In this document: one piece after another, positions 1 to 64,000 of the stretch
Layout of the letters: every line of letters begins with the position of its first letter
Numbering within the stretch: the stretch's first letter is position 1
Origin: Candidatus Levyibacteriota bacterium
GTDB lineage: Bacteria > Patescibacteriota > Microgenomatia > Levybacterales > GWA1-39-11
Assembly: GCA_039738415.1 (NCBI GenBank)
Contig: JBCLLY010000002.1
Span: 9,792 to 73,791 of the forward strand
Length of the DNA stretch: 64,000 bases
Direction of reading: 5' to 3'
Notes under the pieces: model-generated
Told to the model about the DNA's origin: nothing
What the model saw: only the letters and a program-made list of their open reading frames with translations
Database searches by the model: none
Translations under genes and position numbers: made by a program

Positions 1-1726
1 GTTCAGAAAATGGTTCAGTCGGATGCGAGTGGCGTAATATTTACAATTGACCCTATAACAAACAATAAGCAAAGGATTGTTATAGAGGCGATATTTGGGT
101 TAGGTGAATATATAGTTCAAGGCAGACTTACTCCGGATCACTACGAAGTAAATAAGGGGGACTTAAAGATTGTCAGTAAGAATATTGTCGAGCAACCGAT
201 AAGACTTGTGTATAAAAAAGGGGAAAATGTCCGTGATTTTGTACCTGAAAAAGCCAGAAAACTTCAGAAAATTTCAGATCCGCAAATAGAGAAATTAGCA
301 CGTATTGCAAGAGAAATTGAAGCTCATTATTATTTTCCTCAAGACATAGAATGGGCAATTGAAAAGGAGAAGATATATATTGTCCAGACAAGACCTATTA
401 CAACAATTCATAAAAGAGTTGAAAAAGCAGATGATGGAGTAAAAAAGATTAGTATTAGCACTGCCAAAAAAATTCTAGTGGGAGATCCTGCATGTCCGGG
501 AATAGGAATTGGTAGGGTAAAAATTATCCGTACGGTCAAGGATATTTCAAAAGTTGAACAGGGCGATGTAATGGTTGCACCGATGACAAATCCTGACTAT
601 GTTCCCGCTATGAAAAAAGCGGCTGCAATTGTGACCGAGCGGGGGGGGGAGAACATCTCATGCGGCAATTGTTTCAAGAGAATTCGGAATTCCGGCAATA
701 GTAGGTGCGGCAGGTGCAACTAGACGTTTGGTAGAAAATCAAATAGTAACCGTGGATGGGGGCAAGGGTGAAGTTTACCGCGGAAGTGTAGCTATAAAAA
801 GTGCTGAAGAAAGTAAGGGTTCTGAGAATCTAAAGACAGCAACAAGTCTAATGGTAAATATTTCAGAGCCTGAAATTGCAAAAACAGTTGCTTCCCTTCC
901 TGTTGATGGCGTAGGGCTTTTAAGAGCAGAGTTTATGATTGCACAAATCGGTATTCACCCTAAAAAACTAATTGAGGATAAACGCGAGAAGATATTTGTG
1001 GAAAAACTCTCTGAGTCACTAGAGAAAATTTGCTCGGCGTTTTACCCCAGACCCGTACTATATAGAGCAACGGATTTTAAGACAAATGAGTATAGAAATT
1101 TGGTAGGTGGAAAGCAATATGAGCCCGTCGAGAGCAATCCTATGCTAGGTTATAGGGGAGCGTATAGATATATGACAGACCCGGGGGTTTTTAATCTAGA
1201 ACTTCAGGCGATTAAAAATGTCCGAGAAAAAAAAGAATTTACAAATCTCAACTTGATGCTTCCTTTCGTAAGAACTGTTAATGAGCTAAGACAGGTAAAA
1301 AGCATTATTTACAACAGCGGTTTGCGCAGGTCTACGTTATTTAAGCTTTACATGATGGTTGAAATACCTTCAAACGTAATTTTAATTGACGATTTTATAG
1401 AAGAGGGAATAGATGGTGTGTCAATTGGCTCAAATGATTTAACAATGCTAATGCTTGGAATTGACCGCGACAATGAAGAGGTAGCACGTGAATTTGATGA
1501 GCGCGACAAGGCTCTTCTATGGGCTTATGAAAAAGTGATAAAAAGCGCTAACAAACATAAAATTAGCGTTGGAATTTGCGGACAAGCACCATCAAGCTTT
1601 CCCGATTTAGTACAAAAACTTGTTGATTTTGGAATAACTAGCATTTCGGTGTCTCCTGACGCAGTACATCATACCCGTGAAATTATTTATAGAGCAGAGC
1701 ATAATATAATAAAAAGAAATGGCTAA
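1..1726 (+). pseudogene. ppsA: PEP synthase / pyruvate,water dikinase (5' end outside window), frame broken by a 1-nt frameshift in a G9 run
   Basis: ORF 10..723 ends TERGGENISC. Shifting frame after the G run at 641-649 reads [26 protein letters not shown], the phosphohistidine motif. That reading continues into ORF 728..1726, the PEP-utilizing C-terminal domain. Confidence 0.8.
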
Positions 1727-2984
1727 GATAGAGAAAGTACATGCACGCGAAATATTAGATTCTAGGGCAAAGCCGACTGTCGAAGTAACGGTAATTTTAT
1801 CAGACGGAACAAATGCGAGCTCCTCAGTTCCATCTGGCGTGAGTCGTGGAACATATGAAGCGCATGAACTTCGGGATGATGACCAAAATAGATTTAAGGG
1901 AAATGGCGTCTTAAAAGCTGTTGAAGGGGTCAATTCTGTTATCGCCCCCGCAATAGTAGGAATGGAATCAACTGACCAGCAAAAGATAGATAAAAAAATG
2001 ATTGAAATGGATGGGACGCAAAATAAAAGTTCATTGGGTGGTAATGCAATCCTTGCCGTTTCGCAAGCTGTTGCCAAGGCTGCTGCAAAAAGCTCTCTTT
2101 TACCCCTGAGTGTATATTTGAGACAATTTCTTTCTATTCGCTTTGAGGGACACAAGATTCCTACCCCACTATTTAATGTAGTTGAGGGCGGAAAGCATGC
2201 CTATAACGGTGTCGATTTTCAAGAATTTTTAGTAATTCCAGCAAGCTCTTTTGATTATTCTGCAAGTCTTCAAATAGGAATAGGGATATATAATGCTTTA
2301 AGAGAGTATTTAAAAAGTTCAAATTTTTCTACAGGCGTTGCTGACGAAGGTGGCTTTGCACCGGATTTCTCATCAAATTTAGAGGCATTAAGAACGATAA
2401 GGACTGCAATAGAGACAACTTCATATAGTTTTTCAAAAGATGTTTTTCTGGGGCTAGATGTTGCCGCGAATAGTCTAGTCAATAACCGAAAATATACAAT
2501 TAAAGATAAGAGTGGACAAATAGATCATTCAGACCTTCAGGCTTTCTATAAAACAATTATTACAGATTTTTCAATTATTTACTTAGAAGACCCATTTGCG
2601 GAGGACGACTGGGAAGCATGGAAGGATCTTTATAACGATGTAGGTGGAAATACTTTAATAGTTGGAGATGATTTAACCAGCACTAATCCATATAGACTTC
2701 AAATGGCTATTAACAATAATGTAATAAACGCATTAATTGTTAAACCAAACCAAATAGGAACAATCACTGAAGCGTTGGCTGTTGTTGAAATTGCAAAATA
2801 TAAAAATTTGAAAATAATTGTTTCACACAGAAGCGGTGAAACTAGTGATGATTTCATAGCGGACTTTGCAGTTGCAGTTGGAGCCGACTATGTAAAATTT
2901 GGAGCTCCAGCACACGAAAGGATTATAAAATATAACCGCTTGCTTGTAATAGAGCAGGAACTTTTAGAACTTAATTCTCTTTAA
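1719..2984 (+). CDS. eno: enolase
   Basis: 421 aa. N-terminus MAKIEKVHAREILDSRAKPTVEV and the C-terminal SHRSGET motif are typical of enolase. Confidence 0.95.
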   Translation: MAKIEKVHAREILDSRAKPTVEVTVILSDGTNASSSVPSGVSRGTYEAHELRDDDQNRFKGNGVLKAVEGVNSVIAPAIVGMESTDQQKIDKKMIEMDGTQNKSSLGGNAILAVSQAVAKAAAKSSLLPLSVYLRQFLSIRFEGHKIPTPLFNVVEGGKHAYNGVDFQEFLVIPASSFDYSASLQIGIGIYNALREYLKSSNFSTGVADEGGFAPDFSSNLEALRTIRTAIETTSYSFSKDVFLGLDVAANSLVNNRKYTIKDKSGQIDHSDLQAFYKTIITDFSIIYLEDPFAEDDWEAWKDLYNDVGGNTLIVGDDLTSTNPYRLQMAINNNVINALIVKPNQIGTITEALAVVEIAKYKNLKIIVSHRSGETSDDFIADFAVAVGADYVKFGAPAHERIIKYNRLLVIEQELLELNSL

Positions 2985-3651
2985 CTACCGGATTTATTAC
3001 TAGAGTAAATTCACCTTTAGGGTTTTTAAAACTATAAATTTCTATTTGCTTTGTTATTGGTAGAGTATTTATCTCCTCAAATTTCTTAGTTAGTTCGCGG
3101 GAAATAGAAATATTTATATCTCCAAATATGTCCAGTAACGTTTTCAAAGTTTTTAAAACCCTGTGAGGAGATTCAAATAAAATTATTGTTTGGTTTTTAT
3201 TCCTGTAATTTTCAAGCATTTTAGTTTGTTTGGTAGATGATTTAGGAAGAAAACCTAAAAATAAAAATGAATTTGTGGGTAAGTTTGAGCTAACCAAGGC
3301 AGCCAAAATAGAAGATGCCCCAGGAATGGGAATAATTCTATGTCCAAGTTTGATTGCCGCTCTTATAAATTTGTAACCCGGATCTGACAAAAGAGGAGTT
3401 CCGGCGTCAGAAATCAGCGAAACATTCCCTAGATCTTTTATCAAATTAAGAATTTCATACGTCTTTAACTCTTCGTTAAATTCATTGAGGGCAATAAGCT
3501 TTGAGTCAATTTTATAAGTGTCAAAAAGCCTTTTGCTAACTCTGGTATCCTCACAAATAATGACTTCTGAATTTTTTAAAGTCTCAACAGCGCGATAAGT
3601 TATGTCTTTTAGATTGCCAATCGGCGTTGAAACAATGTAAATATTTGCCAT
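2971..3651 (-). CDS. rsmI: 16S rRNA (cytidine1402-2'-O)-methyltransferase
   Basis: 226 aa. IYIVSTPIGNLKDITYRAVETLK...ICEDTR and SDAGTPLLSDPG are tetrapyrrole-methylase-fold RsmI signatures. Confidence 0.85.
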   Translation of the reverse strand: MANIYIVSTPIGNLKDITYRAVETLKNSEVIICEDTRVSKRLFDTYKIDSKLIALNEFNEELKTYEILNLIKDLGNVSLISDAGTPLLSDPGYKFIRAAIKLGHRIIPIPGASSILAALVSSNLPTNSFLFLGFLPKSSTKQTKMLENYRNKNQTIILFESPHRVLKTLKTLLDIFGDINISISRELTKKFEEINTLPITKQIEIYSFKNPKGEFTLVINPVVKEN

Positions 3652-3699
3652 ATGCTATATTATACCCTAGAGTAAGAAGAGATTGAAGCTTTGGGGTTT

Positions 3700-4344
3700 T
3701 TAATTGAAGCGGCGTATGAGTCCTACAACTTTTCCCTGAATTTTAAGGTCATTTGGATAAATAGGTTCCATATCGCGGTTTGCCGGCATAAGTACAATAC
3801 GCCCATTCTCTTTCATATATCTTTTAAGTGTTGCTAAATTATCGTCTACCAAAGCAACAACTATATCTCCTTCATCAGCTATATCGGATTTTTCGATTAC
3901 CACATAATCTCCATCCAGTATTCCGTCTTCAATCATCGAATTTCCCTTCACTTGAAGCGCATAGGAAGTTTTTTTACCAGCTAACATGGTTGAAGCTATT
4001 TCAAGAGTTGCTTCAGGGTCTGTATGAGGCTCTAGCGGACTACCTGCTGCAATATATCCCATTAGAGGCAATGCAATAGTAGGTCCAACAGCTCTTGTAA
4101 TATTTCCCAGTATAGCCCCCAATTTATCCTTATTAAGTACCTTAAGAGTCCTGTTATTTCCGTCTACTTTTTGGATATATCCCTTGTCAACGAGTGAACG
4201 GATTAAATTGTGAATCGTAGCGGGGCTTCGCCTATTCATGGCTTTTGCCATTACACGTAGAGTAGGTGAATATCCGTTTCCTTCCTGAAATTGGATTATA
4301 TATTGAAGCAAATCGCGTTCTCTTCTGTATAGCACTGCAGTCAT
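3700..4344 (-). CDS. lexA: LexA repressor (S24 peptidase)
   Basis: It has an N-terminal winged-helix region (GYSPTLRVMAKAM). The C-terminal region carries VKGNSMIEDGILDGDYVVI and LKRY, the Ser/Lys dyad context. It is divergent from uvrB. Confidence 0.9.
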   Translation of the reverse strand: MTAVLYRRERDLLQYIIQFQEGNGYSPTLRVMAKAMNRRSPATIHNLIRSLVDKGYIQKVDGNNRTLKVLNKDKLGAILGNITRAVGPTIALPLMGYIAAGSPLEPHTDPEATLEIASTMLAGKKTSYALQVKGNSMIEDGILDGDYVVIEKSDIADEGDIVVALVDDNLATLKRYMKENGRIVLMPANRDMEPIYPNDLKIQGKVVGLIRRFN

Positions 4345-4379
4345 AAATTTAGGTAATAGATAATAGTGAATAGAAAATA
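4345..4379. repeat. tandem heptamer array abutting the lexA start codon
   Basis: The + strand reads AAATTTA GGTAATA GATAATA GTGAATA GAAAATA. On the lexA strand this is TATTTTC TATTCAC TATTATC TATTACC TAAATTT followed directly by ATG. Confidence 0.6.
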
Positions 4380-4554
4380 TTATTCATAATATTTGAATAT
4401 TATTGATAAAAACTATACTAAAAATATACGAAAAAAAGGCGAACATTGTCAACGGGACAAAACGCAACAAACTATGTCAATTTTACTACAGTTAGTATCT
4501 TTTTATTCCTTTTATGAACTTTATAATTTCAATCTTTGCTATAATAGAAGACTT

Positions 4555-6534
4555 ATGAAATTTAGACTTGAGTCCAAATATAAACCTACCGGTGATCAGC
4601 CGGAGGCAATAGAAAATCTAACTAAAGGTTTTAAAAGTGGTAAAAAAAATCAGGTTCTTCTGGGAGTAACGGGTAGTGGAAAGACTTTTACAATTGCTAA
4701 TGTAATTCAAAATATCCAAAAGCCAACGCTGGTTATTTCACACAATAAAACTCTTGCAGCCCAACTCTATCAAGAACTTAGGGACTTTTTTCCTGAAAAT
4801 GCAGTTAGTTATTTTGTATCATATTACGATTTTTATCAGCCCGAAGCATATATGCCGACAACTGATACTTATATCGCAAAAGAAACTGAAGTAAACGACG
4901 AAATTGATAGATTAAGGCTTAGCGCAACCACGAATATTCTAACCCGTCCTGACACGATAGTCGTCGCCTCGGTTAGTGCTATTTACAATTTAGGTTCTCC
5001 TGACGAGTACGGAAAAGTCGTATTGGAAGTTGCCCAAGGAATGAAAATAGGCAGGCACTCAATTTTAGACCGCTTACTTGACTTAATGTATGCGCGAAAT
5101 GACTACGACTTTAAAAGGAGCACGTTTAGAGTTCGCGGAGATACTATTGAAGTACTTCCCGGTTATGAAAATCGCGGGGTGAGAATTACTCTAGCGGGAG
5201 ATTTTGTGGAAAAAATTGAACGTTTCAATCCCTTGAACGGGGAGCTTTTTGAAAGTATAAAAAACATAGTTATTTATCCGGCAAAACACTATATAACAGA
5301 CCCTACTAGCTATGATAGGGTGTTTGTTCAAATAAGAGCTGATATGGAAGAGCAAGTGAATTTTTTTCTTAAAAAAGGAAAACTGCTGGAGGCAAGGCGA
5401 TTAAAGCAAAGAACTGAATACGATTTAAAAATGATAAAAGAGTTGGGATATGTAAATGGGATTGAAAATTATTCCAGATATTTTGATGGAAGAGCGCCTG
5501 GCGACCCGCCATATTCTTTACTCGAATTTTTTAATAAAGTATCTGATGACTGGCTTCTTGTAATAGATGAATCTCATATGACAGTTCCACAAATTAGAGG
5601 GATGTATAACGGAGATCGTTCCCGTAAAGAAACTTTAGTAAATTATGGATTCCGTCTTCCGGCAGCATATGATAACAGACCGCTTAAATTTGAAGAATTT
5701 GAGCAAAAGATTAAAAAAACAATTTTTATGAGTGCTACACCCAGTGAGTGGGAGAAGGAAAAGTCAGGGAGGAAAAATATAGTTGAGCAATTGGTTCGTC
5801 CTACGGGAATTATAGATCCTGAGATAGAAATAAGAAAAACCGAAGGGCAAATATCGGATTTGATAGAAGAAATAAAAAAGACAGCTGAAAAAAAAGAGAG
5901 AGTTTTGGTTACAACACTTACAAAGAGGATGGCTGAGGATTTGACTACCTTTATGGAAGAGAGAGAAATTAAGGTAAATTATTTGCATAGTGGTGTAGAC
6001 ACTCTAGCACGCCAGGACGTGCTGGATGATTTGCGAAGCGGAGTCTATGATGTAGTCGTGGGAATAAACTTGCTCAGGGAAGGACTCGATTTACCCGAAG
6101 TATCACTTGTTGCAATACTTGATGCAGATAGAGAGGGGTTTTTGAGAAGCAAAACGTCACTCGTTCAAATCATGGGTCGTGCTGCACGCAGAGTTGGCGC
6201 TAGAGTTATACTTTATGCTGATAAAAATACAAGATCGATGAATGAAGCGATTGAAGAGGTAGATAGGCGTCGGCAATATCAAATGGAATACAATAAAAAA
6301 AACGGTATTACACCGGAAACAATTGAAAAAGCAATCCGCGCGAAGTTAATTGAGCTAAAGGAGAAAACAATTGAGGATTTAAAACCGCTTATGGATAGGG
6401 AAGTTTTACTGCCTGATGATAGGGAGAAATTAATCAAGCGCTTGCGCAGTGAAATGAAAGCCGCAGCAAAGGATTTGGATTTTGAAACCGCTGCGCAGCT
6501 GAGAGATAAAGTCCGCTATTTACAACAGCGCTAG
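4555..6534 (+). CDS. uvrB: excinuclease ABC subunit B
   Basis: From M55 of ORF 4393..6534 the protein reads MKFRLESKYKPTGDQPEAI...GVTGSGKTF, the canonical UvrB N-terminus. A C-terminal UVR motif is present. TGCTATAAT lies at 4537-4545. Confidence 0.95.
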   Translation: MKFRLESKYKPTGDQPEAIENLTKGFKSGKKNQVLLGVTGSGKTFTIANVIQNIQKPTLVISHNKTLAAQLYQELRDFFPENAVSYFVSYYDFYQPEAYMPTTDTYIAKETEVNDEIDRLRLSATTNILTRPDTIVVASVSAIYNLGSPDEYGKVVLEVAQGMKIGRHSILDRLLDLMYARNDYDFKRSTFRVRGDTIEVLPGYENRGVRITLAGDFVEKIERFNPLNGELFESIKNIVIYPAKHYITDPTSYDRVFVQIRADMEEQVNFFLKKGKLLEARRLKQRTEYDLKMIKELGYVNGIENYSRYFDGRAPGDPPYSLLEFFNKVSDDWLLVIDESHMTVPQIRGMYNGDRSRKETLVNYGFRLPAAYDNRPLKFEEFEQKIKKTIFMSATPSEWEKEKSGRKNIVEQLVRPTGIIDPEIEIRKTEGQISDLIEEIKKTAEKKERVLVTTLTKRMAEDLTTFMEEREIKVNYLHSGVDTLARQDVLDDLRSGVYDVVVGINLLREGLDLPEVSLVAILDADREGFLRSKTSLVQIMGRAARRVGARVILYADKNTRSMNEAIEEVDRRRQYQMEYNKKNGITPETIEKAIRAKLIELKEKTIEDLKPLMDREVLLPDDREKLIKRLRSEMKAAAKDLDFETAAQLRDKVRYLQQR

Positions 6535-6626
6535 TATGGTTGATTAAAGTCTTAAGGATAGGCTATAATAGATGACTTTCCCTCCTTTCCCAAGGCTACG
6601 GAAGGGCAGGATCCCCAAAAATAAAT

Positions 6627-9503
6627 ATGTTGGATAAAATAGTCATTAAAGGTGCTCGCGAACACAATTTAAAAAATATAGATTTAGAGATCCCAAAGAA
6701 TAAACTCGTGGTCTTCACTGGATTGTCAGGAAGCGGAAAAAGTTCTCTCGCCTTTGACACAATTTACGCTGAGGGGCAAAGGCGGTATGTTGAGAGTTTG
6801 TCCTCTTATGCCAGACAATTTTTGGGAGTGATGAAAAAGCCTGACGTTGAATTTATCGACGGGCTTTCTCCCAGTATTTCGATAGACCAAAAAACAACCT
6901 CTCACAATCCACGTTCAACGGTTGGAACAGTTACTGAAATTTACGATTATCTCCGTCTTTTATTTGCCCGCGTAGGACATCCTCATTGTCCCGAGTGCGG
7001 ACGGGAAATAACTAGAACCACAAAGGAAAAAATAGTAGACGAGATAGCCCAAAAGTATGTAACAGGAAATCCTACAAAAATTATGATTTTAGCGCCACTT
7101 GTTAGAGGTAGAAAGGGTGAATATCAGGATTTATTCAAAGATTTACGAAAAAGAGGCTTTCAACAGGTGAGAATTGATAGTCAAGTATTTGATTTAACTG
7201 ATGATATAGCACTTATTAAAACCAACTCTCATACGATTGATGCAATAGTGGACAGGATGATAATTGATAAAAATTATGAAAGGCAGCGGCTTACAGATTC
7301 TGTTGAGCAGGCACTGACACTAGGCAGTGGGGAAATTATAGTGTCGTTGGTAAAAGATAAAAGTTTTACATTCCCGCAAAAGCCAACCGAAATGGAAGAC
7401 CTTCTTTATTCGGAAAAATTTGCGTGTCCTGTGGATGGAACATCTGTTTCTGAAATTGAACCGCGCCTTTTCTCATTCAATTCCCCATATGGGGCATGTC
7501 CTGTATGCAATGGTTTAGGTGAAATTTTAAAAGTAAATGAAGAATTAGTCTTGAATGGAAATTTAACGATTTTAGAGGGTGGGATAATGCCTTTTTCAAA
7601 TCTGGAAGAGAGGGATACATGGCTTACACGCACAATAAAACATGTACTTGAGGAAAATGATATTCCGCTTGATGTGTACATAAGCAGTCTAAAGCCAGAG
7701 CAGAGAAAAATAATTCTTCATGGAACGGGAGATAAAATTTATCAGATAAAAGGAAAAAATAGATTTGGAGAAGATACAAAAATTTATGAACCATATCCCG
7801 GAGTAATTAAGTACTTGGTGGATAGGTATCACGAGACTGATTCAGAAATGATAAAAAATGAAGTTGGTAAGTTCATGCGTCCTACGAAATGCCCGGACTG
7901 CAATGGTACAAGACTTAAAAAGGAAGCGGTTGCTGTAACTATTGCCGGTAAATCAATTGTAGATTTGACAGATCTACCGATAGACGAAGCTTTTAATTTT
8001 TTTGAGAAAATTGCGGTAAGTTTGAGCTCAAAGGAAAAAGAAATTGCACAAATGGTTCTAAAGGAAATTTCTACAAGACTTAAATTTTTAAACGATGTAG
8101 GGCTTTCGTATCTTACTCTAGCGCGTAGTGCAGGGAGTCTTGCAGGCGGAGAAGCACAAAGAATAAGACTAGCATCTCAAATTGGAAGCGGTCTTTCGGG
8201 GGTTTTGTATGTTCTTGACGAGCCTTCTATCGGGCTTCATCCCATAGACAATGCAAAACTTATAGCAACGCTAAAGCACCTTAGAGATATAGGAAATACT
8301 GTAATAGTCGTAGAACATGATCAGGAAATAATGGAGGAGAGCGATTATATTTTTGACATCGGACCCGGTGCTGGGGAACAGGGAGGAAGAGTTATTGCGC
8401 AAGGAACTCCTGAGGAAATTAAAAAAGACAAAAATTCGCTAACGGGTCAGTATATTTCCGGAAAAAAGAAAATTAAAATTCCAAATAACACTAAAATTGA
8501 AGTTGAACAGGAGTATCTGGAAATTAAAGGAGTTAACGAGCATAATTTAAAAAAAATTGATGTTTCCTTTCCTCTGAATAAATTTATTTGCATAACGGGA
8601 GTGTCAGGAAGCGGTAAGTCAACTCTTATAAATGATGTTTTATACCACGCCCTTGCCCGTGAAAAAAATCCTTTTCATAGGGAGGAACCCGGAGAATTTG
8701 AGGAGCTTATAAATGACGCTTTGATAAAAAGAGTATTTATGATAGATCAGAGTCCAATCGGACGCACACCACGTTCAAATCCTGCAACATATACAGGCGC
8801 GTTTACATTTATCCGCCAAATTTTTGCAAATTGCCGGGAGGCCCGAATGCGCGGATACACACAGGGAAGATTTTCGTTTAATGTAAAGGGGGGCAGATGT
8901 GAGACTTGCGAAGGTGATGGTCAAATAAAAATAGAAATGCAATTTTTGCCAGATGTGTATGTCACTTGTGAAGCTTGTAATGGAGCACGTTATACGAAGG
9001 ATACACTGGAAATAGAATTTGAGGGCAAAAACATTTCAGATGTTTTGAATATGAGTGTCAGTGAGGCCTTAAAATTCTTTTCCTTTCACGAGGGTTTATC
9101 TAATAAATTGAAGACGCTTGATGAGGTAGGGTTGTCATATGTAAAATTGGGTCAATTTGCAACAACTCTTTCAGGAGGAGAAGCACAGCGCATAAAGCTT
9201 TCAGCGGAGTTATCAAAAAAAGGAAATGGAAGAAGTATTTATCTTCTTGATGAACCTACAACAGGGCTTCATTTTGCGGATTTGGAAAAGTTAATTTTAG
9301 TCTTAAGAAAATTAGTTGAAAAAGGGAATACGGTAATTGTAATAGAGCATAATCTTGATTTAATAAAAAATTCAGACTATATAATAGATTTAGGTCCTGA
9401 TGGTGGAGATAAGGGGGGAGAAATCGTCGCGGTCGGTTCACCCAAGGAGATTGCGGCAAATGTCTCTTCCTATACCGGCCGGTATCTAAAAAAATATTTA
9501 TAG
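6627..9503 (+). CDS. uvrA: excinuclease ABC subunit A
   Basis: 958 aa with two ABC ATPase modules (GLSGSGKSS, GVSGSGKST), zinc-finger Cys clusters and two LSGGE signatures. Confidence 0.97.
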   Translation: MLDKIVIKGAREHNLKNIDLEIPKNKLVVFTGLSGSGKSSLAFDTIYAEGQRRYVESLSSYARQFLGVMKKPDVEFIDGLSPSISIDQKTTSHNPRSTVGTVTEIYDYLRLLFARVGHPHCPECGREITRTTKEKIVDEIAQKYVTGNPTKIMILAPLVRGRKGEYQDLFKDLRKRGFQQVRIDSQVFDLTDDIALIKTNSHTIDAIVDRMIIDKNYERQRLTDSVEQALTLGSGEIIVSLVKDKSFTFPQKPTEMEDLLYSEKFACPVDGTSVSEIEPRLFSFNSPYGACPVCNGLGEILKVNEELVLNGNLTILEGGIMPFSNLEERDTWLTRTIKHVLEENDIPLDVYISSLKPEQRKIILHGTGDKIYQIKGKNRFGEDTKIYEPYPGVIKYLVDRYHETDSEMIKNEVGKFMRPTKCPDCNGTRLKKEAVAVTIAGKSIVDLTDLPIDEAFNFFEKIAVSLSSKEKEIAQMVLKEISTRLKFLNDVGLSYLTLARSAGSLAGGEAQRIRLASQIGSGLSGVLYVLDEPSIGLHPIDNAKLIATLKHLRDIGNTVIVVEHDQEIMEESDYIFDIGPGAGEQGGRVIAQGTPEEIKKDKNSLTGQYISGKKKIKIPNNTKIEVEQEYLEIKGVNEHNLKKIDVSFPLNKFICITGVSGSGKSTLINDVLYHALAREKNPFHREEPGEFEELINDALIKRVFMIDQSPIGRTPRSNPATYTGAFTFIRQIFANCREARMRGYTQGRFSFNVKGGRCETCEGDGQIKIEMQFLPDVYVTCEACNGARYTKDTLEIEFEGKNISDVLNMSVSEALKFFSFHEGLSNKLKTLDEVGLSYVKLGQFATTLSGGEAQRIKLSAELSKKGNGRSIYLLDEPTTGLHFADLEKLILVLRKLVEKGNTVIVIEHNLDLIKNSDYIIDLGPDGGDKGGEIVAVGSPKEIAANVSSYTGRYLKKYL

Positions 9504-11318
9504 ATGAGGCTATTTTTTTCTTTCCTAACAATTCTAATTTTCTTGTTTGGTTATAATAAGGTGGTCTTTGCAGATGAGAATTTCGATATTTGGGCAAAAA
9601 CTACTTATAGGGTAAGTTCCGACAATAAAACTTATGTTAATCATAATATTTCCATTCTAAACAAGAAGGAATTTATATTTTCTCCAACCTACAGTATTTC
9701 CTTTGGACTTGAGAATATCGGAAATACCAGAGTATTTAATACGAGTGGGTCAATTCCATATGACCTGAAAAAAGAAAATGGAGTAATTAATTTAACGATT
9801 AATTTCCTAAATCCTCCCAAGGGTATAAATACAGTAAATAATTTTACGCTTAGTTATGAAACAGACGAGTTGTTAGAAAAAAAAGGAAGTATTTACGAAG
9901 TAGACATTCCGGGCATTTCAAATCCTGATAGCTTTACAGAGTATGAAACAGAAATTATTGTTCCAAACGCCTTTCCCCAAATAAAGATTATCAAACCCAA
10001 CTTGCCCGAGAAAAAAAACAACTTGGTCTTTTCAAAGGAAGAAACAAAGGGTGCGGGAGTTGTTTTAATTTTTGGAGATGCACAGTACTATTATTTGGAT
10101 TTAACCTACAATATTTCAAATCCAAATCTTTTTCCAATTGTAACAGAAGTAGCTCTCCCACCGGACACAAATTATCAGAAGGTTTTAATTGAAAGTCTGA
10201 GCCTTAAACCAAGTGGTGTGAAAATTGACACTGATGGAAATTGGTTAGCCCAGTATCCGCTTTTGCCACGTGAGAAAAAGACAATAAATGCGAAAGTTAG
10301 GGTAATGCTTTACTCAATGCCAAGAGAAATCTCCCTGAACAAGGCGCAAATATCCTTATACACTAAGCCAAATAAGTATTGGGAGGTAAATGATTTGCAG
10401 ATTAAAAAACTTGCTGATGAGCTAAAAACTCCCGGGAAAATATATGAATACGTGGTGGAAAAACTTAATTACGATTTTGAGAAAACTTCGTCAGACAATG
10501 AAAGATTTGGTGCAAAAAAGGCACTCGATAACCCGGATAATGCAGTTTGTCTAGAATATGCGGATCTTTTTGTTACTCTTGCAAGAAGCGCAGGGATTCC
10601 CGCCCGGACTGTCGAGGGTTACGCATATACTAGAAATTCAAAACTCCGCCCATTGTCGCTAAATGGTGATGTGCTGCACGCTTGGGCGCAGTATTATGAC
10701 TTTGAAAAAAAAGCGTGGATAATGGTTGACCCTACATGGGGAAGCACAACGAGGGGAATTGATTATTTTAATAATTTGGATTTAGACCATATAGCTTTTG
10801 TAATAAAGGGTGAGGAGAGTACTTACCCAATTCCTGCGGGCGGTTATAAATTTGAAAATGAATCAAAAGACTTAGAGGTTTCGTTTTTGAGCCAGGAGCA
10901 GTTTAAGGTTAAAGAAAATATTGTAATCAGTAATACTTTCTCAAAATTTAGCTTTGCCGGAATTCCTATTTCGGGATTTGTAAATGTAGTAAATAATGGT
11001 AACAGTTTTATTTCATCAAAATCCGTTACTGTTACAAATAGTTCAACCGGTCAGATTAAAGAATACGAGATAAAAAACATTCCTCCTTTTGGTCAAGAGT
11101 CATTTTTGGTGACTTTTGATACCTCATTTTTTACAAATTCAAGCCACAATATTAAAATCCAAATTGATGATTTGGAGGAAAATATTGAAGTTAAAGTTTC
11201 TTTAATTCCGGATTTAAATATAATTTTGATGGGAGGTGGTATTTTTGCTGCAACGGGAATTGTTACTTTCTTTACCTACAAAACCTGGCGTGTATATTTA
11301 CAAAGACGCAGGAAATAA
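9504..11318 (+). CDS. membrane-anchored transglutaminase-like domain protein
   Basis: It has an N-terminal signal/TM segment and a C-terminal TM segment. The core reads AVCLEYADLFVTLARSAGIPARTVEGYAY...HAWAQYYD...WIMVDPTW, matching a Cys-His-Asp transglutaminase-like core. Confidence 0.7.
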   Translation: MRLFFSFLTILIFLFGYNKVVFADENFDIWAKTTYRVSSDNKTYVNHNISILNKKEFIFSPTYSISFGLENIGNTRVFNTSGSIPYDLKKENGVINLTINFLNPPKGINTVNNFTLSYETDELLEKKGSIYEVDIPGISNPDSFTEYETEIIVPNAFPQIKIIKPNLPEKKNNLVFSKEETKGAGVVLIFGDAQYYYLDLTYNISNPNLFPIVTEVALPPDTNYQKVLIESLSLKPSGVKIDTDGNWLAQYPLLPREKKTINAKVRVMLYSMPREISLNKAQISLYTKPNKYWEVNDLQIKKLADELKTPGKIYEYVVEKLNYDFEKTSSDNERFGAKKALDNPDNAVCLEYADLFVTLARSAGIPARTVEGYAYTRNSKLRPLSLNGDVLHAWAQYYDFEKKAWIMVDPTWGSTTRGIDYFNNLDLDHIAFVIKGEESTYPIPAGGYKFENESKDLEVSFLSQEQFKVKENIVISNTFSKFSFAGIPISGFVNVVNNGNSFISSKSVTVTNSSTGQIKEYEIKNIPPFGQESFLVTFDTSFFTNSSHNIKIQIDDLEENIEVKVSLIPDLNIILMGGGIFAATGIVTFFTYKTWRVYLQRRRK

Positions 11319-12540
11319 TGTTATTTATGTTGGTAAGGCAAAGGATTTAAAAAAAAGGGTATCTTCTTATTTCTCAAATAAGCCACTTGATGCAAAAACT
11401 ATAAAGCTGGTAAGTGAGGTTAACTCACTTGATTTTATATTGACCGGATCTGAAATAGAGGCTTTCTTGCTTGAGTCTACGCTTATAAAAAAACATAAAC
11501 CTTTTTATAACATAAAGCTTATGGATGATAAGTCCTATCCATATATAGCAATTACCAAAGGAACAAACCCGGCTGTGCTTCTAGTTAGAAACACAAGTGA
11601 CAAAAATGCCTATTATTTCGGTCCGTATACACAGGCAAAAGCTGTAAAGACAGTTCTCAAACTTATCAGGAAAATATTTCCGTATCAGTCTGTCAAAAAT
11701 CATCCAAAAAAAAAGTGTTTGTATTTTCACTTAGGACTTTGTCCGTGTATTCGTAACGGCCCTGAGGGTTTGGAAATCTATAAAAAAAATCTAAACAGAA
11801 TTCGTAAATTTTTGAAAGGAGAGGTAAATTCTGTAATAAATGATTTAATGCGGGAGCAGAAAAAATTTGTAAAAAAGGAAAATTTTGAACAAGCCGCAGA
11901 GGTTCAACACAAAATGGATTTTATAAAATTAATTACCAGTGAGCAGTATGACCCTTTCCGCTATCTTGAGCAACCGGATTATTATTATCAGAGAATAACT
12001 GATGAAATTAAGTCTTTAGAAAATATTCTGGGAGGTTATTTTGAAAAGTTAAATTTAAAACGAATTGAATGTTATGATATTTCAAACTTTCAGGGAAAAG
12101 AAGCAACAGGCAGTATGGTTGTTTTTATAAACGGTGACAAAAGCGCCAAGGATTATCGCCGGTTTAAAATCCGCAGCAAAGATAGCCCTGATGACTTTTT
12201 AATGATGAAGGAAATGCTAACCAGAAGATTTAAAAATGATTCCTGGCAAGACCCTGATTTGATAGTAATAGATGGCGGTAAAGGACAGGTAAGTACTGCG
12301 CTTACTGCTTTAGTTTATTGCAAGAAAAATATACCATTGATAGGGCTTGCGAAGCGTGAGGAGACAATAGTAATGACGCAGAAGCAACTTGGGAAAAAAC
12401 TGCAATTTATAGAAATTAAACTTCCGAAAGATACGGGCGGAATAAATTTATTACGCGCAATCCGCGACGAGGCGCACAGATTTGCGATAACATATCATAG
12501 ACTACTACGAAAAAAACGCATGTTGTCGGATTTAAAATAA
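11236..12540 (+). CDS. uvrC: excinuclease ABC subunit C, short form lacking the C-terminal (HhH)2 domain
   Basis: It has a GIY-YIG N-terminus (PGVYIYKDAGNNVIYVGKAKDLKKRV), a UVR-like segment and an endonuclease domain ending EAHRFAITYHR. Length is 434 aa. The start is uncertain (GTG 11236, or TTG 11245 or 11260) and overlaps the upstream gene. Confidence 0.85.
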   Translation: MVFLLQRELLLSLPTKPGVYIYKDAGNNVIYVGKAKDLKKRVSSYFSNKPLDAKTIKLVSEVNSLDFILTGSEIEAFLLESTLIKKHKPFYNIKLMDDKSYPYIAITKGTNPAVLLVRNTSDKNAYYFGPYTQAKAVKTVLKLIRKIFPYQSVKNHPKKKCLYFHLGLCPCIRNGPEGLEIYKKNLNRIRKFLKGEVNSVINDLMREQKKFVKKENFEQAAEVQHKMDFIKLITSEQYDPFRYLEQPDYYYQRITDEIKSLENILGGYFEKLNLKRIECYDISNFQGKEATGSMVVFINGDKSAKDYRRFKIRSKDSPDDFLMMKEMLTRRFKNDSWQDPDLIVIDGGKGQVSTALTALVYCKKNIPLIGLAKREETIVMTQKQLGKKLQFIEIKLPKDTGGINLLRAIRDEAHRFAITYHRLLRKKRMLSDLK

Positions 12541-12577
12541 TATTGTTCTTATATTCTTACTGTGGTACGCTTATATT

Positions 12578-12982
12578 ATGAAAGGTTTTTTCCAGGAGAT
12601 TATCATAAATTCTGCTGCACTTTATATAACTTTAAGTATCTTTACAGGACTTGGTGTAAGCGGCGGATTTTGGGGAATTTTTACAGCTGCAGTTCTTATA
12701 ACCATAGGATTTAGAGTTTTAAAGCCGGTTATAAATATTATAACTTTACCTCTCAATGTAATTACATTTGGGCTTTTTCAGGCTTTAGTTGTTGCTTTTA
12801 TCGTATTTCTAATTACACTTATCTATCCCCAAATGCAGATTACTCCATTTCAATTTGTAGGCGCTCAATTTTTCGGAATAATAATTCAGCCATTTTTTGT
12901 AACTTTGTTTTTGTCTTACATAATAATTTCTGGTACAATATACCTCATTAACCGTAGCCTGTTCTGGCTTTTCGATTTATGA
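12578..12982 (+). CDS. small polytopic membrane protein (phage-holin-4/DUF360-like)
   Basis: 134 aa with four hydrophobic segments and an LKPVINIITLPLNVITFGLF pattern. Confidence 0.45.
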   Translation: MKGFFQEIIINSAALYITLSIFTGLGVSGGFWGIFTAAVLITIGFRVLKPVINIITLPLNVITFGLFQALVVAFIVFLITLIYPQMQITPFQFVGAQFFGIIIQPFFVTLFLSYIIISGTIYLINRSLFWLFDL

Positions 12983-13194
12983 GTATATTGACTTTTTTTC
13001 AGATTATAGTATCTCTGCTAATAGTAGCTACTGTAATTTTACAGTCACGTGGAAGTGATGCCGGAATGGCATTCGGAGGGGGAGGGGAGACATTTAGAAG
13101 TAAAAGGGGGCTTGAAAAAGTATTATTTTACGCGACAATTATTTTAGTCGTATTATTTGCTTCAAACTCAATTTTAGCACTTATTTCACGTTAA
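12979..13194 (+). CDS. secG: preprotein translocase subunit SecG
   Basis: 71 aa with two TM segments flanking a Gly-rich loop (GSDAGMAFGGGGETF). Confidence 0.8.
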   Translation: MSILTFFQIIVSLLIVATVILQSRGSDAGMAFGGGGETFRSKRGLEKVLFYATIILVVLFASNSILALISR

Positions 13195-13200
13195 AAAATT

Positions 13201-14550
13201 ATGGCGCTTCAAAACAAACGCTATTATACGTGGCTGGTAAAAGCGTATTTCAAGCGTTGGAAAAAAACAATTATTACTGCTATTGCGATAAGCATCTTCG
13301 TATCACTTGGGCTTATAGGTCTTAGCATTTTCTATATTATTCCTCTTCTTTCAAATGACGAAGTCCGTACGGGATACTGGGGTGCATACCGCGTTGAGGA
13401 CATACCTAACGAAGTTATAGGAGAAATCAGTATGGGGTTAGTTAAGGTTAACGATGACGGTAGTATTTCTCCTGCCGCTGCAAAAAGCTGGGATATAAAA
13501 GACAACAAAGAATACACTTTTTATCTAAGAGACGATTTGAGATTTCACAATAAAGTAAAATTTTCCGCAAAAACCGTTCCCTTTAATTTCGAAAACGTTA
13601 CGCGTGAGATTATTGATGAAAATACAATCCGTTTTACTTTAAAAGATCCTTACTCACCTTTTTTAACTGCGGTGTCCGAACCAATATTGCTAAAAGATTT
13701 ATCAGGGTTGGGGAAGTATAGGATACAAAATATCGAGCTTAACGCCGGGTTTGTTAAATCTCTTAAAATAAAAACTGTTGGAAAACCAAACGATGTTAAA
13801 ATAATAACTTTTTACCCGTCTGAAGAGGCGTTAAAGATCGCCTTTGCTTTGGGGGAAATTGATAGTGCTGAAAATATTTTCAATGTTAAATTACACAAAG
13901 AGTATGATTTGGATAAATGGCCATCTGTAAGAGTTGAAGAAAAAATTGACGAAGACATTGTCGTAACAGTTTTTTTTAATACGAGAGACAGTGTTTTGTC
14001 AGACAAAAGAATAAGACAGGCCTTGCATTACGCATTACCAAAAGAAACTACATTGGGGAAAAGGTCGTATTCTCCTATTAGAGAAAGTTCAATTTATTTT
14101 TCCAAACCGCCAAATTATGGGATAGCGGATAAAGAGCTTGCGCGTGAAATTTTGAAAACTACTGATGGAATTGAGGGTAAATTAAAAATTAAAGTTGCTT
14201 CCGATTTAGAGGAAGCCGGCAAGCTAGTTCAGAAAAGTTGGAGTCAGATAGGTGTAGATTCTGAAATAGAGCTGGTGGACGACTTACTTCAAAATTTTCA
14301 GGTTCTTATTTACGAAATGAGAGTACCTGTAGATCCTGATCAATATATTTTGTGGCATTCCGATCAGATGAACAATATCGTTGGTTACAAGAATCTAAGA
14401 ATAGACAAACTGCTTGAAGACGGACGTTCGATAACTAACGTAAGTGCGCGGAAGGAAATTTACGCGGATTTTCAAAAATACTTGATGGACGATTTACCTG
14501 CGTCATTTTTCTATCAACCTAAGGTCTATAGTCTCTATCGGGAGAGGTAA
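13201..14550 (+). CDS. ABC transporter substrate-binding protein, family 5 (peptide/nickel type), short form
   Basis: It has an N-terminal TM anchor. AAAKSWDIKDNKEYTFYLRDDLRFHN is typical of SBP_bac_5 proteins. Confidence 0.65.
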   Translation: MALQNKRYYTWLVKAYFKRWKKTIITAIAISIFVSLGLIGLSIFYIIPLLSNDEVRTGYWGAYRVEDIPNEVIGEISMGLVKVNDDGSISPAAAKSWDIKDNKEYTFYLRDDLRFHNKVKFSAKTVPFNFENVTREIIDENTIRFTLKDPYSPFLTAVSEPILLKDLSGLGKYRIQNIELNAGFVKSLKIKTVGKPNDVKIITFYPSEEALKIAFALGEIDSAENIFNVKLHKEYDLDKWPSVRVEEKIDEDIVVTVFFNTRDSVLSDKRIRQALHYALPKETTLGKRSYSPIRESSIYFSKPPNYGIADKELAREILKTTDGIEGKLKIKVASDLEEAGKLVQKSWSQIGVDSEIELVDDLLQNFQVLIYEMRVPVDPDQYILWHSDQMNNIVGYKNLRIDKLLEDGRSITNVSARKEIYADFQKYLMDDLPASFFYQPKVYSLYRER

Positions 14551-16912
14551 CTCTTTTAAAAATAACCAAATCTCTTGCATCAACCGTAACGGTAAATTCC
14601 TCGTTATAAAGTTTTAACTCTTCTATTAGGTTTGAATTGTTTTTAAAAAAAACTAAATAATCAGCGATATCTATACCATTTGGAATTATATAAATTCTCT
14701 CTCTTTGAACTAAATGCGCGGCAATATTATTTGTGGCAGTTACTATTGCTTCATTTGGTATTAAATTTATCGCTTTATAGACATCAGTTTTGTTTTTAAA
14801 TGTTTCAAAACCTGCAATATCTGAGTTTTTCAAACCGGGGAGTGGTGAAAATTTCCAAGTGGAGTAAAGTATAAAAAAGAGTAAATAGTAAAAAATAATA
14901 TTTAAAGCTAAATTCCTATTTTTAACTTTTGAAAGTATTTTTTTAACTCCATAAATTGATGATATGTATACAAAAGGAACTATTAAAGCTCCATAATGAT
15001 ACTGAATAGAACGTAAATTTGGATTACTGGAGAAAAGATTTATCATAAAATCCGGAAGAAGAAAAATAGCATAAAGTGGCGAAAACACTGAGAGAAAACC
15101 GACCGGAAGAAAGGTAATATAAATATAGTCAAGAGTCTGGGGACTTATTAACCGCGAAAAAAATGCACTGGGACGCAAAATTGGACTAAGTATAACTTCA
15201 ATAGTTGAATTACCTAAATAAGAGAGGTATTCCAGCGCAAAGTGATCTTCTCCCCGAAAGTTGGGAATTATGTAACTCATTAAAATTAAAAAAAACAGAA
15301 AAGAACCTATAAAAAGCAGTGAACCAAATATTTTTTCACCCTGCACGACAATACCTCGGCTTGCAGCCGCGAGGCGAACGGTAAGGTTGTGGGTACGGGG
15401 TTTACTCTTTATGAATAAAAAACCTCCAAAAATTGCGGAAACAAGATAAACGTTTTCTTTGGTTATAACTGCAAGAAATAGAAACAACGCAAATAACTTG
15501 TAACGTTTTTCTATCATAAAATAAAATGCACCTAGGAGAAAAGTAGTTGCAAGACTTACTGCGTGAAAGTCAAAAATATTTTGTTCCTGGACAAAATAAT
15601 TAAGGTAATATCCTATGCTAAATATTGCTGCAATTTTTTCCGAATTTAATATTTTCTTTGCTATTAGATATACAAATATTCCCCCCAAACCCAGCACGAC
15701 TGTTTGGGATATCAGTAATAAATTAACGCTTGGATAAATCGCGTACAATGGAGCAAATAGCAAAAGGATAAAGTCGGCATGCGCCGATAATCTGGATAAC
15801 TCGTTGGCACCGTCCGGATTTGAGAATATAAAGAAATTTCCATGTACGCTGTTCCATATTGTATTTTCCATATTTCCCAAATCAAACTTTCCGGAGTAGA
15901 AATTAAAGTGCCTTGAAATAGTAAAGAAAGTAAAATATGAAACGTATATAAAACTTGAAAGCAAAACTACAGTAAACCCGGAAAATTTAAAACGTAACCT
16001 TGCTAATTTTAGGAATCTATGACAAGCCCAAGCAAATGAAAGGAATATAATTTCACTTATTACTAAAAAAATACGGGTAAAAATAGCGACTGCGGCGGCG
16101 GCGTAGATAGGTAAAAAGGGGGCAAGCAGAAAGGCAGTTACAGCTTCTCTTACGCCAAGTCCCATCGGGGCGATGAAGGATAGGTACCCAATCAGCCAAC
16201 CTAAGACAAATATTGAAGAAAACAAAATTACCAGATTGGGACTGTTGGGAAATACTGCGGTCGCAAGGAAATAATTTGCAATTCCAAAAAATCCCCAAGC
16301 CAAAGAAGAGATTGAGATTACATTAAGATAGGAGAAAAAGTTTTTTGTTGGAAATAGTTTTTGGAAGTACTCAATTATCAACTTGCCTTTTTTAGGTAAA
16401 ACTTTAACCAATAGTATTACAATTACAAGCATAATTAAAAGAAACAGTATTATAAATTTAAAATATTTAAAATCTAAAATTTGAAGTATTGCGGGAGTAG
16501 AAATTAAAAGCGCTGATATTACCATTACAAACGCCTCGAGAATAATTGCTTTTACAAGTATTGTCTTTGAATAAGCTTTGCCGTTAAATTTGCCAGCTCT
16601 TGAAATAAAGGAAAAAATATTTCCGGGAACGTACCGTTTTGTCTCGGCAAGTGAGTATAAATAAACGCTTTCTGAAATACTTTTTTCTCTTTCTCCAAAT
16701 AATTCAAGAAGCTTTATCCACGAAAGAGACCTGATCAGGAAAAAACCGCTCATAAAAAAAACTCCTATGATAAGCAGGGTTGGATTTGCGGAAAAGATAT
16801 GCTTTTCAATTTCTTGCCAAGAAGTGAATAAAATTTTTCCTATGAAAAAAAATGAAATTAAAGTTAGGGGAATGCCCAATAGCATTTTTGCTATTTTTTT
16901 CATCCGGTTCAT
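14519..16912 (-). CDS. large polytopic membrane protein (flippase-like UPF0104 region fused to a DUF2079-like region)
   Basis: 797 aa with many TM segments and a GKFDLGNMENTIWNSVHGNFF motif. It is translationally coupled to the upstream GT2 gene. Confidence 0.5.
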   Translation of the reverse strand: MNRMKKIAKMLLGIPLTLISFFFIGKILFTSWQEIEKHIFSANPTLLIIGVFFMSGFFLIRSLSWIKLLELFGEREKSISESVYLYSLAETKRYVPGNIFSFISRAGKFNGKAYSKTILVKAIILEAFVMVISALLISTPAILQILDFKYFKFIILFLLIMLVIVILLVKVLPKKGKLIIEYFQKLFPTKNFFSYLNVISISSLAWGFFGIANYFLATAVFPNSPNLVILFSSIFVLGWLIGYLSFIAPMGLGVREAVTAFLLAPFLPIYAAAAVAIFTRIFLVISEIIFLSFAWACHRFLKLARLRFKFSGFTVVLLSSFIYVSYFTFFTISRHFNFYSGKFDLGNMENTIWNSVHGNFFIFSNPDGANELSRLSAHADFILLLFAPLYAIYPSVNLLLISQTVVLGLGGIFVYLIAKKILNSEKIAAIFSIGYYLNYFVQEQNIFDFHAVSLATTFLLGAFYFMIEKRYKLFALFLFLAVITKENVYLVSAIFGGFLFIKSKPRTHNLTVRLAAASRGIVVQGEKIFGSLLFIGSFLFFLILMSYIIPNFRGEDHFALEYLSYLGNSTIEVILSPILRPSAFFSRLISPQTLDYIYITFLPVGFLSVFSPLYAIFLLPDFMINLFSSNPNLRSIQYHYGALIVPFVYISSIYGVKKILSKVKNRNLALNIIFYYLLFFILYSTWKFSPLPGLKNSDIAGFETFKNKTDVYKAINLIPNEAIVTATNNIAAHLVQRERIYIIPNGIDIADYLVFFKNNSNLIEELKLYNEEFTVTVDARDLVIFKRVTSPDRDYRP

Positions 16913-17847
16913 TTGGAGCTTTCAGAGTCAAATTTAATAGGAAAATCAGAAATTTCCTTACGGTTAAAATTAACGATTAAATCAGCAACAAGCCCTGTTA
17001 ACATGACTTGAAATCCGGTAATTACAAAAAGCACACCAAATATTAAAAGTGGTCTTTGTCCTATTTGCGCACCAAAAAGCTTAATGACAAATAAATAGAA
17101 AAGTGCTGCCATTCCTATAAAAGCAATTGGAGCTCCTATTTTTGTAAAAAAATGAAGAGGGCGCTTAGTATATTTTGTAAGAAAATAAATCGTCATAAGA
17201 TCAGGGATGTCTGTTAAAATTTTTGTTGGCTTATATTTCGATACACCATAAAGTCTGGGGTGGTGTTTTATAGAGGCTTCGGAAACTTTAAATCCTAACT
17301 CTTTCGAAATAATAGGAATAAATCTGTGCATTCCGCCATATAGAAATAATTCTTTTGCAACATCATTTTTCATTACTTTTAATCCGCAGTTGAGATCATG
17401 AACCTTTACATTAAATAGAGATGACATTAATGAATTAAAAAACTTCGAAGAAATTACTTTTAGAATTGAGTCTCGTCTTTTTTCTCTCCAGCCGGAGACA
17501 AGATCGTAACCCTCATCAAGCTTGTTGGTAAGTTTTACTATTTCTGCAGGATCGTCTTGGAGATCTGCATCCATCATTACCACCAGTTTGCCTTTGGCTT
17601 TTTGAAAACCCAATGTTAATGCCGGTGACTTGCCCAAATTTCTTCTTAAGGAAATTAGTCTAATGTTGTCATTTTTTTTGCTTATTTCTTTTAAAATCTC
17701 TACTGATTTATCAGTAGACCCGTCGTCAATGAAAATTATCTCAAAAGAATCTTTTTCCAAAGCATTTTCTATTTGCTTTAACAGGACATGTAAGCTTTCT
17801 TCTTCATTTAAAACAGGTATTACCAGAGAGTATTTATAACTTATCAT
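16909..17847 (-). CDS. family 2 glycosyltransferase (polyprenyl-phosphate sugar transferase type)
   Basis: SLVIPVLNEEESL...IFIDDGSTDKS...MDADLQDDP, followed by two C-terminal TM helices. Confidence 0.85.
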   Translation of the reverse strand: MISYKYSLVIPVLNEEESLHVLLKQIENALEKDSFEIIFIDDGSTDKSVEILKEISKKNDNIRLISLRRNLGKSPALTLGFQKAKGKLVVMMDADLQDDPAEIVKLTNKLDEGYDLVSGWREKRRDSILKVISSKFFNSLMSSLFNVKVHDLNCGLKVMKNDVAKELFLYGGMHRFIPIISKELGFKVSEASIKHHPRLYGVSKYKPTKILTDIPDLMTIYFLTKYTKRPLHFFTKIGAPIAFIGMAALFYLFVIKLFGAQIGQRPLLIFGVLFVITGFQVMLTGLVADLIVNFNRKEISDFPIKFDSESSK

Positions 17848-17931
17848 ACGAATATTATAGCAAGAATTGAATTTATTTGTAGCTTAAGGATAAATTCTGT
17901 TAAAATAACAATACTCTCATTTGGGAGAAGG

Positions 17932-18004
17932 GCGCCTGTAGCTTAATGGATAGAGCACCTCGCTTCGGACGAGGCGGTTGGGGGTTCGACTCCCTTCAGG
18001 CGCG
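17932..18004 (+). tRNA. tRNA-Arg(UCG)
   Basis: Hand-folded cloverleaf: acceptor GCGCCTG/CAGGCGC, anticodon arm CCTCG CTTCGGA CGAGG, T loop TTCGACT. No encoded CCA. Confidence 0.85.
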
Positions 18005-18053
18005 CCTCACTTTGTTCGGCGTAAACGCCTTTAATAGTTGAACAGGTTTATAT

Positions 18054-18299
18054 ATGTGGTTCGTTTACATACTCGAGTGTTCCGACAGAACTCTCTTTAC
18101 AGGAATAATAACTAATGTTTTGCGGAGAATTAACGAGCATAATTTAAAAATTGGTGCGAAGTCTTTAAGAGGAAAGTTGCCCGTTAAACTAGTATATAAA
18201 GAATTGTATAATAGTCAAACCAAAGCCGCACAAAGAGAGCGAGAAATTAAAGGGTGGAGGCGAGAAAAGAAATTAAATTTAATTCAGGGTTTACCCTGA
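18054..18299 (+). CDS. GIY-YIG nuclease superfamily protein (UPF0213-like)
   Basis: 81 aa. WFVYILECSDRTLFTGIITNVLRRINEHN...REREIKGWRREKK. It lies between two tRNA genes. Confidence 0.8.
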   Translation: MWFVYILECSDRTLFTGIITNVLRRINEHNLKIGAKSLRGKLPVKLVYKELYNSQTKAAQREREIKGWRREKKLNLIQGLP

Positions 18300-18315
18300 A
18301 TAGCGCAGCTATGAA

Positions 18316-18388
18316 GGGCGACTAGCTCAATTGGTAGAGCAATTCCCTCTTAAGGAATCGGTTCAGGGTCCGAGTCCCTGGTCGCTCA
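18316..18388 (+). tRNA. tRNA-Lys(CUU) with atypical T loop (TCCGAGT, C at position 55)
   Basis: Acceptor GGGCGAC/GTCGCTC, anticodon arm ATTCC CTCTTAA GGAAT, T arm CAGGG TCCGAGT CCCTG. Confidence 0.8.
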
Positions 18389-18504
18389 CACTTTAACAAT
18401 CTCAGTGTTTCACACTGAGATTGTTGGAGATTGGTCGGGACGAGGAGTTTATCCCGCTGAGCAAAGCGAAGGAACTGAAAGCGGGAAGTCCCTGGTCGCT
18501 CACA
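18373..18504 (+). repeat. direct repeat of the tRNA-Lys 3' end flanking a structured 96-nt spacer
   Basis: AGTCCCTGGTCGCTCACA occurs at 18373-18390 and again at 18487-18504. The spacer holds a perfect 14-bp hairpin (18395-18425) and the motif GGGAC GAGGAGTTTAT CCCGC...GCGGG. Confidence 0.85.
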
Positions 18505-18568
18505 AAATTCCGCCGATATGCTTTAATATATTGACAGGAATGTTGAGATCAATGGTATAATATTTTAC

Positions 18569-18976
18569 ATGGTAAAAAACTCTACTTCAAACAAACCACT
18601 CTCAAAAGACGATTTGGATACAGCCCTTAAGGCATATGCAACTAAAGCAGATTTGAACAAAGCAGTTAAGGGCTCTGAAAGAATTTTAAGAGCTGAAATT
18701 CTAAAAGTTGAAGGAAAAGTAGAGAATGTTGAAGTTGTCCTGAAAAGACTTGAAGGAAAAGTAGAGAATGTTGAAGATGGTCTGAAAAGACTTGAAGGAA
18801 AAGTAGACAAAATGGATTCCACAATTGAAAAGATTTCAAATCAATTGGATGGTTTTGTTGGAAGAGTTGACGATTTAACCAACGATAACGAGATTGGCGC
18901 TGACCAAATTCATCGACTGCGTGAAGATGTTAAAGAACGCGGTAAAAGAATCGCAAAACTTGAATCCCCAAATTAA
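18569..18976 (+). CDS. coiled-coil protein with 14-aa (42-nt) tandem repeats
   Basis: Repeats read EGKVENVEVVLKRL / EGKVENVEDGLKRL / EGKVDKMD. TTGACA (18531-18536) and TGGTATAAT (18553-18561) sit 7 nt before the ATG, so the mRNA is apparently leaderless. Confidence 0.6.
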   Translation: MVKNSTSNKPLSKDDLDTALKAYATKADLNKAVKGSERILRAEILKVEGKVENVEVVLKRLEGKVENVEDGLKRLEGKVDKMDSTIEKISNQLDGFVGRVDDLTNDNEIGADQIHRLREDVKERGKRIAKLESPN

Positions 18977-19186
18977 TAAACGTTTTATAACATTTTTTAT
19001 AACTACATTAAGCTCCTGAAAAGTCTCATAAATTCTGTTGAAGATGATCTTCAAGGGTGTTCCACACTAAGAACACTCGCTCACAGATATTGACTCACAA
19101 TATTTGTATTGCAAACAGTTCTTCGATAAAAACTCCTTAGCTAAATTGCTTGACCTTTTATAGCTTTTATGGTTATTATATAAATA

Positions 19187-19735
19187 ATGGTATTATCGAT
19201 GAGAAGAATATTAATTATTGTTTTTGCTTGCGTAACCTTTTTTAGCATTTCTTCAGTTGCAAATGCCCAAGTTCCGGGTATAGTTACGGGAGTACTTGTT
19301 GAATACCCTGAGTGTGTTGGAGAAAGTTGCTCTTTTGTTCAAGCCAGCTGCTCATGGGCAGCAGTAACCGGTGTCGCATCCTATAACTATGTTATTACTG
19401 AGGTAGACACGAGTACACAAATTCAAACAGCAACCGTTGATACCTCAACTCTTAGAGTAGTATTTCCGGTAACACAGGAAAAAACGTATAAATGTGATGT
19501 TTTTGCTACAAATTCCAGCGGACAGTCGGGAGGAATAGGCACTCACTCGTTACTTTGTTCTGCGGAAGGACTTCTAGAACCTACGGTAACAGTAGCACCT
19601 ACTGTGGGTCCGACTTCAACGCGAATCCCTACAAAACCTCCTATAGAAGCTCCGGGAATATTTACAAACACTGTGCTAATTTTAGGAGGGGTTACTCTAA
19701 TCATAATTGCCGGTCTAGCACTAATCCTTCTTTAA
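19187..19735 (+). CDS. secreted, C-terminally membrane-anchored protein with an FN3-like domain
   Basis: It has a signal peptide (MRRILIIVFACVTFFSISSVANA; an alternative start is at 19199), a Cys-containing beta-rich middle, a Pro/Thr linker and a C-terminal TM helix. Confidence 0.55.
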   Translation: MVLSMRRILIIVFACVTFFSISSVANAQVPGIVTGVLVEYPECVGESCSFVQASCSWAAVTGVASYNYVITEVDTSTQIQTATVDTSTLRVVFPVTQEKTYKCDVFATNSSGQSGGIGTHSLLCSAEGLLEPTVTVAPTVGPTSTRIPTKPPIEAPGIFTNTVLILGGVTLIIIAGLALILL

Positions 19736-19739
19736 AATT

Positions 19740-20714
19740 ATGGATGAGAACGATCCTACGCTAACACAGGAAAGCACTCCGAATGCCACGTTGAATAACC
19801 TACCAGAAGAGAGGAAAACTTTTTTTAAAAAGAAAAAAGTAATGATAATTGCAGGAATCCTGCTGGCTCTTATTGTCGGGATTATTGCTTTTCTTCAATT
19901 GAGACAGAGTCCTGATACTGTTGCTAATCTCCCACCACCTGAACCTGAAAATGTGTTGCTCGCTACAGTAGGTGAGAAACAAATTTACTGGCGGGATGTT
20001 AACAATTTAGCCTTAGAGAATTATCTGGCGAGTGCCATTGATAACAACGTTCTGAAGTTGTATTTAAATATAGCAATTGAGCGAGCAATTCTTGATAAGG
20101 AGGCAGAGAGGCTTAAAATTAGTATAACTAGTGCTGAAATCGAATTGCGCAAGAAGTCAGCTGCAGCCAAGAAGACTGATTTACTCATTAAATACGACTT
20201 GCTAAAAGAGAAAGTGATGAAGGCTCAAATAAAAAATGTAGTCGCTTATACCGTTGGTTTTTGGATAGCCTCTTTTGATTACCCTCAATTACCCGAATAT
20301 ACCGTGCAAAGAGAGAAAGGTAAAATTGCACTTGCGGAAATCCAGCTTAAATTTATAGCGAATGAGAAAGCAGTTGACATCGCTAAGTACACGGCAGAAT
20401 CTTACCCAGAGCTAAGCGAGATTGTTGCGATAAATGGTCTAATTTATGTTAAAACAACAGATTTAAATCTATTGGAAAATCCCAGAACGTACACTCTTAA
20501 CCCCACAGATAAGGGTAAACCATATAATGATGATGAGGTGTTTGATGCTCTGTCGAAAATTAAAGCCGGGGAGGTTGTAAAAGTGGAGAGAAAAAATGGC
20601 TCCGGTGGAACTGTCATAAAGGCAGTATCAATAAATAACAGTGGATTTGCATCATATGAAGATTTTTTAACCGCACGTAAGAAAGAAATAGTTAAGATAA
20701 TAAGTAATTTATGA
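19740..20714 (+). CDS. membrane-anchored SurA/PpiD N-terminal-like chaperone-domain protein
   Basis: It has an N-terminal TM segment. VGEKQIYWRDVNNLALENYL...ILDKEAERLKISITSAEIE resembles the SurA N-terminal domain. No clear PPIase motif was seen. Confidence 0.4.
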   Translation: MDENDPTLTQESTPNATLNNLPEERKTFFKKKKVMIIAGILLALIVGIIAFLQLRQSPDTVANLPPPEPENVLLATVGEKQIYWRDVNNLALENYLASAIDNNVLKLYLNIAIERAILDKEAERLKISITSAEIELRKKSAAAKKTDLLIKYDLLKEKVMKAQIKNVVAYTVGFWIASFDYPQLPEYTVQREKGKIALAEIQLKFIANEKAVDIAKYTAESYPELSEIVAINGLIYVKTTDLNLLENPRTYTLNPTDKGKPYNDDEVFDALSKIKAGEVVKVERKNGSGGTVIKAVSINNSGFASYEDFLTARKKEIVKIISNL

Positions 20715-22243
20715 AAAGTGTTTTAATATTTGTATCATTCTTATTCACGGTCTTATCATTTCTAATTTTTCCAGGCGATGCGAATGCACAATGTGCAACT
20801 ATGCAGGGAACTATTGGAGGGTCTAATTTCCCTTCAGGGGGTAAAGTGGTAATAAAATGCGATGGGGACGATCCAGTCGGAGATTCAAATTGTGGTGGAA
20901 ACAGTGAGGCACTCGTACCAGGAGAAACGTATAATTTCCAGAATTGCAGTTGTCGTCTTGGAACTGGAAGATGTATGCAGGTGGTTTCAGTACCGACCGG
21001 ATGTACTTACAGTCTAACAGGTCAGATTTGTGGTACCAATGGTCAGACTAATTATCCTGATATAAGCGTTTCATGCCCTGCGCCTAGTACTCCATGTCCG
21101 AAGGGAAGAGGATATTGTGGCGATCCAAATGGCATTGGTGCCACGGATTGCACTTATGGAGCCGAGCCTGGTAGTTGGTTAAGTTCGCAGGGTTATACGG
21201 ATTGGTGTGCTGCTAATACAGGTGGTAGTACGAGTTATTGTTTCAATACTTGTAAACCTGCTCCAACTGCTACACCCACGCCTACGCCTACGCTTACACC
21301 CACAGCAACAGCCACCCCCACAAGTACACCCACATCATCACCCACCCCCACAAGTACTCCCGGGGCAACAGCCACTCCTACGAGGACACCTACGCCTACA
21401 AGTACGCCTGGTCCTACAAGTACGCCTGGTCCTACAAGCACGCCTAGACCTGTTTGTGGTGATCCATGTGCTATCAAAACTGAGTGTGATGGTGCAGCAT
21501 TAGGTTGTACAGAATGTCTTCTAAGTAGTGGGGGAGGGAAAACTTGCCAACCACTGGCTACGGGTACGCCTGTGCCGACAGCTACACCTCCTCCCGCACC
21601 TACGCCTACGCCTGACTTTAAAGAAGCTATGTGTAAGTGTGACCTAATGAATGTAGGGCAAATAACGATGGGGGAGCCTATTAAAATTGAGGCTTTCGCA
21701 AAAGTAGTAGGCGATGACGTCAAAAAAGCATATGTTAGAAATATGAATTTTAAGATTTACGAAGGCAACCCTTCTGGCGGAAGAAGGGTGCCTTTTATAG
21801 ATGAAGCCACACGGCCAGTAGATGTAGTAGGTAATTCGTCGGCAACCTTGGTGCGCTATAGAGCAGAGTGGACAGTTAGCCCTAATCAGATAAAAATAGG
21901 GGAAGAATATAGAATAGTCGCAACTCCGGATTGTGCTCCTAGAGTTGCGGCAATTCAACGTCAAAATCAGAGCGTAGTGCTTGCCGCAAGAGACGAAAAT
22001 ATTGGATTTTTCGAACAAATCGCAAACTTCTTTGCGGGACTTTTTGGGCAGGGTAGTGAGCCGGAAGATCAGGGTGTTCAGACAGCAGAGGAAGATCAGG
22101 GCCCACTTTCATTTATAACAAATTTCTTCAGACCTCAAACGGAAGTTAGGCGTCAGATTCAGATGCAAACATTTATTCCATCTCAAATGGAGAAAGAGGC
22201 TTGTAATATTGTGAAATTCAAATTTGACTTCATAGCTCAGTAA
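20711..22243 (+). CDS. secreted Cys-rich protein with a long Pro/Thr-rich linker
   Basis: It has a signal peptide, many Cys residues, and a PTATPTPTPTLTPTATATPTSTPTSSPTPTSTPG... low-complexity block (about 21250-21450 and 21555-21615). Confidence 0.6.
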   Translation: MKSVLIFVSFLFTVLSFLIFPGDANAQCATMQGTIGGSNFPSGGKVVIKCDGDDPVGDSNCGGNSEALVPGETYNFQNCSCRLGTGRCMQVVSVPTGCTYSLTGQICGTNGQTNYPDISVSCPAPSTPCPKGRGYCGDPNGIGATDCTYGAEPGSWLSSQGYTDWCAANTGGSTSYCFNTCKPAPTATPTPTPTLTPTATATPTSTPTSSPTPTSTPGATATPTRTPTPTSTPGPTSTPGPTSTPRPVCGDPCAIKTECDGAALGCTECLLSSGGGKTCQPLATGTPVPTATPPPAPTPTPDFKEAMCKCDLMNVGQITMGEPIKIEAFAKVVGDDVKKAYVRNMNFKIYEGNPSGGRRVPFIDEATRPVDVVGNSSATLVRYRAEWTVSPNQIKIGEEYRIVATPDCAPRVAAIQRQNQSVVLAARDENIGFFEQIANFFAGLFGQGSEPEDQGVQTAEEDQGPLSFITNFFRPQTEVRRQIQMQTFIPSQMEKEACNIVKFKFDFIAQ

Positions 22244-22352
22244 TTTCTTTATCCCGAACACAAAAACCCGTTTGCAAGAACGAGTGTGAGGGATTTATAA
22301 AAAAACCTTTTTCTAGTATAATATCCTACAAATCCTAATTTATTTAGGTTAT

Positions 22353-22428
22353 GGTGGTGTTAGCTCAATTTGGTTAGAGCATCAGATTGTGGATCTGAAG
22401 GCTGCCGGTTCAAGTCCGGTACACCACC
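22353..22428 (+). tRNA. tRNA-His(GUG) with encoded G-1
   Basis: G-1 precedes acceptor GTGGTGT/ACACCAC and discriminator C73. Anticodon loop TTGTGGA, T loop TTCAAGT. Confidence 0.85.
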
Positions 22429-22459
22429 CACCGTAATTTATTACACGTATTTAAGCTTA

Positions 22460-23557
22460 TTAAACAAATTCTTTAATACTATCGCATATATATGCAACGT
22501 CTTGTTTTGTCATCCATGGATGACAAGGAAGAGTTAACGTTTCCCTAATCATTTTCCTCGCCTCAGTTAGTTCATAAATCTTATATTTCATATATCTCAT
22601 GAAGGGTTGATCTGGTATTAGCATGGGATAATGAATTCCAGTTTCTATTCCTTTTCGCTTAAGATGATTCTTTAATTGATTACGCTTTTTGGCCCTAATT
22701 ACAAATAGATGAAAATTTGCAAATGTCATTTTATTGTAATCTAAAAAATTTATATACTTAAAACCTGAAAGGTTATTCATGTATTCTCTAGCTAAATTTC
22801 TACGTTTTTCGTTATCAGAGTCCAAATATTTTAATTTTATTAATAAAATACCCGCCTGAATTTCATCCAATCGGCTATTTAAACCATACTCTGTATGCAA
22901 ATTTTTCCTTTTTTGTCCATAATCCCTAAGTTTATAAGCCAAAGTTGCAAGTTTAGCGTTATTTGTAACTATTGCCCCACCATCCCCAATTGCACCTAAA
23001 TTTTTTGTAGGATAAAAACTAAAGCAACCTACATCTCCAAATTTACCCAACTTTTTGTTTATAAAGATAGATCCGTGGCCCTGCGCTGCATCTTCAATTA
23101 AAAATATTTTGTTGACTTTGCAAATTTTTTTAAGTTTAATCAAATCACATGATATTCCATAAAGATCAACGGGAATGATAGCTTTTGTGTGTTTATTTAT
23201 TTTTTTTTCAAGTATATCTAAATTAATTTGTCCATTTTTATCTACGTCAATAAATACCGGTTTAGCAGACACTGCTAAAATTGCGAGAGTAGTGGCAACC
23301 GCTGAGAGAGGAGTTGTAATCACCTCATCGTTTTCACCAATACCTAACACCATTAGGGATATTTGTAGAGCTTCAAGTCCATTTGCCACACCAATGCAAT
23401 ATTTAACATTCAAGTAACTTGCGAATTCTCTTTCAAACTTTTTAACTTCGTTGCCCAAAATATAATAGCCAGATGAGAGTATCCTATCAAAAGCAGTTCT
23501 ATATTCTTCGCCTCTATACTGTACCTCTTTTGTAAAATCGTTTAATTTGATATTCAT
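22460..23557 (-). CDS. DegT/DnrJ/EryC1/StrS-family sugar aminotransferase (PLP-dependent)
   Basis: 365 aa. The N-terminal pattern YYILGNEVKKFEREFASYL and the general family layout fit this family. Confidence 0.85.
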   Translation of the reverse strand: MNIKLNDFTKEVQYRGEEYRTAFDRILSSGYYILGNEVKKFEREFASYLNVKYCIGVANGLEALQISLMVLGIGENDEVITTPLSAVATTLAILAVSAKPVFIDVDKNGQINLDILEKKINKHTKAIIPVDLYGISCDLIKLKKICKVNKIFLIEDAAQGHGSIFINKKLGKFGDVGCFSFYPTKNLGAIGDGGAIVTNNAKLATLAYKLRDYGQKRKNLHTEYGLNSRLDEIQAGILLIKLKYLDSDNEKRRNLAREYMNNLSGFKYINFLDYNKMTFANFHLFVIRAKKRNQLKNHLKRKGIETGIHYPMLIPDQPFMRYMKYKIYELTEARKMIRETLTLPCHPWMTKQDVAYICDSIKEFV

Positions 23558-23949
23558 TTTGTATTTGCTATTTTTAAAAAATCATTGTAATCCCTAATGT
23601 AATCATTCTCATCATAAAATTTTGAAGCAAAGACTAGAAGAATTGTATTTTTATTCATGTCATGCATTTCGTGCCAGATCATTTTATCTAAAAATAAGCC
23701 CACTTCTGACTTATCTAAAACTACTACCTCTTTTTTATTACCGTCATCTATCACCATTTTAACTTTACCTTGAATACAAAAAATTACCTGTTTGTTTTGA
23801 TAGTGAGCATGTTTGCCTCGATATAAATCTGCGTTGGGTTGAGTAATGTAGTAGACCCGTTTCGTTGCAAAGGGAATATGCTTATTATTTTCTACAAAAT
23901 GCAAGAAGCAATCGTCATTTATTTTTGGAATTTTTATCAATTTTATCAT
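23554..23949 (-). CDS. WxcM/FdtA-like sugar 3,4-ketoisomerase (cupin)
   Basis: 131 aa. FATKRVYYI...GKHAHYQNKQVIFCIQGKV. It is coupled to the aminotransferase gene. Confidence 0.75.
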   Translation of the reverse strand: MIKLIKIPKINDDCFLHFVENNKHIPFATKRVYYITQPNADLYRGKHAHYQNKQVIFCIQGKVKMVIDDGNKKEVVVLDKSEVGLFLDKMIWHEMHDMNKNTILLVFASKFYDENDYIRDYNDFLKIANTK

Positions 23950-23980
23950 TGTTTCTTTTAAGATGATGATTAATCAGGAT

Positions 23981-25051
23981 TCATTTTGATGTCCTCGTGC
24001 CAACATCTGTTCGTTGTCGATATTTGCCTAATGGTTGAATTGATGTTACTTGTTGATCTGGAGTCATTGCCAAAAACGTCTCGTATTGTCTTTTATTCTC
24101 ATCCATCATTGCGAAATAATCTGCTCTATTTGTTGTAGAATGCCAGAGATGAATTATTGGATAATTTGTAGAAACTGATTGATTATCAAAATACATATCT
24201 CCGTCTCTTGCTCGTTTATAATCATATAGGGCTTGAGCTCTTGCCCAAAAACCCAAATCTTCGTATCCCCATCCTACATAGCTTGGCGAACCACCCATTC
24301 TGTCATACTCAGCTGATCTAGTTAAATAAGATGCCTTAGCTCTCCCTCCTGGTCTATATTTCAAAAGAGTTTCACTTGGTTGTACTACTCTAAAGGAGTC
24401 ACCAAAATATGTAAAAGTCCCCTCATTTATTCCCCAAATTTCCTCAGGATTTAATCCCAATAGACTTTCTACCTGTAATTCTGGTGGCAAAGCAAGAACT
24501 AATGGAGATAACTCATCAGGGCTAAAATATTTTCTGTCAACGATACCCACCTGATGCGTATCTAAACGAACGCCTGTGTTAATTGTTTCAAGTGCGGCTA
24601 AAACTTTTGTCCAATCTACTCTGCCCTGTGTGATTGCTTCAGTTAAAGGTTTTGATAAATTTACGGAAGAAAAAAATGGAAAAATAACTGGTGCATTTAA
24701 CTCTTTCATTTTTTCCAATGATCTTTCAACCATTTCGGGAGGTAAAATAAAATCAGCTTGATGAATATAAGTAAACTCAGAGTTCGTTGCTCTAAGAAAT
24801 CCTTCATTTTGAACTATCGCTGGACTATATATACCATTTTGAAGAGGTAAAAAAATATATTCGTCGCAATAGTTTTTTGCATAATTTGCCTGAGTTGGTG
24901 AATTGCTGGATTCTACTAAAATCGTACGAATATTAGGATAAGTTTGGGTATTCACACACTCTTCAACTACAAAATGTAACAAGGTTTCTCTTTCCGGCTG
25001 AGTTTCTGAATAACCGAAAGGAACTATTATATTAACATCTTCTTTGCTCAT
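23981..25051 (-). CDS. GT-A-fold glycosyltransferase-like protein (GT2 / beta-1,4-galactosyltransferase-like C-terminal motif)
   Basis: NIIVPFGY start, an HQADFILP acidic motif, VGWGYEDLGFWARA, and a late IIHLWH motif. Confidence 0.5.
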   Translation of the reverse strand: MSKEDVNIIVPFGYSETQPERETLLHFVVEECVNTQTYPNIRTILVESSNSPTQANYAKNYCDEYIFLPLQNGIYSPAIVQNEGFLRATNSEFTYIHQADFILPPEMVERSLEKMKELNAPVIFPFFSSVNLSKPLTEAITQGRVDWTKVLAALETINTGVRLDTHQVGIVDRKYFSPDELSPLVLALPPELQVESLLGLNPEEIWGINEGTFTYFGDSFRVVQPSETLLKYRPGGRAKASYLTRSAEYDRMGGSPSYVGWGYEDLGFWARAQALYDYKRARDGDMYFDNQSVSTNYPIIHLWHSTTNRADYFAMMDENKRQYETFLAMTPDQQVTSIQPLGKYRQRTDVGTRTSK

Positions 25052-25656
25052 TTTTCTTCTTCCTCCATTTTTGTATAAATTAGATTTCTAATATAATCAG
25101 CCTTACTTATACCACTCTCTCTTGCAATGTCATTTAGAAAATTATCCATATTTTCGCTTATCATTAAATTGAATCTTTTATCCAGGCCTTTCTTTTCAAC
25201 AAAACTTAGGAAGTTTTTAATCGTTTTCCTTAAACTATCTTTTTCTGATGATGAGTATTGTTTGATTCTGAGCAATCTATTATATGAAGCCAGGTATAAT
25301 CCCCTATATTCTTCTTGGATTAAAAAAAGCACAGGGATTCCTCGTTGTAATGCCATCGATAGATAATATCCACCACCAGTGGTAGGTTGTGTTCCTTCAA
25401 AAACAACACAATCGCTTTTTACCATATCTTTTAATAACTCTTTTGCTCTTTTTTCACTGCTTTTTACACTTCTCCTTAATATCTCTCTTGGTTTGATAAG
25501 GGATTGACGTGAATTAACCATGTGACCTTCCGATTCAAGAATCGAAATAATATCTATGTACGAAGACCGCAAATTTTTAGACGCAGCAATGCTTGCTAAG
25601 AAAAATATTTTCATACATTGAATATTGTTGTATAATACATATGTTTTATATGTCAA
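25048..25656 (-). CDS. nucleoside 2-deoxyribosyltransferase-like domain fused to a C-terminal ribbon-helix-helix domain
   Basis: MKIFFLASIAAS...DCVVFEGTQPTTGGGYYLSMALQRGIPVLFL shows the NDT-like pattern. The C-terminus KRFNLMISENMDNFLNDIARESGISKADYIRNLI is CopG/RHH-like. The likely start is M15 at 25614. Confidence 0.5.
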   Translation of the reverse strand: MTYKTYVLYNNIQCMKIFFLASIAASKNLRSSYIDIISILESEGHMVNSRQSLIKPREILRRSVKSSEKRAKELLKDMVKSDCVVFEGTQPTTGGGYYLSMALQRGIPVLFLIQEEYRGLYLASYNRLLRIKQYSSSEKDSLRKTIKNFLSFVEKKGLDKRFNLMISENMDNFLNDIARESGISKADYIRNLIYTKMEEEEK

Positions 25657-25824
25657 ATCGACTGAAATTTGTCAAAAGTATTATATCACTTTTTTGTTTA
25701 GATTTATTAAAAAGCATCAAAAATGCAACTTTAGCAGATTTTGAGCGAGTTTTAATAACTAGAGACGAATTAATTTTGTTATGTTTAACGAATCGCTTTT
25801 TATCAAATCTCGAAAGGAGAAGGA

Positions 25825-26508
25825 ATGATTATAGATAGGTTTGATGCCAAACCAGTTCAGTTACTTCTAGCACGGCATAGAGAGCATCAAGAGTCATATT
25901 TGCAAGATTTTCGGGGAATCCCTTTGATTATATTTCCGGATGTATTTAACCCTGCATACACAAAAGTGTCAAGTTATTTAGCTGATAACTTAGTTATTCA
26001 ACCCGGGTCAACAGTATTAGAAATGTTCAGCGGAAGTGGAGCATTATCCTTTATAGCTGCTGGGAAAGCAAGAGAAGTAACAGGGGTAGATATCTCACCG
26101 AATTCTGTTGACTGCGCAAAGTTAAATGCGGCTAAACTAGGTTTATCTGATAGAACTAAATTTAGAGTAGCTAATTTATGGGAGGGTGTTAGAGAAGGTG
26201 AGAAGTTTGACGTGATAATTGCTAATCCTCCATTACTACCGGCAATACCAGAAAGTTGGCTGGAAATGACCATTGCCGATAGTCCAGACATGCTAACTAC
26301 AATTAAATTTATCCAGGGCTGTTCCTCTCATCTAACTGATTCGGGTCGTGTTTTTATGGCTTTTTCCAATGCTTGTGGGGTATATTTTGCAAATCCTCTT
26401 GGATTAATTAACAAAACAGCAGATGAATCAGGGCTAATAATGCAAGTTAAATCCGAATGGGATGTTGGATATGAAATATATAGAATACTTGAATTTACAA
26501 AAAAATAA
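25825..26508 (+). CDS. class I SAM-dependent methyltransferase (HemK/RsmC-like small-domain type)
   Basis: VLEMFSGSGALS is SAM motif I, and DVIIANPPLLP is an NPPY-like motif. Confidence 0.7.
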   Translation: MIIDRFDAKPVQLLLARHREHQESYLQDFRGIPLIIFPDVFNPAYTKVSSYLADNLVIQPGSTVLEMFSGSGALSFIAAGKAREVTGVDISPNSVDCAKLNAAKLGLSDRTKFRVANLWEGVREGEKFDVIIANPPLLPAIPESWLEMTIADSPDMLTTIKFIQGCSSHLTDSGRVFMAFSNACGVYFANPLGLINKTADESGLIMQVKSEWDVGYEIYRILEFTKK

Positions 26509-26510
26509 AT

Positions 26511-27665
26511 ATGGCAAAAATAATAGCTACAGCTGAAAATTATGCATTTGGGCCTGCAAGCAAATTGGTAACTGTTTGCAAACGTCTTATAGACGAAGGG
26601 CATGAGGTTACGTTTATTGGTGAGGGTACAGCTTATCAACTTGCAAGCAAGCTTAATTTTCAAAAAATTTACAAATTTGATACTGATTCTAAGGAATTTA
26701 TGAATTGGGGTACAGAAATTTTTAAGAGTGCTGATTCCCTACTTTCGAGTGTTGATCGTTCGAGTGTAATCCTTGCTAAAAAGCTTAACTTACCTGTTAT
26801 TTGGCTTGATATGTTATTCTGGTGGTGGGATACGATACCAGATTACCTTTTTGATATTAGTTTATATATACAACAAAACTCTATTAAAAACGAACTTAAC
26901 ATAGAAAGATATAAAAATAAAATAAAGAACATGAAGATAGTCGGCCCAATTATTGACACTTCTTACAAAAATTTACCAATAAAGAAACAGCTTCTTATCG
27001 CATTTGGTGGAACGGAAGCCGCCGGCTGGTACAAAATTGGGAAAGATAGTAATTATCCATATACAATCTCAAAAATGATTATTGAAAAGGTTAATACTAG
27101 TAGATACGACAAAGTTATTTTTGCAGGAAATGAGAAAATAATGGTAGATCTGAATAAAAAATATGGAAATACAAAATTTCAGTTTAAAATACTGTCTCAT
27201 GATGATTGGCTTAGGGAAATGGCATCATCACAGGATTTATTAATTCATCCTGGACTCGAAACCGTATTAGAGATAATCTCGTATGAGAGACCAGCATTTT
27301 TCTTGCCCCCGGACAATAGTAGTGCTTATGTAGAATTGGACGAATTTAGACGTAAAGGTATTGCAACGAAAGAGAATTCTGTTCACTTCGCTGATTATTT
27401 TCCGTGCAAGAATTTTTTAGGTCGTGATTTGCGAGTAATTATGGAAGAATTCATGGGCGAAATGCGAGAATTTGAAGCTTCTAGGGAAATTTTGGATAAT
27501 TGCGCAAAAAGAATTAATTTATTTATCGATATGTCGCAAGAAAGAAAAAATACTCAGATACTAAAACAGAGGGAATATATGCAGGATTTTGGTAAGAATG
27601 GGTTAGAACAAACCATGAAAATAATAAACGAATTTTTAGAAAATATAAATAATAAACATGTCTGA
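26511..27665 (+). CDS. GT-B-fold glycosyltransferase-like protein (GT1/GT28-like)
   Basis: The N-terminus AENYAFGPASKLVTVCKRLIDEGHEVTFIG and the C-terminal LIHPGLETVLEIISYERPAFFLPP resemble the GT1 donor-binding motif. Confidence 0.5.
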   Translation: MAKIIATAENYAFGPASKLVTVCKRLIDEGHEVTFIGEGTAYQLASKLNFQKIYKFDTDSKEFMNWGTEIFKSADSLLSSVDRSSVILAKKLNLPVIWLDMLFWWWDTIPDYLFDISLYIQQNSIKNELNIERYKNKIKNMKIVGPIIDTSYKNLPIKKQLLIAFGGTEAAGWYKIGKDSNYPYTISKMIIEKVNTSRYDKVIFAGNEKIMVDLNKKYGNTKFQFKILSHDDWLREMASSQDLLIHPGLETVLEIISYERPAFFLPPDNSSAYVELDEFRRKGIATKENSVHFADYFPCKNFLGRDLRVIMEEFMGEMREFEASREILDNCAKRINLFIDMSQERKNTQILKQREYMQDFGKNGLEQTMKIINEFLENINNKHV

Positions 27666-28740
27666 ATTCGTAGAGAGAGTTTTAAATAGATCGCTAGGAA
27701 ATCAGGACACAAGTAGTAATTGCTCTAGGCTTTCAAGTGGTATTAGTAACGAAACATATAGGGTTACTAGGCCCATCGATGGACTAACAACTGACTTAGC
27801 AGTAACAATTATTAGAGACCCATCATCTTGGTGGAAAATAGAACAGGAGTATTCTCTTCGAGAGATATTACATGAAGATCAAGAGGTGTCTATTCCTAAG
27901 CTATATAACGCTGGTTTTGATCATTTAGATGATCAAAAATTTGCATTTATCATTAGAGAATTTTTGCCAGGTCAAGACCTTGACGCTATTTTTACTTTAC
28001 TTATGACATCTTCTAGTTCTTCAGAAAGAGATGTAAAATCATTAGCTACCGATTTAGGTAGGCGTTTGGCTACGCTTCATCGCCACCAGTCATCTGCATT
28101 TGGCCTTGTAGGAAGAGCATCTGAAGTTATTTATCCGCAATGGGGAGACTATGTTTTGGGAGAGATTGAAAATAAATCTCGGTTACTCGCTCAACTTCCC
28201 TCTGACCAACAGGTTGGATCCGTGAAAGTCGCAGAAATTTTGAGTATTCTTCCAGCATTAGATGGATTAATCGGATCAAAGCAATGGTCATTGTTTGAAC
28301 AAAACTCTCCATCGTTAAGCCATGGAGATGCTCATTTTCATAATTTTATTGCTAATTCGAACGAAGATGGAATATGGAAAATAAACGGTATGATTGATAC
28401 AGATGAAGCGCTAGGTAGTGATCCAGAAATAGATATAGCTTTTATCGAAAATTGGCTACACTTTGCGTCCTATGGTCAAAGGTTTTACCAACACAAAGGA
28501 GAATTTTTAACGGGTTATGAGTCCGTACGAGAAATTTCAGATCACTATTCAAGTCGTAGATTAATATATCATGTGCTAAGATCCCTATCTTACCTGCAGG
28601 TCGTATCAACTCTTGATCAAAATGAATTTGCAAGTATGAATTCGCAAAATTTAAATTACATTTCAAAACATTTGGGCATATTAAGATCATTAGCAAGAGG
28701 TAATGGCTTAGAAGATCTTGACATATTATCATTAGCATAA
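27658..28740 (+). CDS. aminoglycoside-phosphotransferase/choline-kinase-family small-molecule kinase
   Basis: It carries a Brenner-type motif LSHGDAHFHNFI and a downstream IDTDE motif. It overlaps the upstream gene by 8 nt. Confidence 0.75.
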   Translation: MSEFVERVLNRSLGNQDTSSNCSRLSSGISNETYRVTRPIDGLTTDLAVTIIRDPSSWWKIEQEYSLREILHEDQEVSIPKLYNAGFDHLDDQKFAFIIREFLPGQDLDAIFTLLMTSSSSSERDVKSLATDLGRRLATLHRHQSSAFGLVGRASEVIYPQWGDYVLGEIENKSRLLAQLPSDQQVGSVKVAEILSILPALDGLIGSKQWSLFEQNSPSLSHGDAHFHNFIANSNEDGIWKINGMIDTDEALGSDPEIDIAFIENWLHFASYGQRFYQHKGEFLTGYESVREISDHYSSRRLIYHVLRSLSYLQVVSTLDQNEFASMNSQNLNYISKHLGILRSLARGNGLEDLDILSLA

Positions 28741-28746
28741 TCTAAT

Positions 28747-29172
28747 ATGAAAGTATTTATCGCAGGTATAATGCAGGGAAATAAAAAAGAATATGGAATT
28801 CATTCTCAGGGTTATCGAAGTGAAATTTCGAAACATTTACAACAGATTATTCTTGATATAAAAATAATTGATCCTGACAAAACAGATCCGGAAAGACTCT
28901 CCTATGATCAAAATGAAGAAGCGAATATGTTTTTTAAATACTGTTCTATGGCTGGAAAAGTTGACCTAATGATTTCCTATATTCCTGAAGCAAGTATGGG
29001 CTCAGCAATAGAAATGTGGATAGCGTATAAAGCTAATGTCCCGATAGTCAGCATTTCACCTCTCACGCACAATTGGGTTATTAAGTTACTTTCTAAAAAA
29101 ATATACTCCGACTTGGATAGTTTTAAAAATAAATTTAATTTCCAGATACTTAAGGAGTTAGATCTTATCTAA
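28747..29172 (+). CDS. nucleoside 2-deoxyribosyltransferase-like protein
   Basis: 141 aa. MKVFIAGIMQG...DLMISYIPEASMGSAIEMWIAYKANVPIV. Confidence 0.5.
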   Translation: MKVFIAGIMQGNKKEYGIHSQGYRSEISKHLQQIILDIKIIDPDKTDPERLSYDQNEEANMFFKYCSMAGKVDLMISYIPEASMGSAIEMWIAYKANVPIVSISPLTHNWVIKLLSKKIYSDLDSFKNKFNFQILKELDLI

Positions 29173-29763
29173 ATGCTTTGTTGAAACCAGTTCAATTAGA
29201 GTATATTTATAGGTTTTGGGGTCAAAATCGATAATAGTTATAGAGCACTCAAGAATACTAGAATCTTTTAAATTTGCGAAATTAGGAAACTTAATATTAA
29301 GCTTATCTTCATCAAAAATGTTACATAAAAAATCAGTAATAATTCCACCGTGCGTAACTAGTATTGTGTGTACAAATTCATCGTCTTGCGATGAAATAAA
29401 ACTACTTAATCTTTCTCCAGCTTTTCTTGAAGAATCTCCAATTTGTGGAATCCAATCTCTTTCAATTGAAGCTTTTTTCCACATTACAAGAAAATTCTCA
29501 AATTTTTGATTTGGATCATCACCCCAATTAACTCTTTCCTTTAATAAAGGTTTTATAGCAAATTCAAGTTTTAATGCGTTTGCGATAACTTGAGCAGTTT
29601 GTTTAGATCTCAAAGCTGGACTGGTAATTATTTTTTGAATCGAAAGATTTTTGAAATAATAACCCGTAGATTTTGCTTGAGCTAAACCTTTTTCTGAAAG
29701 AGAAGGATCACCAATTTTTTTGACCGTTTCTCCATGGCGAACTAAATAAAAACGTTTTGTCAT
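29158..29763 (-). CDS. histidine phosphatase family protein (phosphoglycerate-mutase-like)
   Basis: FYLVRHGET carries the RHG motif, and a downstream TILVTHGGII motif is present. Confidence 0.8.
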   Translation of the reverse strand: MTKRFYLVRHGETVKKIGDPSLSEKGLAQAKSTGYYFKNLSIQKIITSPALRSKQTAQVIANALKLEFAIKPLLKERVNWGDDPNQKFENFLVMWKKASIERDWIPQIGDSSRKAGERLSSFISSQDDEFVHTILVTHGGIITDFLCNIFDEDKLNIKFPNFANLKDSSILECSITIIDFDPKTYKYTLIELVSTKHLDKI

Positions 29764-30196
29764 TGTCAGTTATTATAATATAGAATTTGTTGAAAACAAA
29801 CTATACGCAAAATGTAACAGAACTCTTCGTAATAAAATTTAAGGGAAATTCAAGAGAAATTAAAAACGAAAGCGCAATCTAAAATTGTTTATTATCTACG
29901 CATAAATCAGGCTACTACCTTATTCCGAGTATGGTAACATTAGGACTCCCGGAAGGTTTTAAATATACTATCCCCCCAGTGGATAAATAAAGAGTGCAAT
30001 CATTAAATAGTTTACAACGAAGCAAAAAATGTTCTATAAAACTCCCTTTCCTCCAAGGATATTGCGCTGAAGTAAATTCGAACGTCGGTCACCAGCCGAC
30101 CCCAAATATCATTAGGAATAACTATATTTTTTGAACTATTTATAGAAATTTCACCCCCGACATAATCAACTTTATCGATTGTGTTATAATTTCTAT

Positions 30197-30448
30197 ATGA
30201 ACCAATCAATACTAAAATATGATGTTATTTTTGAAGAACAGGAAGTTGGTGGGTATACGGCTACTGTACCATCATTGCCGGGATGCATAAGTGAAGGCGA
30301 TACATTCGAAGAAGCAAAAATAAATATTGCTGAGGCAATAACTGCATACTTAGAAAGTCTTGCTATAGACGGTGAAGAAATTCCCAATCCGGACATGAAT
30401 ATATTTATCGGTAAAATTACTGTTGAGAAACCCATTATTGCTATATAG
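30197..30448 (+). CDS. hicB: HicB-family antitoxin
   Basis: YDVIFEEQEVGGYTATVPSLPGCISEGDTFEEAKINIAEAI. TGTTATAAT (30182-30190) sits 6 nt before the ATG. Confidence 0.8.
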   Translation: MNQSILKYDVIFEEQEVGGYTATVPSLPGCISEGDTFEEAKINIAEAITAYLESLAIDGEEIPNPDMNIFIGKITVEKPIIAI

Positions 30449-30456
30449 CAGATTTT

Positions 30457-30669
30457 ATGCCCTCGACAACCTCAAAGAAACTTCTTAAATTTCTCAAGAA
30501 AAGAGGATTTTACCTTCATCACCAAGTAGGAAGCCATATGGTTTTAAAATCTTCTACTGACGTAGCGAGAAGAGTTACACTTCCAATGCACAATAAAGAC
30601 ATAAAACCCGGAACATTATCTTCGGTTCTTAAACAAGCGGGTATTGATAAGATAGATTTTTTTAAATAG
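30457..30669 (+). CDS. hicA: HicA-family mRNA interferase toxin
   Basis: 70 aa. KKLLKFLKKRGFYLHHQVGSHMVLK. Confidence 0.85.
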   Translation: MPSTTSKKLLKFLKKRGFYLHHQVGSHMVLKSSTDVARRVTLPMHNKDIKPGTLSSVLKQAGIDKIDFFK

Positions 30670-30782
30670 GAAAGTCTGAAATAATGATAAAAACCTAGAA
30701 GATCGGCACAAACTGACCCCAGCCCAACAAAAGAACGCTTAATCATCAATTCTATATTTCTGCCTGTACTTGCTACATACTT

Positions 30783-31463
30783 CTAACCAACAATTTCCCC
30801 CTCTATATAATCTTTTGGGGGTTTGGTCATTAGTTTTGCAAGTAAATATCCCACGCCAAATCCTCCAACGTGGGCAAAGAACGCAACGCCACCTGTTTGG
30901 ATACTCAAAGACGGTAGACTGGCTACTCCTTGAAAAAGCTGCAAGATAAGCCAATAGAATATATAAATTCCTGCAGGAATATTTATTGTTGTTATTGCAA
31001 AAAAAAGTAGGACAATTGACTTTATGTAGTGATGTTTGAATAGTACGAAATAAGCTCCCAGAACGCCCGATACGGCACCTGAAGCACCTAACATGGGGAT
31101 TAGTGACTCGGTACTTAATAAATACTGAAATAACGCGCCAATAGCACCTGCGACTAAATACAAACCTAAGTATTTAATTCTCCCAATTCTTTCCTCCACA
31201 TTATCTCCAAACACCCAGAGAAACCACATATTTGAAAGTATGTGAAAAAATCCCCCGTGTAGAAATTGTGAAGTTATGAAAGGGTAGAGGGTTTTATAAT
31301 CCAAAAAGTCAATTTTATCGGGAGTCAGTGCATATTCAGCAACAAAATTGTCTGTATCGCCGAGTAATAAATATCGAATAAAAATATAAACATTTATCGC
31401 AATGATAATAATTGTGATAAATGGTTTTTTGTTAGTTTTAACACTATCTGAAATAGGAAACAT
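30783..31463 (-). CDS. rhomboid family intramembrane serine protease
   Basis: HGGFFHILSNMWFLWVFGDNVE, GASGAVSGVLGAY and HVGGFGVGY motifs, with six TM segments. Confidence 0.9.
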   Translation of the reverse strand: MFPISDSVKTNKKPFITIIIIAINVYIFIRYLLLGDTDNFVAEYALTPDKIDFLDYKTLYPFITSQFLHGGFFHILSNMWFLWVFGDNVEERIGRIKYLGLYLVAGAIGALFQYLLSTESLIPMLGASGAVSGVLGAYFVLFKHHYIKSIVLLFFAITTINIPAGIYIFYWLILQLFQGVASLPSLSIQTGGVAFFAHVGGFGVGYLLAKLMTKPPKDYIEGEIVG

Positions 31464-31682
31464 GATGATTAAATTGCTATATTGTTAAAATGTTATATTG
31501 CTGATTTTTAAGTTACAAATCATAATTCAAAAATCAAATGTCAAAATTAAAAATTTGCAAAAAAACTTCTCTTTTAAAATTGCGAAGCAATTTATTACAG
31601 TATGCGAAACGTAATGAATCAGCGTTCAGACGTTTGCGCAACGTTGAACGTAATTCTACTTTGTAAAAACGCTCTTACGTTG

Positions 31683-31755
31683 CGCGCCTGGCGGGAGTCG
31701 AACCCACAACCTAATCGTTAGAACCGATGTGCTCTATCCATTGAGCTACAGGCGC
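31683..31755 (-). tRNA. tRNA-Arg(UCU)
   Basis: Acceptor GCGCCTG/CAGGCGC, anticodon loop GTTCTAA, T arm GTGGG TTCGACT CCCGC. It is preceded by the leader TTTGCCCGCTATGTAGAT. Confidence 0.8.
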
Positions 31756-31913
31756 ATCTACATAGCGGGCAAATCTATTCTTGTCAGCCAAGGCTGATCC
31801 GCCTCTGGCGGAAGCTACTAGAGCATATGTTATATTTTACCTAAAAAAAATGTAATTTGAAAGTTTTTAAAGCCTAGCAGTTTTTTTAATATGATGCCAA
31901 GTCGGACTCCTTG

Positions 31914-31984
31914 AGCGGGATAGGAGAATTGAACTCCTTACCTCAGATTGGAAATCTGATGTTTTACCGGTAAACTAATCCCGC
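31914..31984 (-). tRNA. tRNA-Gly(UCC)
   Basis: Acceptor GCGGGAT/ATCCCGC with U73, anticodon arm TCAGA TTTCCAA TCTGA, T loop TTCAATT. TGTATAAT lies 13 nt upstream. Confidence 0.85.
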
Positions 31985-32060
31985 GACTCGTAAGTAATTA
32001 TACAAAAAAAGGTGGCTTTTCACAATTTCAAAAAAATCCAGTATGGTTTAATATAAAGCA

Positions 32061-33488
32061 ATGAAAGGAAAAGTTTTTCCGGTTCTTTTTTGGGGATTTA
32101 TTATTCTACTTCTTTTAAATTTTCATCTCAGAGGAGCAATTCCTCATGATGAAGGACAAATGCTTAATGCAGCGTCAAAACTTTTAGCGGGACAAATTCC
32201 CTACAAAGACTTTCAATTCTTTTATACCCCTTTCTCAATTTTTCTTCTCTCACTTACATTTAAAGTGTTTGGGGAGAGTATTTTAATAGAAAAATTGCTT
32301 GCTTTTGCGATTTCTCTGGGTAGCTCTTATTTAATCTGGGAAATTACGTATCAAACATCGAAGAAAATATTTTGGGGTATTTTGTCTGTCCTGCTTTTTA
32401 TTTTTTGGGGAAGCGCTGTGATAAATTTCGTTTGGCCTGTTATGCTTTGCATTTTTTTGGGACTTTTGAATCTAAAATTTGTTCTTGCATATCAACAGAA
32501 AAGCAAAACTGCTACTATTCTTCTAATTGGTTTTACTGCTGCGCTAGTTCTTTTAACTAAGCAAAATTTTGGTATTGCCATACTGGTTGTAAATTTTTTG
32601 ACTTTAATACTTAACTCAAAATTTCATAGTAAAGAAGTTGTCAAACACTATTTATTTGGGTTCATTCTGCCTATTTTACTATTTTTCTCTTATTTGTTGG
32701 TAAATAATTCGCTTGCAATTTTTTTTAAGGAGATGTACTACATAATGTTTGTAAAAATTGCGGGGGAGGGTATGCTTGCAACTCCCTTTGTTTACACCGA
32801 TGTCTTTTTAAATCAGATTGTTAGAACAGGATTTTATTTGTTGCCACTGTTGGTTGGAATCACCGCACTTTTTGTTTGTAAAGAGAAAAAGACGCTGTAT
32901 CCCATTATTTTACTTCCAACAGCTTACTATCTGCTTGGAATTAGACCGACTACGGATTTTGTTCACTTGGCGCCATTTATAGCAATGCTTTCGCTACCTT
33001 TGTCGGTTTTATTTTTAAAAAAAAAGAAGTTATCAATTGTTTTTTTAATAGCTCTTCTAATTTTAGGAGTACATTCAGTGCTTTTTAGGGGTCTATACAA
33101 ATGGGAAGCTCCAATTCTAATGCATAATAATTACGCCGGCTCTTTTAAAACCAATGTTTTTATAGACGACAAGCATAAAATTGTCTTTGATACGGTTATT
33201 CCTATCATTAGGAACTCAAGCTCGGAATATATATTTATATATCACTACTCGCCAATATTTTACTTTCTTTCTGATAAAAAAAATCCAACAAGGTATGACA
33301 ATCTCCCTCCTGAAATATTTACGGAAAATGTTCAAATTGAGGTGATAAAAGATATTACTAATGCTAGCGTAGACACAATTGTAATTGATAAGAAATTCGG
33401 GGATAAAACTCTCTTTGCTAAATTTATAAATGAAAATTTTACCCCAGTGCTTCAGTTAAGCGAACTGAGTATTTGGAAAAAAAAGTAA
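32061..33488 (+). CDS. polytopic membrane protein, GT-C-like (ArnT/PMT-family-like) glycosyltransferase candidate
   Basis: 475 aa with about 12 TM segments. The N-terminal loop reads IPHDEGQMLNAASKLLAGQIPYKDF. Confidence 0.4.
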   Translation: MKGKVFPVLFWGFIILLLLNFHLRGAIPHDEGQMLNAASKLLAGQIPYKDFQFFYTPFSIFLLSLTFKVFGESILIEKLLAFAISLGSSYLIWEITYQTSKKIFWGILSVLLFIFWGSAVINFVWPVMLCIFLGLLNLKFVLAYQQKSKTATILLIGFTAALVLLTKQNFGIAILVVNFLTLILNSKFHSKEVVKHYLFGFILPILLFFSYLLVNNSLAIFFKEMYYIMFVKIAGEGMLATPFVYTDVFLNQIVRTGFYLLPLLVGITALFVCKEKKTLYPIILLPTAYYLLGIRPTTDFVHLAPFIAMLSLPLSVLFLKKKKLSIVFLIALLILGVHSVLFRGLYKWEAPILMHNNYAGSFKTNVFIDDKHKIVFDTVIPIIRNSSSEYIFIYHYSPIFYFLSDKKNPTRYDNLPPEIFTENVQIEVIKDITNASVDTIVIDKKFGDKTLFAKFINENFTPVLQLSELSIWKKK

Positions 33489-33819
33489 TCAATCTGTTTT
33501 TCTCACAAATAATAAAATATCGTTAAAAAATCTTCAAATCATGCCCTGAAAAAAATGCGGAAAGGACGATAATGCCCAGAATGACAGTTTGTGATCTCGT
33601 GCTTATTTTGCGCTTATTCCAAGCGAATTTATTCGCGATTATTCGGGGCGGGGCGGGAGAGCAATCAATATCGTCTCAATTTTCAAAATATCTAACTTGG
33701 TCGAGATTTACGAAAAAATTAGAACCGAATTCCGCAAAGATTAGCTCGGCCGCTTCGCGGCCTCGCTTCCGTTATTTTTCGCGCGCGCGATTTGCGATTG
33801 CGAAGCAATCGCTACTTGT

Positions 33820-34485
33820 TTAATTCGTAAATTTTATTGTGGAAATAATCCGATCAAATGTTTCACTCATTTGTTTATTTTCACTATTATCATTAAAAAA
33901 TGACGGGATCATGATTGAATAACTTCTCTGATCTGGATATTGGATTAAAACTATATATGTTGTTGTTTTTTCTACTTTATTGTAAAGTTTTGTTTTTTGG
34001 ATCGCTTTACTCTCTATGATTACCTGCTTTCCATCAACCATGAGAGGAACGGTGGTTATTTCAACGTCTGGATTCTCAAATCCAATACCTTGTTGTTCAG
34101 GTCTAATGGTCATTATCTTAATGTTACCATCAAAGAGACCGACTACGAAATTTGATTCGTAGGGATCGGGTCTTTCTTTGAGAATCAGAGTGTCGGGATA
34201 TTTGAATTCTAAAGGGTAACTTGTAAACTTATAAGTTTTCCAACTTTGTGTCTGATCTGTAATAGGGGTAGTGACTGTTGTTTGTTCATTACTAACCGCT
34301 GGAGTAGTTTTTGGAGTATTTGGTAGTATATTTTCGTTTATTTGAGAAAGAAAATTTCCCGACTTTTTGCTACTCAGCACGTAATAAGCACTACTTGAAA
34401 CCAGAAGAATAGATAAAATTATGGTTGAAATCATCCAATAGTTTACTTTTGGTTTTTCCGGAATTTGAACTGGTTGACTATCCAT
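33820..34485 (-). CDS. hypothetical membrane-anchored extracytoplasmic protein
   Basis: 221 aa with a single N-terminal TM helix. No recognisable motif. Confidence 0.4.
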   Translation of the reverse strand: MDSQPVQIPEKPKVNYWMISTIILSILLVSSSAYYVLSSKKSGNFLSQINENILPNTPKTTPAVSNEQTTVTTPITDQTQSWKTYKFTSYPLEFKYPDTLILKERPDPYESNFVVGLFDGNIKIMTIRPEQQGIGFENPDVEITTVPLMVDGKQVIIESKAIQKTKLYNKVEKTTTYIVLIQYPDQRSYSIMIPSFFNDNSENKQMSETFDRIISTIKFTN

Positions 34486-34520
34486 ATGTATTTATATGAA
34501 AAAGTATAGCATATTTTTGA

Positions 34521-35006
34521 AATTCAAGCATTGCGCAATTTAAAATTGTAACTGTCCAGACTCCTGATAGATCCAATCTCTTAATGCTTGACATAGACAA
34601 GAAAACCACGTTTAAGTATGATTTGATCGCCAGGTATAATACAGAAATGAAGAAAATTGACAGTAAGCTAAACGTATTGCTGGAACTTCGGGCAGGGAAA
34701 GAGATTACGCCGGAAGAATATCTTTCAAAGAAGAACAAATATATAGACGCAAGAAGGAGTTATTACGGCAAGATTTCAGACTTGAGGGGTCATTATGACG
34801 AAAAGTTTGAACGCCTTGAAAATTTCGCAGAGATTATCTTACAGGCTCAGGACATAATGGAAAGTGACGATGCTGTCAAAAAGCGTCAGCTTCTACAATC
34901 AATAAGTTTCAACCTCTCAATTTCAGAAGGAAATTTGCAAATTGAGTTCAAAAAACCCTTCAGTTTCTACTTTAAAGAGGAAAAACAGCTCACTCCGTCT
35001 ACTGTG
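34521..35006 (+). pseudogene. C-terminal remnant of a large serine recombinase
   Basis: The open frame has no upstream catalytic or zinc-ribbon domains. LLELRAGKEITPEEYLSKKNKY...KKRQLLQSISFNLSISEGNLQIEFKKPF matches the conserved tail of large serine recombinases. The frame then reads through into tRNA-Pro. Confidence 0.55.
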
Positions 35007-35080
35007 TCGGGGAGAGAGGACTTGAACCTCCGGCCTCACGCTCCCAAAGCGCGCGCTCTAGCCAACTGAGCTACTCCCCG
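35007..35080 (-). tRNA. tRNA-Pro(UGG)
   Basis: Acceptor CGGGGAG/CTCCCCG with A73, anticodon arm CGCGC TTTGGGA GCGTG, T arm GGAGG TTCAAGT CCTCT. Confidence 0.85.
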
Positions 35081-35464
35081 TCGTCGAATGCAGGATAGCG
35101 TTTTCAATCTGATCAGTAAATCAGATATTCAACATTTATCCTCCTTCTCCTTACTTCAAAAAGCTATCGCTTTTTGACAAATTGCTTTGCAATTTAAACT
35201 ATCATTCCTCCTTACTTAATCCCGCTTTGCGGGATTAAGTGAACAAAAGCAGGCTGAAAAACCGAAGTTCGATTATATATCGAACAAAGGTCAAAGGCCT
35301 AAGCTCTTGCGTATATTCTAACGATTTCACCTTAAAAACACAATAAAGAGTTATTATAGGTTCAAAATCATAGGTTTAGTACTTGACAAAATTAATTTGA
35401 ACGTGCATATTAGTATGGTAAGTTCAATTGAACCTATTTGAACTGAAGGGGGGTGAATAACAAT

Positions 35465-35641
35465 ATGAAAATGCAATTTTACGACGTAAAAACAAGAGCA
35501 AAAGTTGACGCAGAAGTAACTGAAAGAACTACTTATCAGGTTAAGGGACAAACAAAATATGCTGTTAAAGCAAAAACTTCAGACGGACGAAACTTAACTA
35601 GATTTGTAAGCAAAGACGCATACGATTCTGTAAACGTATAA
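35465..35641 (+). CDS. small basic protein (58 aa), possibly nucleic-acid binding
   Basis: MKMQFYDVKTRAKVDAEVTERTTYQVKGQTKYAVKAKTSDGRNLTRFV. A strong GGGGGG/GGTG SD is present. The promoter is TTGACA (35383-35388), 17 nt, then TGCATATT. Confidence 0.55.
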   Translation: MKMQFYDVKTRAKVDAEVTERTTYQVKGQTKYAVKAKTSDGRNLTRFVSKDAYDSVNV

Positions 35642-35735
35642 CAGACGTTTTTGCACGCGTTGCTAGCAGACCTCTTTTTGGGGTCTGTTAGTGTTTATTT
35701 GATTAATTTGTTAAGTTTAGAGTAAACTTTAACTA

Positions 35736-36500
35736 ATGAATTTACTGGGCTACATTATTTTATTTACATTAATAGGAAGCGTTTTTTCTCTTATTGGGGG
35801 TATATTCTTATTGCTTAATAAAAAAGTAAATAAGATTACCCACATTCTATCATCATTTGCGGCAGGAGCATTATTAGGAGCAGTCTTCTTTGATTTATTT
35901 CCCGAAGGAATTCACCAGGCAGAAAGCTCCATTGGGATATTTAACTTTTTCTTGTTTGTCCTGGGAGGAATTGTAGTTTTCTACTTACTTGAAAGAGTAT
36001 TACATTGGCAACATAATCACGACGCGATAAGTACGAAAGAACCAGTAGTTCCCATGATAATAATAGGAGATACTATTCATAATTTTGTAGACGGAATTGC
36101 AATTGCTGCTGCATTTTTAGTTAACATTCCTCTGGGAATTGTGACTGCGCTGGCGGTAGGGCTTCATGAAATTCCACAGGAAATTGGAGATTTTGGAGTT
36201 TTACTCAAAAAAGGCTTGTCAAGAAAAAAAATATTGCTTGTTAACTTGTTCAGCGCCTCGGTTTCTTTATTGGGTGCACTTTTAGCTTTTTACTTAGGAG
36301 TTTCTTTCGGGGACATTTCCATAATCTTTGTAGCAATAGCGGCGGGCTTTTTTCTATATATTTCGTTGTCAAACCTCATTCCTGAAATTCATCATGAAAA
36401 TAGACGCGGCTTTGCAATTGCCGAAACGACAGCTTTAATAACAGGAATATTAATTACCTTTATAGCGATACAGACTCTTCATTCATTCCTTCCCTCCTGA
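35736..36500 (+). CDS. ZIP family metal (zinc) transporter
   Basis: HNFVDGIAIA and GLHEIPQEIGDFGVLL motifs, with 8 TM segments. Confidence 0.85.
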   Translation: MNLLGYIILFTLIGSVFSLIGGIFLLLNKKVNKITHILSSFAAGALLGAVFFDLFPEGIHQAESSIGIFNFFLFVLGGIVVFYLLERVLHWQHNHDAISTKEPVVPMIIIGDTIHNFVDGIAIAAAFLVNIPLGIVTALAVGLHEIPQEIGDFGVLLKKGLSRKKILLVNLFSASVSLLGALLAFYLGVSFGDISIIFVAIAAGFFLYISLSNLIPEIHHENRRGFAIAETTALITGILITFIAIQTLHSFLPS

Positions 36501-36717
36501 ATGCGTAGAAAAGCGGGAAAGTGAACATTGTCCAAGGTTATTTACAAACAGAACAAAACTAGAAAGAGTTCGTGATTTATAGATTGAAGCTCACATGACC
36601 TTACGATCGGGGAATCGGTCAAACGCTTCGTCGAGCGCAAATCCGCCGAAGCGGAAAATCGCTCTGCATCCCACGGACTTACGTCCAGGGAATTCCGCGA
36701 AGGAGGATTAGAAAGAT

Positions 36718-37158
36718 TTACTGCGTAACTGTAAGAGTTCCTACCATTCCCATTTTTCTGTGGTTACCGATACTACAGTAGTATTCAAATTCTCCAACCT
36801 TATCTGCTACAAATGTAACAGAAGAGCTGTCTCCGGTATTTACCTGACTGGTTGCCGCATTAAAATCATCAAGCGTCCAATCATGAAGACCATCCTCGCT
36901 AGTAAAATTTATTGTCACTGTTTGACCTTTTTTTACTTCAATAGTGTCTTGGGAGAATTCAAAATTCTTACCAGTAATATTAAAAACTGCTACATTCTCA
37001 TCTATTTTTTCCTCTTCAACTACTGTTTCTTGTACGCCATCAACTCCAGGCACAGGCATTCCGGAAGTAGGTTGAGCAGATGGTCTCGTTAGTAAATAGG
37101 CAGCACCCCCTAAAACTATTATTACTACTGCTATGATAGTGATTTTAGTTCCGTTCAT
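36718..37158 (-). CDS. membrane-anchored cupredoxin-like (type-1 copper site) protein
   Basis: It has an N-terminal TM helix, an upstream GLHDW motif, and a C-terminal YYCSIGNHRKMGM (Cys-x4-His-x4-Met) motif. Confidence 0.7.
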   Translation of the reverse strand: MNGTKITIIAVVIIVLGGAAYLLTRPSAQPTSGMPVPGVDGVQETVVEEEKIDENVAVFNITGKNFEFSQDTIEVKKGQTVTINFTSEDGLHDWTLDDFNAATSQVNTGDSSSVTFVADKVGEFEYYCSIGNHRKMGMVGTLTVTQ

Positions 37159-37223
37159 ATTTACTATTATTAAAGCATTATCAATATTTTGTCAACCCCC
37201 TGTTTACCCCGTATATTTGAGTG

Positions 37224-37281
37224 TGGACTCGAGGGGATTCGAACCCCTAATCTGTCCGACGTACATCGGGCCGCTCTATAC
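37224..37281 (-). pseudogene. 3' tRNA fragment (D-arm 3' strand to discriminator), degenerate anticodon arm
   Basis: The minus strand reads TATAGAGCG GCCCGATGTACGTCGGAC AGATT AGGGG TTCGAAT CCCCT CGAGTCC A. No matching 5' acceptor strand is present nearby. Confidence 0.5.
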
Positions 37282-37341
37282 TGTGGACCGGATCCCGCTT
37301 AGCGGGACAACCCCTCCATTTTCGCCCCCTAGATTTAACTG

Positions 37342-37414
37342 TGGACCTTAGGGGATTCGAACCCCTCACCTTTTCTATGCCATAGAAACGCTCTACCAAA
37401 TGAGCTAAAGGCCC
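37342..37414 (-). tRNA. tRNA-Ala(GGC)
   Basis: Acceptor GGGCCTT/AAGGTCC (with G3:U70), anticodon arm TTTCT ATGGCAT AGAAA, T arm AGGGG TTCGAAT CCCCT. TACAAT lies 12 nt upstream. Confidence 0.85.
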
Positions 37415-37479
37415 TCTGGTCAAATTGTATCAAAACTGAAAACTTATTCCTAGACAAGCAGTGGTAAAATATAGTTCAG

Positions 37480-38682
37480 ATGCACATACCACTAGCAAAA
37501 AAATTAAGGCCTCAAAATTTGGACGAATTTGTAGGGCAGGAACATTTGGTCGGAAAAGGAAAACCTATTCAGAGAATGATTCAGACTGGAAATGTAACCA
37601 GTATGATTCTGTGGGGCCCTCCCGGTTGTGGCAAAACAACACTTGCGACAATTATCGCAAATTCAATTGATGCGAATTTTGAATTCTTTTCAGCCGTAAC
37701 CAGCGGAGTAGACCACGTTAGAAAAATTATTAAAGAAGCTGAAAGTATAATAAAGGAAAAAGAACGGAAAACAATTCTTTTTGTAGATGAAATTCATAGA
37801 TTTAATAAGGCACAGCAGGATGCATTTTTACCCCACGTTGAAAATGGAACGATAATACTCATTGGTGCGACAACTGAAAATCCTGGCTTTAGAATTAACG
37901 CGCCTCTACTCTCACGCAGCCAGCTATTTGTACTTAAAGAACTTACAAAGGAAGATATAGAAAAAGTGGTCAAAAGAGCTATTTCATTTTATCCAAAGGC
38001 AACAATTGACAGAGAAGCGCTCAGCCACATCGTGCATTTTTCAAATGGTGATGCCCGCTTTGCAATAAATGCAGTTGAAACGGCTGTTACTCTAAAGAAC
38101 AAAATTAACTTAAAAGTGGCTGAGGAGGCAATGCAGAAAAGGGCAGTATATTATGATAAGAAAGGGGACTATCACTACGATACAATTTCAGCATTTATAA
38201 AATCTATGCGTGGCGGAGACCCTGATGCAACACTTCATTATCTTGCTAGGATGATAAAAGCGGGCGAGGACCCGATTTTTATAGCACGAAGAATGGTTAT
38301 ATTTGCATCTGAAGATATTGGAAATGCTCAACCGACAGCACTAGTTCTTGCTACAAGCTCTATGCAGGCAGTTCATATGATAGGACTTCCCGAGGCGCAG
38401 CTAATTTTAGCCCAGACCGCAACCTATCTGGCAACAGCTAAAAAATCCATAGCATCCACTGTCGGAATAGGAGCAGCAATGAATGACGTGGAGATGGAAA
38501 ATCTTCCGCAAATTCCTATGCATCTTCGAAATGCTGCAAATAAAGTTATGAAAAATCTAGGATATGGAAAAGGACACGAGCGCTACGCTTGGAAAACTGA
38601 GCGCGAAACAGGAAAAAAAGTAGAACAGGAATATCTACCCGAAAAGTTAAGGGGCAAGAAGTACTATAGGAAAGACTGGTAA
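37480..38682 (+). CDS. rarA: replication-associated recombination protein A (AAA+ ATPase)
   Basis: LRPQNLDEFVGQEHLVG...WGPPGCGKTTLA, with a C-terminal MgsA domain. Confidence 0.9.
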   Translation: MHIPLAKKLRPQNLDEFVGQEHLVGKGKPIQRMIQTGNVTSMILWGPPGCGKTTLATIIANSIDANFEFFSAVTSGVDHVRKIIKEAESIIKEKERKTILFVDEIHRFNKAQQDAFLPHVENGTIILIGATTENPGFRINAPLLSRSQLFVLKELTKEDIEKVVKRAISFYPKATIDREALSHIVHFSNGDARFAINAVETAVTLKNKINLKVAEEAMQKRAVYYDKKGDYHYDTISAFIKSMRGGDPDATLHYLARMIKAGEDPIFIARRMVIFASEDIGNAQPTALVLATSSMQAVHMIGLPEAQLILAQTATYLATAKKSIASTVGIGAAMNDVEMENLPQIPMHLRNAANKVMKNLGYGKGHERYAWKTERETGKKVEQEYLPEKLRGKKYYRKDW

Positions 38683-38693
38683 CAAAAAAAGAC

Positions 38694-38885
38694 AAACTCT
38701 TAATATTTCATGGAGATGCGGATACTTTTATTACACCTGATAATAGTAGAAGGATTTTGGAGGCATCCTCAAGCGAAAGCAGACTGGTTCTTTTCCCCGG
38801 CTCAAAGCACGTCAAAACCTTTATAGACCATCCCAAGCTCTATACAGATGAGGTTCTACGGTACATGGAGCAGGAATTGAAGTAA
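38694..38885 (+). pseudogene. C-terminal remnant of an alpha/beta hydrolase
   Basis: The frame reads ...LLIFHGDADTFITPDNSRRILEASSSESRLVLFPGSKHVKTFIDHPKLYTDEVLRYMEQELK*. There is no start codon and no nucleophile-elbow region upstream. Confidence 0.5.
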
Positions 38886-38945
38886 GCAAAAAACAAATAG
38901 TATTGAAGCCTGATTTGAATTCGAGTAAAATACATAGACACCCAT

Positions 38946-39026
38946 GCCTGGGTGGTGGAATGGTATACACGCACGCCTTAAGAGCGTGTGGGGCAACTCA
39001 TGCGGGTTCGAGTCCCGCCCCAGGCA
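38946..39026 (+). tRNA. tRNA-Leu(UAA)
   Basis: Acceptor GCCTGGG/CCCAGGC, anticodon arm CACGC CTTAAGA GCGTG, long variable arm, T arm GCGGG TTCGAGT CCCGC. Confidence 0.85.
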
Positions 39027-39112
39027 CTTGAAATTCAATTGGGACGAGAAGTTTATCCTGCTGTGCCCGCCTCTGGAGGGAACGAAGTTGAAGGAAGTCC
39101 CGCCCCAGGCAC
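39011..39112 (+). repeat. direct repeat of the tRNA-Leu(UAA) 3' end flanking a 68-nt spacer with the GAGAAGTTTAT motif
   Basis: AGTCCCGCCCCAGGCAC occurs at 39011-39027 and again at 39096-39112. The spacer contains GGGAC GAGAAGTTTAT CCTGC (39041-39061). Confidence 0.85.
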
Positions 39113-39163
39113 ATGTCTATTTACTATTACCTACTACCTAATGTCTAATACCTATTCTCTAAA

Positions 39164-40105
39164 TTACTCGTGTTCGGGAGGTGTTTGCCCAAGTTCGATT
39201 AATGTATAGTCCAGCAAATCCTTCATTTCCTGCCGCCTGTTTTGACTATTTAAAAGAACTGCGATAACTTTTCTGTCATTGTACTCCAAGTATGTAATCA
39301 GACAAAAACCTGCTTCCCAAGTGAACCCTGTTTTGACACCTTTCACCCCCGGATAAGAAGTTAATAAATTTGTATCGTTGAATAATCTAAAATATTTGTG
39401 ATTATTTGAATAAGGCAATTCCTTTTCATAAGTTCCAACTACTTCTCTGAATGTAGGATTTTCCATAGCAATTCTTGTAAGCTTTAATAGGTCAACCGCT
39501 GTAGAGTATTGCTCTCCGTCTCCCTCAAGTCCGCTTGGATTTGTAAAATTAGTATCGGTTAAACCAAGTTGCTTGCCGCGTTTATTCATTTCATTAACAA
39601 ATCCGTCTCTTCCATAACGGCTTCCCTCGGCAATTACTTCAGCTGCATCATTTCCTGAAGGTAATAGCAGACCATACAATAATTCTTCCAAAGTAAACAC
39701 TTCACCTTCAGTTGCCCTCATCGCATTCTCACCAACCGCAGTTGCGCTTTTGCTTACTCTGTAACGTTTATCTACCCCTTCCTCAAGCGCAATTACCGCA
39801 GTCATAATTTTTGTAAGAGACGCCATGGGAAGTTTTTCTACAGAATTTTTTTCAAAAATTAACGTGTCGGTCGAAATATCGTAAGAAAGAGCAGCCTTTG
39901 CTGAAAGAATAATCTTTTTAGTAGAAGCACCTTCAACCTGAGCAACATTTGGAGTCCAAAGAGGGTAAAGAGGCGAGAGTTCTTCTTTAGTATCGGGCAC
40001 CGGTGAAATTATTGAGCTCAGCGATAAATTATTTTTGTTTAAAAAGAATTGAAGTAAGAATAATCCAACTGCCAATACAAATGCTGCAAATAGTCCTTTT
40101 GCCAT
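39164..40105 (-). CDS. D-alanyl-D-alanine carboxypeptidase (peptidase S11, PBP5-like)
   Basis: MASLTKIMT (SxxK), LPSGNDAA (SxN) and GVKTGFT (KTG) motifs, with an N-terminal anchor. Confidence 0.85.
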   Translation of the reverse strand: MAKGLFAAFVLAVGLFLLQFFLNKNNLSLSSIISPVPDTKEELSPLYPLWTPNVAQVEGASTKKIILSAKAALSYDISTDTLIFEKNSVEKLPMASLTKIMTAVIALEEGVDKRYRVSKSATAVGENAMRATEGEVFTLEELLYGLLLPSGNDAAEVIAEGSRYGRDGFVNEMNKRGKQLGLTDTNFTNPSGLEGDGEQYSTAVDLLKLTRIAMENPTFREVVGTYEKELPYSNNHKYFRLFNDTNLLTSYPGVKGVKTGFTWEAGFCLITYLEYNDRKVIAVLLNSQNRRQEMKDLLDYTLIELGQTPPEHE

Positions 40106-40174
40106 TTAAATATTATAGAAAGATTAGATTAGTGTTGCAACAAAATATAGCAATATGTAATATAAATATACAAG

Positions 40175-41461
40175 ATGTCAAAACACGAGGAAGTTTTCAG
40201 GGAGACAACGGACCTACTTAGGATTGTTGGAAAAAAGTATAAATATTCCACAGACGTTCTAGAAAGCTTTTTATCACCTGATAGAATTGTGCAAATATCT
40301 ATTCCTCTTAGGATAAACAACAAAATTAAGATTTTTAGCGGTTTTAGAGTACAACACAACAATAAAAGAGGTCCTTATAAGGGTGGAATTCGCTTCCACG
40401 AGGACGTTACGCGAGATGAAGTAATGGCTTTGTCTTTGTGGATGAGCCTAAAGACAGCTTTGGTTGACATTCCATTCGGTGGAGGAAAGGGCGGGATAAC
40501 TGTAAATCCAAAAGAACTAACCGAGGCGCAACTGGAAGAATTATCACGTGAATACGTTAGGCGTCTTTATGATGTCATAGGACCGGATAAGGACGTGCCC
40601 GCACCAGACGTTAATACAAACCCGAAAATAATAAGCTGGATGGTAGACGAGTATATAAGGATTGCAAAAGAAAGAGGTACTAGTTTTTCCGAGGAAGCAC
40701 TTTACGGTGCATTTACCGGTAAGTCTTTAAAAAGCCATGGACTGGATGGCCGTGAAGATGCAACAGGCTTTGGAGGCGCTGTAATTTTAAAGGAGCTTTT
40801 TAAAAAGTTAGGCAAAAATCCAAATGAAATTACTGTTGCAATTCAAGGATTTGGAAATGTAGGATACTTTTTCGCTAAATTTGCCTCTGATTTTGGATTT
40901 AGGGTTGTAACAGTTAGTGATTCAAAAGGTGGAATAACCGGGAGAAAAGCAACGCTTCAAAATGGACTTGATGTTGAAAAAGTTCTTGCTTGCAAGCTTG
41001 AAAAAGGAGTTCTTGCCGGTTGTTATTGCGTGGGAGGGGTCTGTGATATTAATGAGGGTAGAAATTTATCAAACGAGCAGCTTTTAAGTCTTGACGTTGA
41101 CGTTCTAGTGCCCGCAGCGCTGGGAAATGTAATTACAAAAGAAAATATGAAAAATATTAAAGCAAAAGCAATTATAGAAATGGCAAACGGTCCAACAAGT
41201 CCTGAAGCTCATAAATATTTATCTGAAAAGGGCGTAATTATTATTCCCGATATACTTGCAAATGCAGCAGGAGTAACTGCTTCATATCTTGAGTGGAGAC
41301 AAAATATAGAGGGAGTAAAGATGCAAAAGAAAGAGGTTTTTAATGAACTTGAGAAAATTATGGCAAAAGCTTTTTCCAGCGTTTGGAAAGAGTCTGAGAA
41401 AAGCAAAGTTGATTTGAGATACGCCTCTTACGCAATTTCACTCAAAAGACTTCTGGAATAA
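40175..41461 (+). CDS. gdhA: glutamate dehydrogenase (Glu/Leu/Phe/Val dehydrogenase family)
   Basis: YKGGIRFH...DIPFGGGKGG, with a GFGNVG NAD(P)-binding motif. Confidence 0.9.
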   Translation: MSKHEEVFRETTDLLRIVGKKYKYSTDVLESFLSPDRIVQISIPLRINNKIKIFSGFRVQHNNKRGPYKGGIRFHEDVTRDEVMALSLWMSLKTALVDIPFGGGKGGITVNPKELTEAQLEELSREYVRRLYDVIGPDKDVPAPDVNTNPKIISWMVDEYIRIAKERGTSFSEEALYGAFTGKSLKSHGLDGREDATGFGGAVILKELFKKLGKNPNEITVAIQGFGNVGYFFAKFASDFGFRVVTVSDSKGGITGRKATLQNGLDVEKVLACKLEKGVLAGCYCVGGVCDINEGRNLSNEQLLSLDVDVLVPAALGNVITKENMKNIKAKAIIEMANGPTSPEAHKYLSEKGVIIIPDILANAAGVTASYLEWRQNIEGVKMQKKEVFNELEKIMAKAFSSVWKESEKSKVDLRYASYAISLKRLLE

Positions 41462-41470
41462 ACTTTTATT

Positions 41471-42064
41471 ATGAGCAGCACAACAAACTACAATAAGCAC
41501 ATCTCCCAAAATCCTATTCAAAAAGCATTAATAGAGAATTTTTATAAAAATTTAATTCAGATAATAAAGCCGTTAAAAGTAAAAAAAATATTAGATGTAG
41601 GATGTGGCGAGGGATTTACTTTAGATAAGTTCAAAAAGGAGCGCATAGGTTACGAATTGGTAGGCATTGACTATTCAGACGATGCGCTAAAACTGGGTAA
41701 AAAAGCGTATCCTGGCCTAAATTTGAAAAAAGGAGATATTTATAAAATAAAAGAGCCCGACAATGCTTATGATTTGGTTCTTGCAACAGAAGTTTTGGAA
41801 CATCTTGAAGACCCTTCGAAAGCCTTGGAGGAGCTTATTCGTGTGAGTAATAAATATATAGTTCTCTCAGTACCAAATGAACCTTTTTTTATAATTGCAA
41901 ATTTTCTCAGGGGCAAATATGTTAAAAGGTTTGGAAATCATCCTGAGCATATTAACCATTGGACATTTATAAGTTTCGAGAGTTTTTTAAAAAAACACGG
42001 TTTAAGAATTGTTAAAAGTGTTCACCCCTTTGCTTGGACCTTAATTTTGGCTCAAAAAAAATAA
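41471..42064 (+). CDS. class I SAM-dependent methyltransferase
   Basis: ILDVGCGEGF is motif I, and ATEVLEHLEDP is also present. Confidence 0.8.
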   Translation: MSSTTNYNKHISQNPIQKALIENFYKNLIQIIKPLKVKKILDVGCGEGFTLDKFKKERIGYELVGIDYSDDALKLGKKAYPGLNLKKGDIYKIKEPDNAYDLVLATEVLEHLEDPSKALEELIRVSNKYIVLSVPNEPFFIIANFLRGKYVKRFGNHPEHINHWTFISFESFLKKHGLRIVKSVHPFAWTLILAQKK

Positions 42065-42083
42065 TCCAAACGGAAATTTCAAG

Positions 42084-42116
42084 AAAAAAACCCATCGGTT
42101 TTACGATGGGTTTTTA
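42084..42116. terminator. intrinsic terminator hairpin between convergent genes
   Basis: AAAAAAA CCCATCG GTTTTA CGATGGG TTTTT. The flanking A and T runs allow function on both strands. Confidence 0.7.
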
Positions 42117-42246
42117 TCATTAAGGTAGCCCACATATTTTCTAAAAAACTACTTCAGAAAATATGACTACCCTAATATTATTTCTGAAAACCGCTTATGT
42201 CAAGAAGTAAAAAAACAATCCGACAATTTACATTAAAAAAGCTTAA

Positions 42247-43191
42247 CTACAGCCATTTTTTGTAGTAGAAGATTAAAAATGCTGCAGTGCAAATTATAAT
42301 AGTAATCCAAATTAAGTAAGCAAATATTAACGGATTTTCCTGGAAGGGGAGTGCTATGTTCATCCCATAAAGTCCTCCTATCATTGTGGGAATGGATAAA
42401 AGAATTGTCATAACTGTCAAAATCTTAATAATTTTATTCAAATTATTAGTAAAAATAACCTGATATGAGTCTCTTATTCCCCGAATGCTTTTTATACTCA
42501 TGTCACAAAGATCAGCAGATTGTCTAAAGCCAATCATTAGGTCTTCAAAAATATCCTTGTCTTCTTCATAGATACTGATATATTTTTTAGAAATAACAGT
42601 CTCAAGTGAGTTATTCATAAGAACAAGTGCTGAGATATACTGATTTAGTATTTCCTCACTCTCAGCAAGTACTATAAAGTCCTTGCTGTCAATTCTCTTA
42701 AGCTCGCGTCTACCTCTAGGAACCCTATTACTTACTTGTTTTGTTTTGAGAGTATAGTCCTGTGCAACTTTTAGGAGAAGCTTTAAAACTAGCTTTATTT
42801 TCTGAGTCGTTGCGATTTTTGTAGCCTGCTCAATCATTTTATCGATAAGGGGGTTTTTGGTGGGAGAAATAGTGATCAAATACTTATCGGTAAGTATTAT
42901 GGCCATAAGCTGTGTATAGAGCTCTTCGTTTTCCTCAGTAGGATAACGCGTATAAATAATAAGACCCTCTTCTTGTCTTTCTACACGAGGCAGCTCGTAG
43001 CGGTCAAGTGTATCTCTAAGATCCGCAACCTGGAAGCCTGTTATCTGCGCAATCCGCTCAATGTCTTCATTTGTTGCTTCTTCGACATTTATCCAGCTTC
43101 CGGGTCTTACTTGTGCTGATTTCTTAAATTTTTTATCTTTTAGAGTTTTATAAAGTATTGATATCATAGGCAATCGTACCAAAAAAACCAA
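42247..43191 (-). CDS. corA: CorA-family magnesium/cobalt transporter
   Basis: A C-terminal YGMNIALPF (GMN) motif lies between two TM helices. The true start may be M9 at 43167. Confidence 0.85.
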   Translation of the reverse strand: MVFLVRLPMISILYKTLKDKKFKKSAQVRPGSWINVEEATNEDIERIAQITGFQVADLRDTLDRYELPRVERQEEGLIIYTRYPTEENEELYTQLMAIILTDKYLITISPTKNPLIDKMIEQATKIATTQKIKLVLKLLLKVAQDYTLKTKQVSNRVPRGRRELKRIDSKDFIVLAESEEILNQYISALVLMNNSLETVISKKYISIYEEDKDIFEDLMIGFRQSADLCDMSIKSIRGIRDSYQVIFTNNLNKIIKILTVMTILLSIPTMIGGLYGMNIALPFQENPLIFAYLIWITIIICTAAFLIFYYKKWL

Positions 43192-43213
43192 AGGGTCAAT
43201 AAATGTAGAAAAT

Positions 43214-43675
43214 CTAGGAGCGCTTAACGAGCTTTGCCGTATAAATTATTTCCTGAACTTGACCTTCTGCTGTTTCGAATTGTCTTTGTCCTGTAAGTCT
43301 ACCATATTCCTGTAGATATTCCGACAAGGACTCTTTTGCCTCTTTAATATTTATTCTTTTATCCTTTACCTTACTATACACGTTGGAAACATCAGGTCTT
43401 TTTATTATTTCTGTTTTTGTTGCCTGTTTTTTCTTACTTGCAATCTTTGCCTCTTCTGCATGATTTTTGTAAACCTCATCGTTTTCAAGAACGCTATTTA
43501 TCATCTCGTCGAGCGGTTTTACCTCCTCTGTAATAGTATCAATACGCATAAGAGTTTCGTTAATTAAGCTTCGGAGGTTCGTTATAACAATTACATCTGA
43601 ACCTCCAGCTGACATAGATTCGTCCACAACTTCTCCTTCCTGTATTTGCTCCTGTGTATTGTTAGAATCATCCAT
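43214..43675 (-). CDS. hypothetical acidic / coiled-coil protein
   Basis: 153-aa ORF with no recognisable motif. Confidence 0.35.
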   Translation of the reverse strand: MDDSNNTQEQIQEGEVVDESMSAGGSDVIVITNLRSLINETLMRIDTITEEVKPLDEMINSVLENDEVYKNHAEEAKIASKKKQATKTEIIKRPDVSNVYSKVKDKRINIKEAKESLSEYLQEYGRLTGQRQFETAEGQVQEIIYTAKLVKRS

Positions 43676-43758
43676 AGATTAATACTTTAAATGAAATTAA
43701 ATATAAAAATCAACCCCTAAAATATTTTTTTGATGCATTAGGGTATAATATAAAGATT

Positions 43759-45126
43759 GTGAAGCGTTATTTGGTTTTATTTGTTCTATCTTTCTTACGG
43801 TTTTTCGCAAAAAGAGCTTTAGTGAAAAACCGTCCGGTTGTTATCGGAATTGCTGGTTCAGTAGGAAAATCTTCGTTGAAAAACGCGCTTTATGCAATAC
43901 TACAAAAAGAGGGAAGCAAAACTAAATCACTGGAGGGAAATTCAGAGACAGGCATTCCTTTAGGAATTTTAAACCTTGATGCTCAGGATTACTCGTACAA
44001 AAACTGGTTTTTAATCTTAATTAAGGCGCCATTTAGAACAAACTCGCTTGCAGGAGTAAAGTATCTGATTGCTGAGATGGGAATTGACGATCCGTATCCT
44101 CCGAAAAATATGGATTATCTCCTAAGTATAATCAAGCCCGATATCGCAATAAATTTGAATGTTTCAGCAACCCACACCATGCAATTTGAAAAAGCAATTC
44201 CCCAAAATAAGAAAAAAACTTTACAGAATTTAGTCGATGCTATAGCTTACGAGGATACAAAAATTATTACAAAGTCTAACTGCAAAGTCGGGATTTATAA
44301 TTCGAACAACTCCCATATCGTAAAATATATTAATATATTTAGAAAAGAGCGCACCGATACTGATTTAAGATCATTTGGAAATGCAAGAACTGACTCTATC
44401 AGGCTTACTTCCTACGAAGTTGGAATTAAAAAGACTAAGTTTACTTTTAAATTGAATGAGAAAAATTCTAAGGAACTTACAATTACTCTTCGCGGATTTT
44501 GCCTTCCAAAAGCTTATTCCCAGACTTTTGAAGCAGCAATTTTAGCGGCAAGAAGTCTTAAAATTCCATTAAAGACTATTGCTGAGGGGCTTGAGGAGAA
44601 ATTTTTTCTCCCAAGAGGAAGAGCTAGTGTATTTGAGGGAATTAAGAAAAGCACTATTATTGATAGCACCTATAACGCCTCTAAAGAATCTATGCTAACC
44701 TTTCTCGAGCTGCTAAGCAATCTAAAAAAACAAACCAAAAGGCCTGCGGTATTTGTTTTTGGAGATATGCGGGAGTTGGGACCAGCTGCAAAAGAAGAAC
44801 ACGCGCAGGTAGCAGAATACGCAAAAGAGGTTGCTAATTATGTATATTGTGTAGGACCGCAAACTGAGGAATTCGTACTACCTATTTTAAAATCTTCAAA
44901 CAAAAGAATTTATAAAGACTCTTCAAAAAATTCTGTTCAGCTGGGACTTCATCTTAAAGAAAGTTTACCTGAAAACGCCATAATTTTATTCAAAGGGTCT
45001 CAGAATGAAATCTTTCTTGAGGAGGCTGTAAAATTTATCTTGACAAATCAAAGTGATGAAAAAAAACTTTGCAGGCAATCAGAATACTGGATAAATACTA
45101 AAGCTCAATTTTTTAATCTAATCTAA
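43759..45126 (+). CDS. Mur ligase family protein (MurF-like)
   Basis: VIGIAGSVGKSS is a P-loop, and the ORF has the Mur ligase middle and C-terminal layout. TATAAT (43744-43749) sits 9 nt before the GTG. Confidence 0.7.
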   Translation: MKRYLVLFVLSFLRFFAKRALVKNRPVVIGIAGSVGKSSLKNALYAILQKEGSKTKSLEGNSETGIPLGILNLDAQDYSYKNWFLILIKAPFRTNSLAGVKYLIAEMGIDDPYPPKNMDYLLSIIKPDIAINLNVSATHTMQFEKAIPQNKKKTLQNLVDAIAYEDTKIITKSNCKVGIYNSNNSHIVKYINIFRKERTDTDLRSFGNARTDSIRLTSYEVGIKKTKFTFKLNEKNSKELTITLRGFCLPKAYSQTFEAAILAARSLKIPLKTIAEGLEEKFFLPRGRASVFEGIKKSTIIDSTYNASKESMLTFLELLSNLKKQTKRPAVFVFGDMRELGPAAKEEHAQVAEYAKEVANYVYCVGPQTEEFVLPILKSSNKRIYKDSSKNSVQLGLHLKESLPENAIILFKGSQNEIFLEEAVKFILTNQSDEKKLCRQSEYWINTKAQFFNLI

Positions 45127-45128
45127 TG

Positions 45129-45509
45129 TTATTTTTTGGGCTTGAAATCAAGTGCTAATGAATTGATACAGTATCTTAACCCCGTAGGTCTTGGTCCGTC
45201 AGTAAAAACGTGTCCCAAGTGGGCGTTGCAGTTTTTGCATAAAACTTCTGTGCGACTCATTCCCAAAGCATCTTCTTGTTCAAGTTTAATATTCGCCTTT
45301 TGCGTATCCCAAAAACTAGGCCAGCCAGTACTACTATCAAATTTAGTATCAGACTTGAACAACTTTCTCCCGCAATTCACGCATACATAAGTACCTTCTC
45401 TCTTATTATCAGTATATTTTCCGCTAAATGGCGGCTCTGTGCCTTTTAGAAAACAAATATTATACTGCTCGGGCGTTAGTTTGGTTATGGGAGTAGGGGA
45501 ATTATTCAT
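45129..45509 (-). CDS. msrB: peptide-methionine (R)-S-oxide reductase
   Basis: [11 protein letters not shown]...GWPSF...[12 protein letters not shown]. Confidence 0.9.
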
Positions 45510-45861
45510 TCGTCTTCATCTTTACATAGACAGGACGAAGCAATTGCGTACCCAAAGAAGCAATTTTTCCTCCCGCGATTATTATAATCGACATAAGCAT
45601 GGCATTAAGCGCCAGATTAAGTACGGTATTAACTAATTCTGCGGGAAATATTTCTACTTTCAAATCCTTAGTTAAATTACTTGGAAGTTGTGGAAAAAGA
45701 GAAGCACCACTAATCGCAAAATCACTATTGCTAAATGAAAACAATCCTACGGGTGAAATATTGCCCGAAAATACCAGCAACATTTGAATAACTGCACCTA
45801 GAATCATTATCAAACCTAGAGCCAAAAGCGCATATCCCGTTCTTTTTAAATCACTATCCAT
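45502..45861 (-). CDS. hypothetical small membrane protein
   Basis: 119 aa with two to three hydrophobic segments. It overlaps the msrB start by 8 nt. Confidence 0.4.
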
Positions 45862-45943
45862 TTATCATAAAGTATAACAAAAAAATGTCTGATAGAATAT
45901 TTATACTAAATAAAAAACTAAAACTGTTGGACGATTATAAAAA

Positions 45944-47461
45944 ATGATAAGAATAGTTGACAATTTTTTAAACTCTATAACGATGTACAGACTGGTTCTG
46001 TACGCGCTTATGGTGCTTTTTATTATATCGATAACTTTTGGCTTATTTGGATTGATAATTTACAATCCGTTAAGCCAAATTATCTCGCTCATGGTGTTTG
46101 TTGCCACCTGTTATGTAGCAAACAAAATATTTGCTCATCTTTTTAAAGCACCTACAAATATAGAATCTTTTGCGATAACTTCGCTAATTCTTTTTTTCAT
46201 AGTGCCTCCCATAAAAGATATACAAAATATTATTCCGATTATTATAATTTCCATAATTGCGATGGCCTCAAAATATATTCTTGCTATTAACGGTAAGCAT
46301 ATTTTCAACCCTGCTGCGTTTGCTGTGTTTGCAATAGCACTTACAGGATTGACCGGTGCCAGTTGGTGGGTCGCTTTACCTGCTTTTACTATTCCGACAC
46401 TTATCATGGGCTTATTAGTAGTAAGAAAGTTAAGGCGATTTTCTATGTTCTTTGCATTTTTTATAACTGCGCTTTTACAGATGCTTATTTATGGACACTT
46501 ATCGAATACTCCGGTTTTTCAAACTCTAAATCTTGCCCTAACGGCGTATCCGCTTCTTTTTTTAGGAACAATAGTGCTTACCGAACCGCTAACAACCCCT
46601 CCAAAAAGAAAACTGCAGATAATTTATGGAATAATTGTAGGTTTTATCTTTACAACAAGACAAAACTTTGGTTTTTTGTATCCGTCAGCAGAACTTGCCC
46701 TAATAATTGGAAATGTTTTTTCATACATTGTTAGTTCAAAGCAAAGAATTATTTTAACTTTGGAAGAAGTGGAGAAGCTTTCCCCAACGATTTATAACTA
46801 CGTTTTTAAACCCAGTCAAAAGCTAAATTTTACAGCTGGACAATACATAGAGTGGACGCTCCCGCACAAAAAGGCGGATAGTAGGGGGAATAGAAGATAT
46901 TTCACTATTACATCGTCTCCTACTGAGGAAAAAATTATGCTAGGCGTAAGAATTGAAGAGAATGGGAGTAGTTTTAAAAAAGCCCTTCGTAAATTGCAGG
47001 CAAATGACAAGCTTTCCGCAGGAAGCCTTGGAGGAGACTTTGTATTAGCTAAAAACACACGAGAAAAATTGGTTTTTCTAGCAGGGGGGATAGGGATAAC
47101 TCCTTTTCGAAGTATGATTAGGTATCTTCTAGATACAAACGATAAAAGGGACATAGTTTTATTTCATTCATGCGCAACTGTAAATGATTTTGTCTATGGT
47201 GATGTATTTAGTGAAGCACAAAGAAAAATGGGGCTTAAAATAGTTCATATGCTAAGAAATAAGGAGAATGCACCTGCAGATCTTAGGGGGGAATTTGGTC
47301 ATTTGACACATGAGCTGCTGAAAAAAAGAGTGCCTGATTACAAAGATAGAAGATTTTATATTTCAGGGTCTAATATTTTGGTTGACGAATATAAAGATAC
47401 TCTCAAAAAGAGTGGAGTAGAGAAGAAAAAAATCATGACTGATTATTTTCCAGGTTATTAA
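45944..47461 (+). CDS. polytopic membrane domain fused to a ferredoxin-reductase-like FAD/NAD(P)-binding domain
   Basis: The N-terminal half has about 8 TM segments. The C-terminal half carries RRYFTITSSP (RxYS/T FAD motif) and LAGGIGITPF (NAD motif). Confidence 0.7.
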   Translation: MIRIVDNFLNSITMYRLVLYALMVLFIISITFGLFGLIIYNPLSQIISLMVFVATCYVANKIFAHLFKAPTNIESFAITSLILFFIVPPIKDIQNIIPIIIISIIAMASKYILAINGKHIFNPAAFAVFAIALTGLTGASWWVALPAFTIPTLIMGLLVVRKLRRFSMFFAFFITALLQMLIYGHLSNTPVFQTLNLALTAYPLLFLGTIVLTEPLTTPPKRKLQIIYGIIVGFIFTTRQNFGFLYPSAELALIIGNVFSYIVSSKQRIILTLEEVEKLSPTIYNYVFKPSQKLNFTAGQYIEWTLPHKKADSRGNRRYFTITSSPTEEKIMLGVRIEENGSSFKKALRKLQANDKLSAGSLGGDFVLAKNTREKLVFLAGGIGITPFRSMIRYLLDTNDKRDIVLFHSCATVNDFVYGDVFSEAQRKMGLKIVHMLRNKENAPADLRGEFGHLTHELLKKRVPDYKDRRFYISGSNILVDEYKDTLKKSGVEKKKIMTDYFPGY

Positions 47462-47524
47462 TTTAACAAAAAAAACATACTGCTATAAACACAGGTTACA
47501 ACATTCAAGCTAAAGGCTTAGGAA

Positions 47525-47860
47525 TTATTTCTTTACAGCTTTTTTAACAGCTTTTGCCTTAACTTTGGTTTTGACTTTCAACTGCTTTTTTGCAATCTTT
47601 AGGACTTTCTTTTTTGTTTTATTGCCTTCCTTTCTGGCTCCATCCGCAGCTTTTTTTGCTTGAATCCTTACTTCTGCTATTAACTTACTTCCTTCTTTTT
47701 TGACATCATTTAGCAACTTTTCAGCTTTCTTACGATTCTTTTTATTTGAAAGCGCTGCTGCTGCTGCACCCATTACGACTGCTGCTCCTGCAACTCCTGC
47801 TGCAAGCGCGACTTTTCCAACCGATTGATTTTTCTTTTTCTTTAATTTCATGTTATTCAC
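47525..47860 (-). CDS. Lys/Ala-rich small protein with one hydrophobic segment (YtxH-like or histone-H1-like tail)
   Basis: 111 aa. It contains VALAAGVAGAAVVMGAAAAAL followed by KK-rich repeats. A GAGGAGG SD lies upstream. Confidence 0.45.
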   Translation of the reverse strand: MNNMKLKKKKNQSVGKVALAAGVAGAAVVMGAAAAALSNKKNRKKAEKLLNDVKKEGSKLIAEVRIQAKKAADGARKEGNKTKKKVLKIAKKQLKVKTKVKAKAVKKAVKK

Positions 47861-47998
47861 CTCCTCTCACTTTTCTATAAACACTATTATATTAACAAAA
47901 ATTGAAAAATATGAAAGAGGTATTACTATTTATGTAAAACTACAGCAATAAGTAAGTTACGTCAAAAGAGAAACGGAGAATACTGTATAATATAGGAT

Positions 47999-48982
47999 AT
48001 GGCATTAATTGATGACATCGTAATAAAAGTAAAAGCAGGCAGAGGTGGAAATGGCGGGAGGTCTCACAAAGTCTACTACGGTAGTACAAATATCCACCCT
48101 GACGGAGGAAATGGGGGTAATGGTGGAAATGTATACTTTGAAGGAACAGCAAATCTGAATGATCTAAGTGAATTTCGATATAAAAAAGAAATTAAGGCGG
48201 GAGACGGTGAGAAGGGGATGAACAAAGATCTTGACGGAAAATACGGAGAAGACGTTACGGTTCTGGTGCCGCTTGGTACTACAATTATAGATACTGAAAC
48301 ACGAGTTGCCGTAGAAATTCTAGATGAGGAAAGAGCGGTAAAAATTGCCGGAGGAGGACGTGGTGGAGTAGGGAACCATGATCAAAAAATTACACCTGGA
48401 AGAATTACAAAAACCCAAACAGAAGGAGCACCTGGTGAGGTAAAACAGCTACATTTAATTTTAAATTTGATAGCGGACATTGGTCTAATTGGTCTTCCAA
48501 ACGCAGGTAAAAGTTCTCTTTTAAAAAAATTAACCCGTGCCACTCCAAAAATCGGGGACTATCCGTTCACAACACTCGAGCCAAATTTGGGAACAATGTT
48601 ACAGGAGGGTAGCACGGACAAACAAAATATAGTGCTTGCAGATATTCCGGGTCTAGTCGAAGGTGCTTCAAGGGGAAAAGGGCTAGGTATTCAATTTCTC
48701 AAGCATATTCAAAAAACCAAAGTGCTCCTCCACTGCATAGATATAACAGGTGAAAATCTGCTGCAAACCTACGATACGGTGCGTAAAGAATTTGAGGAGT
48801 ATGATCCAACACTGCTTGAAAAGAAGGAAATAATTTTACTTACAAAAATTGATTTAGTAGATAATTTGCAAATTAAAAATGCCCTAAAAAAACTTAAAAA
48901 AACTAAAAAGGAAGTAATTACTGTTTCTATTTATAACGAAGAGAGTATAAATGCTTTAAGAGATTTTTTAACCAATAGTTAG
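47999..48982 (+). CDS. obg: GTPase Obg/CgtA
   Basis: It has a Gly-rich Obg fold (KAGRGGNGG...GGNGGNGGNV) and G motifs GLPNAGKSS and DIPGLV. Confidence 0.9.
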   Translation: MALIDDIVIKVKAGRGGNGGRSHKVYYGSTNIHPDGGNGGNGGNVYFEGTANLNDLSEFRYKKEIKAGDGEKGMNKDLDGKYGEDVTVLVPLGTTIIDTETRVAVEILDEERAVKIAGGGRGGVGNHDQKITPGRITKTQTEGAPGEVKQLHLILNLIADIGLIGLPNAGKSSLLKKLTRATPKIGDYPFTTLEPNLGTMLQEGSTDKQNIVLADIPGLVEGASRGKGLGIQFLKHIQKTKVLLHCIDITGENLLQTYDTVRKEFEEYDPTLLEKKEIILLTKIDLVDNLQIKNALKKLKKTKKEVITVSIYNEESINALRDFLTNS

Positions 48983-49048
48983 CTAAAAACAAAGCAAACG
49001 TAGCCTCTCTTTGTTTTAGTTGACTTAATAATATAGAATAGAACTAAT

Positions 49049-49393
49049 ATGGAAAAGCATAATAAAAAACCAAGAATGACCACGCCATTTGGAAAATATT
49101 TCCGTAAGCTTGATGAAATTGATTCTGAGCTTAAAAGCTCCAAAGAATTCGGTTCAATTCTAATTTTGTCGCTAGTGGAAGAGATTGGGGAAATGGCACG
49201 GGCATACCTGTCAGAGCATGGACGCAAAAAAACAAATATTGCGGCTCAGAAAGATGAAAGTTATGAACAAGAGCTAGGAGATGTTCTAGTAACCATAATC
49301 CGCTTTGCTAGAATTAAAAATATAGATTTGGATAAAAGAATTCAATATACGCTAGACAAAATTAAAAAAAGAAAAATATCCCCGAAGATATAA
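49049..49393 (+). CDS. MazG-like nucleotide pyrophosphohydrolase domain protein
   Basis: 114 aa. LVEEIGEMARAY...ELGDVLVTIIRFA shows an EExxE/ExxD-type pattern. Confidence 0.55.
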   Translation: MEKHNKKPRMTTPFGKYFRKLDEIDSELKSSKEFGSILILSLVEEIGEMARAYLSEHGRKKTNIAAQKDESYEQELGDVLVTIIRFARIKNIDLDKRIQYTLDKIKKRKISPKI

Positions 49394-49522
49394 CGACTGA
49401 TTTAACAAAATCTTAAATTTCTCCGCCTGCTGCTGGACATGGATCCCCTTCGATTCGCTCAGGGTAAACGAACCGAGATAAACAGCTCCAAAGGCTATCC
49501 CGCCAATTTGTCTTTACCAGAG

Positions 49523-49593
49523 CTACCGGACTTGGATTCGAACCAAGATAAACAGCTCCAAAGGCTGTTGTCCTACCATTAGACGATCCGGTA
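49523..49593 (-). tRNA. tRNA-Gln(UUG)
   Basis: Acceptor TACCGGA/TCCGGTA gives U1:A72, with G73. Anticodon arm ACAGC CTTTGGA GCTGT, T arm CTTGG TTCGAAT CCAAG. Confidence 0.85.
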
Positions 49594-49793
49594 GCCCCAA
49601 CAAAGACAATCTTTAATTGGCGGGACCATTAGACCTGCCCGTAATGCCAACCATTGTTCTTACGTGGCGGGCGGGCGACATCCCAATATCAATTAATCAA
49701 GCGAGTATTAATTGAACTCAAATATTATATCAGCTAACGACTAATTTACCAAAAGTAGCTAACGCCTATAGATAACACCTACGAGGCGATAGT

Positions 49794-50393
49794 TTACTTC
49801 TTCCCTTTATTCTTTCTATAAAAAATTCCAATTAAAACAGAAATTATTACAATATATAACAACTGGTGCGTGGCTCCCTGATATAGATAATTATAACCAA
49901 ATAGATTTAGCTCCAACGGCTTTTGAATTACGTGAATTGAGTATTCTTGAAGCATCTTGGGAAGTGTCACTATTAGAATAAAAATTAAAGCGCCCAGATA
50001 ACGGATTTTTGGTTCATACGAGGCTACAGTTTTTAGGATGTAGTAAAAAAAGAAAAAGTTCTCAAAAATATTTGGGAAGAAAAAAAGAAAAACTCTAACA
50101 TGTGTTACCTCGAATAGCAAAACTCCAATTAATCGAAATGCGAATAAACCCAATGCAACATTTCTTATTAGCTTATTCCCAAATTTGAAAGCAATTATAG
50201 CAAGTAGTGCTAAATAATAAGTATCAAGTATTTTATCAATCGCCTGATATTCAAAAATCGGTTGTATTCCAAACAGCTCCTTTGTGTGCCAATCAATATT
50301 GTCAAGCCATATAGATATTCCTCCACCTATAAGCGGAAATTTAAGAATTGAAAGAGGAAGTATTAGACGAAAAAGTATTATGACGGGATTCAT
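49794..50393 (-). CDS. hypothetical polytopic membrane protein
   Basis: 199 aa with 5-6 TM segments. Confidence 0.4.
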   Translation of the reverse strand: MNPVIILFRLILPLSILKFPLIGGGISIWLDNIDWHTKELFGIQPIFEYQAIDKILDTYYLALLAIIAFKFGNKLIRNVALGLFAFRLIGVLLFEVTHVRVFLFFFPNIFENFFFFYYILKTVASYEPKIRYLGALIFILIVTLPKMLQEYSIHVIQKPLELNLFGYNYLYQGATHQLLYIVIISVLIGIFYRKNKGKK

Positions 50394-50497
50394 CTTTAAC
50401 TCCCATTATATATAATTTCATCTGCATAATTAAGTTTGAGGAGAAATTTTTTTCTATTATCCCCCATATCACTATAATATTCGTGGTATAATGGGTT

Positions 50498-50902
50498 GTG
50501 ACTGATTTCACTTCAATTCTTCTTACCTACAAGGGAAAAGTATTATTAACTTTCCGTGAGAGCACTCCAAATATAATAAATAACGCCATCTGGCATTTTA
50601 TCGGGGGAATAAAGCAAAAAAATAAGTCGGAAAAGGAAACAATCACAAAAATTATTGAAAAAGAGACGGGTATAAAACTTACTTCAGTAGAATTTTTACT
50701 AAAACAAGATATTGAAAATATTACTGAACATTTTTATGGAGCAAAACTAACTGACCAGGATGTTAATAATATGCAGCGCGGAGAAGGGCAGTTAATAAAT
50801 TTCTATTCTATTTCAGAGCTTAAAAATCTTTCACTTGCACCTTCCACAAAACATTTTATTTCAAAGTATCCTGAGCTACTGGAAGACTTCCACAGAAACT
50901 AA
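50498..50902 (+). CDS. NUDIX-fold protein with degenerate Nudix box
   Basis: GGIKQKNKSEKETITKIIEKETGI resembles GX5EX7REUXEEXGU but lacks the RE..EE residues. Confidence 0.35.
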   Translation: MTDFTSILLTYKGKVLLTFRESTPNIINNAIWHFIGGIKQKNKSEKETITKIIEKETGIKLTSVEFLLKQDIENITEHFYGAKLTDQDVNNMQRGEGQLINFYSISELKNLSLAPSTKHFISKYPELLEDFHRN

Positions 50903-51143
50903 AAGCATTTAGAGGTTTAAGTCCCTATGTTATAACGCCCTATAGTTAATAGCTATTATTTTAATTATGTGCTATAATACTTTTAGTTACAGATAGTGCA
51001 CGAGCACATCTGCTTATATTTTGATTTAGTTTATTAAAGATAAAGAAAGCTTAATTTCTACTTTGCATCTTCATATATCTAAAACCACTTCATCTTTGAG
51101 CAGACGTTCTTGTGTATTCAGACAAAATTAAATAAAATAAAAT

Positions 51144-52346
51144 ATGTACAATTACAAAAGAAATAACCGTAGTCATAAAAGAAATGATTCACATTCCTAT
51201 GATTCCAGGTCAAACTCTAGAAATAGACCTCGCGGAGCTGCAAAAAAGCTTAATTCAAGCCTTTTCATAAATAAATCTAATGGGCAAAGCGCTGGAGAGG
51301 CTTTTGTCTCAACAGTGAAATTTTCCGACTACAATATCGTGGATAAACTAAAACGCAATATTACTGATCACGGATATGTACTTCCTACGGAAATTCAGGT
51401 AAAAACAATTCCTGAGATACTAGCAGGTCGTGACGTAATTGGGATTGCAAATACCGGTACTGGAAAAACGGCTGCATTTTTAATAACTTTAATAAATAAG
51501 TGCTTTTTAGACCGCAACCAGAGAGTCCTAATCGTCGTTCCTACCCGCGAACTTGCGATACAAATTTGCGATGAATTCCGTATATTTGCAAAAGGAATGG
51601 ATTTGGAAGCAGTTGCAACCATAGGTGGCGCAAATATAAGGAAACAAACATATGAATTAAGACACAGACCCCATTTTGTCATAGGAACACCCGGAAGACT
51701 TAAAGATTTAATTCAAAGAAGAGAACTAAATCTAGCGCTATTTCAAAATATTGTCCTAGATGAGGTAGACCGCATGGTAGATATCGGATTTATAAATGAT
51801 ATAAAGCAGATAATTGCGCTTTTACCTAAAGTCCGCCAGTCGCTATTTTTCTCAGCAACTGTTGATGGAAAAACAAAAGAAATTCTTCAGGGATTTGTTA
51901 AAAATCCGGTAACTGTTTCTGTTAAAAAACAGGATACTGCGGAAAATGTGCAGCAGGATATCGTAGAGCTTACGGGCAATAGACAAAAAATTGACGTCCT
52001 TCACGATCTGATTATTCAACCGGGATTTGAAAAAGTTTTGGTTTTCGGGAGAACTAAATGGGGAATGGAAAAATTGGCTCGTGCGCTAGTAGACCGCGGA
52101 TTTAGAGCAGCGGCAATTCACGGAAATAAGTCTCAAAACCAACGTCAAAAAGCCCTACAAGACTTTAAAAATAATCATTTACAAATTCTAATTGCAACAG
52201 ACGTCGCATCACGTGGACTTGATATAGAGAATGTCACTCACGTAATAAATTATGACGCACCGACCTCATATGATGACTATGTACATAGAATAGGTAGAAC
52301 AGGTAGAGCTGGTAAGCGTGGGGTTGCTTTAACTTTCGTAGAGTAA
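51144..52346 (+). CDS. DEAD-box ATP-dependent RNA helicase
   Basis: It has a Q-motif region and the motifs NTGTGKTAAF, DEVD, SAT and HRIGRTGRAG. The N-terminal tail is Arg/Ser/Asn-rich. Confidence 0.9.
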   Translation: MYNYKRNNRSHKRNDSHSYDSRSNSRNRPRGAAKKLNSSLFINKSNGQSAGEAFVSTVKFSDYNIVDKLKRNITDHGYVLPTEIQVKTIPEILAGRDVIGIANTGTGKTAAFLITLINKCFLDRNQRVLIVVPTRELAIQICDEFRIFAKGMDLEAVATIGGANIRKQTYELRHRPHFVIGTPGRLKDLIQRRELNLALFQNIVLDEVDRMVDIGFINDIKQIIALLPKVRQSLFFSATVDGKTKEILQGFVKNPVTVSVKKQDTAENVQQDIVELTGNRQKIDVLHDLIIQPGFEKVLVFGRTKWGMEKLARALVDRGFRAAAIHGNKSQNQRQKALQDFKNNHLQILIATDVASRGLDIENVTHVINYDAPTSYDDYVHRIGRTGRAGKRGVALTFVE

Positions 52347-52418
52347 GACAAATCGTCAATTAGTTCTAGAATGTCCTTAAAAGAATCATAATTTGGAATA
52401 AAATCGCAGAGTATGGGA

Positions 52419-52859
52419 TTACTCTCTGGTATAAAGTCCAACCAAAGTCGCTTCATCAATAACATGAGGCTTTATAGCTTCTTCTATTTCATCAGTAGTC
52501 ATATCTTCCTCAAGGCCAGGTTCGCCGTCGAGCGCAAATAGTCTGAAACGATATCTATGAGTACCTCTAGGGGGGCAAGGACCTCCCCATTGGGCATGTC
52601 CGAAGTCATTCATGGTTAAAATTGCATCATCAGGTACCGAATCCTCGTAAATTTCCTCAGTTTCAGGCGGAATATTTAGAACCACCCAGTGAGTCCATGT
52701 TTTTCCTACCGCATCAGGATCGTCAACTATTAACGCGAGGGACTTAATATCCTCAGGTACGTCGATAAACTTTAACGGCGGATTTACATCTGCGCCGTCA
52801 CAAGTATATTCTGCAGGAATCATTTCATTGTTTCCGAATGCACTACTAGTTATCTTCAT
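52419..52859 (-). CDS. YbhB/YbcL-family phosphatidylethanolamine-binding (Raf kinase inhibitor-like) protein
   Basis: DDPDA...HWVVLNIP...GGPCPPRGTHRYRFRLFALD. Confidence 0.85.
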   Translation of the reverse strand: MKITSSAFGNNEMIPAEYTCDGADVNPPLKFIDVPEDIKSLALIVDDPDAVGKTWTHWVVLNIPPETEEIYEDSVPDDAILTMNDFGHAQWGGPCPPRGTHRYRFRLFALDGEPGLEEDMTTDEIEEAIKPHVIDEATLVGLYTRE

Positions 52860-53106
52860 AATTTATTTATACATTATTTCGTATGTCTTTTACAAAAAAG
52901 ACCCGAATTATCCATTGTAACCAAAAATGATTAATTGTCAACCCGTTCGGCCCGCTTCGACTCAGCGAGGCGAGCAGGCTCAGGGCAAGCAGGGTTGATA
53001 CTGAATGAACGTAGTGAACCGAATGTATCAACCCAAAGGTATCAAGTCTTATAGGATATAGATTGTAATATCTTTAATATTTGCTACAATATGAAGGTGT
53101 AATTTT

Positions 53107-53187
53107 GCCGAGGTGGTGAAATGGTATACACGCAGCCTTGAGGTGGCTGTGCCGCAAGGCGTGCAGGTTCAAGTCCTGTTCTCGGCA
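53107..53187 (+). tRNA. tRNA-Leu(GAG)
   Basis: Acceptor GCCGAGG/TCTCGGC, anticodon arm CAGCC TTGAGGT GGCTG, long variable arm, T loop TTCAAGT. A TTGTAA-N16-TACAAT promoter lies upstream. Confidence 0.85.
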
Positions 53188-53381
53188 CACTTCGCTTCGT
53201 TCAGTGTAAACTGATTGAGTGAAAGCTTTGGTTTGTAAACTAAAGAATAATGAAGCTTGCTACTTTTAAAATTGCAACGCAATTTGTCATCCCTCCTAGG
53301 CGGGATGAAATGAGGAGAAATGACGAAGCGTAAAGGTTTTAAGCTCTGCTTAAAACCGCTAAGCGGAGTCCACTAGGACAC

Positions 53382-53456
53382 GCGGGGGTAGTTCAGCGGT
53401 AGAACGCTTCCTTGCCAAGGAAGAGGTCGCCGGTTCGAATCCGGTTCCCCGCTCCA
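53382..53456 (+). tRNA. tRNA-Gly(GCC), with encoded CCA
   Basis: Acceptor GCGGGGG/TCCCCGC with U73, followed by CCA (53454-53456). Anticodon arm CTTCC TTGCCAA GGAAG. Confidence 0.85.
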
Positions 53457-53593
53457 GAATTAGAGGTGGGGAATTGGCTTATTGGACATCTTATGACGAT
53501 GGATCAGAAATATGTGCAGTGCTTCCATTGATTAGGAATTTTCGAAAAAGTAGGTTCGAGCCATTATTTTCTACGCACGATAAAAAAATATTT

Positions 53594-53640
53594 TCCTGGT
53601 GATGGGATTCGAACCCATTTGTAAACTGAGACTGAGCTAA
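53594..53640 (-). pseudogene. internally deleted tRNA-like remnant
   Basis: The minus strand reads TTAGCTCAGT CTCAGTTTACAA ATGGG TTCGAAT CCCAT CACCAGG A. The D-arm start, a TAC-containing loop and the T arm are present, but no 5' acceptor strand. Confidence 0.4.
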
Positions 53641-53662
53641 ACAATTTTGGTATACTGCTAAT

Positions 53663-54301
53663 GTGGTAATTGATATACATATTCTTCTTGGTTCGGGACG
53701 CCTTCTTCCATACCAGAGTCAAATTAAAAATCGATTTGATAAATTAATCACAATAGTAAAAAAACAACTGTCGTTAGGCAATGTTGACGTAGTAGTTTAC
53801 GATAACCCTGAAGGTGCTATTCCTGAAATAGGGGTTGGAGGGTATTCGCCTAACGCACATTTAATTTTTATATCTCTTGATCCACAGTTTCCCAATTTTC
53901 AACAGACTATTGATGAAGAATTAAAACGAACAATAGCGCATGAATTACATCACACATTAAGGTGGAGAGATCCAGGATATGGAGAAACCTTATTTGAGGC
54001 GTTAATTACTGAAGGATTAGCTGACCATTTTGATATGGAAGTGAATAATATAGATAATCCTGAGCCTTGGGATACAGCTTTAAGCGACAAACAGCTAGTT
54101 GAGATTAAAGCTAAGGCGCAAAAAGAGTTTGATAATAAGAACTATAATCACAATGAATGGTTTTTTGGATACAAAGAAAAAAATATTCCAAGATGGGCCG
54201 GATATACATTAGGATTTAAACTCGTAGAAGATTATTTGAAAAGGAATCCACATAAAAAACCGTCACAACTCTATAGTGCTCACCCGGAAGATTTTAGATA
54301 A
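53663..54301 (+). CDS. predicted Zn-dependent peptidase (DUF2268/YjaZ-like, HExxH)
   Basis: IAHELHHTLRW...ALITEGLADHF. It has a GTG start 6 nt after TATACT. Confidence 0.55.
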   Translation: MVIDIHILLGSGRLLPYQSQIKNRFDKLITIVKKQLSLGNVDVVVYDNPEGAIPEIGVGGYSPNAHLIFISLDPQFPNFQQTIDEELKRTIAHELHHTLRWRDPGYGETLFEALITEGLADHFDMEVNNIDNPEPWDTALSDKQLVEIKAKAQKEFDNKNYNHNEWFFGYKEKNIPRWAGYTLGFKLVEDYLKRNPHKKPSQLYSAHPEDFR

Positions 54302-54331
54302 TTAGTTTCTAATAAATAAAAGTCGATCCCT

Positions 54332-54498
54332 ACTTCTCGCCCTGCGCTATGTAGGGTGCAACAGCAAACACTAAGTTTATCGAAGTGTGGGCGCTAGAGG
54401 GCTCCCCGATGTTCATCGGGATAAACTTCTCGCCCTCAACTATGTAGGTTGCAACAGCAAACACTGAGTTTATCTAAAGTGTGGGCGCTAGAGGGCTC
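54332..54498 (-). repeat. two-copy tandem repeat (period about 93-94 nt) of the tRNA-Val(UAC) 3' end plus trailer
   Basis: Units 54332-54404 and 54425-54498 differ at about 7 positions. Each ends (tRNA sense: begins) with GAGCCCTCTAGCGCCCACACTT. They are separated by the hairpin CCCGATGAACATCGGG. Confidence 0.85.
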
Positions 54499-54554
54499 GA
54501 ACCCCTGACATTTTCGGTGTAAACGAAACGCTCTACCAGCTGAGCTAAGCGCCC
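54482..54554 (-). tRNA. tRNA-Val(UAC)
   Basis: Acceptor GGGCGCT/AGCGCCC, anticodon arm TTTCG TTTACAC CGAAA, T arm AGGGG TTCGAGC CCTCT. Confidence 0.85.
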
Positions 54555-54639
54555 GACGTCAAAATTAATTTCGCACGTTCGTTTATCGCAAAGCAATAAA
54601 CTTTTCACTCAATCAGTTTACACTGAACGAAGTGAAGTG

Positions 54640-54712
54640 TGCTGAGACCAGGAATCGAACCCGGATAACTTGTTCTTCAGACAAGCGCCTTGACCAACTT
54701 GGCAATCTCAGC
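54640..54712 (-). tRNA. tRNA-Phe(GAA)
   Basis: Acceptor GCTGAGA/TCTCAGC, anticodon arm CTTGT CTGAAGA ACAAG, T arm CCGGG TTCGATT CCTGG. The D arm is atypical (GCCAAGTTGGTCAAGGC). Confidence 0.75.
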
Positions 54713-54824
54713 ATGACTATTGGTTTTTATCAAAAAACTACTTTTAGAATTATACAAAAAGTTAAGCTCAATATCCATATGAACTAATGCATGATGCTAA
54801 AATTGAGGCTATTTGTAAAGGTGT

Positions 54825-55187
54825 TCAGGATAGTTTTCGGGCTCTTCTATAATGAAATATGAACAGAACTGTTCCTACGACTATAAAAGTAATTGCACTC
54901 GCAACATCCGTAACTTTTTTAACTTCTCGCTCGCGGACGAGGTCTTCCTCGCATCTTTTTAATAGGTCGATATTGGATGGAGTTTCTGAACCCTCAACCT
55001 TAACGGGAGCGGGTTCTAAGTAGCTACATCTTCCAGCCTCATAATCAAGATAATAATTATCCAGGAAAAAATTTCTAACCGCAAAATCCGAAAGTTTGAA
55101 TATCCCCATGACCAAAAGGATTATCCCAATTGCTGAAAAAACGTAAAAATAAGCAGTCTTTATAGAATGTCCGAAATCTTTTGCCAT
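54825..55187 (-). CDS. hypothetical two-TM membrane protein
   Basis: 120 aa with N- and C-terminal hydrophobic helices. Confidence 0.4.
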   Translation of the reverse strand: MAKDFGHSIKTAYFYVFSAIGIILLVMGIFKLSDFAVRNFFLDNYYLDYEAGRCSYLEPAPVKVEGSETPSNIDLLKRCEEDLVREREVKKVTDVASAITFIVVGTVLFIFHYRRARKLS

Positions 55188-55244
55188 AAATTAATAATAG
55201 TAAATTCAAACACCAACCGCAATAGCTTTGTTGCCTTTGCGCTG

Positions 55245-55327
55245 TGCTCGAGGGGAGAGTTGAACTCCCACATCATTACTGACACTGGCTCCTGAAGCCA
55301 GCGCGTCTACCATTTCGCCACTCGAGC
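55245..55327 (-). tRNA. tRNA-Leu(CAG)
   Basis: Acceptor GCTCGAG/CTCGAGC, anticodon arm CTGGC TTCAGGA GCCAG, long variable arm, T arm GGGAG TTCAACT CTCCC. Confidence 0.85.
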
Positions 55328-55471
55328 ATTGCGGGCAAGCCATTTAAGCTTATATCAAATTGTATCAATCAAATGCAGTCGAAACAAATCTGAATTTATG
55401 GCTTTATTTTAGTGTTTATCGCGCCCTATCAAGCTAATTTTTTCTTGATTTTCTGTCCTCAATGTGCAACT

Positions 55472-56074
55472 ATGGAAGTTATGGGTAAGAAAATAGCATT
55501 TATAGCCGGGTATTTTTTTAGCTCACTTGTTCTTTTTCTAATTTTAACTTTTGCGCTTTTATCTACTTTATTTAATTCTGGGCAGCTTCACAAAACTCTT
55601 ATTTACGAAAGCACCGCTCAAAAACCCAGATATCAAGCCTTGCCCGACAAAACACGCGAAGTTCTTTCCGAAACTACAATTGAAGATGGAAGAGTAACAG
55701 CGCTACAAAAGTTTTTTGCCCAATACGAATCGCCATTAGAACCCCATGCCCAACTAATAGTGGAGCAAGCTGATAACTACGGACTGGATTATAGACTTTT
55801 ACCGGCAATTGCAATGAAGGAGAGTACCTTGTGTCATAAAATTCCAGAGAATTCATATAACTGCTGGGGGTATGGGATTTACGGCGATAAGGTAACTCGC
55901 TTTGAAAATTTCGAAGAAGCAATTTCTACCGTGTCAAAGGGACTAGGGGAGAGATATATAGACATAGGACTTGTTGATCCATTCGAAATAATGACTAAGT
56001 ATAATCCAGTAAGCACTGGTTCTTGGGCTGAAACGGTAAGTTATGTGATGGATAGGATATCCACACGTCTATAA
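55472..56074 (+). CDS. membrane-anchored SLT-like (lytic transglycosylase-like) domain protein, paralog 1
   Basis: ADNYGLDYRLLPAIAMKESTLC...CWGYGIYG. It is a paralog of 56358..56900. The start was chosen at M21 of ORF 55412. Confidence 0.5.
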   Translation: MEVMGKKIAFIAGYFFSSLVLFLILTFALLSTLFNSGQLHKTLIYESTAQKPRYQALPDKTREVLSETTIEDGRVTALQKFFAQYESPLEPHAQLIVEQADNYGLDYRLLPAIAMKESTLCHKIPENSYNCWGYGIYGDKVTRFENFEEAISTVSKGLGERYIDIGLVDPFEIMTKYNPVSTGSWAETVSYVMDRISTRL

Positions 56075-56114
56075 TTAGCCTCAAAACAGTCCCAACAGCC
56101 TGTAGTTTTACCCC

Positions 56115-56143
56115 TTGACAAACCTATAGTCACGTGCTATACT
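56115..56143 (+). promoter_or_regulatory. near-consensus sigma70-type promoter
   Basis: TTGACA (56115-56120), 17 nt, then TGCTATACT (56135-56143). Confidence 0.6.
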
Positions 56144-56357
56144 TCGCAATAGGTCCTAAGGTAGCCCAAAACTACTTTAGGATTTTTTAAAGGCGAAAGC
56201 CTAACCCTGAGCTTGCTCGCGGTGAGTTTGCGCAATCCGTCGAAGGGTATAACCAATTAGTCTCCACTTCCCCACAAGTTTTAGTAATCCTCAAGTTTCG
56301 TTTTAAAAACGCAGCTTGAACAATTACAAAAACTTTCGCCTCATCGGCGAACTATTT

Positions 56358-56900
56358 ATGAATAAACTAATAATCATAGCAGTGATAATTATTGCTGCAT
56401 TAGTATTACCCAATAAAATTGAGGCTTATCAGAATGAACAAACTTCATCTGCAAAGCTTGCGTTTAACGTGGAAAGAATAAGCTCCGAAGATATCCGTGT
56501 TCAGGCTCTGCGGAGGATGTTTGAAAAGTACAGCTCTCCTCTTGCAGACATGGCTGGTTCTTATGTGGAGTTTGCCGACAAAAATGGAGTAGACTGGAAA
56601 TTACTTCCTGCGATTTCAGGTCTTGAATCATCTTTTGGTAAAAGACTTATGCCTAACTCGCACAATGCGTACGGTTGGGGTGGCGGATATATTTACTTTG
56701 ATTCGTGGGAACATGGAATTGACACGATTACTAAAGCGCTTTCTGCAAAGTATTATGCTAGGGGTGCTGATACAGTGTGGACCATTGGTCCAATTTACGC
56801 TGAATCTCCCACATGGGCTATTCGTGTTAATAGCTTTATGCAGAAAATTGAACAGGAATATGTAACATTACTTCGTGATGAAGTAAAGATAACTATCTAA
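56358..56900 (+). CDS. membrane-anchored SLT-like domain protein, paralog 2
   Basis: ADKNGVDWKLLPAISGLESSFG...AYGWGGGYIYF. The start was chosen at ATG 56358 (MNKLIIIAVIII). Confidence 0.5.
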   Translation: MNKLIIIAVIIIAALVLPNKIEAYQNEQTSSAKLAFNVERISSEDIRVQALRRMFEKYSSPLADMAGSYVEFADKNGVDWKLLPAISGLESSFGKRLMPNSHNAYGWGGGYIYFDSWEHGIDTITKALSAKYYARGADTVWTIGPIYAESPTWAIRVNSFMQKIEQEYVTLLRDEVKITI

Positions 56901-57003
56901 TCCCTGTGGAAATCATGCCCTCACGCATTGTATAATACCACTAAAGATAACTTTGAAGTTTGATTTTCATAATTCTTGCTTCATAATTCATGATTCTTTT
57001 TTT

Positions 57004-57086
57004 GCCCGGGTGGTGAAATGGTATACGCGCTGGTTTTAGGAACCAGTGTCCGTAAGGACGTGGAGGTTCAAGTCCTCTCCCGGGCA
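57004..57086 (+). tRNA. tRNA-Leu(UAG)
   Basis: Acceptor GCCCGGG/CCCGGGC, anticodon arm CTGGT TTTAGGA ACCAG, long variable arm, T arm GGAGG TTCAAGT CCTCT. Confidence 0.85.
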
Positions 57087-57288
57087 CAAATAGTCTTACC
57101 CATAAAAAAGCACATATATGTCAGCTGAGTCTACAATGTCATTAATAAATCTGGAAACCGAACGCGGAGCCAAATATTTTAAAGTGGAATAGTCAATGCT
57201 GCTCAAGTTGAGCCCAATAAGTGAAATAAAAAGTTGAAATATTTGCTGACAAATTTAAACTACAGGAAATTTCAGTTATAATAGCCAA

Positions 57289-58161
57289 ATGGTAAAAAAA
57301 GGAGAGACTCAAACACAAAAAACCACTTCTCCAAAAAGGGAAATATTACGACACCTTGACGGAACAATTGAACTCAATATAACTGTTTCTTCTCAAGATG
57401 TTGAAAAACAACGCGCTAGAATAGAGGAAAAGCTAATAGAAAACGTTGTTATTTCCGGTTTTAGAAAAGGCAAAGCACCGAAAGAACTTGCAAAAAAAGC
57501 AATTTCTGAGGAAAAAGTACGAGAAGAACTACTTAGAGTTGTTATCACCCGAGAGTACGGCAAGGCGGTAGAGAAGCATAAGCTTAAGCCTATTTTAACC
57601 CCACAGGTCCACATCGAAGCATTTGAAAATGGACAGGATCTTAAATTTAGCGCTGAAGTTGCTGAGGAACCTAAAGTAAAGCTGGGAGACTACAAGAAAG
57701 CTATAAAGGATTTGAAAGTAAAATCTAAAATCGTTACTGAAAAAGGGAAGGATTCGCAAGAACCTTCAATTGATGCGATAATTACTGCAGGCATATCACA
57801 AGCAAGGATTGTAATTCCAAATGTAATAATTGAAAGAGAAGTCGCAAGACTTTTATCCCAACTAATAGATGAAATAAAAGCACTTGGAATGACTCTCGAG
57901 CAATACCTAGAATCTAAAAAAATAACCGCCGAACTACTACGCGATGAGTATAAAATACGGGCACAGCGTGATATAAAACTGGAATTTTTCTTGAGAAAAG
58001 TTGCTGATGAACAAAATTTGACAGTAACAGCAGGGGAAATTACTGCGTCTATTGCAAAGATAGAAAACGTTACCCAAAAAGAGGAAGTAAAGAAAAATCC
58101 ATATTTGGTTGCAAGTATCATAAGACAACAAAAAACCATAGACTTTCTGACTCAAATTTGA
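57289..58161 (+). CDS. tig: trigger factor lacking the central FKBP/PPIase domain
   Basis: The N-terminal domain carries the GFRKGKAP signature. A short linker joins it directly to a C-terminal-domain-like region, for 290 aa total. TATAAT (57277-57282) sits 6 nt before the ATG. Confidence 0.75.
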   Translation: MVKKGETQTQKTTSPKREILRHLDGTIELNITVSSQDVEKQRARIEEKLIENVVISGFRKGKAPKELAKKAISEEKVREELLRVVITREYGKAVEKHKLKPILTPQVHIEAFENGQDLKFSAEVAEEPKVKLGDYKKAIKDLKVKSKIVTEKGKDSQEPSIDAIITAGISQARIVIPNVIIEREVARLLSQLIDEIKALGMTLEQYLESKKITAELLRDEYKIRAQRDIKLEFFLRKVADEQNLTVTAGEITASIAKIENVTQKEEVKKNPYLVASIIRQQKTIDFLTQI

Positions 58162-58192
58162 AAAAATAGCCTCAATATGCTATAATCGCAAC

Positions 58193-58801
58193 ATGAAACC
58201 AAATACCAACATAGTAGGCTCAAGCCTTGCTGAAGCAGGCGCCGGACTTTCAAGCAGCATTAGGGGACTATTTGAACAAACCAATAAAACTGCAAAGGGT
58301 CAGCTAAGCGAAGCGTTAAAAAACGCCCAATCTCAAGTTTTTGGACTTGAAACAGAACTTTCTGAAGGTGACGAAATGACATTGGGCGAAAAAAAGGAAC
58401 AGTCAAAGGGAATAAGCGCAGAACACCAAGCATATTTCAGGGAAATAATCACTGCACCAGTTAGATCTGAAAATGAAGACAGACAGCAACTAAAGGCTCA
58501 AATCGAGGAAATTAGAATAGAAATTAAAAAACTTAAAGACGCATCCTCTGAAATGGAGGTTATTTTTAAGCAAGTTTCCATCCAACAAGCACCTGAAAAA
58601 CCAGGCAAGTATCACTTAAATTTTTATGAGTGGGTATTTCTAACTATTCAAAACGTGCACAAAAAAATGGAAGAAGTTAACACTCTTGGTTCTATTTTTC
58701 AAAATAGACGCCAAGAGAAGCAGTATCTTGCTATGAGTAAAAAACACGGAACAAGTTTTTCAATGCATCATGATAGGGCAATAGCTCGTCAAACCGGTTA
58801 A
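58193..58801 (+). CDS. hypothetical protein
   Basis: 202-aa ORF. TGCTATAAT (58178-58186) sits 6 nt before the ATG. Confidence 0.4.
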   Translation: MKPNTNIVGSSLAEAGAGLSSSIRGLFEQTNKTAKGQLSEALKNAQSQVFGLETELSEGDEMTLGEKKEQSKGISAEHQAYFREIITAPVRSENEDRQQLKAQIEEIRIEIKKLKDASSEMEVIFKQVSIQQAPEKPGKYHLNFYEWVFLTIQNVHKKMEEVNTLGSIFQNRRQEKQYLAMSKKHGTSFSMHHDRAIARQTG

Positions 58802-58926
58802 TTTTTTCCTCAGGGCAAGTCAAAACTTATTGACATATATTCTATAAAATGCTATTCTAGCCTTAATGCAAAGAATACTTTCTAACAAGCTGTTACAAAG
58901 AGTCCTGCTGGGACTCTAGTTAAGCT

Positions 58927-58980
58927 TGGGAGGAAAGTATTTTTCTTTAAATTTAAACCTCCCACAGGGGAGGTTTTTTT
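58927..58980 (+). promoter_or_regulatory. terminator/antiterminator-like element in a 5' leader
   Basis: TGGGAGG (58927-58933) and GGGAGG (58968-58973) can each pair with CCTCCC(A) (58958-58964). The second pairing is followed by T7 (58974-58980). Confidence 0.5.
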
Positions 58981-59023
58981 ATGGTGTAATCCCGCCTGGC
59001 GGGGAAGAAAGGAGGTGTTAAAT

Positions 59024-59257
59024 ATGATTGAAAGAAGTAATTTACCAAACTCTGAAGGAGAAATTGCAGTAAGTATTGATAGTGATACTATCGGAGAAGA
59101 AGAGTTTAGACAAAAACCAAAAGTTTCATATGAGACCAGATTGGAAGAGGCTGGTGGCGATCCAAGAGTTCTAGCAGCAAGAGCTGCTGAAATCGAACGG
59201 GCGAGTTTCGACATGAATGCCCAACGGGAGTATCGAGTTGGAGACGTCACAGAATAA
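59024..59257 (+). CDS. hypothetical small acidic protein (77 aa)
   Basis: A strong SD (AAAGGAGGTG, 59008-59017) sits 6 nt before the ATG. No motif was recognised. Confidence 0.5.
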   Translation: MIERSNLPNSEGEIAVSIDSDTIGEEEFRQKPKVSYETRLEEAGGDPRVLAARAAEIERASFDMNAQREYRVGDVTE

Positions 59258-59302
59258 TATTGAATTGTTACATATTCTTTATTCTGTTAAAATTACCTCG
59301 TT

Positions 59303-59483
59303 GCGCGCATAGCTCAGTGGTAGAGTACTTCATTGACACCTGCCCGCTATGTACTTGGATCTATAGCTCAGTTGGTTAGAGCGTTGCATTGACATTGCAA
59401 AGGTCAGTGGTTCGAGTCCACTTAGATCCACAAGCAAGGCAGGCGGGTCGAAGGGGTCCATGGTTCAAACCCATGTGCGCGCA
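59303..59483 (+). tRNA. tRNA-Val(GAC) interrupted after the anticodon loop by a 109-nt insert (outer gene)
   Basis: The 5' half 59303-59339 and 3' half 59449-59483 share a 7/7 acceptor stem (GCGCGCA/TGCGCGC), an anticodon loop TTGACAC and a T arm CATGG TTCAAAC CCATG. Joined, they give 72 nt. Confidence 0.65.
59357..59430 (+). tRNA. tRNA-Val(GAC) (inner gene, complete)
   Basis: Acceptor GGATCTA/TAGATCC, anticodon arm TTGCA TTGACAT TGCAA, T arm AGTGG TTCGAGT CCACT. Confidence 0.85.
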
Positions 59484-59547
59484 CTACTCCAAGGTCATCC
59501 CGCTAAGGGGGATCAGGCGAGCATTTTTAATTTTTAATTATTCTTCA

Positions 59548-59582
59548 TACTTTATACTTACTACTTTATACTTTATACTTAT
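59548..59582 (+). repeat. five tandem heptamers (TACTTTA-like) abutting a start codon
   Basis: TACTTTA TACTTAC TACTTTA TACTTTA TACTTAT, then TCT and ATG (59586). Unit junctions create repeated TATACT hexamers. Confidence 0.7.
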
Positions 59583-59585
59583 TCT

Positions 59586-60161
59586 ATGACTCGAGACGGG
59601 GCATACCAAACTCTTACTGTTTATACACAGTCGCAAAATCTAATAAGACATAATTTGGCAGTAGAAGCTGCAATGAGGACTCTTGCGAAATATTTGTCAA
59701 CTGTAAAAAATCAATATTTTGATACTGAGCAGTGGGGAATAACAGGACTTTTGCACGATGCGGATTACGAGCTAACCCGTAAAACTCCGGAGCAACACAC
59801 TTTGTATCTGGAGGAAAAACTCGGCGAACAAATCCCACCCGAAATTATGTACGCCATAAAAGCCCATAATTTTGCTTATACGAAAGTTGAACCGATATCT
59901 CTTATGGATTGGTCATTATATACTTGTGACGAGACAACGGGTTTTATCGTCGCCTGTGCTTTAGTCCTACCCGATAAAAAACTAAAAAGCGTAACGGTCG
60001 AGTTTGTTATAAAGAAAATGGAGGATTTATCATTTGCAAGCAATGTTAACCGCGATCAAATAAAATTATGCGAAAAAAGCTTGAATATTCCTCTTCCTGA
60101 GTTTACCAAAATTGTACTTACTTCTATGCAAAGTATTGATAGTGAACTCGGACTCGCGTAA
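59586..60161 (+). CDS. HD-domain metal-dependent phosphohydrolase
   Basis: GLLHDADYE and KAHN motifs. Confidence 0.7.
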   Translation: MTRDGAYQTLTVYTQSQNLIRHNLAVEAAMRTLAKYLSTVKNQYFDTEQWGITGLLHDADYELTRKTPEQHTLYLEEKLGEQIPPEIMYAIKAHNFAYTKVEPISLMDWSLYTCDETTGFIVACALVLPDKKLKSVTVEFVIKKMEDLSFASNVNRDQIKLCEKSLNIPLPEFTKIVLTSMQSIDSELGLA

Positions 60162-60170
60162 AATAAAGTT

Positions 60171-60431
60171 ATGGACAAAAAGAAATCTGCAAATGAAGGG
60201 GCTCTTGATGTAATTGGGACAGATTATAGAAGTGCCTACAAACCGCTCAAAAAGATTATTTTTAATAATTTTATAGGTGGAATAGCATGGACACTAGGTG
60301 TTGCGACCGGTTCAACGATAATTATTGCTCTTTTGTCTTACTTTCTAGGTCAAATTAATCTTGTGCCTTTTGTTGGAAATTTTGTACTGAAAGTGGTGGA
60401 ATTTGTGCAGCAAAATAACCCCAACTTGTGA
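60171..60431 (+). CDS. hypothetical small membrane protein
   Basis: 86 aa with two hydrophobic helices. Confidence 0.4.
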   Translation: MDKKKSANEGALDVIGTDYRSAYKPLKKIIFNNFIGGIAWTLGVATGSTIIIALLSYFLGQINLVPFVGNFVLKVVEFVQQNNPNL

Positions 60432-60448
60432 TATAATACCAACCTCAA

Positions 60449-61693
60449 ATGGATTCAAATAATTTAAAAGATCACAAACAAATAGGACTAGAACAGGAGT
60501 TGTTCTTTACTGATGAGATTGCCCCCGGTGCCCCTTTCTGGCTTCCAAATGGAATGATTATTTTTAAAGAGCTTGAAAAGTATATCCGCGAGATAACTCT
60601 TCAAAACGGTTATCTGGAAACTTCAACCCCAATAATGGTTAAAAGCGATTTGTTCAAGCAGTCTGGGCATTGGAGCAAATTTGGCGAACATAATATGTAC
60701 AATTTGGAACTAAAAGATGATGAAAACGATGAACATCCGCAAAGCTATACGCTAAAACCCATGAATTGTCCGGAATCAACAGTATTGTACCGTTTCCGCC
60801 CAAGAAGCTATAAAGAACTACCTCTAAGGTTTTCAGAAATAGGCAGACTTCACAGACGCGAAAAGTCGGGCGAAGTAAATGGACTTTTGAGAGCTAGGCA
60901 AATTACTATGGATGATGCGCATATATATGCCACTGAGGAGCAAATTTTTGATGAAATAGACCGAATTCTTAAGATGATGATGGAATTTTATGACAAACTA
61001 GGATTCGAATATGATTTTAGACTCGCAACACGCCCCCAAGTCTATGCGGGTAATGAAGAGAATTGGAAAAGAGCGGAAAAAGATTTAGAAAAAGCGCTTA
61101 CGAAAAACAATCTTAAATTCAGCATAAAAGATCAAGATGGCGCCTTTTATGGTCCTAAAATCGACGTTCATATCAAAGATTCACTCGGACGCGAATGGCA
61201 ACTGGCAACAGTCCAACTGGACTTTCACCAACCCGAGGCATTTAACCTAACATATATTGATAGTGACGGCAGGCAAAAGCGCCCCGTTATGATACACCGC
61301 GCGATAATTGGTTCATTTGAAAGATTCATCGGAATTCTTACCGAACACTTCCAAGGAGCATTTCCTGTATTCTTATCACCAATTCAGGTAGTAATAGTGC
61401 CAATTAGCGAAAAACAAAACGACTACGCTAAAAAAATTGAGACTGAGCTCAAAAAAGCTAATATACGGGTAAAACTAGACGATAGAAATGAAACAATGCA
61501 GGGTAAAATTAGAGATGCGACTTTACAAAAAGCACCTGTAATCTGTATAATAGGCGGTCAGGAAGAAAAAGAGGCTGATGAGAAGAAAGAATTAATAGTT
61601 ACGGCAAGGCACAGAAATGGAGAACAAGAGAAGGAAGTTAAGCTTAAAACTCTAATTGAAAAAATAATAAAAGACATTGAGAAAAAAAAGTAA
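60449..61693 (+). CDS. thrS: threonyl-tRNA synthetase, catalytic plus anticodon-binding domains only
   Basis: It begins at HKQIGLEQELFFTDEIAPGAPFWLPNG, the start of the class II core. Length is 414 aa, with no TGS or editing domains. Confidence 0.85.
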   Translation: MDSNNLKDHKQIGLEQELFFTDEIAPGAPFWLPNGMIIFKELEKYIREITLQNGYLETSTPIMVKSDLFKQSGHWSKFGEHNMYNLELKDDENDEHPQSYTLKPMNCPESTVLYRFRPRSYKELPLRFSEIGRLHRREKSGEVNGLLRARQITMDDAHIYATEEQIFDEIDRILKMMMEFYDKLGFEYDFRLATRPQVYAGNEENWKRAEKDLEKALTKNNLKFSIKDQDGAFYGPKIDVHIKDSLGREWQLATVQLDFHQPEAFNLTYIDSDGRQKRPVMIHRAIIGSFERFIGILTEHFQGAFPVFLSPIQVVIVPISEKQNDYAKKIETELKKANIRVKLDDRNETMQGKIRDATLQKAPVICIIGGQEEKEADEKKELIVTARHRNGEQEKEVKLKTLIEKIIKDIEKKK

Positions 61694-62210
61694 CACACAG
61701 AACAAACTGCCCTTCTACAAAAGGAATCAACAGATTAGGGCAAATGAGGTAAGGCTTATCGACAACGAAGATAAGCAGATTGGAATAATGAGCTTAAGTG
61801 AGGCATTCTCAATGGCACGCGAGAAAGAACTTGATTTAGTTGAAATCGCACCGCAGGCAAAACCACCTGTTGTAAAAATTATAGACTTCAGCAAGTTTCT
61901 TTACTATCTAAACAAGAAAAAGAAAGAAGAGAAAAAGAATACAAAAACGTCGCAGACAAAGCAGATTAGATTTGGACCATTTATCGGAGAACACGATTTA
62001 GAAATAAAGCTAAAGAAGGCAAGGGCGTTTTTAGAAGACGGAGATAAGGTAAAATTTGCAGTAAGATTTGCAGGACGTCAGATTACTAAAAAAGAGCTGG
62101 GCGGACAAGTACTTAAAAAAGTACTTTTAAACCTTGACGATATAGCAAAACAGGAAAAAGAGATGAGAATGGAAGGAAGACAATTAGTCGTGATATTAAC
62201 AAAAAAATGA
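61677..62210 (+). CDS. infC: translation initiation factor IF-3
   Basis: IRANEVRLIDNEDKQIGIMSLSEAFSMAREKELDLVEIAPQAKPPVVKIIDF. The start codon is uncertain; IF-3 genes often use atypical starts. Confidence 0.85.
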   Translation: MRKKSNTQNKLPFYKRNQQIRANEVRLIDNEDKQIGIMSLSEAFSMAREKELDLVEIAPQAKPPVVKIIDFSKFLYYLNKKKKEEKKNTKTSQTKQIRFGPFIGEHDLEIKLKKARAFLEDGDKVKFAVRFAGRQITKKELGGQVLKKVLLNLDDIAKQEKEMRMEGRQLVVILTKK

Positions 62211-62416
62211 ATATGTCAAAAAATAAGATAAAAATTAAAAAATCAGTTAGAAACCGTTTTAGGGTAACTAAAAACGGAAAGGTGCTTCGTGGAAGCCAAA
62301 ATCTTTCACATTTACGTTCAAAACACTCAAAAAGAACTTTGAGACGCATGAAGGAGCCAAAGCAACTTGAAGGCAAATTCGCAAAAAAAATAAAACAAAT
62401 GCTCGCAATGGCATAG
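62207..62416 (+). CDS. rpmI: 50S ribosomal protein L35
   Basis: KIKIKKSVRNRFRVTKNGKVLRGSQNLSHLRSKHSKR. It has an ATGA overlap with the infC stop. Confidence 0.9.
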   Translation: MNMSKNKIKIKKSVRNRFRVTKNGKVLRGSQNLSHLRSKHSKRTLRRMKEPKQLEGKFAKKIKQMLAMA

Positions 62417-62493
62417 CTAGAAACTAGATGCTAGAAGCTAGATACTAGAAACTAGAAACTGGATACTGAATACTGAATACTGAATACTGAATA
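62417..62493 (+). repeat. eleven tandem heptamers filling the rpmI-rplT spacer
   Basis: CTAGAAA CTAGATG CTAGAAG CTAGATA CTAGAAA CTAGAAA CTGGATA CTGAATA x4, then T and ATG (62495). Confidence 0.85.
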
Positions 62494-62494
62494 T

Positions 62495-62845
62495 ATGACA
62501 AGAATAAAAAGAGGGACAATATCCCGACAAAAACACAAAAAAATACTGGTTCTTGCAAAAGGCTATAGAGGAACACGAAGCAAACTTATAAAAACTGCTC
62601 ATGAGGCGGTTTTACATGCTGACCAATATTCTTTTCATGGCAGAAAAAGAAAAAAACGCGATATTAGACGCCTTTGGATTACCAGAATTAACGGCGCACT
62701 TGACGAAAAGGGGCACTCATACAGTAAATTTATAAACGTTTTAAAGAAGAAGAATATATTGCTTGATAGAAAAATTATGGCAAATATTATTGTTGACGAT
62801 CCGAAAACATTTGAAACAATTATAGACAAAGCCTTCGGAAAATAA
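62495..62845 (+). CDS. rplT: 50S ribosomal protein L20
   Basis: MTRIKRGTISRQKHKKILVLAKGYRGTRSKL. Confidence 0.95.
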   Translation: MTRIKRGTISRQKHKKILVLAKGYRGTRSKLIKTAHEAVLHADQYSFHGRKRKKRDIRRLWITRINGALDEKGHSYSKFINVLKKKNILLDRKIMANIIVDDPKTFETIIDKAFGK

Positions 62846-62891
62846 CCTCCTTATCCTTTTTTTTCACTCATTCACGTGTATAATATAAAAC

Positions 62892-63950
62892 GTGGAAGAA
62901 GAATTACTGAATATAAAAAATAACGCGATGGCGCTTCTCATGGAGGCAGAAAGTCTCCCTGAGGTAAATCAGATTTATATTCAATTTCTAGGAAAAAACG
63001 GAAATTTGACCAAAGAATTGAAAAATCTTAAAAAAGTTCCTGAGCAAAAGCGTCCCGAAGTGGGAAAGCTTGCAAACGAAATAAAACTTACTCTGGAAAA
63101 TATCATTAACGATAAAAAAAATGACTTAAAACAAGGCAAGAACGATGAAAGGGCAAAAAAAATGGATATAACCCGTCCCGGTGTAAAACAGGAATTAGGC
63201 TCACTGCATTTGGTAACTCAAGCAATAAGAGAAATTTCACAAATTTTTGAAAGTATAGGATTTGAGCGTGTCCGTTATCCCGAAGTCGAATGGGACTGGT
63301 ATGCATTTGAGGCTCTAAATTTTCCCGAAAATCACCCGGCAAGAGACGCGTGGGAAACGTTTTTTATCGATGTAAAAGCAGATGCAAAAATGGGACCAAT
63401 GATACTTACTCCACACACCTCATCAGGTCAAGTGAGGGAGATGTTAAGTAGTGCAAAATCCCGCCCAGCGGGACATAAAACATCAATCCGGATGCTTAAC
63501 CTTGCAAAATGTTACAGAAGGCAAAGTGACGTTTCACATACTGAGATGTTCCACCAGTTTGAGGGATTAGTGGTTGATGAGGATATCACAATCGGACACT
63601 TAAAGGGAGTTCTGGAATACTTTGTGAAATCCTACTTTGGGCAAAACAGAACTTCAAGAATTAGACCTTATCAATTTCAATTTACCGAGCCGTCCTTTGA
63701 GGTTGATATAAGCTGTGGAATTTGCAATGGCAAAGGATGCAAGTTGTGCAAGGAGGGCTGGGTAGAGCTAGGAGGCGCAGGAATGGTTCACCCAAATGTT
63801 TTACGTGCAGGAAAAATCGACCCTGGAAAATACACCGGATTTGCTTTTGGCTGGGGAGTAGAACGCGTTCTTATGATGAAAGAGGGGCTGAGTTTGCCTG
63901 ATTTAAGGCTCATTTATTCAAACAGAATAGAGTTTTTAAAACAGTTTTAG
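62892..63950 (+). CDS. pheS: phenylalanyl-tRNA synthetase alpha subunit
   Basis: FPENHPARDAWETFFI, HTSSGQVR and GFAFGWGVERV motifs. It has a GTG start 7 nt after TATAAT (62879-62884). Confidence 0.9.
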   Translation: MEEELLNIKNNAMALLMEAESLPEVNQIYIQFLGKNGNLTKELKNLKKVPEQKRPEVGKLANEIKLTLENIINDKKNDLKQGKNDERAKKMDITRPGVKQELGSLHLVTQAIREISQIFESIGFERVRYPEVEWDWYAFEALNFPENHPARDAWETFFIDVKADAKMGPMILTPHTSSGQVREMLSSAKSRPAGHKTSIRMLNLAKCYRRQSDVSHTEMFHQFEGLVVDEDITIGHLKGVLEYFVKSYFGQNRTSRIRPYQFQFTEPSFEVDISCGICNGKGCKLCKEGWVELGGAGMVHPNVLRAGKIDPGKYTGFAFGWGVERVLMMKEGLSLPDLRLIYSNRIEFLKQF

Positions 63951-63972
63951 TTTTATGAAAAATAATAATTTT

Positions 63973-64000
63973 TATCATTTACCATATACCATTTATCATT
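63973..64000 (+). repeat. tandem heptamers at the window edge
   Basis: TATCATT TACCATA TACCATT TATCATT. The array is truncated by the window end. Confidence 0.55.

Follow-up and report, generated by a model that had tools for sequence, protein, structure and literature searches.

A small conserved hairpin element lying between copies of tRNA 3′ ends, with one complete and one decayed copy at a tRNA-Val locus of a Levyibacteriota genome

tRNA genes are classic landing sites for mobile DNA, and the known users of these sites are kilobase elements that bring their own integrases. Direct repeats of 17–19 nt reaching from the T loop to the 3′ end match those that flank tRNA-borne islands, the asn-tRNA and leuX islands included, the position and length of such island repeats being those reportedly described by Williams 2002 (Nucleic Acids Res). 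Tycheposon islands, in addition, show scattered partial tRNAs (bioRxiv 10.1101/2020.12.28.424599). In a stretch of 64,000 nt from a Candidatus Levyibacteriota bacterium (hereafter, the window), we identified, downstream of a tRNA-Val gene, a small conserved hairpin element in two copies, one complete and the other decayed; the element belongs to a family apparently undescribed in Rfam 15 and in the open-access literature that we searched. Like the tRNA-targeting islands (P4-type tyrosine-integrase elements and tycheposons), this element displays a direct repeat that starts in the T loop, an incoming copy that restores the gene, successive units that push the older ones outward, and an accumulation of degenerate remnants. 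Unlike them, the whole insert measures 60–150 nt, encodes nothing and carries a conserved bulged hairpin, its complementary ‘core’ strands lie 30–90 nt apart, and it is nearly absent from phage matches (1 of 120) and absent from the result of one plasmid query. Among the features that define an integrase island, the flanking 17–19-nt tRNA 3′ repeats are met, whereas an integrase gene with cargo between the repeats is not, nor is the presence of the same attP in a free phage, plasmid or ICE (within a pattern-limited viral scan and one plasmid query). Note that the tycheposon paper treats partial tRNAs as integration remnants and contains no such motif.

Other described systems resemble the element in part. 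As in integron attC sites and the CTX-phage attP(+) site (XerCD), two short helices are split by unpaired or extrahelical bases, the terminal hairpin is free, arrays form beside a fixed entry site, and no gene is needed. In contrast to attC, the element lacks the GTTRRRY/RYYYAAC boxes and shows GGRC...GYCC and GAGAAGYYTRT instead (alignment), and no IntI gene was found nearby (shared-neighbour comparison and window ORFs); in contrast to both sites, entry occurs at a tRNA T loop with a 17–19 nt target duplication, and single-strandedness has not been shown. The ends of IS200/IS605 elements, PATEs, and REP/BIME sequences with RAYT are likewise small hairpin units in which bases beside the hairpin pair with the target or cleavage site, and derivatives of the IS200/IS605 type are mobilised in trans, with a load that differs between lineages. 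However, no target duplication results from IS200/IS605-type elements, whose two ends each bear a hairpin with a guide 5′ of it, and REP sequences are species-specific, whereas the core described here is common to several phyla. The criteria for this group are therefore not met, because of the hairpin at one end only and the 17–19-nt duplication (transposase content was not part of this test). Those for a MITE are not met either, since the left end is a locus-specific trailer and the duplication consists of 17–19 nt of a fixed target.

The window is AT-rich chromosomal DNA (36.6% G+C) with genes that include UvrA, UvrB, a Mur ligase, trigger factor, IF3 and PheS, and with 16 scattered tRNA genes, of which only tRNA-Gly GCC has an encoded CCA end; the gene content points to a probable Candidate Phyla Radiation (CPR) affiliation. 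The tRNA-Val(UAC) gene at 54,481–54,554 (minus strand, as for all features of this locus, which we describe in tRNA sense) is intact (ARAGORN; Rfam tRNA 66.4 bits), with a T loop TTCGAGC and no encoded CCA. Its last 18 nt, GAGCCCTCTAGCGCCCAC, which span from T-loop G57 to the discriminator plus C, form the first direct-repeat copy (F, 54,498–54,481), and the same 18-mer recurs at 54,404–54,387 (F′). The tRNA is thus followed by a 94-nt unit and then by a diverged, truncated unit of 73 nt, each of which opens with the 18-nt copy. The sequence-only reading had claimed a tandem duplication of the tRNA-Val 3′ end and trailer with a period of about 93–94 nt and about 7 differences between units; direct alignment confirmed all of this, with exactly 94 nt between the 18-mer copies and one 1-nt indel plus ~ 6 substitutions between the units, even if the repeat remained unlisted by Tandem Repeats Finder at its thresholds.

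Within unit 1, the 18-mer is followed by a 43-nt trailer, or spacer X (54,438–54,480; sequence and direct alignment), which holds an ACACT...AGTGT hairpin and GATAAACT, complementary to the core segment AGTTTATC. Then come GAGGGC (54,432–54,437), which is the 5′ strand of a first helix (P1) and the complement of GCCCTC in the displaced tRNA copy (alignment and covariance model), the conserved 11-nt bulge GAGAAGTTTAT (54,421–54,431; alignment, family consensus GAGAAG-YYTRT), and the hairpin CCCGATGAACATCGGG of a second helix (P2, 54,405–54,420; alignment), which reads CCCGATG-AA-CATCGGG. The second tRNA 3′-end copy F′ (direct alignment), which also starts unit 2, consists of a GA junction, GCCCTC as the P1 3′ strand and then TAGCGCCCAC; the covariance-model match of the module spans 54,385–54,441 with 62.3 bits. 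The rest of unit 2 (54,332–54,386; direct alignment) is a diverged trailer with remnants of the module, namely P1 GGGC (54,339–54,342) and core GAGAAGT (54,332–54,338), so that the unit runs from 54,404 to about 54,332 and ends after GGGCGAGAAGT (54,342–54,332). Direct alignment of the Val locus revealed neither a hairpin in unit 2 nor a third tRNA copy.

The same block, a short complement of a tRNA copy followed by GAGAAGUUUAU, a variable hairpin, AA or GA, and the tRNA copy itself (T-loop nt 57/58 to the 3′ end), was found well beyond this locus. An exact scan with CGAGRAGTTTATCCYG over one genome per species returned at least 120 loci, of which at least 65 hold the full architecture and about half are chance matches inside genes. 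The order of parts in the full architecture is the P1 5′ strand (a few bases complementary to the sequence after the hairpin), GAGAAGTTTAT, P2, AA or GA, and a perfect duplicate of the 3′ end of the same-strand tRNA that lies upstream. P2 has a conserved base, CCYG/CRGG, a length of 11 to ~ 60 nt and a free interior of 3 to ~ 55 nt. Copies that the covariance model found without the exact pattern gave the true core consensus as GAGAAG-YYTRT, with the variants TTTAT, CCTAT, CCTGT and TCTAT. Hosts are mostly Bacteroidota, together with Chlorobiota, a Synechococcus (Cyanobacteriota), a Fimbriimonadales MAG (Armatimonadota), two CPR MAGs and MAGs labelled Gammaproteobacteria. Named strains among the carriers are Olleya aquimaris DSM 24464, Flagellimonas crocea DH64, Aquimarina megaterium XH134 and Flavobacterium sp. 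LS1P3.

For 67 tRNA-proximal copies, next to tRNAs of 21 isoacceptor types, the core lies 9–115 nt (median 53) past the end of the same-strand tRNA. The exact repeat starts at T-loop nt 58 in 34 of these copies and at nt 57 in 17; it ends no more than 4 nt from the discriminator in 32, after which the sequence is unrelated, and extends partly into the trailer in 11, while the whole unit is tandemly repeated in 11 and the tRNA copy is diverged or cut in 13. The duplicated tRNA end measures 17–19 nt, minimal copies are ~ 50 nt in size, and the inserts contain no genes. Taken as a whole, the insert lies between two direct copies of the last 17–19 nt of the tRNA (nt 57/58 to the 3′ end), the tRNA gene stays intact while its native 3′ end is displaced downstream, and the insert ends on the right in a conserved folded module made of P1, a 10–11-nt bulge GAGAAGYYURU and a P2 of free length.

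Two further members are found in the window, both on the plus strand. The second member, with core GAGGAGTTTAT, occupies 18,432–18,505 (covariance model 53.6 bits) and reads GGGAC-GAGGAGTTTAT-hairpin-AA-GTCCCTGGTCGCTCAC; its match starts 43 nt, and its core GAG 53 nt, past tRNA-Lys(CUU) (18,316–18,389). The third occupies 39,036–39,114 (55.3 bits) and reads GGGAC-GAGAAGTTTAT-hairpin-AA-GTCCCGCCCCAGGCAC, with the match starting 9 nt and the core GAG 19 nt past tRNA-Leu(UAA) (38,946–39,027). The P2 interiors of the three window copies are unrelated. Together these copies scored 62, 55 and 54 bits (E-values of 1e-14 to 3e-12) against a covariance model built from 33 copies, the training alignment of which included the three window copies themselves; the next match in the 64 kb reached 15 bits and is a tRNA T arm.

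Target choice was strongly restricted. The T loop is YYCGAG[TC] (seen as TTCGAGT, TTCGAGC or TCCGAGT) in 64 of 64 host tRNAs, compared to 14 of 63 for tRNAs of the same loci without the motif (Fisher, 9e-23). In the window, three of the four tRNAs with this loop carry the module, as opposed to none of the 12 others, and the fourth, module-less, is tRNA-Val(GAC), which stands in a nested arrangement. At locus L267, the core variant GAGAAGCCTGT follows a tRNA-Gly with the loop TTCGAAC, the copy starts at AAC and P1 is GGT/ACC.

To assess covariation, we aligned 33 copies, which represent 21 isoacceptors. P1 was 87% paired; P1 and P2 together were 86.5% paired, compared to 73.7% in column shuffles (none of 500 shuffles reached the observed value), and sliding the 3′ partners cut pairing to 28–50%. 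Both sides changed at 7 of 12 pairs overall and at 4 of 6 in P1; for instance, the P1 pair 9–66 is AU in 21 copies and GC in 9, and pair 24–60 is CG in 23 and UA in 9. The P1 5′ strand forms a mean of 4.7 contiguous Watson-Crick pairs with the tRNA copy of its own locus, against 2.6 with the copies of other loci (permutation p ≤ 5e-5 for the own-copy excess). Note that only the inner four P1 pairs (GGRC/GYCC) are near-universal and that these are partly generic to the targeted T-loop type. The 5′ strand complements 13–16 nt of the tRNA copy, nearly the whole of it, at loci L091, L094 and L112; past 4–6 bp, pairing does not usually continue into the acceptor part. Irrespective of what they face, the bulge and the opening five P2 bases (CCYGA) vary little or not at all. 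Conservation of the bulge is in part built in, given a retrieval pattern that was exact over the core and CCYG, so that only the pattern-free copies from the covariance model are independent on this point.

These results bear on the remaining claims of the sequence-only reading, namely a constant core flanked by a stem (alignment and covariance model), GGGAC as the partner strand at the Lys and Leu loci, and a stem whose 5′ strand changes to match the host tRNA (covariation and permutation test), all of which held. It had also stated that the lack of any compensatory relation in a larger collection would refute it, and the covariation analysis found such a relation. Its description of a structure-dependent element, as opposed to a random duplication, therefore stands, which does not by itself show that the element acts as RNA. 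Wobble counts gave no overall signal as to the strand: P2 contains 5 G-T and no A-C wobbles, and over all pairs G-T occurs 14 times versus 12 for A-C. Support from single-sequence folding was weak or inconsistent (z from −3.1 to +0.2), and in a fold of 235 nt the tRNA 5′ strand is able to close on either 3′-end copy. Since the displaced copy and the tRNA’s own T arm are identical, the data cannot tell which of them is the partner of the P1 5′ strand. It is also conceivable that the complementarity was laid down by the insertion mechanism and not by selection on the fold.

The distribution among related genomes is patchy. Sampling by EF-Tu similarity only (a gene that in Bacteroidota lies between a tRNA-Thr cluster and tRNA-Trp-secE) gave 80 metagenomic loci, and only two of the 80 contain the module. 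The tRNA-Trp to secE spacer is empty (13–57 nt) in L242, L243, L244, L245 and L247, and holds one unit in L248 (P2 CCTGAGCGTAGTCAAAGG) and two in L267 (P2 CCCGATGCATATCGGG). In L248, the 13 nt from the displaced copy to the secE start match in length the whole spacer of L242, L243 and L245 (13–15 nt), that is, of three of the five empty relatives. The displaced copy and the sequence after it are therefore the native junction, and everything between the copies, including spacer X, is inserted DNA. We found no two sequences that differ only in the presence of the element, so the comparison concerns related and not isogenic loci.

In L267, the identical P2 CCCGATGCATATCGGG follows both tRNA-Trp and tRNA-Gly, with two units each and unrelated X sequences, and P1 fits each tRNA (GAGAC/GTCTC for Trp versus GGT/ACC for Gly); on that contig, tRNA-Thr(GGU) is followed by a hairpin-plus-T-arm repeat of a different kind. 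Arrays of 2–4 units are frequent (L008, L017, L019, L063, L082, L100–L102 and L105), and truncated or internally deleted copies occur in L022, L047, L055, L062, L069 and the window. The trailer or terminator next to the tRNA is unlike that which follows the displaced copy. Related Flavobacteriia keep a similar P2 at the same tRNAs with a diverged X. Some genomes, that of the window included, are thus heavily colonised while close relatives are clean.

No partner gene or known RNA family was identified. Rfam 15 returned only the 16 tRNAs for the window at the gathering threshold, and only tRNAs and noise at E ≤ 10 for 54,250–54,750 and L102:3900–4300; the open-access literature that we searched contained no description of the element, including its exact core sequence on both strands. 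In an all-against-all ORF comparison of 69 loci, the shared neighbour proteins were only syntenic housekeeping genes and unrelated short-chain dehydrogenase paralogues, with no shared recombinase or integrase, and the 30 window ORFs gave housekeeping families or nothing against Pfam, with no recombinase, transposase or reverse transcriptase. The core pattern retrieved a single true copy among 120 matches in IMG/VR viral contigs, in a scan that was pattern-limited and not exhaustive; a phage attP origin was rejected because the other 119 were chance matches in coding sequence. A phage BLAST of the Val locus returned only tRNA-Val similarity. A plasmid origin was likewise rejected, as a single 55-nt representative query had no BLAST match in plasmids.

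Among described structured RNAs and repeats, the HDV-like ‘theta’ phage ribozymes and tRNA 3′ external spacers are also structured RNA candidates directly after a tRNA. At the Val locus only, pairing of the trailer GATAAACT(T) with the core could produce an HDV-like nested topology, which is absent elsewhere. Unlike the theta ribozymes, the element lies 9–115 nt from the tRNA end, often with a terminator between, and no HDV-like (theta) ribozyme was matched by covariance model even at E ≤ 10, the P2-like pairing being confined to the Val locus. Hammerhead, hairpin, pistol, twister, leadzyme and HDV-like cores were rejected by eye, since no defining core or topology fits. An origin from a reverse-transcribed mature tRNA was rejected as well, because the copies are without encoded CCA wherever the host tRNA gene is. 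The MRSC-65-2 repeat of Narunsky et al. 2024 (PMC11109978), described as a single long stem that each genome carries in dozens of copies and without mention of a tRNA association, is apparently different.

The reading that we favour, while considering it slightly more likely to fail than to hold, is that of a non-autonomous insertion element of miniature size, restricted to tRNA genes whose T loop ends in CGAGY. In this view, the fold, as single-stranded DNA or RNA, would be a cis-acting site for an enzyme acting in trans, perhaps a recombinase or nuclease of the host, perhaps the product of another element, and the P1 pairing together with the CGAGYCC target would choose which tRNA is used. 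By analogy, a folded-strand mode would resemble integron attC, the CTX-phage attP hairpin and the ends of IS200/IS605. The conserved tRNA brackets may permit passage between related genomes by homologous or homology-facilitated recombination, and such a transfer by ordinary recombination would explain why the tRNA-proximal trailer or terminator is unlike the one after the displaced copy. The 94-nt tandem may have arisen by a second insertion or by unequal crossing-over between repeats, the distal unit being later truncated by deletion. We prefer an insertion element to a host RNA gene because of the 17–19-nt duplication of a fixed target, the dependence on the T loop and the folded module at one end only, and also because of the patchy orthologous sites, the multiplication within genomes, the arrays and decay, and the lack of a linked gene.

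Several points speak against this reading. Insertion is inferred from related and not isogenic loci, and the enzyme is unidentified, so that the mechanism is only inferred. Copies within a genome share only the 11-nt core and the P2 base, barring the P2 of L267, and such sparse sharing is unlike a recently active repeat family. A move to a different tRNA would need a rebuilt 3′-end copy and a rebuilt P1, so the colonisation of 21 isoacceptors remains unexplained, as does the constancy of the core across phyla. The near-invariant core and the P2 kept in Flavobacteriia leave room for a function at the host level and for vertical inheritance.

The most serious competitor, which cannot be dismissed, is a host cis-acting structured RNA that is co-transcribed with the tRNA or the downstream operon and serves as a signal for processing, stability or insulation, such as a partial mimic of the acceptor/T-arm ‘minihelix’ that RNase P, RNase Z or RNase E reads; on this view, the duplicated tRNA end would be a by-product of an origin by partial gene duplication. 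In its favour, both helices covary around an invariant purine-rich bulge, L091, L094 and L112 have a minihelix-like stem of 13–16 bp, copies lie inside housekeeping operons (tRNA-Thr to tuf and tRNA-Trp to secE-nusG), and in the window no terminator is predicted from the Phe-Val promoter-like site to the array. The bulge AAG/UUUAU would also fit the loose preference of RNase E. However, in most Bacteroidota loci, as judged by eye, a hairpin that resembles an intrinsic terminator and has a T run separates the tRNA from the module. Only 2 of 80 orthologous loci have the module, and the subtypes at one site differ; tandem arrays and broken copies occur often, pairing does not usually extend past 4–6 bp into the acceptor part, and no Rfam family matches. 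Less credible are scars of P4-integrase-type islands that entered the T-loop region with their own copy of the tRNA end, near-total later deletion leaving attL, a stub of the far arm and attR. Repeated integration would explain the arrays, and the element strand complementary to the core recalls the inverted core-type sites of integrases. Against this, in none of ~ 65 loci does an element with genes separate the tRNA from the module, the two being always ≤ 115 nt or a multiple of the unit apart, the viral contigs gave 1 true copy in 120 matches and the one plasmid query was empty, and no integrase is found among shared neighbours; moreover, the complementary strands are 30–90 nt apart and not 6–8, and independent deletions in five phyla would all have had to spare the same 11-mer.

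We consider it very improbable that the unit is guide-RNA-like, that is, a hairpin ‘repeat’ with a ~ 17-nt guide identical to the tRNA gene, comparable to the delocalised homing crRNA of a type V-K CRISPR-associated transposon or to the 3′ guide of a TnpB omega RNA, and left behind by, or serving, an RNA-guided system. The order of parts (handle, hairpin, 1–2 nt, then 17–19 nt that match the neighbouring tRNA) agrees with this idea, and type V-K systems reportedly use short spacers to home to tRNA genes (Saito et al. 2021, Cell). However, no Cas12k, Tns, TnpB or IscB-sized genes occur in the window or are common to the loci, such transposons are not known from some of the phyla where the module occurs, the adjoining intact tRNA would be self-targeted, and the first 4–6 guide positions are paired in cis, unlike in known guides. 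A CRISPR array or homing crRNA would further be at odds with ‘spacers’ that are constant within an array and equal to the tRNA end. Finally, the idea that the tRNA-Val 3′ region was merely duplicated in tandem at this locus, with hairpins due to chance, can be set aside almost entirely. Slippage could yield the 94-nt array itself, and this array is real, but the module recurs at two other window tRNAs, at at least 65 loci elsewhere and in other phyla, with covariation.

A bolder version of the insertion-element reading, which we consider possible but unlikely, would see gene-less mobile elements in at least five phyla that target the tRNA T loop and owe their specificity to base pairing with the tRNA gene or transcript. 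This could operate either through a folded single-strand site used by a ubiquitous host enzyme or through a catalytic RNA, which would join itself to a tRNA 3′ fragment before being copied into DNA. A module of 50–100 nt that singles out one type of T loop, preserves the gene through a 17–19 nt duplication and fits one strand to each tRNA would, if it truly does so, amount to a new and very economical way of using these sites, and if the P1 pairing is mechanistic, it would be a candidate principle for programmable targeting. The module also explains a class of ‘partial tRNA’ repeats that annotation pipelines ignore or call integration scars, and provides a marker for the turnover of tRNA loci in reduced genomes such as that of the window.

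In the window genome, 3 of the 16 tRNAs have the module, and displaced or nested tRNA fragments are seen at 3 others. The canonical module may be one product of a broader turnover, in which incoming tRNA-bearing DNA displaces parts of the resident gene, and the bolder reading would take the tRNA-in-tRNA arrangement and the fragment arrays as other products of the same turnover. This possibility is suggested by a nested tRNA-Val(GAC), a split Gln-like gene and a divergent module at tRNA-Ala. Segments 59,303–59,339 and 59,449–59,484, when joined, make a perfect tRNA-Val(GAC) cloverleaf; this gene is split after nt 38 by a 109-nt insert, which contains another complete tRNA-Val(GAC). The tRNA-Gln gene sits between the decayed halves of an older Gln-like gene, the T loop of which contains a TTTAC-CCTGAGCGAATCGAAGG hairpin near-identical to the P2 type common in Flavobacteriia. 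Downstream of the tRNA-Ala gene lie a divergent module and a T-arm-plus-acceptor fragment that stems from a different allele.

The core AGTTTATC of the tRNA-linked module is complementary to GATAAACT, which occurs in the trailer of both tandem units located 3′ of tRNA-Val(UAC) (54454-54461 and 54361-54368, minus strand). This pairing, which would result in an HDV-like nested topology restricted to the Val locus, was not found at other loci. Note that tRNA trailers are repeated too (54596-54638 and 54438-54480 on the minus strand, 53189-53250 and 18390-18430 on the plus strand): the Phe and Leu(GAG) trailers have ~35 nt in common (ACTTCNCTTCGTTCAGTGTAAACTGATTGAGTGAAA), the Val and Lys trailers share ACTTTA...CTCAGTGTTT, and all four form a CACACT/AGTGT hairpin that takes in the last tRNA bases.

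A divergent module, GGGGGCGAAAATGGAGGGGTTGT-CCCGCTAAGCGGG-AT-CCGGTCCAC, occurs 3′ of tRNA-Ala(GGC) (window 37200-37341, minus strand), followed by a T-arm-plus-acceptor fragment, GGGGTTCGAATCCCCTCGAGTCCAC, from another Ala allele. A tRNA-linked repeat of a different kind was observed at L267, a locus from the EF-Tu-similarity sample (2228-2460, plus strand), where tRNA-Thr(GGU), with the T loop TTCAATT, precedes two ~114-nt units. At the end of each lies the palindrome GCCTGCCTGCCGGCAGGCAGG, joined to a duplicate of the entire T arm and acceptor strand.

Two tRNA genes of the window lie within other tRNA sequences. At 49430-49700 (minus strand), tRNA-Gln(UUG) (49522-49593, minus strand), with the inverted repeats CCCGCCAATT/AATTGGCGGG on either side, separates the halves of an older, decayed Gln-like tRNA. 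An insertion in the T loop of this older tRNA, TTTAC-CCTGAGCGAATCGAAGG, is a near match to the P2 hairpin type common in Flavobacteriia. At 59303-59484 (plus strand), segments 59303-59339 and 59449-59484, once joined, give a perfect 73-nt tRNA-Val(GAC) fold, and the 109-nt interruption after nt 38 holds a second, complete and different tRNA-Val(GAC) (59357-59431, plus strand) flanked by CTGCC/GGCAG. The 12-mer GCCCGCTATGTA is identical at 59342-59353 (plus strand) and 31759-31770 (minus strand), 3-4 nt upstream of this inner tRNA and of tRNA-Arg(UCU), respectively.

Palindromic hairpins of the form ATCCCGC-N3-4-GCGGGAT recur throughout the window (35216-35238, 37294-37306, 58991-59003, 59499-59511 and 63460-63472) and resemble a REP-like or terminator family, as well as the base of P2. 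Three further tandem repeats were observed: a 42-nt repeat (18708-18807) inside ORF 18569-18976, proline/threonine-rich 18-30-nt repeats (21270-21445) inside ORF 20711-22243, and the heptamer repeats CTAGAAA and ACTGAAT (62416-62493) in the infC-pheS intergenic region.

What the first reader, a model, noticed from the sequence alone, without database searches (positions are those of the whole stretch)
59303..59483. A tRNA-Val(GAC) gene split in its anticodon loop by a 109-nt insert that carries a second complete tRNA-Val(GAC)
59303-59339 (GCGCGCA TA GCTC AGTGGTA GAGT A CTTCA TTGACAC) is a clean tRNA 5' half ending in an anticodon loop with GAC. 59449-59483 (CGAAG GGGTC CATGG TTCAAAC CCATG TGCGCGC A) is the matching 3' half. 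The acceptor stem pairs 7/7, the T arm is intact and the anticodon stem pairs 4/5. Joined, the halves give a normal 72-nt tRNA.

The intervening 59340-59448 holds an independent 74-nt cloverleaf with the same anticodon (59357-59430). It is preceded by the leader motif CCTGCCCGCTATGTACTT, which also precedes other tRNAs in this window. The insert ends can pair with each other (CCTGCC 59339-59344 with GGCAGG 59438-59443).

Two readings are possible. One is a tRNA-bearing insertion cassette or intron that lands in, and functionally replaces, its own isoacceptor. The other is a nested precursor that needs endonuclease and ligase processing. I am not aware of a described bacterial tRNA-inside-tRNA arrangement.
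Basis: partly seen in the sequence, partly recalled or inferred. Interest (0 to 1): 0.88.

Follow-up and report, generated by a model that had tools for sequence, protein, structure and literature searches.

The report
Replacement tRNA cassette inside dead tRNA
A 109-base cassette carrying a working valine tRNA gene sits inside the anticodon loop of the resident valine tRNA gene of a tiny uncultured bacterium, disabling and replacing it, and similar cassettes occur in about 80 other tRNA genes of related bacteria, an arrangement I could not find described.

Summary
An intact tRNA-Val(GAC) gene (59357-59430) lies in a 109-nt insert (59339-59447). The insert splits a second tRNA-Val(GAC) gene (59303-59338 and 59448-59483) between positions 37 and 38. 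One sub-claim is wrong: the 18-nt "leader motif" occurs only once in the window.

Relatives settle what it is. The uninterrupted outer gene sits at the same locus in L084 and L088 (the empty site). L082 has the same cassette at the same site, but its outer gene has decayed. L085 holds three nested layers.

It gave 82 distinct cassettes carrying Val, Thr, Met, Arg, Pro, Gly, Ala or Ile tRNAs. Each lies inside a tRNA gene, almost always one with the same anticodon. The inner gene is intact in 82 of 82. The outer gene can be restored in only 31 of 82.

Best reading: a non-autonomous, hairpin-armed DNA cassette inserts precisely (no target duplication) into the isoacceptor gene it can replace. It is transcribed from the resident promoter and leaves a decaying pseudogene. 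It is not a bulge-helix-bulge (BHB) intron, a group I intron or an integrase element. How it moves is unknown. I found no published description.

The parts
59265..59293 (+). Sigma-70-like promoter (TTGTTA, 17 nt, TAAAAT, with TG before the -10). It ends 9 nt upstream of the outer gene and presumably drives the whole nest.
   Evidence: The TTCTG(T/A)TAAAAT box is conserved upstream of the same outer gene in L082 and L084. The scan found no promoter-like site between it and the inner gene.
59303..59338 (+). Outer tRNA-Val(GAC), 5' part (positions 1-37: acceptor 5' strand, D arm, anticodon stem 5' strand, loop through A37). Read as a pseudogene fragment.
   Evidence: Identical to the first 36 nt of the uninterrupted gene in L084 and L088.
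59339..59356 (+). Left arm of the cassette (CCTGCCCGCTATGTACTT).
   Evidence: Pairs with the right arm (duplex -17.6 kcal/mol; stalk). The same arm is found in L082 and L085. The terminal CCTGCCYG is shared by 82 cassettes, although the scan pattern required it.
59357..59430 (+). Inner, intact tRNA-Val(GAC): the cargo and the only tRNA-Val(GAC) gene called in the window.
   Evidence: ARAGORN. Rfam 74.7 bits. All stems fully paired. The T stem differs from the L082 orthologue by a compensatory pair.
59431..59447 (+). Right arm of the cassette (CAAGCAAGGCAGGCGGG).
59448..59483 (+). Outer tRNA-Val(GAC), 3' part (positions 38-73). It carries T39C, which breaks the 31-39 pair.
   Evidence: compare L084/L088 TTGAAG with window TCGAAG.
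59484..59523 (+). Possible remnant of a still older tRNA-Val 3' half (..CCAAGGTCATC..ATCAGG..) with a small GC hairpin in place of the T arm. Low confidence.
   Evidence: Aligns with the degenerate outer 3' half that surrounds the same gene in L088.

Best explanation
Claim: a 109-bp non-coding DNA cassette has inserted precisely between positions 37 and 38 of the resident tRNA-Val(GAC) gene of a Levybacteria (CPR/Patescibacteria) genome. The cassette is an 18-nt left arm, a complete tRNA-Val(GAC) gene and a 17-nt right arm that pairs with the left arm.

Shown by comparison:
- The insertion is exact, with no duplicated or lost bases.
- The interrupted outer gene is no longer maintained and decays.
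- The cargo gene is maintained.
- The process repeats, so loci build up nested layers.
- The cassette belongs to a family with conserved arm termini. Its members carry many different tRNAs and sit almost always in a gene with the same anticodon.

Inferred:
- The cassette has no promoter of its own. It is transcribed from the resident promoter as part of the outer precursor.
- The GC-rich arm helix keeps the cargo folded apart from the homologous outer halves.
- RNase P and 3' processing release the cargo tRNA, which takes over decoding. The outer halves are discarded.
- The same-anticodon rule arises because an insertion into a single-copy tRNA gene survives only if the cargo replaces the lost function, because spread needs homology between donor exons and the recipient gene, or for both reasons.
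- Later recombination between the homologous inner and outer segments removes one side of a nest and leaves half-gene remnants.

Unknown: the enzyme that moves the cassette. Both orientations of cargo-less hairpins, the absence of target duplication and the hairpin ends point to a DNA-level, trans-mobilised palindromic element, possibly moving through a single-stranded intermediate.
For: - Empty site: L084 and L088 carry the uninterrupted outer gene at the syntenic locus upstream of the HD-hydrolase gene (Rfam 70 bits).
- Filled orthologue: L082 has the same outer gene, site and cassette. Its outer copy has U33C and a broken T arm, while its inner copy keeps structure through a compensatory change.
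- Window outer gene: T39C breaks pair 31-39.
- Recursion: in L085/L086/L087 the window-type cassette is the middle of three layers. In L088 the window's outer-type gene is itself nested in an older remnant. L056 has several layers.
About 31 hits are GC-rich chance matches. The 82 distinct real cassettes carry Val, Thr, Met, Arg, Pro, Gly, Ala or Ile tRNAs.
- Same anticodon: 26 of the 31 restorable hosts match by ARAGORN. By my reading of the flanks, three of the five exceptions (L153, L171, L253) are mis-parses and one (L198: Val-CAC in Val-TAC) is real. L154 is unresolved.
- Asymmetry: the inner gene is intact in 82 of 82, and the outer is restorable in 31 of 82.
- Precise excision: removing both inserts from the L021 outer gene gives a sequence 75/75 identical to the intact tRNA of L027.
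- Non-autonomous: no gene recurs near the 120 loci.
- DNA-level insertion: hairpins with related termini but no cargo occur in host remnants in both orientations.
- Promoter only upstream of the outer gene.
- Lineage: Levybacteria for the Val loci and for one Thr nest.
Against: - No transposase, integrase or target duplication was found, so mobility is inferred from distribution only.
- Among 27 restorable same-anticodon hosts, 13 have no stem mismatch in my rough cloverleaf scoring. The L021 outer gene is identical to a functional orthologue despite two inserts. This fits very recent insertion or gene conversion from the inner copy, but it also fits retained function.
- The window's outer T stem differs from L084 by a compensatory pair. 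If the window and L082 share one ancestral insertion, that pair arose in a supposedly dead gene. Independent insertions into already diverged alleles would explain it.
- The scan pattern fixed the arm termini and part of the cargo D arm, so conservation of those bases and the 82-of-82 intact cargo figure are partly ascertainment.
- Complementarity of the variable inner part of the arms is only modestly better for cognate pairs than for non-cognate pairs (p about 0.01).
- There are no RNA data.
Confidence: 0.72

Rival explanations
1. The hairpin-bounded insert is a new kind of bacterial tRNA intron. An unknown activity cuts at the base of the arm helix and ligates the exons, so one transcript yields two tRNA-Val(GAC) molecules and the outer gene stays functional.
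For: - The outer exons in the window are nearly perfect.
- 13 of 27 restorable hosts have flawless stems.
- The L021 outer gene minus its two inserts equals a functional orthologue.
- Sites cluster in the D arm, anticodon loop and T loop, the regions where, from memory, archaeal introns lie.
- The two splice points face each other across a conserved helix.
Against: - I could find no bulge-helix-bulge geometry by inspecting the window, L021 and Thr junctions (sequences).
- A paper on Patescibacteria tRNA introns states that BHB introns are not reported in bacteria (PMC13011429).
- Outer genes decay: L082, L085, and 51 of 82 are not restorable. Inner genes never decay (82 of 82).
- Cargo-less hairpins occur in both orientations relative to the host transcript.
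- Cargo-less hairpins were found only in hosts that also hold a nested intact copy.
- Some sites lie inside the D stem.
Confidence: 0.08
2. There is no dedicated mobility. Nests arose rarely and spread only by ordinary homologous recombination after DNA uptake, with the outer exons and flanking genes serving as homology. The arms are conserved because they act as an RNA processing or insulating stalk for the cargo.
For: - The insertion is precise with no target duplication. The same-anticodon rule and the same site in related genomes (window, L082, L030, L039, L164) are what recombination-based homing predicts.
- Alleles turn over quickly at this locus: L083 and L084 encode an identical HD protein but carry different tRNA-Val genes.
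- No linked enzyme gene was found.
Against: - Near-identical arms occur at different sites (D arm, anticodon loop, T loop) and in tRNAs of eight amino-acid types.
- A conserved 36-nt cargo-less hairpin family exists and is found in either orientation.
- Several inserts can lie in one host gene (L021, L085, L213, L257).
- These points require at least occasional transposition to new sites.
Confidence: 0.14
3. The arrangement is a local accident: a duplicated copy of the resident gene fell into it, or a repair scar, with no wider meaning.
For: In one case (L152) the inner and outer genes differ by a single base.
Against: - In the window the inner and outer genes are only 69% identical and have different D-loop lengths and acceptor stems.
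- The arms are shared with cassettes in about 80 other loci.
- The empty site and the independently decaying filled site show a discrete insertion.
Confidence: 0.03
4. The nest is an assembly chimera.
For: None was found. The source is a metagenome-assembled genome.
Against: - The nest sequence is identical in contig JBCLLX010000001.1 of assembly GCA_039731645.1 (L001).
- The orthologous nest occurs in a JGI contig (L082 = L179).
- The related triple nest occurs in ENA, JGI and Logan assemblies of different samples.
Confidence: 0.01

Closest known systems
Integrative elements (prophages, ICEs, genomic islands) that target tRNA genes and carry a replacement piece of the gene in attP (established knowledge, from memory)
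   Same: They target a tRNA gene, often at the anticodon loop or T loop. They preserve decoding by bringing tRNA sequence with them. They leave displaced tRNA fragments.
   Different: Those elements encode a tyrosine integrase, carry only the 3' part of the tRNA, are kilobases long and are flanked by direct repeats. This cassette is 109 bp, has no gene and carries a whole tRNA between inverted-repeat arms. It has no direct repeats and leaves both halves of the host gene in place.
Archaeal bulge-helix-bulge tRNA introns, including non-canonical positions, intron transposition in Thermoproteales and introns that host a C/D box RNA (from memory)
   Same: Short inserts lie at 37/38 and at D-arm and T-arm positions. 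Related inserts occur in different tRNAs. A functional RNA can lie inside the insert.
   Different: No BHB motif is present. The host is bacterial. Outer genes decay, and hairpins occur in both orientations. PMC13011429 states that BHB introns are not reported in bacteria.
Group I introns in tRNA anticodon loops of Patescibacteria (PMC13011429)
   Same: Same phylum, same kind of target (the tRNA anticodon loop, including position 35/36), and missed by standard annotation.
   Different: Those are self-splicing ribozymes of a few hundred nt. Here the insert is 109 nt, and Rfam finds only a tRNA in it.
Small palindromic non-autonomous elements: REP/REPIN with RAYT, MITEs, Rickettsia palindromic elements, yeast mitochondrial GC clusters (from memory)
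   Same: Tens to about 100 bp, GC-rich inverted-repeat ends that fold into a hairpin, no coding capacity, mobilised in trans, and can sit inside genes.
   Different: I know of none that carry a tRNA gene in the hairpin loop, that are confined to tRNA genes, or that follow a same-anticodon rule. No RAYT-like or other transposase has been identified here.
Free-standing GIY-YIG homing endonuclease SegB in the phage T4 tRNA region (PMC13096335)
   Same: A GIY-YIG nuclease gene embedded among tRNA genes is implicated in double-strand breaks in tRNA-containing sequence and in recombination-driven replacement or amplification of tRNA genes. Small GIY-YIG ORFs abut tRNA genes in 6 of 6 cases in the CPR sequence held.
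   Different: The CPR proteins are 81-100 aa, a catalytic domain only. They adjoin only 2 of the cassette loci held (L171 and L180). No cleavage data exist. The link to the cassettes is a lead, not a result.
Split and permuted tRNA genes (Nanoarchaeum, Caldivirga, Cyanidioschyzon; from memory)
   Same: tRNA halves are separated at the anticodon loop, with complementary GC-rich sequences next to the break.
   Different: Those halves are essential, are expressed from separate loci or as permuted transcripts, and are joined by the splicing machinery. Here the halves flank a complete replacement gene and decay.

Membership tests
BHB (archaeal-type) tRNA intron | Two 3-nt bulges separated by a 4-bp helix at the exon-intron junctions | tested here: not met
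   Checked by inspection of the junctions in the window, in L021 (two inserts) and in Thr, Met and Pro hosts (sequences). The insert helix starts directly at both junctions (C1 pairs with the last G). The anticodon-loop bases are left unpaired and split 6+1, 4+3, 5+2 or 3+4. No exon-intron 4-bp helix can be drawn.
BHB (archaeal-type) tRNA intron | Exons kept functional by selection, because the spliced product is the tRNA | tested here: not met
   The L082 outer gene has U33C and a broken T arm. The L085 outer T loop is disrupted. In 51 of 82 hosts precise excision does not restore a tRNA, while 82 of 82 cargo genes are intact.
BHB (archaeal-type) tRNA intron | Splicing endonuclease (EndA) and RtcB-type ligase encoded by the organism | not tested
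   Only 64 kb of the genome is held. Pfam annotation was read for about 47 kb of it and showed neither.
Group I intron in a tRNA | Ribozyme core (P3-P9), typically 200 nt or more | tested here: not met
   The insert is 109 nt, of which 74 nt are a tRNA. Rfam gives no intron family at gathering score or at E up to 5.
tRNA-targeting integrative element (tyrosine integrase type) | Integrase gene within the element | tested here: not met
   The element is 109 bp and has no room for a gene. No gene recurs near the 120 cassette loci.
tRNA-targeting integrative element (tyrosine integrase type) | Direct repeats (att core) consisting of the tRNA 3' part at both ends | tested here: not met
   Comparison of the empty site (L084) with the filled sites (window, L082) shows an exact insertion with no repeat. 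The ends are inverted repeats.
MITE / REPIN-like palindromic element | Terminal inverted repeats that fold into a hairpin, with no coding capacity | tested here: met
   Arms CCUGCCCGC and GCAGGCGGG pair end to end. Cargo-less versions of 30-42 nt are simple hairpins.
MITE / REPIN-like palindromic element | Many dispersed copies per genome, typically intergenic, usually with a target-site duplication (MITE) or a cognate RAYT gene (REPIN) | tested here: not met
   The window holds two copies, both inside tRNA remnants. In 1.46 Mb of held sequence, all but three hairpins matching the relaxed termini pattern lie in or next to tRNA remnants. There is no target duplication. No transposase-like family appears among the annotated genes of the window stretches covered; whole genomes were not examined.
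Split tRNA gene (Nanoarchaeum type) | Halves encoded at separate loci and both required | tested here: not met
   The halves are 109 nt apart around a complete isoacceptor gene, and they decay in relatives.

The most novel reading that the evidence does not exclude
The cassette may be an actively homing 'kill-and-replace' tRNA element. A trans-acting nuclease or single-strand transposase would open tRNA genes at exposed D, anticodon or T positions. One candidate lead is the small GIY-YIG proteins that sit against tRNA genes in these genomes. The hairpin-armed cargo would then be inserted, with target choice set by the cargo tRNA sequence itself. That would make it a natural, nucleic-acid-guided, cleave-and-rescue style gene drive, one that continually replaces tRNA alleles in CPR bacteria and builds the nested layers.
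Probability: 0.2. Interest if true: 0.95.

Novelty: categorically new. Interest (0 to 1): 0.85.

Why it matters
tRNA genes are usually treated as the most static parts of a bacterial genome and as passive landing pads for integrases. Here a tRNA gene is the passenger of a tiny element that invades the gene it can replace, again and again.

- It gives a concrete mechanism for rapid tRNA allele turnover and horizontal spread in organisms with one copy of each tRNA.
- It explains the tRNA fragments that litter these genomes and will confuse annotation. In default mode ARAGORN reports only the inner gene.
- It offers a natural example of a "disrupt and rescue" selfish strategy made entirely of RNA-gene sequence.
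- It revives, in bacteria, the old question of how split and intron-bearing tRNA genes arise. The observed sites (D arm, anticodon loop, T loop) can be tested against one explanation, namely DNA-level insertion of hairpin elements.
- The conserved 8-11 bp arm termini give a handle for finding the mobilising enzyme.

Tried and rejected
- Leader motif shared by other tRNAs in the window: only one copy exists.
- Phage origin of the window: blastn against phage genomes matched only generic tRNA sequence. The genes are bacterial housekeeping genes of a Levybacteria MAG.
- First collection pattern (left arm plus D arm only): all 52 viral hits were tandem tRNA genes in which CCTGCCTG is the T-stem and acceptor end of the upstream tRNA. 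I therefore added the right arm to the pattern. That pattern found 0 viral contigs.
- About 31 of the 120 metagenome hits are chance matches in GC-rich contigs with no tRNA. They were excluded.
- BHB motif, group I intron, other Rfam families: none (and inspection).
- Recurrent neighbouring protein (a candidate transposase): none. The largest cluster covers 7 of 120 loci and is syntenic housekeeping.
- ARAGORN intron mode, used to find tRNAs interrupted only by a hairpin: the output is dominated by inner/outer hybrid calls. The candidates I inspected were all hybrids.
- Ungapped covariation of arm positions 9-14: weak beyond position 11 because of bulges. The duplex-energy test was only modestly significant.
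- Campbell-type integration of a circular cassette, a serine-recombinase dinucleotide crossover, and integron attC logic were each compared with the junction sequences. None fits: no tandem hybrid genes, no shared dinucleotide, and the arms lie at opposite ends.
- One look-up of encoding contigs for window 9504-11318 found nothing on record.

Full report
**What is in the sequence**

ARAGORN and Rfam find one tRNA-Val(GAC) at 59357-59430 (74.7 bits). The 36-37 bases on either side of a 109-nt block, once joined, are themselves called tRNA-Val(gac). That joined gene has a 7/7 acceptor stem, an intact T arm and one A31.C39 mismatch in the anticodon stem. With introns allowed, ARAGORN calls 59303-59484 as a single tRNA-Val(gac) with a 109-nt intron. 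The 182 nt fold as a cloverleaf on a helical stalk set into the anticodon loop of a second cloverleaf (-69.2 kcal/mol, z = -3.4). The 18-mer CCTGCCCGCTATGTACTT occurs only once in the window, even with three mismatches allowed.

**Where the window comes from**

The neighbouring genes are a DEAD-box helicase, trigger factor, ThrRS, IF3, L35, L20 and PheS, together with the DUF5660 and DUF5665 domain proteins. The window matches contig JBCLLX010000001.1 of MAG GCA_039731645.1. Homologues of the HD-hydrolase gene just downstream (59586-60161) are named Candidatus Levybacteria or Patescibacteria where they carry a name. About 50 of 80 related loci in species-representative genomes have a tRNA-Val(GAC) gene near this gene.

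**Relatives decide the question**

- L084 (HD protein 77% identical) and L088 (80% identical) carry the uninterrupted outer gene: GCGCGCATAGCTCAGTGGTAGAGTACTTCATTGACATTGAAGGGGTCTATGGTTCAAATCCATATGCGCGCA. It scores 70 bits in Rfam. This is the empty site. It also fixes the insert as 59339-59447, between A37 and T38, with nothing duplicated or lost.
- L082 (80% identical) has the same outer gene, the same site and the same cassette (CCTGCCTGCTATGCACTT, the GGATCTA-type tRNA, then CAAGAAGGCAGGCGGG). Its outer copy has lost U33 and has a wrecked T stem and loop. Its inner copy differs from the window's by a compensatory T-stem pair.
- The window's outer copy carries T39C, which breaks pair 31-39.
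- In L085/L086/L087, from three independent assemblies, the window-type cassette is the middle layer of a triple nest. It has itself been hit by a 36-nt hairpin and by a third cassette at 37/38. Only the innermost gene is intact.
- In L088 the window's outer-type gene is itself nested inside an older, degenerate tRNA-Val. A remnant of that older layer probably survives at 59484-59523 in the window.
- L083 and L084 encode identical HD proteins yet carry different tRNA-Val alleles. Turnover at this locus is therefore fast.

**A family, not a one-off**

L021 holds a homologous cassette, also exactly 109 nt, in the D stem of another tRNA-Val(GAC), plus a 32-nt cargo-less hairpin with the same termini in its T loop. 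Removing both gives a sequence 75/75 identical to the intact tRNA of L027.

I scanned public collections for CCTGCCYG-N12-26-AGCTCAG-N58-82-CAGGCGGG. About 31 hits are chance matches in GC-rich contigs.

The remaining 82 distinct cassettes carry Val (CAC, GAC, TAC), Thr (TGT, CGT, GGT), Met, Arg (five anticodons), Pro, Gly, Ala or Ile tRNAs. All but a few lie inside recognisable tRNA sequence. L191/L232 look like tandem tRNA genes, and L255 and L261 are doubtful. Where precise excision restores an ARAGORN tRNA (31 cases), the host anticodon equals the cargo anticodon in 26. By my reading of the flanks, three of the five exceptions are mis-parses caused by further hairpins. One (Val-CAC in Val-TAC) is real and one (L154) is unresolved.

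Insertion sites cluster in three regions:

| Region | Site |
|---|---|
| D arm | TAGA\|GC, ATA\|GAGC |
| Anticodon loop | 37/38 in Val, 35/36 in Thr and Met, 36/37 in Pro, 34/35 in Arg |
| T loop | TTC\|GA |

One Thr nest that I checked is also from Levybacteria.

**Inner versus outer**

Every real cassette has an ARAGORN-positive cargo (82 of 82). Only 31 of 82 hosts can be restored. If both copies worked, either one should be free to decay. Only the outer one does.

Two caveats apply. The scan pattern required part of the cargo D arm. Also, 13 of 27 restorable hosts are still flawless in my rough cloverleaf scoring. I attribute the flawless hosts to recent insertion or to gene conversion from the inner copy.

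**Anatomy of the arms**

- The two ends pair from the very first and last base: CCUGCCCG(C/A)C with G(G/U)CAGGCGGG.
- There is a U.G at pair 3, which my pattern fixed. There is a C.A at pair 7, present in 65 of 69 arm pairs although T was allowed there.
- The variable inner parts of cognate arms pair slightly better than those of non-cognate arms (p about 0.01).
- I could draw no bulge-helix-bulge at any junction, and Rfam sees no ribozyme.
- Cargo-less hairpins of 30-42 nt with related termini form a conserved family of their own. Several from different contigs fit roughly CCTGCCCGCAATGCTNNGCANAGCGTTGCAGGCGGG.
- These hairpins were seen only in host genes that already contain a nested intact copy. 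They occur in both orientations relative to the host tRNA, which argues for insertion into DNA rather than an RNA-level event.
- No protein gene recurs next to the cassettes.

**How I think it works**

- Shown by comparison: exact insertion, loss of constraint on the host gene, maintenance of the cargo, recurrence, and a family with diverse cargo.
- Predicted: a promoter (TTGTTA, 17 nt, TAAAAT, with TG before the -10) ends 9 nt before the outer gene. It is conserved in L082 and L084, and the scan found no promoter-like site between it and the cargo. The cargo would therefore be transcribed within the outer precursor.
- Inferred: the GC-rich stalk isolates the cargo from the homologous outer halves. 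RNase P and 3' processing then release the cargo.
- Inferred: recombination between the homologous inner and outer segments explains one-sided remnants. L030 and L039 keep the 5' half and left arm only. L002 and L005 keep a displaced 3' part.
- Possible explanations for the same-anticodon rule: survival only when the cargo rescues the disrupted single-copy gene, homology-dependent spread, or both.
- Unknown: the mobilising activity.

**A lead on the enzyme**

Small GIY-YIG nuclease ORFs (81-100 aa; Pfam E-values 1e-14 to 1e-18) lie directly against tRNA genes in 6 of 6 cases in the 1.46 Mb held. One is at window 18054-18299, between tRNA-Arg and tRNA-Lys. Two adjoin nests, in L171 and L180. 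Phage T4 SegB is a GIY-YIG endonuclease implicated in breaks in tRNA-containing sequence (PMC13096335). The link to the cassettes is untested.

**Comparison with known systems and novelty**

The strategy of targeting a tRNA gene while carrying the sequence that restores it resembles tRNA-targeting integrases. The form resembles REPIN or MITE hairpins. The positions resemble archaeal introns. Each membership test fails on a defining feature: no integrase or direct repeats, no dispersed intergenic copies or target duplication, and no BHB or exon conservation.

The only tRNA interruptions reported for this phylum in the library searched are group I introns. [quoted passage not shown] Seven full-text searches found no description of a tRNA gene nested in a tRNA gene.

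**Limits**

- No RNA data and no whole genomes were available.
- The lineage was checked for only a few contigs.
- The mobility mechanism is inferred from distribution alone.

Noticed in passing
window 49447-49685 (- strand): A second nest lies in the same window. Intact tRNA-Gln(TTG) (49522-49593) sits between arms CCCGCCAATT... and ...AATTGGCGGG (49594-49624 and 49499-49522), inside fragments of an older tRNA-Gln (49676-49685, about 49625-49633, 49469-49498). The host remnant also carries a 42-nt cargo-less hairpin (49634-49675) in the opposite orientation to the tRNA, a 6-nt deletion of its D-stem 3' strand, and a 22-nt T-loop insert (49447-49468).
   Followed up: partly
window 18487-18503, 39096-39112, 54387-54404 (-), 37232-37248 (-): Exact 17-18 nt copies of a tRNA's own 3' end (T loop to discriminator) lie 68-97 nt downstream of tRNA-Lys(CTT), Leu(TAA) and Val(TAC). 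A 17-nt copy of the T arm lies about 90 nt downstream of tRNA-Ala(GGC). The spacers before the Lys, Leu and Val copies share a motif, GGG(A)CGAGRAGTTTATCCYG, ending in ...GAAGGA in two of them. Across all held CPR loci, 14 of 292 tRNAs have such a downstream copy. These may be collapsed nests or a second, T-loop-specific insert family.
   Followed up: partly
window 18054-18299 (+); also L171 7543-7795 and 5432-5690, L180 4830-5100 and 10070-10316, L154 2843-3100: Stand-alone GIY-YIG nuclease ORFs of 81-100 aa lie within 0-20 nt of a tRNA gene on the same strand in 6 of 6 cases. Two directly adjoin tRNA-in-tRNA nests. This may be a trans-acting nuclease or a free-standing homing endonuclease of tRNA loci.
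   Followed up: partly
L180 4560-4612 and 5128-5180: 53-nt direct repeats, 568 nt apart, flank a unit made of a Met-in-Met nest plus a GIY-YIG gene, next to another tRNA-Met. It looks like a duplicated or inserted module.
   Followed up: no
L083 2833-2907 versus L084 84-156: Two contigs from different samples encode the identical HD-hydrolase protein (P0006). At the same position they carry unrelated tRNA-Val(GAC) alleles (GGGCTCG type versus GCGCGCA type) and about 70 nt of different downstream sequence. This is rapid allele replacement.
   Followed up: partly
L003, L014, L022, L026, L030, L040, L044, L045, L049-L052, L054, L055: In 14 of the Levybacteria loci the tRNA-Val(GAC) gene near the HD-hydrolase gene lies on the opposite strand. 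The tRNA locus is rearranged far more often than its protein-coding neighbours.
   Followed up: no
window 59499-59511, 37290-37305 region; L171, L154, L169, L019 host remnants: Other tiny GC-rich hairpins of 13-20 nt interrupt decayed tRNA remnants. Examples are CCCGCTAAGCGGG/CCCGCTAAGGGGG, TCCGCCTTTGGCGGA and CCCCGATTCAATCGGGG. Several mini-hairpin families seem to accumulate in dead tRNA genes.
   Followed up: no
L002 about 3890-3980, L005 about 3890-3960, L010 about 4290-4370: Downstream of the intact Val(GAC) gene lie truncated tRNA-Val-like 3' parts, some with a CAC anticodon. Their anticodon region is interrupted by a different conserved insert of about 32-35 nt (..CCCCAAGGGCAC...GGCGCA..).
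   Followed up: no
window 17869-17890: A remnant resembling the D arm of tRNA-Arg(TCG) (TTTGTAGCTTAAGGATAAATTC) lies about 40 nt upstream of the intact gene at 17932-18006.
   Followed up: no
L226 about 1311-1470: A tRNA-Ile(GAT) gene is nested in a tRNA-Ile(GAT) gene, with a different arm family (CCCGCCCGCCTTGACTTCGCC and GGCGAAGTCGGGCG). The arrangement is therefore not limited to the CCTGCCYG arms.
   Followed up: no

Follow-up and report, generated by a model that had tools for sequence, protein, structure and literature searches.

Introduction

Tandem arrays of the heptamer TAACTGA have been described in marine Beggiatoaceae and in some Cyanobacteria and Bacteroidetes, with the largest class ending 1 nt before a start codon, mostly where no ribosome binding site (RBS) is present (MacGregor, 2015; PMC4679880). 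These arrays lie inside ribosomal protein operons and before pheS, among other places, and close relatives lack them; a protein-binding role in regulation or ribosome recruitment has been proposed for them (PMC4679880). Our literature search found no experimental follow-up of the TAACTGA arrays. Intergenic DNA of bacteria contains more heptameric simple sequence repeats (SSRs) than expected, which has been put down to polymerase slippage; examples are the cyanobacterial STRR heptanucleotides, GGGAATC in Xanthomonas and GGGGAYT in Nostoc (Rehm et al., 2015; PMC4692102). Heptamer repeats have also been described at individual loci. The (ATCTTTC)n tract of Haemophilus influenzae hmw1A and hmw2A is a phase-variable 5'-UTR repeat that pairs with a G-rich arm into a long hairpin, which RNase III processes (PMC12721329). 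In Vibrio cholerae, transcription regulators are recruited by the TTTTGAT heptads of ctxAB, which are situated upstream of the core promoter and whose copy number correlates with promoter activity (bioRxiv 10.1101/2021.05.14.444153).

Here we analyze a 64,000-nt stretch of DNA from a Candidatus Levyibacteriota bacterium (hereafter the window), in which the entire spacer between rpmI and rplT, the genes for ribosomal proteins L35 and L20, is a heptamer array. Our literature search found no published description of such arrays in CPR/Patescibacteria. The explanation that we favor, and consider probable, is that the spacer is a hypermutable heptanucleotide SSR/VNTR that expanded in a translational-coupling junction, with rplT initiated independently of a Shine-Dalgarno (SD) sequence and with a copy number that is near-neutral.

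Results

Anatomy of the rpmI-rplT spacer

The array lies within a forward-strand region at 60449-63950 that encodes, by Pfam assignment, ThrS, IF3, L35, L20 and PheS. The features of the junction are given below in their order along the window (the mini-ORF and the candidate hexamer lie inside the array), and the boundary sequences are …GCAATGGCATAG for the 3' end of rpmI and ATGACAAGAATA for the 5' end of rplT.

62213 to 62416, forward strand: rpmI (ribosomal protein L35; Pfam PF01632, E 1e-11), with the stop codon TAG at 62414-62416
62417 to 62458, forward strand: 5' half of the array, with six CTAGRWR heptamers; strains differ most in the order and sequence of these units
62428 to 62448, forward strand: mini-ORF ATG CTA GAA GCT AGA TAC TAG (6 codons), with the only start codon of the spacer
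62459 to 62465, forward strand: transitional unit CTGGATA, read from the sequence
62466 to 62493, forward strand: 3' half of the array, four perfect CTGAATA units (96% matches in TRF)
62483 to 62488, forward strand: candidate -10-like hexamer AATACT, exactly 6 nt (GAATAT) before the rplT ATG
62495 to 62845, forward strand: rplT (ribosomal protein L20; Pfam PF00453, E 3e-39, with profile position 1 at residue 3)

A first-pass annotation of this DNA had described the spacer as eleven tandem heptamers with no SD sequence and with stop codons in every frame, and on all three counts the sequence reads exactly as it had claimed. The units from 62417 to 62493 follow each other in the order CTAGAAA CTAGATG CTAGAAG CTAGATA CTAGAAA CTAGAAA CTGGATA and then CTGAATA four times, after which a single T (62494) leads into the L20 ATG at 62495. 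This is the head-to-tail arrangement of short units that defines an SSR, here 11 x 7 nt, and TRF reports it as period 7 with 6.3 and 5.1 copies at 83-96% matches. When self-matches are thresholded strictly, the window contains no other tandem array with a period from 4 to 15. The motifs GGAG, GAGG, AGGA and AAGG are absent from the 25 nt before the rplT ATG, so no SD is present, and the stop triplets number 3, 3 and 4 in the three frames, which is the ordinary outcome for an AT-rich repeat of period 7.

Reading upstream in the rplT frame, a TGA is reached within 7 codons; with so early a stop, and with residue 3 of the protein as the first one in the L20 profile, the ATG at 62495 is the true start. 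For rpmI at 62213-62416, other assemblies call the 67-aa form; an alternative ATG at 62207 overlaps the infC stop. The mini-ORF inside the array is probably without meaning, and the composition of the array at that place differs between strains. Avoidance of CTAG, six copies of which occur in the array, was considered and dropped, as the window holds 123 CTAGs against 146 expected, a mild under-representation.

Variation of the array between strains

An identical L20 protein was found on three further public contigs, from two NCBI assemblies and one Logan assembly, and the arrays preceding it hold 10, 10 and 14 units (71, 71 and 99 nt), compared with 11 in the window. The length differences among the four strains are always whole 7-nt units, and the two 10-unit arrays do not share the same unit order. 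The suspicion raised at first pass that this is a slippage-prone tract is thus borne out by strains whose L20 is identical. The cleanest case is the comparison of the window with strain L001, where 4506 aligned nt contain 0 substitutions and one CTGAATA unit is the sole difference; the missing unit falls in the perfect CTGAATA run, which has four units in the window and three in L001. The comparison spans four strains, of which the window and L001 may sample one population, and their one-unit difference could reflect within-population heterogeneity between assemblies, which would still be slippage.

Substitutions tell the same story besides the indels. Among the four strains, which are 98.5-100% identical, 14 of 78 array columns carry a substitution compared with 51 of 4376 columns in the flanks, a 15-fold excess (Fisher p = 2e-12), and 11 of the 14 fall in the 5' half (62417-62458). 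The 5' edge (TAG CTAGA…) and the final two units with the T (…CTGAATA CTGAATA T ATG) are constant in all four. Whole-unit copy differences between close genomes and more variation than in the flanks are both what one finds in an SSR/VNTR, and the pattern is characteristic of a simple sequence repeat that undergoes slipped-strand mispairing, slippage itself being the mechanism that we infer from it. The shorter and impure five-unit array at the same junction in the related lineages L041 and L042 is unchanged at 0.7% flank divergence, which is expected if the slippage rate rises with the length and purity of an array.

It is also important to consider whether short-read assemblers made the array or its length differences. 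Tandem repeats are a classic source of assembly error, and the window and L001 are otherwise identical. Against this, a typical read is longer than the array (71-99 nt in all) and should span it, it is present in four independent assemblies (NCBI and Logan) with identical flanks and different internal unit orders, and other species carry related arrays. We therefore regard an artefact as highly improbable.

The same junction in relatives

Normally a very short gap separates rplT from rpmI, and rplT is expressed through translational coupling to that gene. Relatives of the window were collected by exact-protein look-ups, with L20 homologues at 78-87% identity leading to orthologous thrS-infC-rpmI-rplT-pheS loci from many samples; the nearest named L20 homologues are annotated as Levybacteria or Patescibacteria. 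An L20 scan of species-representative genomes returned distant relatives only (at most 63% identity), a metagenome scan with L20 added few loci, and a look-up with L35 gave no additional strains. The rpmI-rplT spacers of these congeners are as follows.

L019 group, L031 and L032: 2 nt
L010 to L017: 5 nt
L044, L045 and L047: 6 nt
L048 to L050: 15 nt, two units, C TAAAGAC TAAATTT
L018: 40 nt, five units, CTAGA CACTAAT AACCAAT AACGAAT AACTAAT AACAATT
L041 to L043: 40 nt, five units, CTAAA TACTAGT AACTAAA AACTAAT AACTAAA TAAATAT
L009: 96 nt, unrelated period-7 units, GTNNAAA five times and then a TTTAATT-like unit four times

The gaps of 2-6 nt are coupling junctions, so the array is an expansion inside such a junction. 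The 5' edge of the spacer, CTA[GA]A.., is common to the window, L018, L041 and L048, which suggests that these arrays may have grown from one shared seed. A neighbour-joining tree built on five concatenated proteins pairs L010 (5 nt) with L018 (40 nt) as sisters at 87% bootstrap and the window species with L047 (6 nt) at 75%, and the array-bearing lineages are not monophyletic in it. As they are interleaved with array-free lineages, the arrays have repeatedly expanded and been lost. The first-pass annotation had reasoned that unrelated, non-repetitive spacers in relatives and a fixed copy number would speak for a neutral microsatellite; what we find instead is related heptamer arrays at the same junction in several relatives, along with the copy-number polymorphism described above.

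Repeats at this junction are found among more distant CPR loci as well. The spacer of L004 begins with five copies of AAAACNN, and that of L008 is repeat-rich and about 75 nt long, compared with about 8 nt in its close relative L007. The extra period-7 matches reported by TRF in L004 were set aside, since they fall within lysine/glutamate-rich coding sequence and are not comparable.

RNA structure and regulation of L20

In Escherichia coli the L20 operator, made up of a pseudoknot and a stem, precedes rpmI, and in Bacillus the L20 leader precedes infC. A search with Rfam returned tRNAs only, both at the gathering threshold over the whole window and at E<=1 over 59200-64000, and no L20 leader (RF00558). 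The fold of 62400-62530 is not better than those of shuffled sequences (z = -1.6). In the predicted MFE structure the only pairing within the array is a weak 4-bp CTAG:CTAG ladder in the 5' half, and the CTGAATA half is unpaired through the AUG to +18. An L20 operator or leader at the array was thus rejected, the array being downstream of rpmI, its fold not significant and an Rfam match absent. By the same token the earlier proposal that the array replaces the L20 autoregulatory RNA does not stand, as the known operators are situated upstream of rpmI or infC and no L20 leader-like RNA occurs in 59200-64000.

These structure predictions, together with the strain and species comparisons, bear on the idea that the array is a tuning or contingency tract, in which the unit number would set L20 output and the L20:L35 ratio in a graded, heritable and reversible way, in the manner of (ATCTTTC)n at H. 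influenzae hmw1A. The copy number is indeed polymorphic between near-identical strains, the tract sits in the 5' region of a gene, and for a 5'-UTR heptamer SSR it is known that expression falls as the repeat lengthens (PMC12721329). However, a long hairpin of the hmw type with a G-rich arm is not predicted from the fold given above with its unpaired 3' half, the gene-proximal units are invariant, and relatives do well with 0 to 13 units. In addition, contingency loci usually concern surface or restriction-modification genes, whereas the gene downstream here is not environment-facing and encodes L20, an essential and stoichiometric ribosomal protein. Taken together this makes a tuning role unlikely in our view.

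Sister arrays in the window

The rplT array is one of five period-7 arrays in the 64 kb (6 TRF rows), all of them intergenic. In 20 first-order Markov simulations of the window there was no period-7 array of at least 3.5 copies, compared with the five real ones. The four further arrays are as follows.

4350 to 4379, reverse strand: units like TTATCTA in the direction of lexA, in the gap between the divergent genes lexA and uvrB, with the array ending 5 nt from the lexA ATG (4344)
56966 to 56996, forward strand: TTCATAA-like units, 4.4 copies, ending 7 nt before tRNA-Leu(TAG)
59538 to 59585, forward strand: TTNATAC/TTATACT units, six copies, running up to the ATG at 59586 of a 191-aa ORF, with TATACT (59574-59579) followed by 6 nt and the ATG
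63971 to 64000, forward strand: TTTATCA TTTACCA TATACCA TTTATCA TTAATTT in the pheS-pheT gap, with TATCAT (63994-63999) followed by 6 nt and the ATG

The last of these runs 5 nt beyond the end of the window to the pheT ATG, in a pheS-pheT gap that measures 55 nt in the window species compared with 1-2 nt in relatives. Heptamer runs also adjoin the pheT start in L048 and L041, and TTNATAC-type heptamers occur upstream of the 191-aa ORF in every lineage examined. Together the arrays occupy about 7% of the gaps in the window, and all five are placed at the gene-proximal end of their gap. The joint chance of this placement is about 1e-4 if placement is uniform and the degenerate last units are counted as array, and up to 4e-3 by our own arithmetic if those units are excluded. 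A pervasive cryptic heptamer periodicity was tried and rejected, as the intergenic lag-7 autocorrelation does not persist without the five array gaps (z = 0.2), which makes the arrays discrete events and not a general property of the intergenic DNA.

The set of arrays is informative with respect to another alternative, in which the heptamers, as RNA or DNA, would be recognized by a protein (S1, a Csp- or CsrA-like protein, or L20 itself) that regulates rplT or recruits ribosomes to it. The repeat RNA is predicted to be single-stranded and A/U-rich, which is the kind of site that S1 prefers. The anatomy agrees as well, with forward heptamers running to 1 nt before the start codon, no RBS and a ribosomal protein operon, as in the TAACTGA arrays (PMC4679880), and the units AACTAAT and CTAATAA of relatives match TAACTGA at 6 of 7 positions in the best cyclic register (chance 0.018, uncorrected for the eleven units tested). 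The window unit CTGAATA, by contrast, matches at only 5 of 7 (chance 0.16), and TAACTGA itself occurs in the window as singletons only. Moreover, the units differ among the five arrays (CTAGAAA, CTGAATA, TTATACT, TTTATCA, TTCATAA and TTATCTA), and different units in one genome argue against one sequence-specific factor. One array lies in front of a tRNA gene, a place where translation plays no part, and the rplT array is wholly absent from sister lineages. The repeat does not mimic the structured L20 site, nor does it match Rfam. A binding-site array seems quite improbable on this evidence.

A leaderless genome and a candidate rplT promoter

Judging from its start regions, the genome is largely leaderless. 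Of 60 genes, 26 have a hexamer 4-9 nt upstream of the start codon, mostly at 6-7 nt, that matches TATAAT at 5/6 or better and keeps A2 and T6, and an SD is present in only a few genes. Two starts of this type have been kept in relatives, namely that of pheS, where TATAAT, 7 nt and GTG are conserved in all of them, and that of the 191-aa ORF, where [T/A]ATACT precedes the start codon by 6-7 nt in ten of ten lineages while the surrounding sequence drifts. The end of the rplT array, …C TGAATAC TGAATAT ATG, gives AATACT, 6 nt and ATG, which is the same geometry as at the 191-aa ORF.

This raises the possibility of an internal leaderless promoter, with AATACT at 62483-62488 as the -10 box and transcription from the A of the ATG at 62495, such that L20 would be made mainly from a leaderless mRNA. 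Such a promoter could be an add-on to the expression step of the explanation that we favor or could replace it, the heptamer expansion having made a coupled cistron its own transcription unit; only the last unit would be in register, so that the upstream copy number would be free to vary. Several observations agree with it beyond the frequency of strong -10 boxes and the conserved pheS start given above. AATACT, 6 nt and ATG is exactly the start context of the 191-aa ORF in L018, L019, L047 and L048 (TATACT takes its place in the window, L011, L041 and L044), that context lies within TTNATAC heptamer runs, and TGAATAC is identical to TTAATAC at 6 of 7 positions. The background of [T/A]ATACT at the exact spacing is 0.19% among AT-rich positions. 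As for the sister arrays, a promoter scan flagged the pheS-pheT array (with TATCAT at 6 nt) and the array at 59538, the lexA promoter must be located in the divergent gap that the lexA array fills, and in four of the five arrays a 5/6 -10 hexamer arises from the units (chance 0.13 for each). The gene-start placement together with this -10-like content in four of five arrays tells against the near-neutral reading that we favor, as it suggests that the arrays are more than neutral junk.

The rplT array is nevertheless the weakest of the five in this respect. Its hexamer has the right distance from the start and matches at only 4 of 6 positions (a random unit does so with a chance of 0.39), we noticed the motif after the fact, and the looser -10 criterion has a background of about 14%. 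The -35-like match is poor (8/12) and below threshold, and the sigma-70 scan did not flag this array. A convincing -35 was sought and rejected, the one candidate being TGGATA (4/6), 17 nt upstream of AATACT in the window strain and out of register in L001. Nor is the box kept in relatives with the same type of spacer, as a -10-like hexamer at 4-9 nt is lacking from the L018 and L041 arrays and from the two-unit L048 spacer, so rplT can be expressed without one. We consider an rplT promoter of this kind a possibility to be taken seriously, though one that we would not presently adopt. SD-independent initiation on what is predicted to be an open, A/U-rich leader is the safer statement compared with a leaderless promoter, which is plausible rather than established.

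A broader proposal can be put forward tentatively, as a conjecture. Slippage of heptamers could act as a promoter-birth mechanism in a leaderless genome, where the arrays would be iterated -10-box modules (a 6-nt box plus 1) and where expansion against a start codon would turn an operon-internal coupled gene, such as rplT or pheT, into an independently transcribed leaderless gene; with only the last unit in register, copy number would be invisible to selection and the tract hypervariable. If the arrays do carry leaderless promoters, this would be a simple mutational route to operon fragmentation.

Discussion

The explanation that we favor, SSR expansion in a coupling junction, can be laid out as a sequence of steps. 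An array, one of a handful of discrete heptamer arrays that all adjoin the start of a downstream gene, would have expanded inside an ancestrally very short translational-coupling junction (2-15 nt in relatives), and would grow, shrink and be reshuffled in whole 7-nt units through slipped-strand mispairing. It would be co-transcribed with the operon and would break the coupling of rpmI to rplT, leaving the L20 AUG in an A/U-rich and SD-free context that is predicted to be unpaired, from which L20 would be made by SD-independent initiation, as is likely for most genes in this genome. Copy number would then be neutral or nearly so, with units coming and going upstream while the last two units and the T stay fixed; near-neutrality seems reasonable since only these fixed last units touch the start site.

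With regard to what this means, the junction of two essential and normally coupled ribosomal protein genes can host a fast-evolving, SD-less repeat in a reduced CPR genome. The rplT tract is also usable as a strain marker (VNTR) for an uncultivated lineage.

Among the known systems, the L20 autoregulatory RNAs belong to the same operon as the array (infC-rpmI-rplT); they are structured, lie upstream of rpmI or infC and mimic a 23S rRNA site, whereas the array is predicted to be unstructured and lies between rpmI and rplT. The ctxAB heptads are likewise A/T-rich iterated heptamers whose number varies between strains; they belong to a promoter region, upstream of the core promoter, and recruit regulators, while the rplT array reaches the start codon and has no known binder. 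The hmw repeat resembles the rplT array in its 7-nt unit, its more than 10 copies, its position between upstream signals and a start codon, its presumed transcription and its variable copy number. It differs in having a long hairpin cut by RNase III and in controlling adhesin genes, compared with an essential ribosomal protein gene and no such predicted hairpin here.

The intergenic heptameric SSRs (PMC4692102) share with the arrays described here a preference for period 7 over neighbouring periods, the inclusion of intra-operon gaps (e.g., pecE-pecF) and extensive variability in length and sequence between close relatives. They are G-rich and quadruplex-capable, in contrast to the arrays here, which are A/T-rich, unstructured and set against gene starts.

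The most extensive likeness is to the TAACTGA arrays. Both these and the rplT array consist of forward heptamers that end about 1 nt before a start codon, usually with no RBS, and both are missing from closely related genomes. Where the TAACTGA arrays form many sets per genome, there are five arrays in 64 kb here, all gene-proximal and with differing units. The resemblance concerns anatomy and not the unit itself, since the repeat of the rplT array is not TAACTGA: CTGAATA and CTAGAAA match it at 5 and 4 of 7 positions, and several unrelated units occur in the same genome. The rplT array is also longer, with 10-14 units compared with mostly 2-6, and in contrast to the TAACTGA arrays it belongs to Patescibacteria and to a largely leaderless genome, with copy-number polymorphism shown at the strain level. 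The direct evidence of strain-level hypermutability and the graded series at one orthologous junction (0, 2, 5 and 10-14 units) are new to the class of start-abutting heptamer arrays, reported so far from Beggiatoaceae, Cyanobacteria and Bacteroidetes and extended here to Patescibacteria. By analogy, and with no claim of family membership, the rplT array may be regarded as the same kind of element as the TAACTGA arrays, which are its closest analogue.

A tRNA-Val Nested Within a tRNA-Val

Upstream of the 191-aa ORF (start codon ATG 59586), a tRNA lies inside another tRNA, and the arrangement occupies 59301-59490 (+) of the window.

Components of the nested arrangement
59357-59431, +, inner tRNA-Val(GAC), within the anticodon loop of the disrupted outer gene
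59301-59337 (5' half) and to about 59487 (3' half), +, outer tRNA-Val(GAC)-like gene, disrupted

The outer gene is called by ARAGORN only after in silico excision of the insert. Among the orthologous thrS-infC-rpmI-rplT-pheS loci of relatives, the first ~90 nt of L041 carry an intact tRNA-Val of the outer type, while the same site in the near-identical L042 (also within its first ~90 nt) holds one of the inner type, and these are therefore two alternative tRNA-Val alleles. In the window species, one allele is inserted within the other.

A small hairpin, ATCCC-GCTAAGG-GGGAT, followed by T-runs, is found 3' of the tRNA cluster (59491-59530) and precedes the 191-aa ORF's putative promoter region, which contains a heptamer array. 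This hairpin may be a terminator or processing signal, and its counterpart in L018, another of the orthologous loci, reads ATCCCGATG-TCC-CATCGGGAT, upstream of 171.

Operon Junctions and the thrS-infC Overlap

In relatives, the junctions of the thrS-infC-rpmI-rplT-pheS operon are hot spots for insertions.

Insertions in orthologous loci (locus coordinates)
L041-L043, about 4473-4841, pheS-pheT junction, 122-aa ORF with 23S_rRNA_IVP/bAvd domains
L019, 4450-4761, pheS-pheT junction, 103-aa ORF
L044, 3408-3842, rplT-pheS junction, NUDIX gene
L013, 354-445, 3' of the 191-aa ORF, 92-nt insertion with inverted repeats

ThrS (60449-61693) is short at 414 aa, with the catalytic core and anticodon-binding domain only and without N-terminal domains. 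The 3' end of thrS shares 17 nt with the longest infC reading frame (61677-62210). The infC start is uncertain, being TTG 61677 here vs. 140- or 177-aa forms called in other assemblies.

Gene Starts and Other Repeats

The genome is predominantly leaderless. A TATAAT box (at least 5/6 match) stands 4-9 nt 5' of the start codon in 26 of 60 genes across the window, often with TGn just upstream.

Example TATAAT boxes
62879-62884, before pheS
57276-57281
58180-58185
47986-47991

SD motifs are rare in the window, with examples before 25825, 47860 (- strand) and 25051 (- strand).

In the divergent lexA-uvrB gap, adjoining a heptamer array, a perfect palindrome, AATATTAT-TC-ATAATATT, is followed by a third copy of AATATTAT (4376-4403), and this palindrome is a candidate LexA operator. 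Tandem repeats also occur in frame within coding sequence.

In-frame coding repeats
18708-18807, 42-nt unit x2.4, 94% matches, within ORF 18569-18976
21270-21445, Pro/Thr-rich, 12-, 18- and 30-nt units, within ORF 20711-22243
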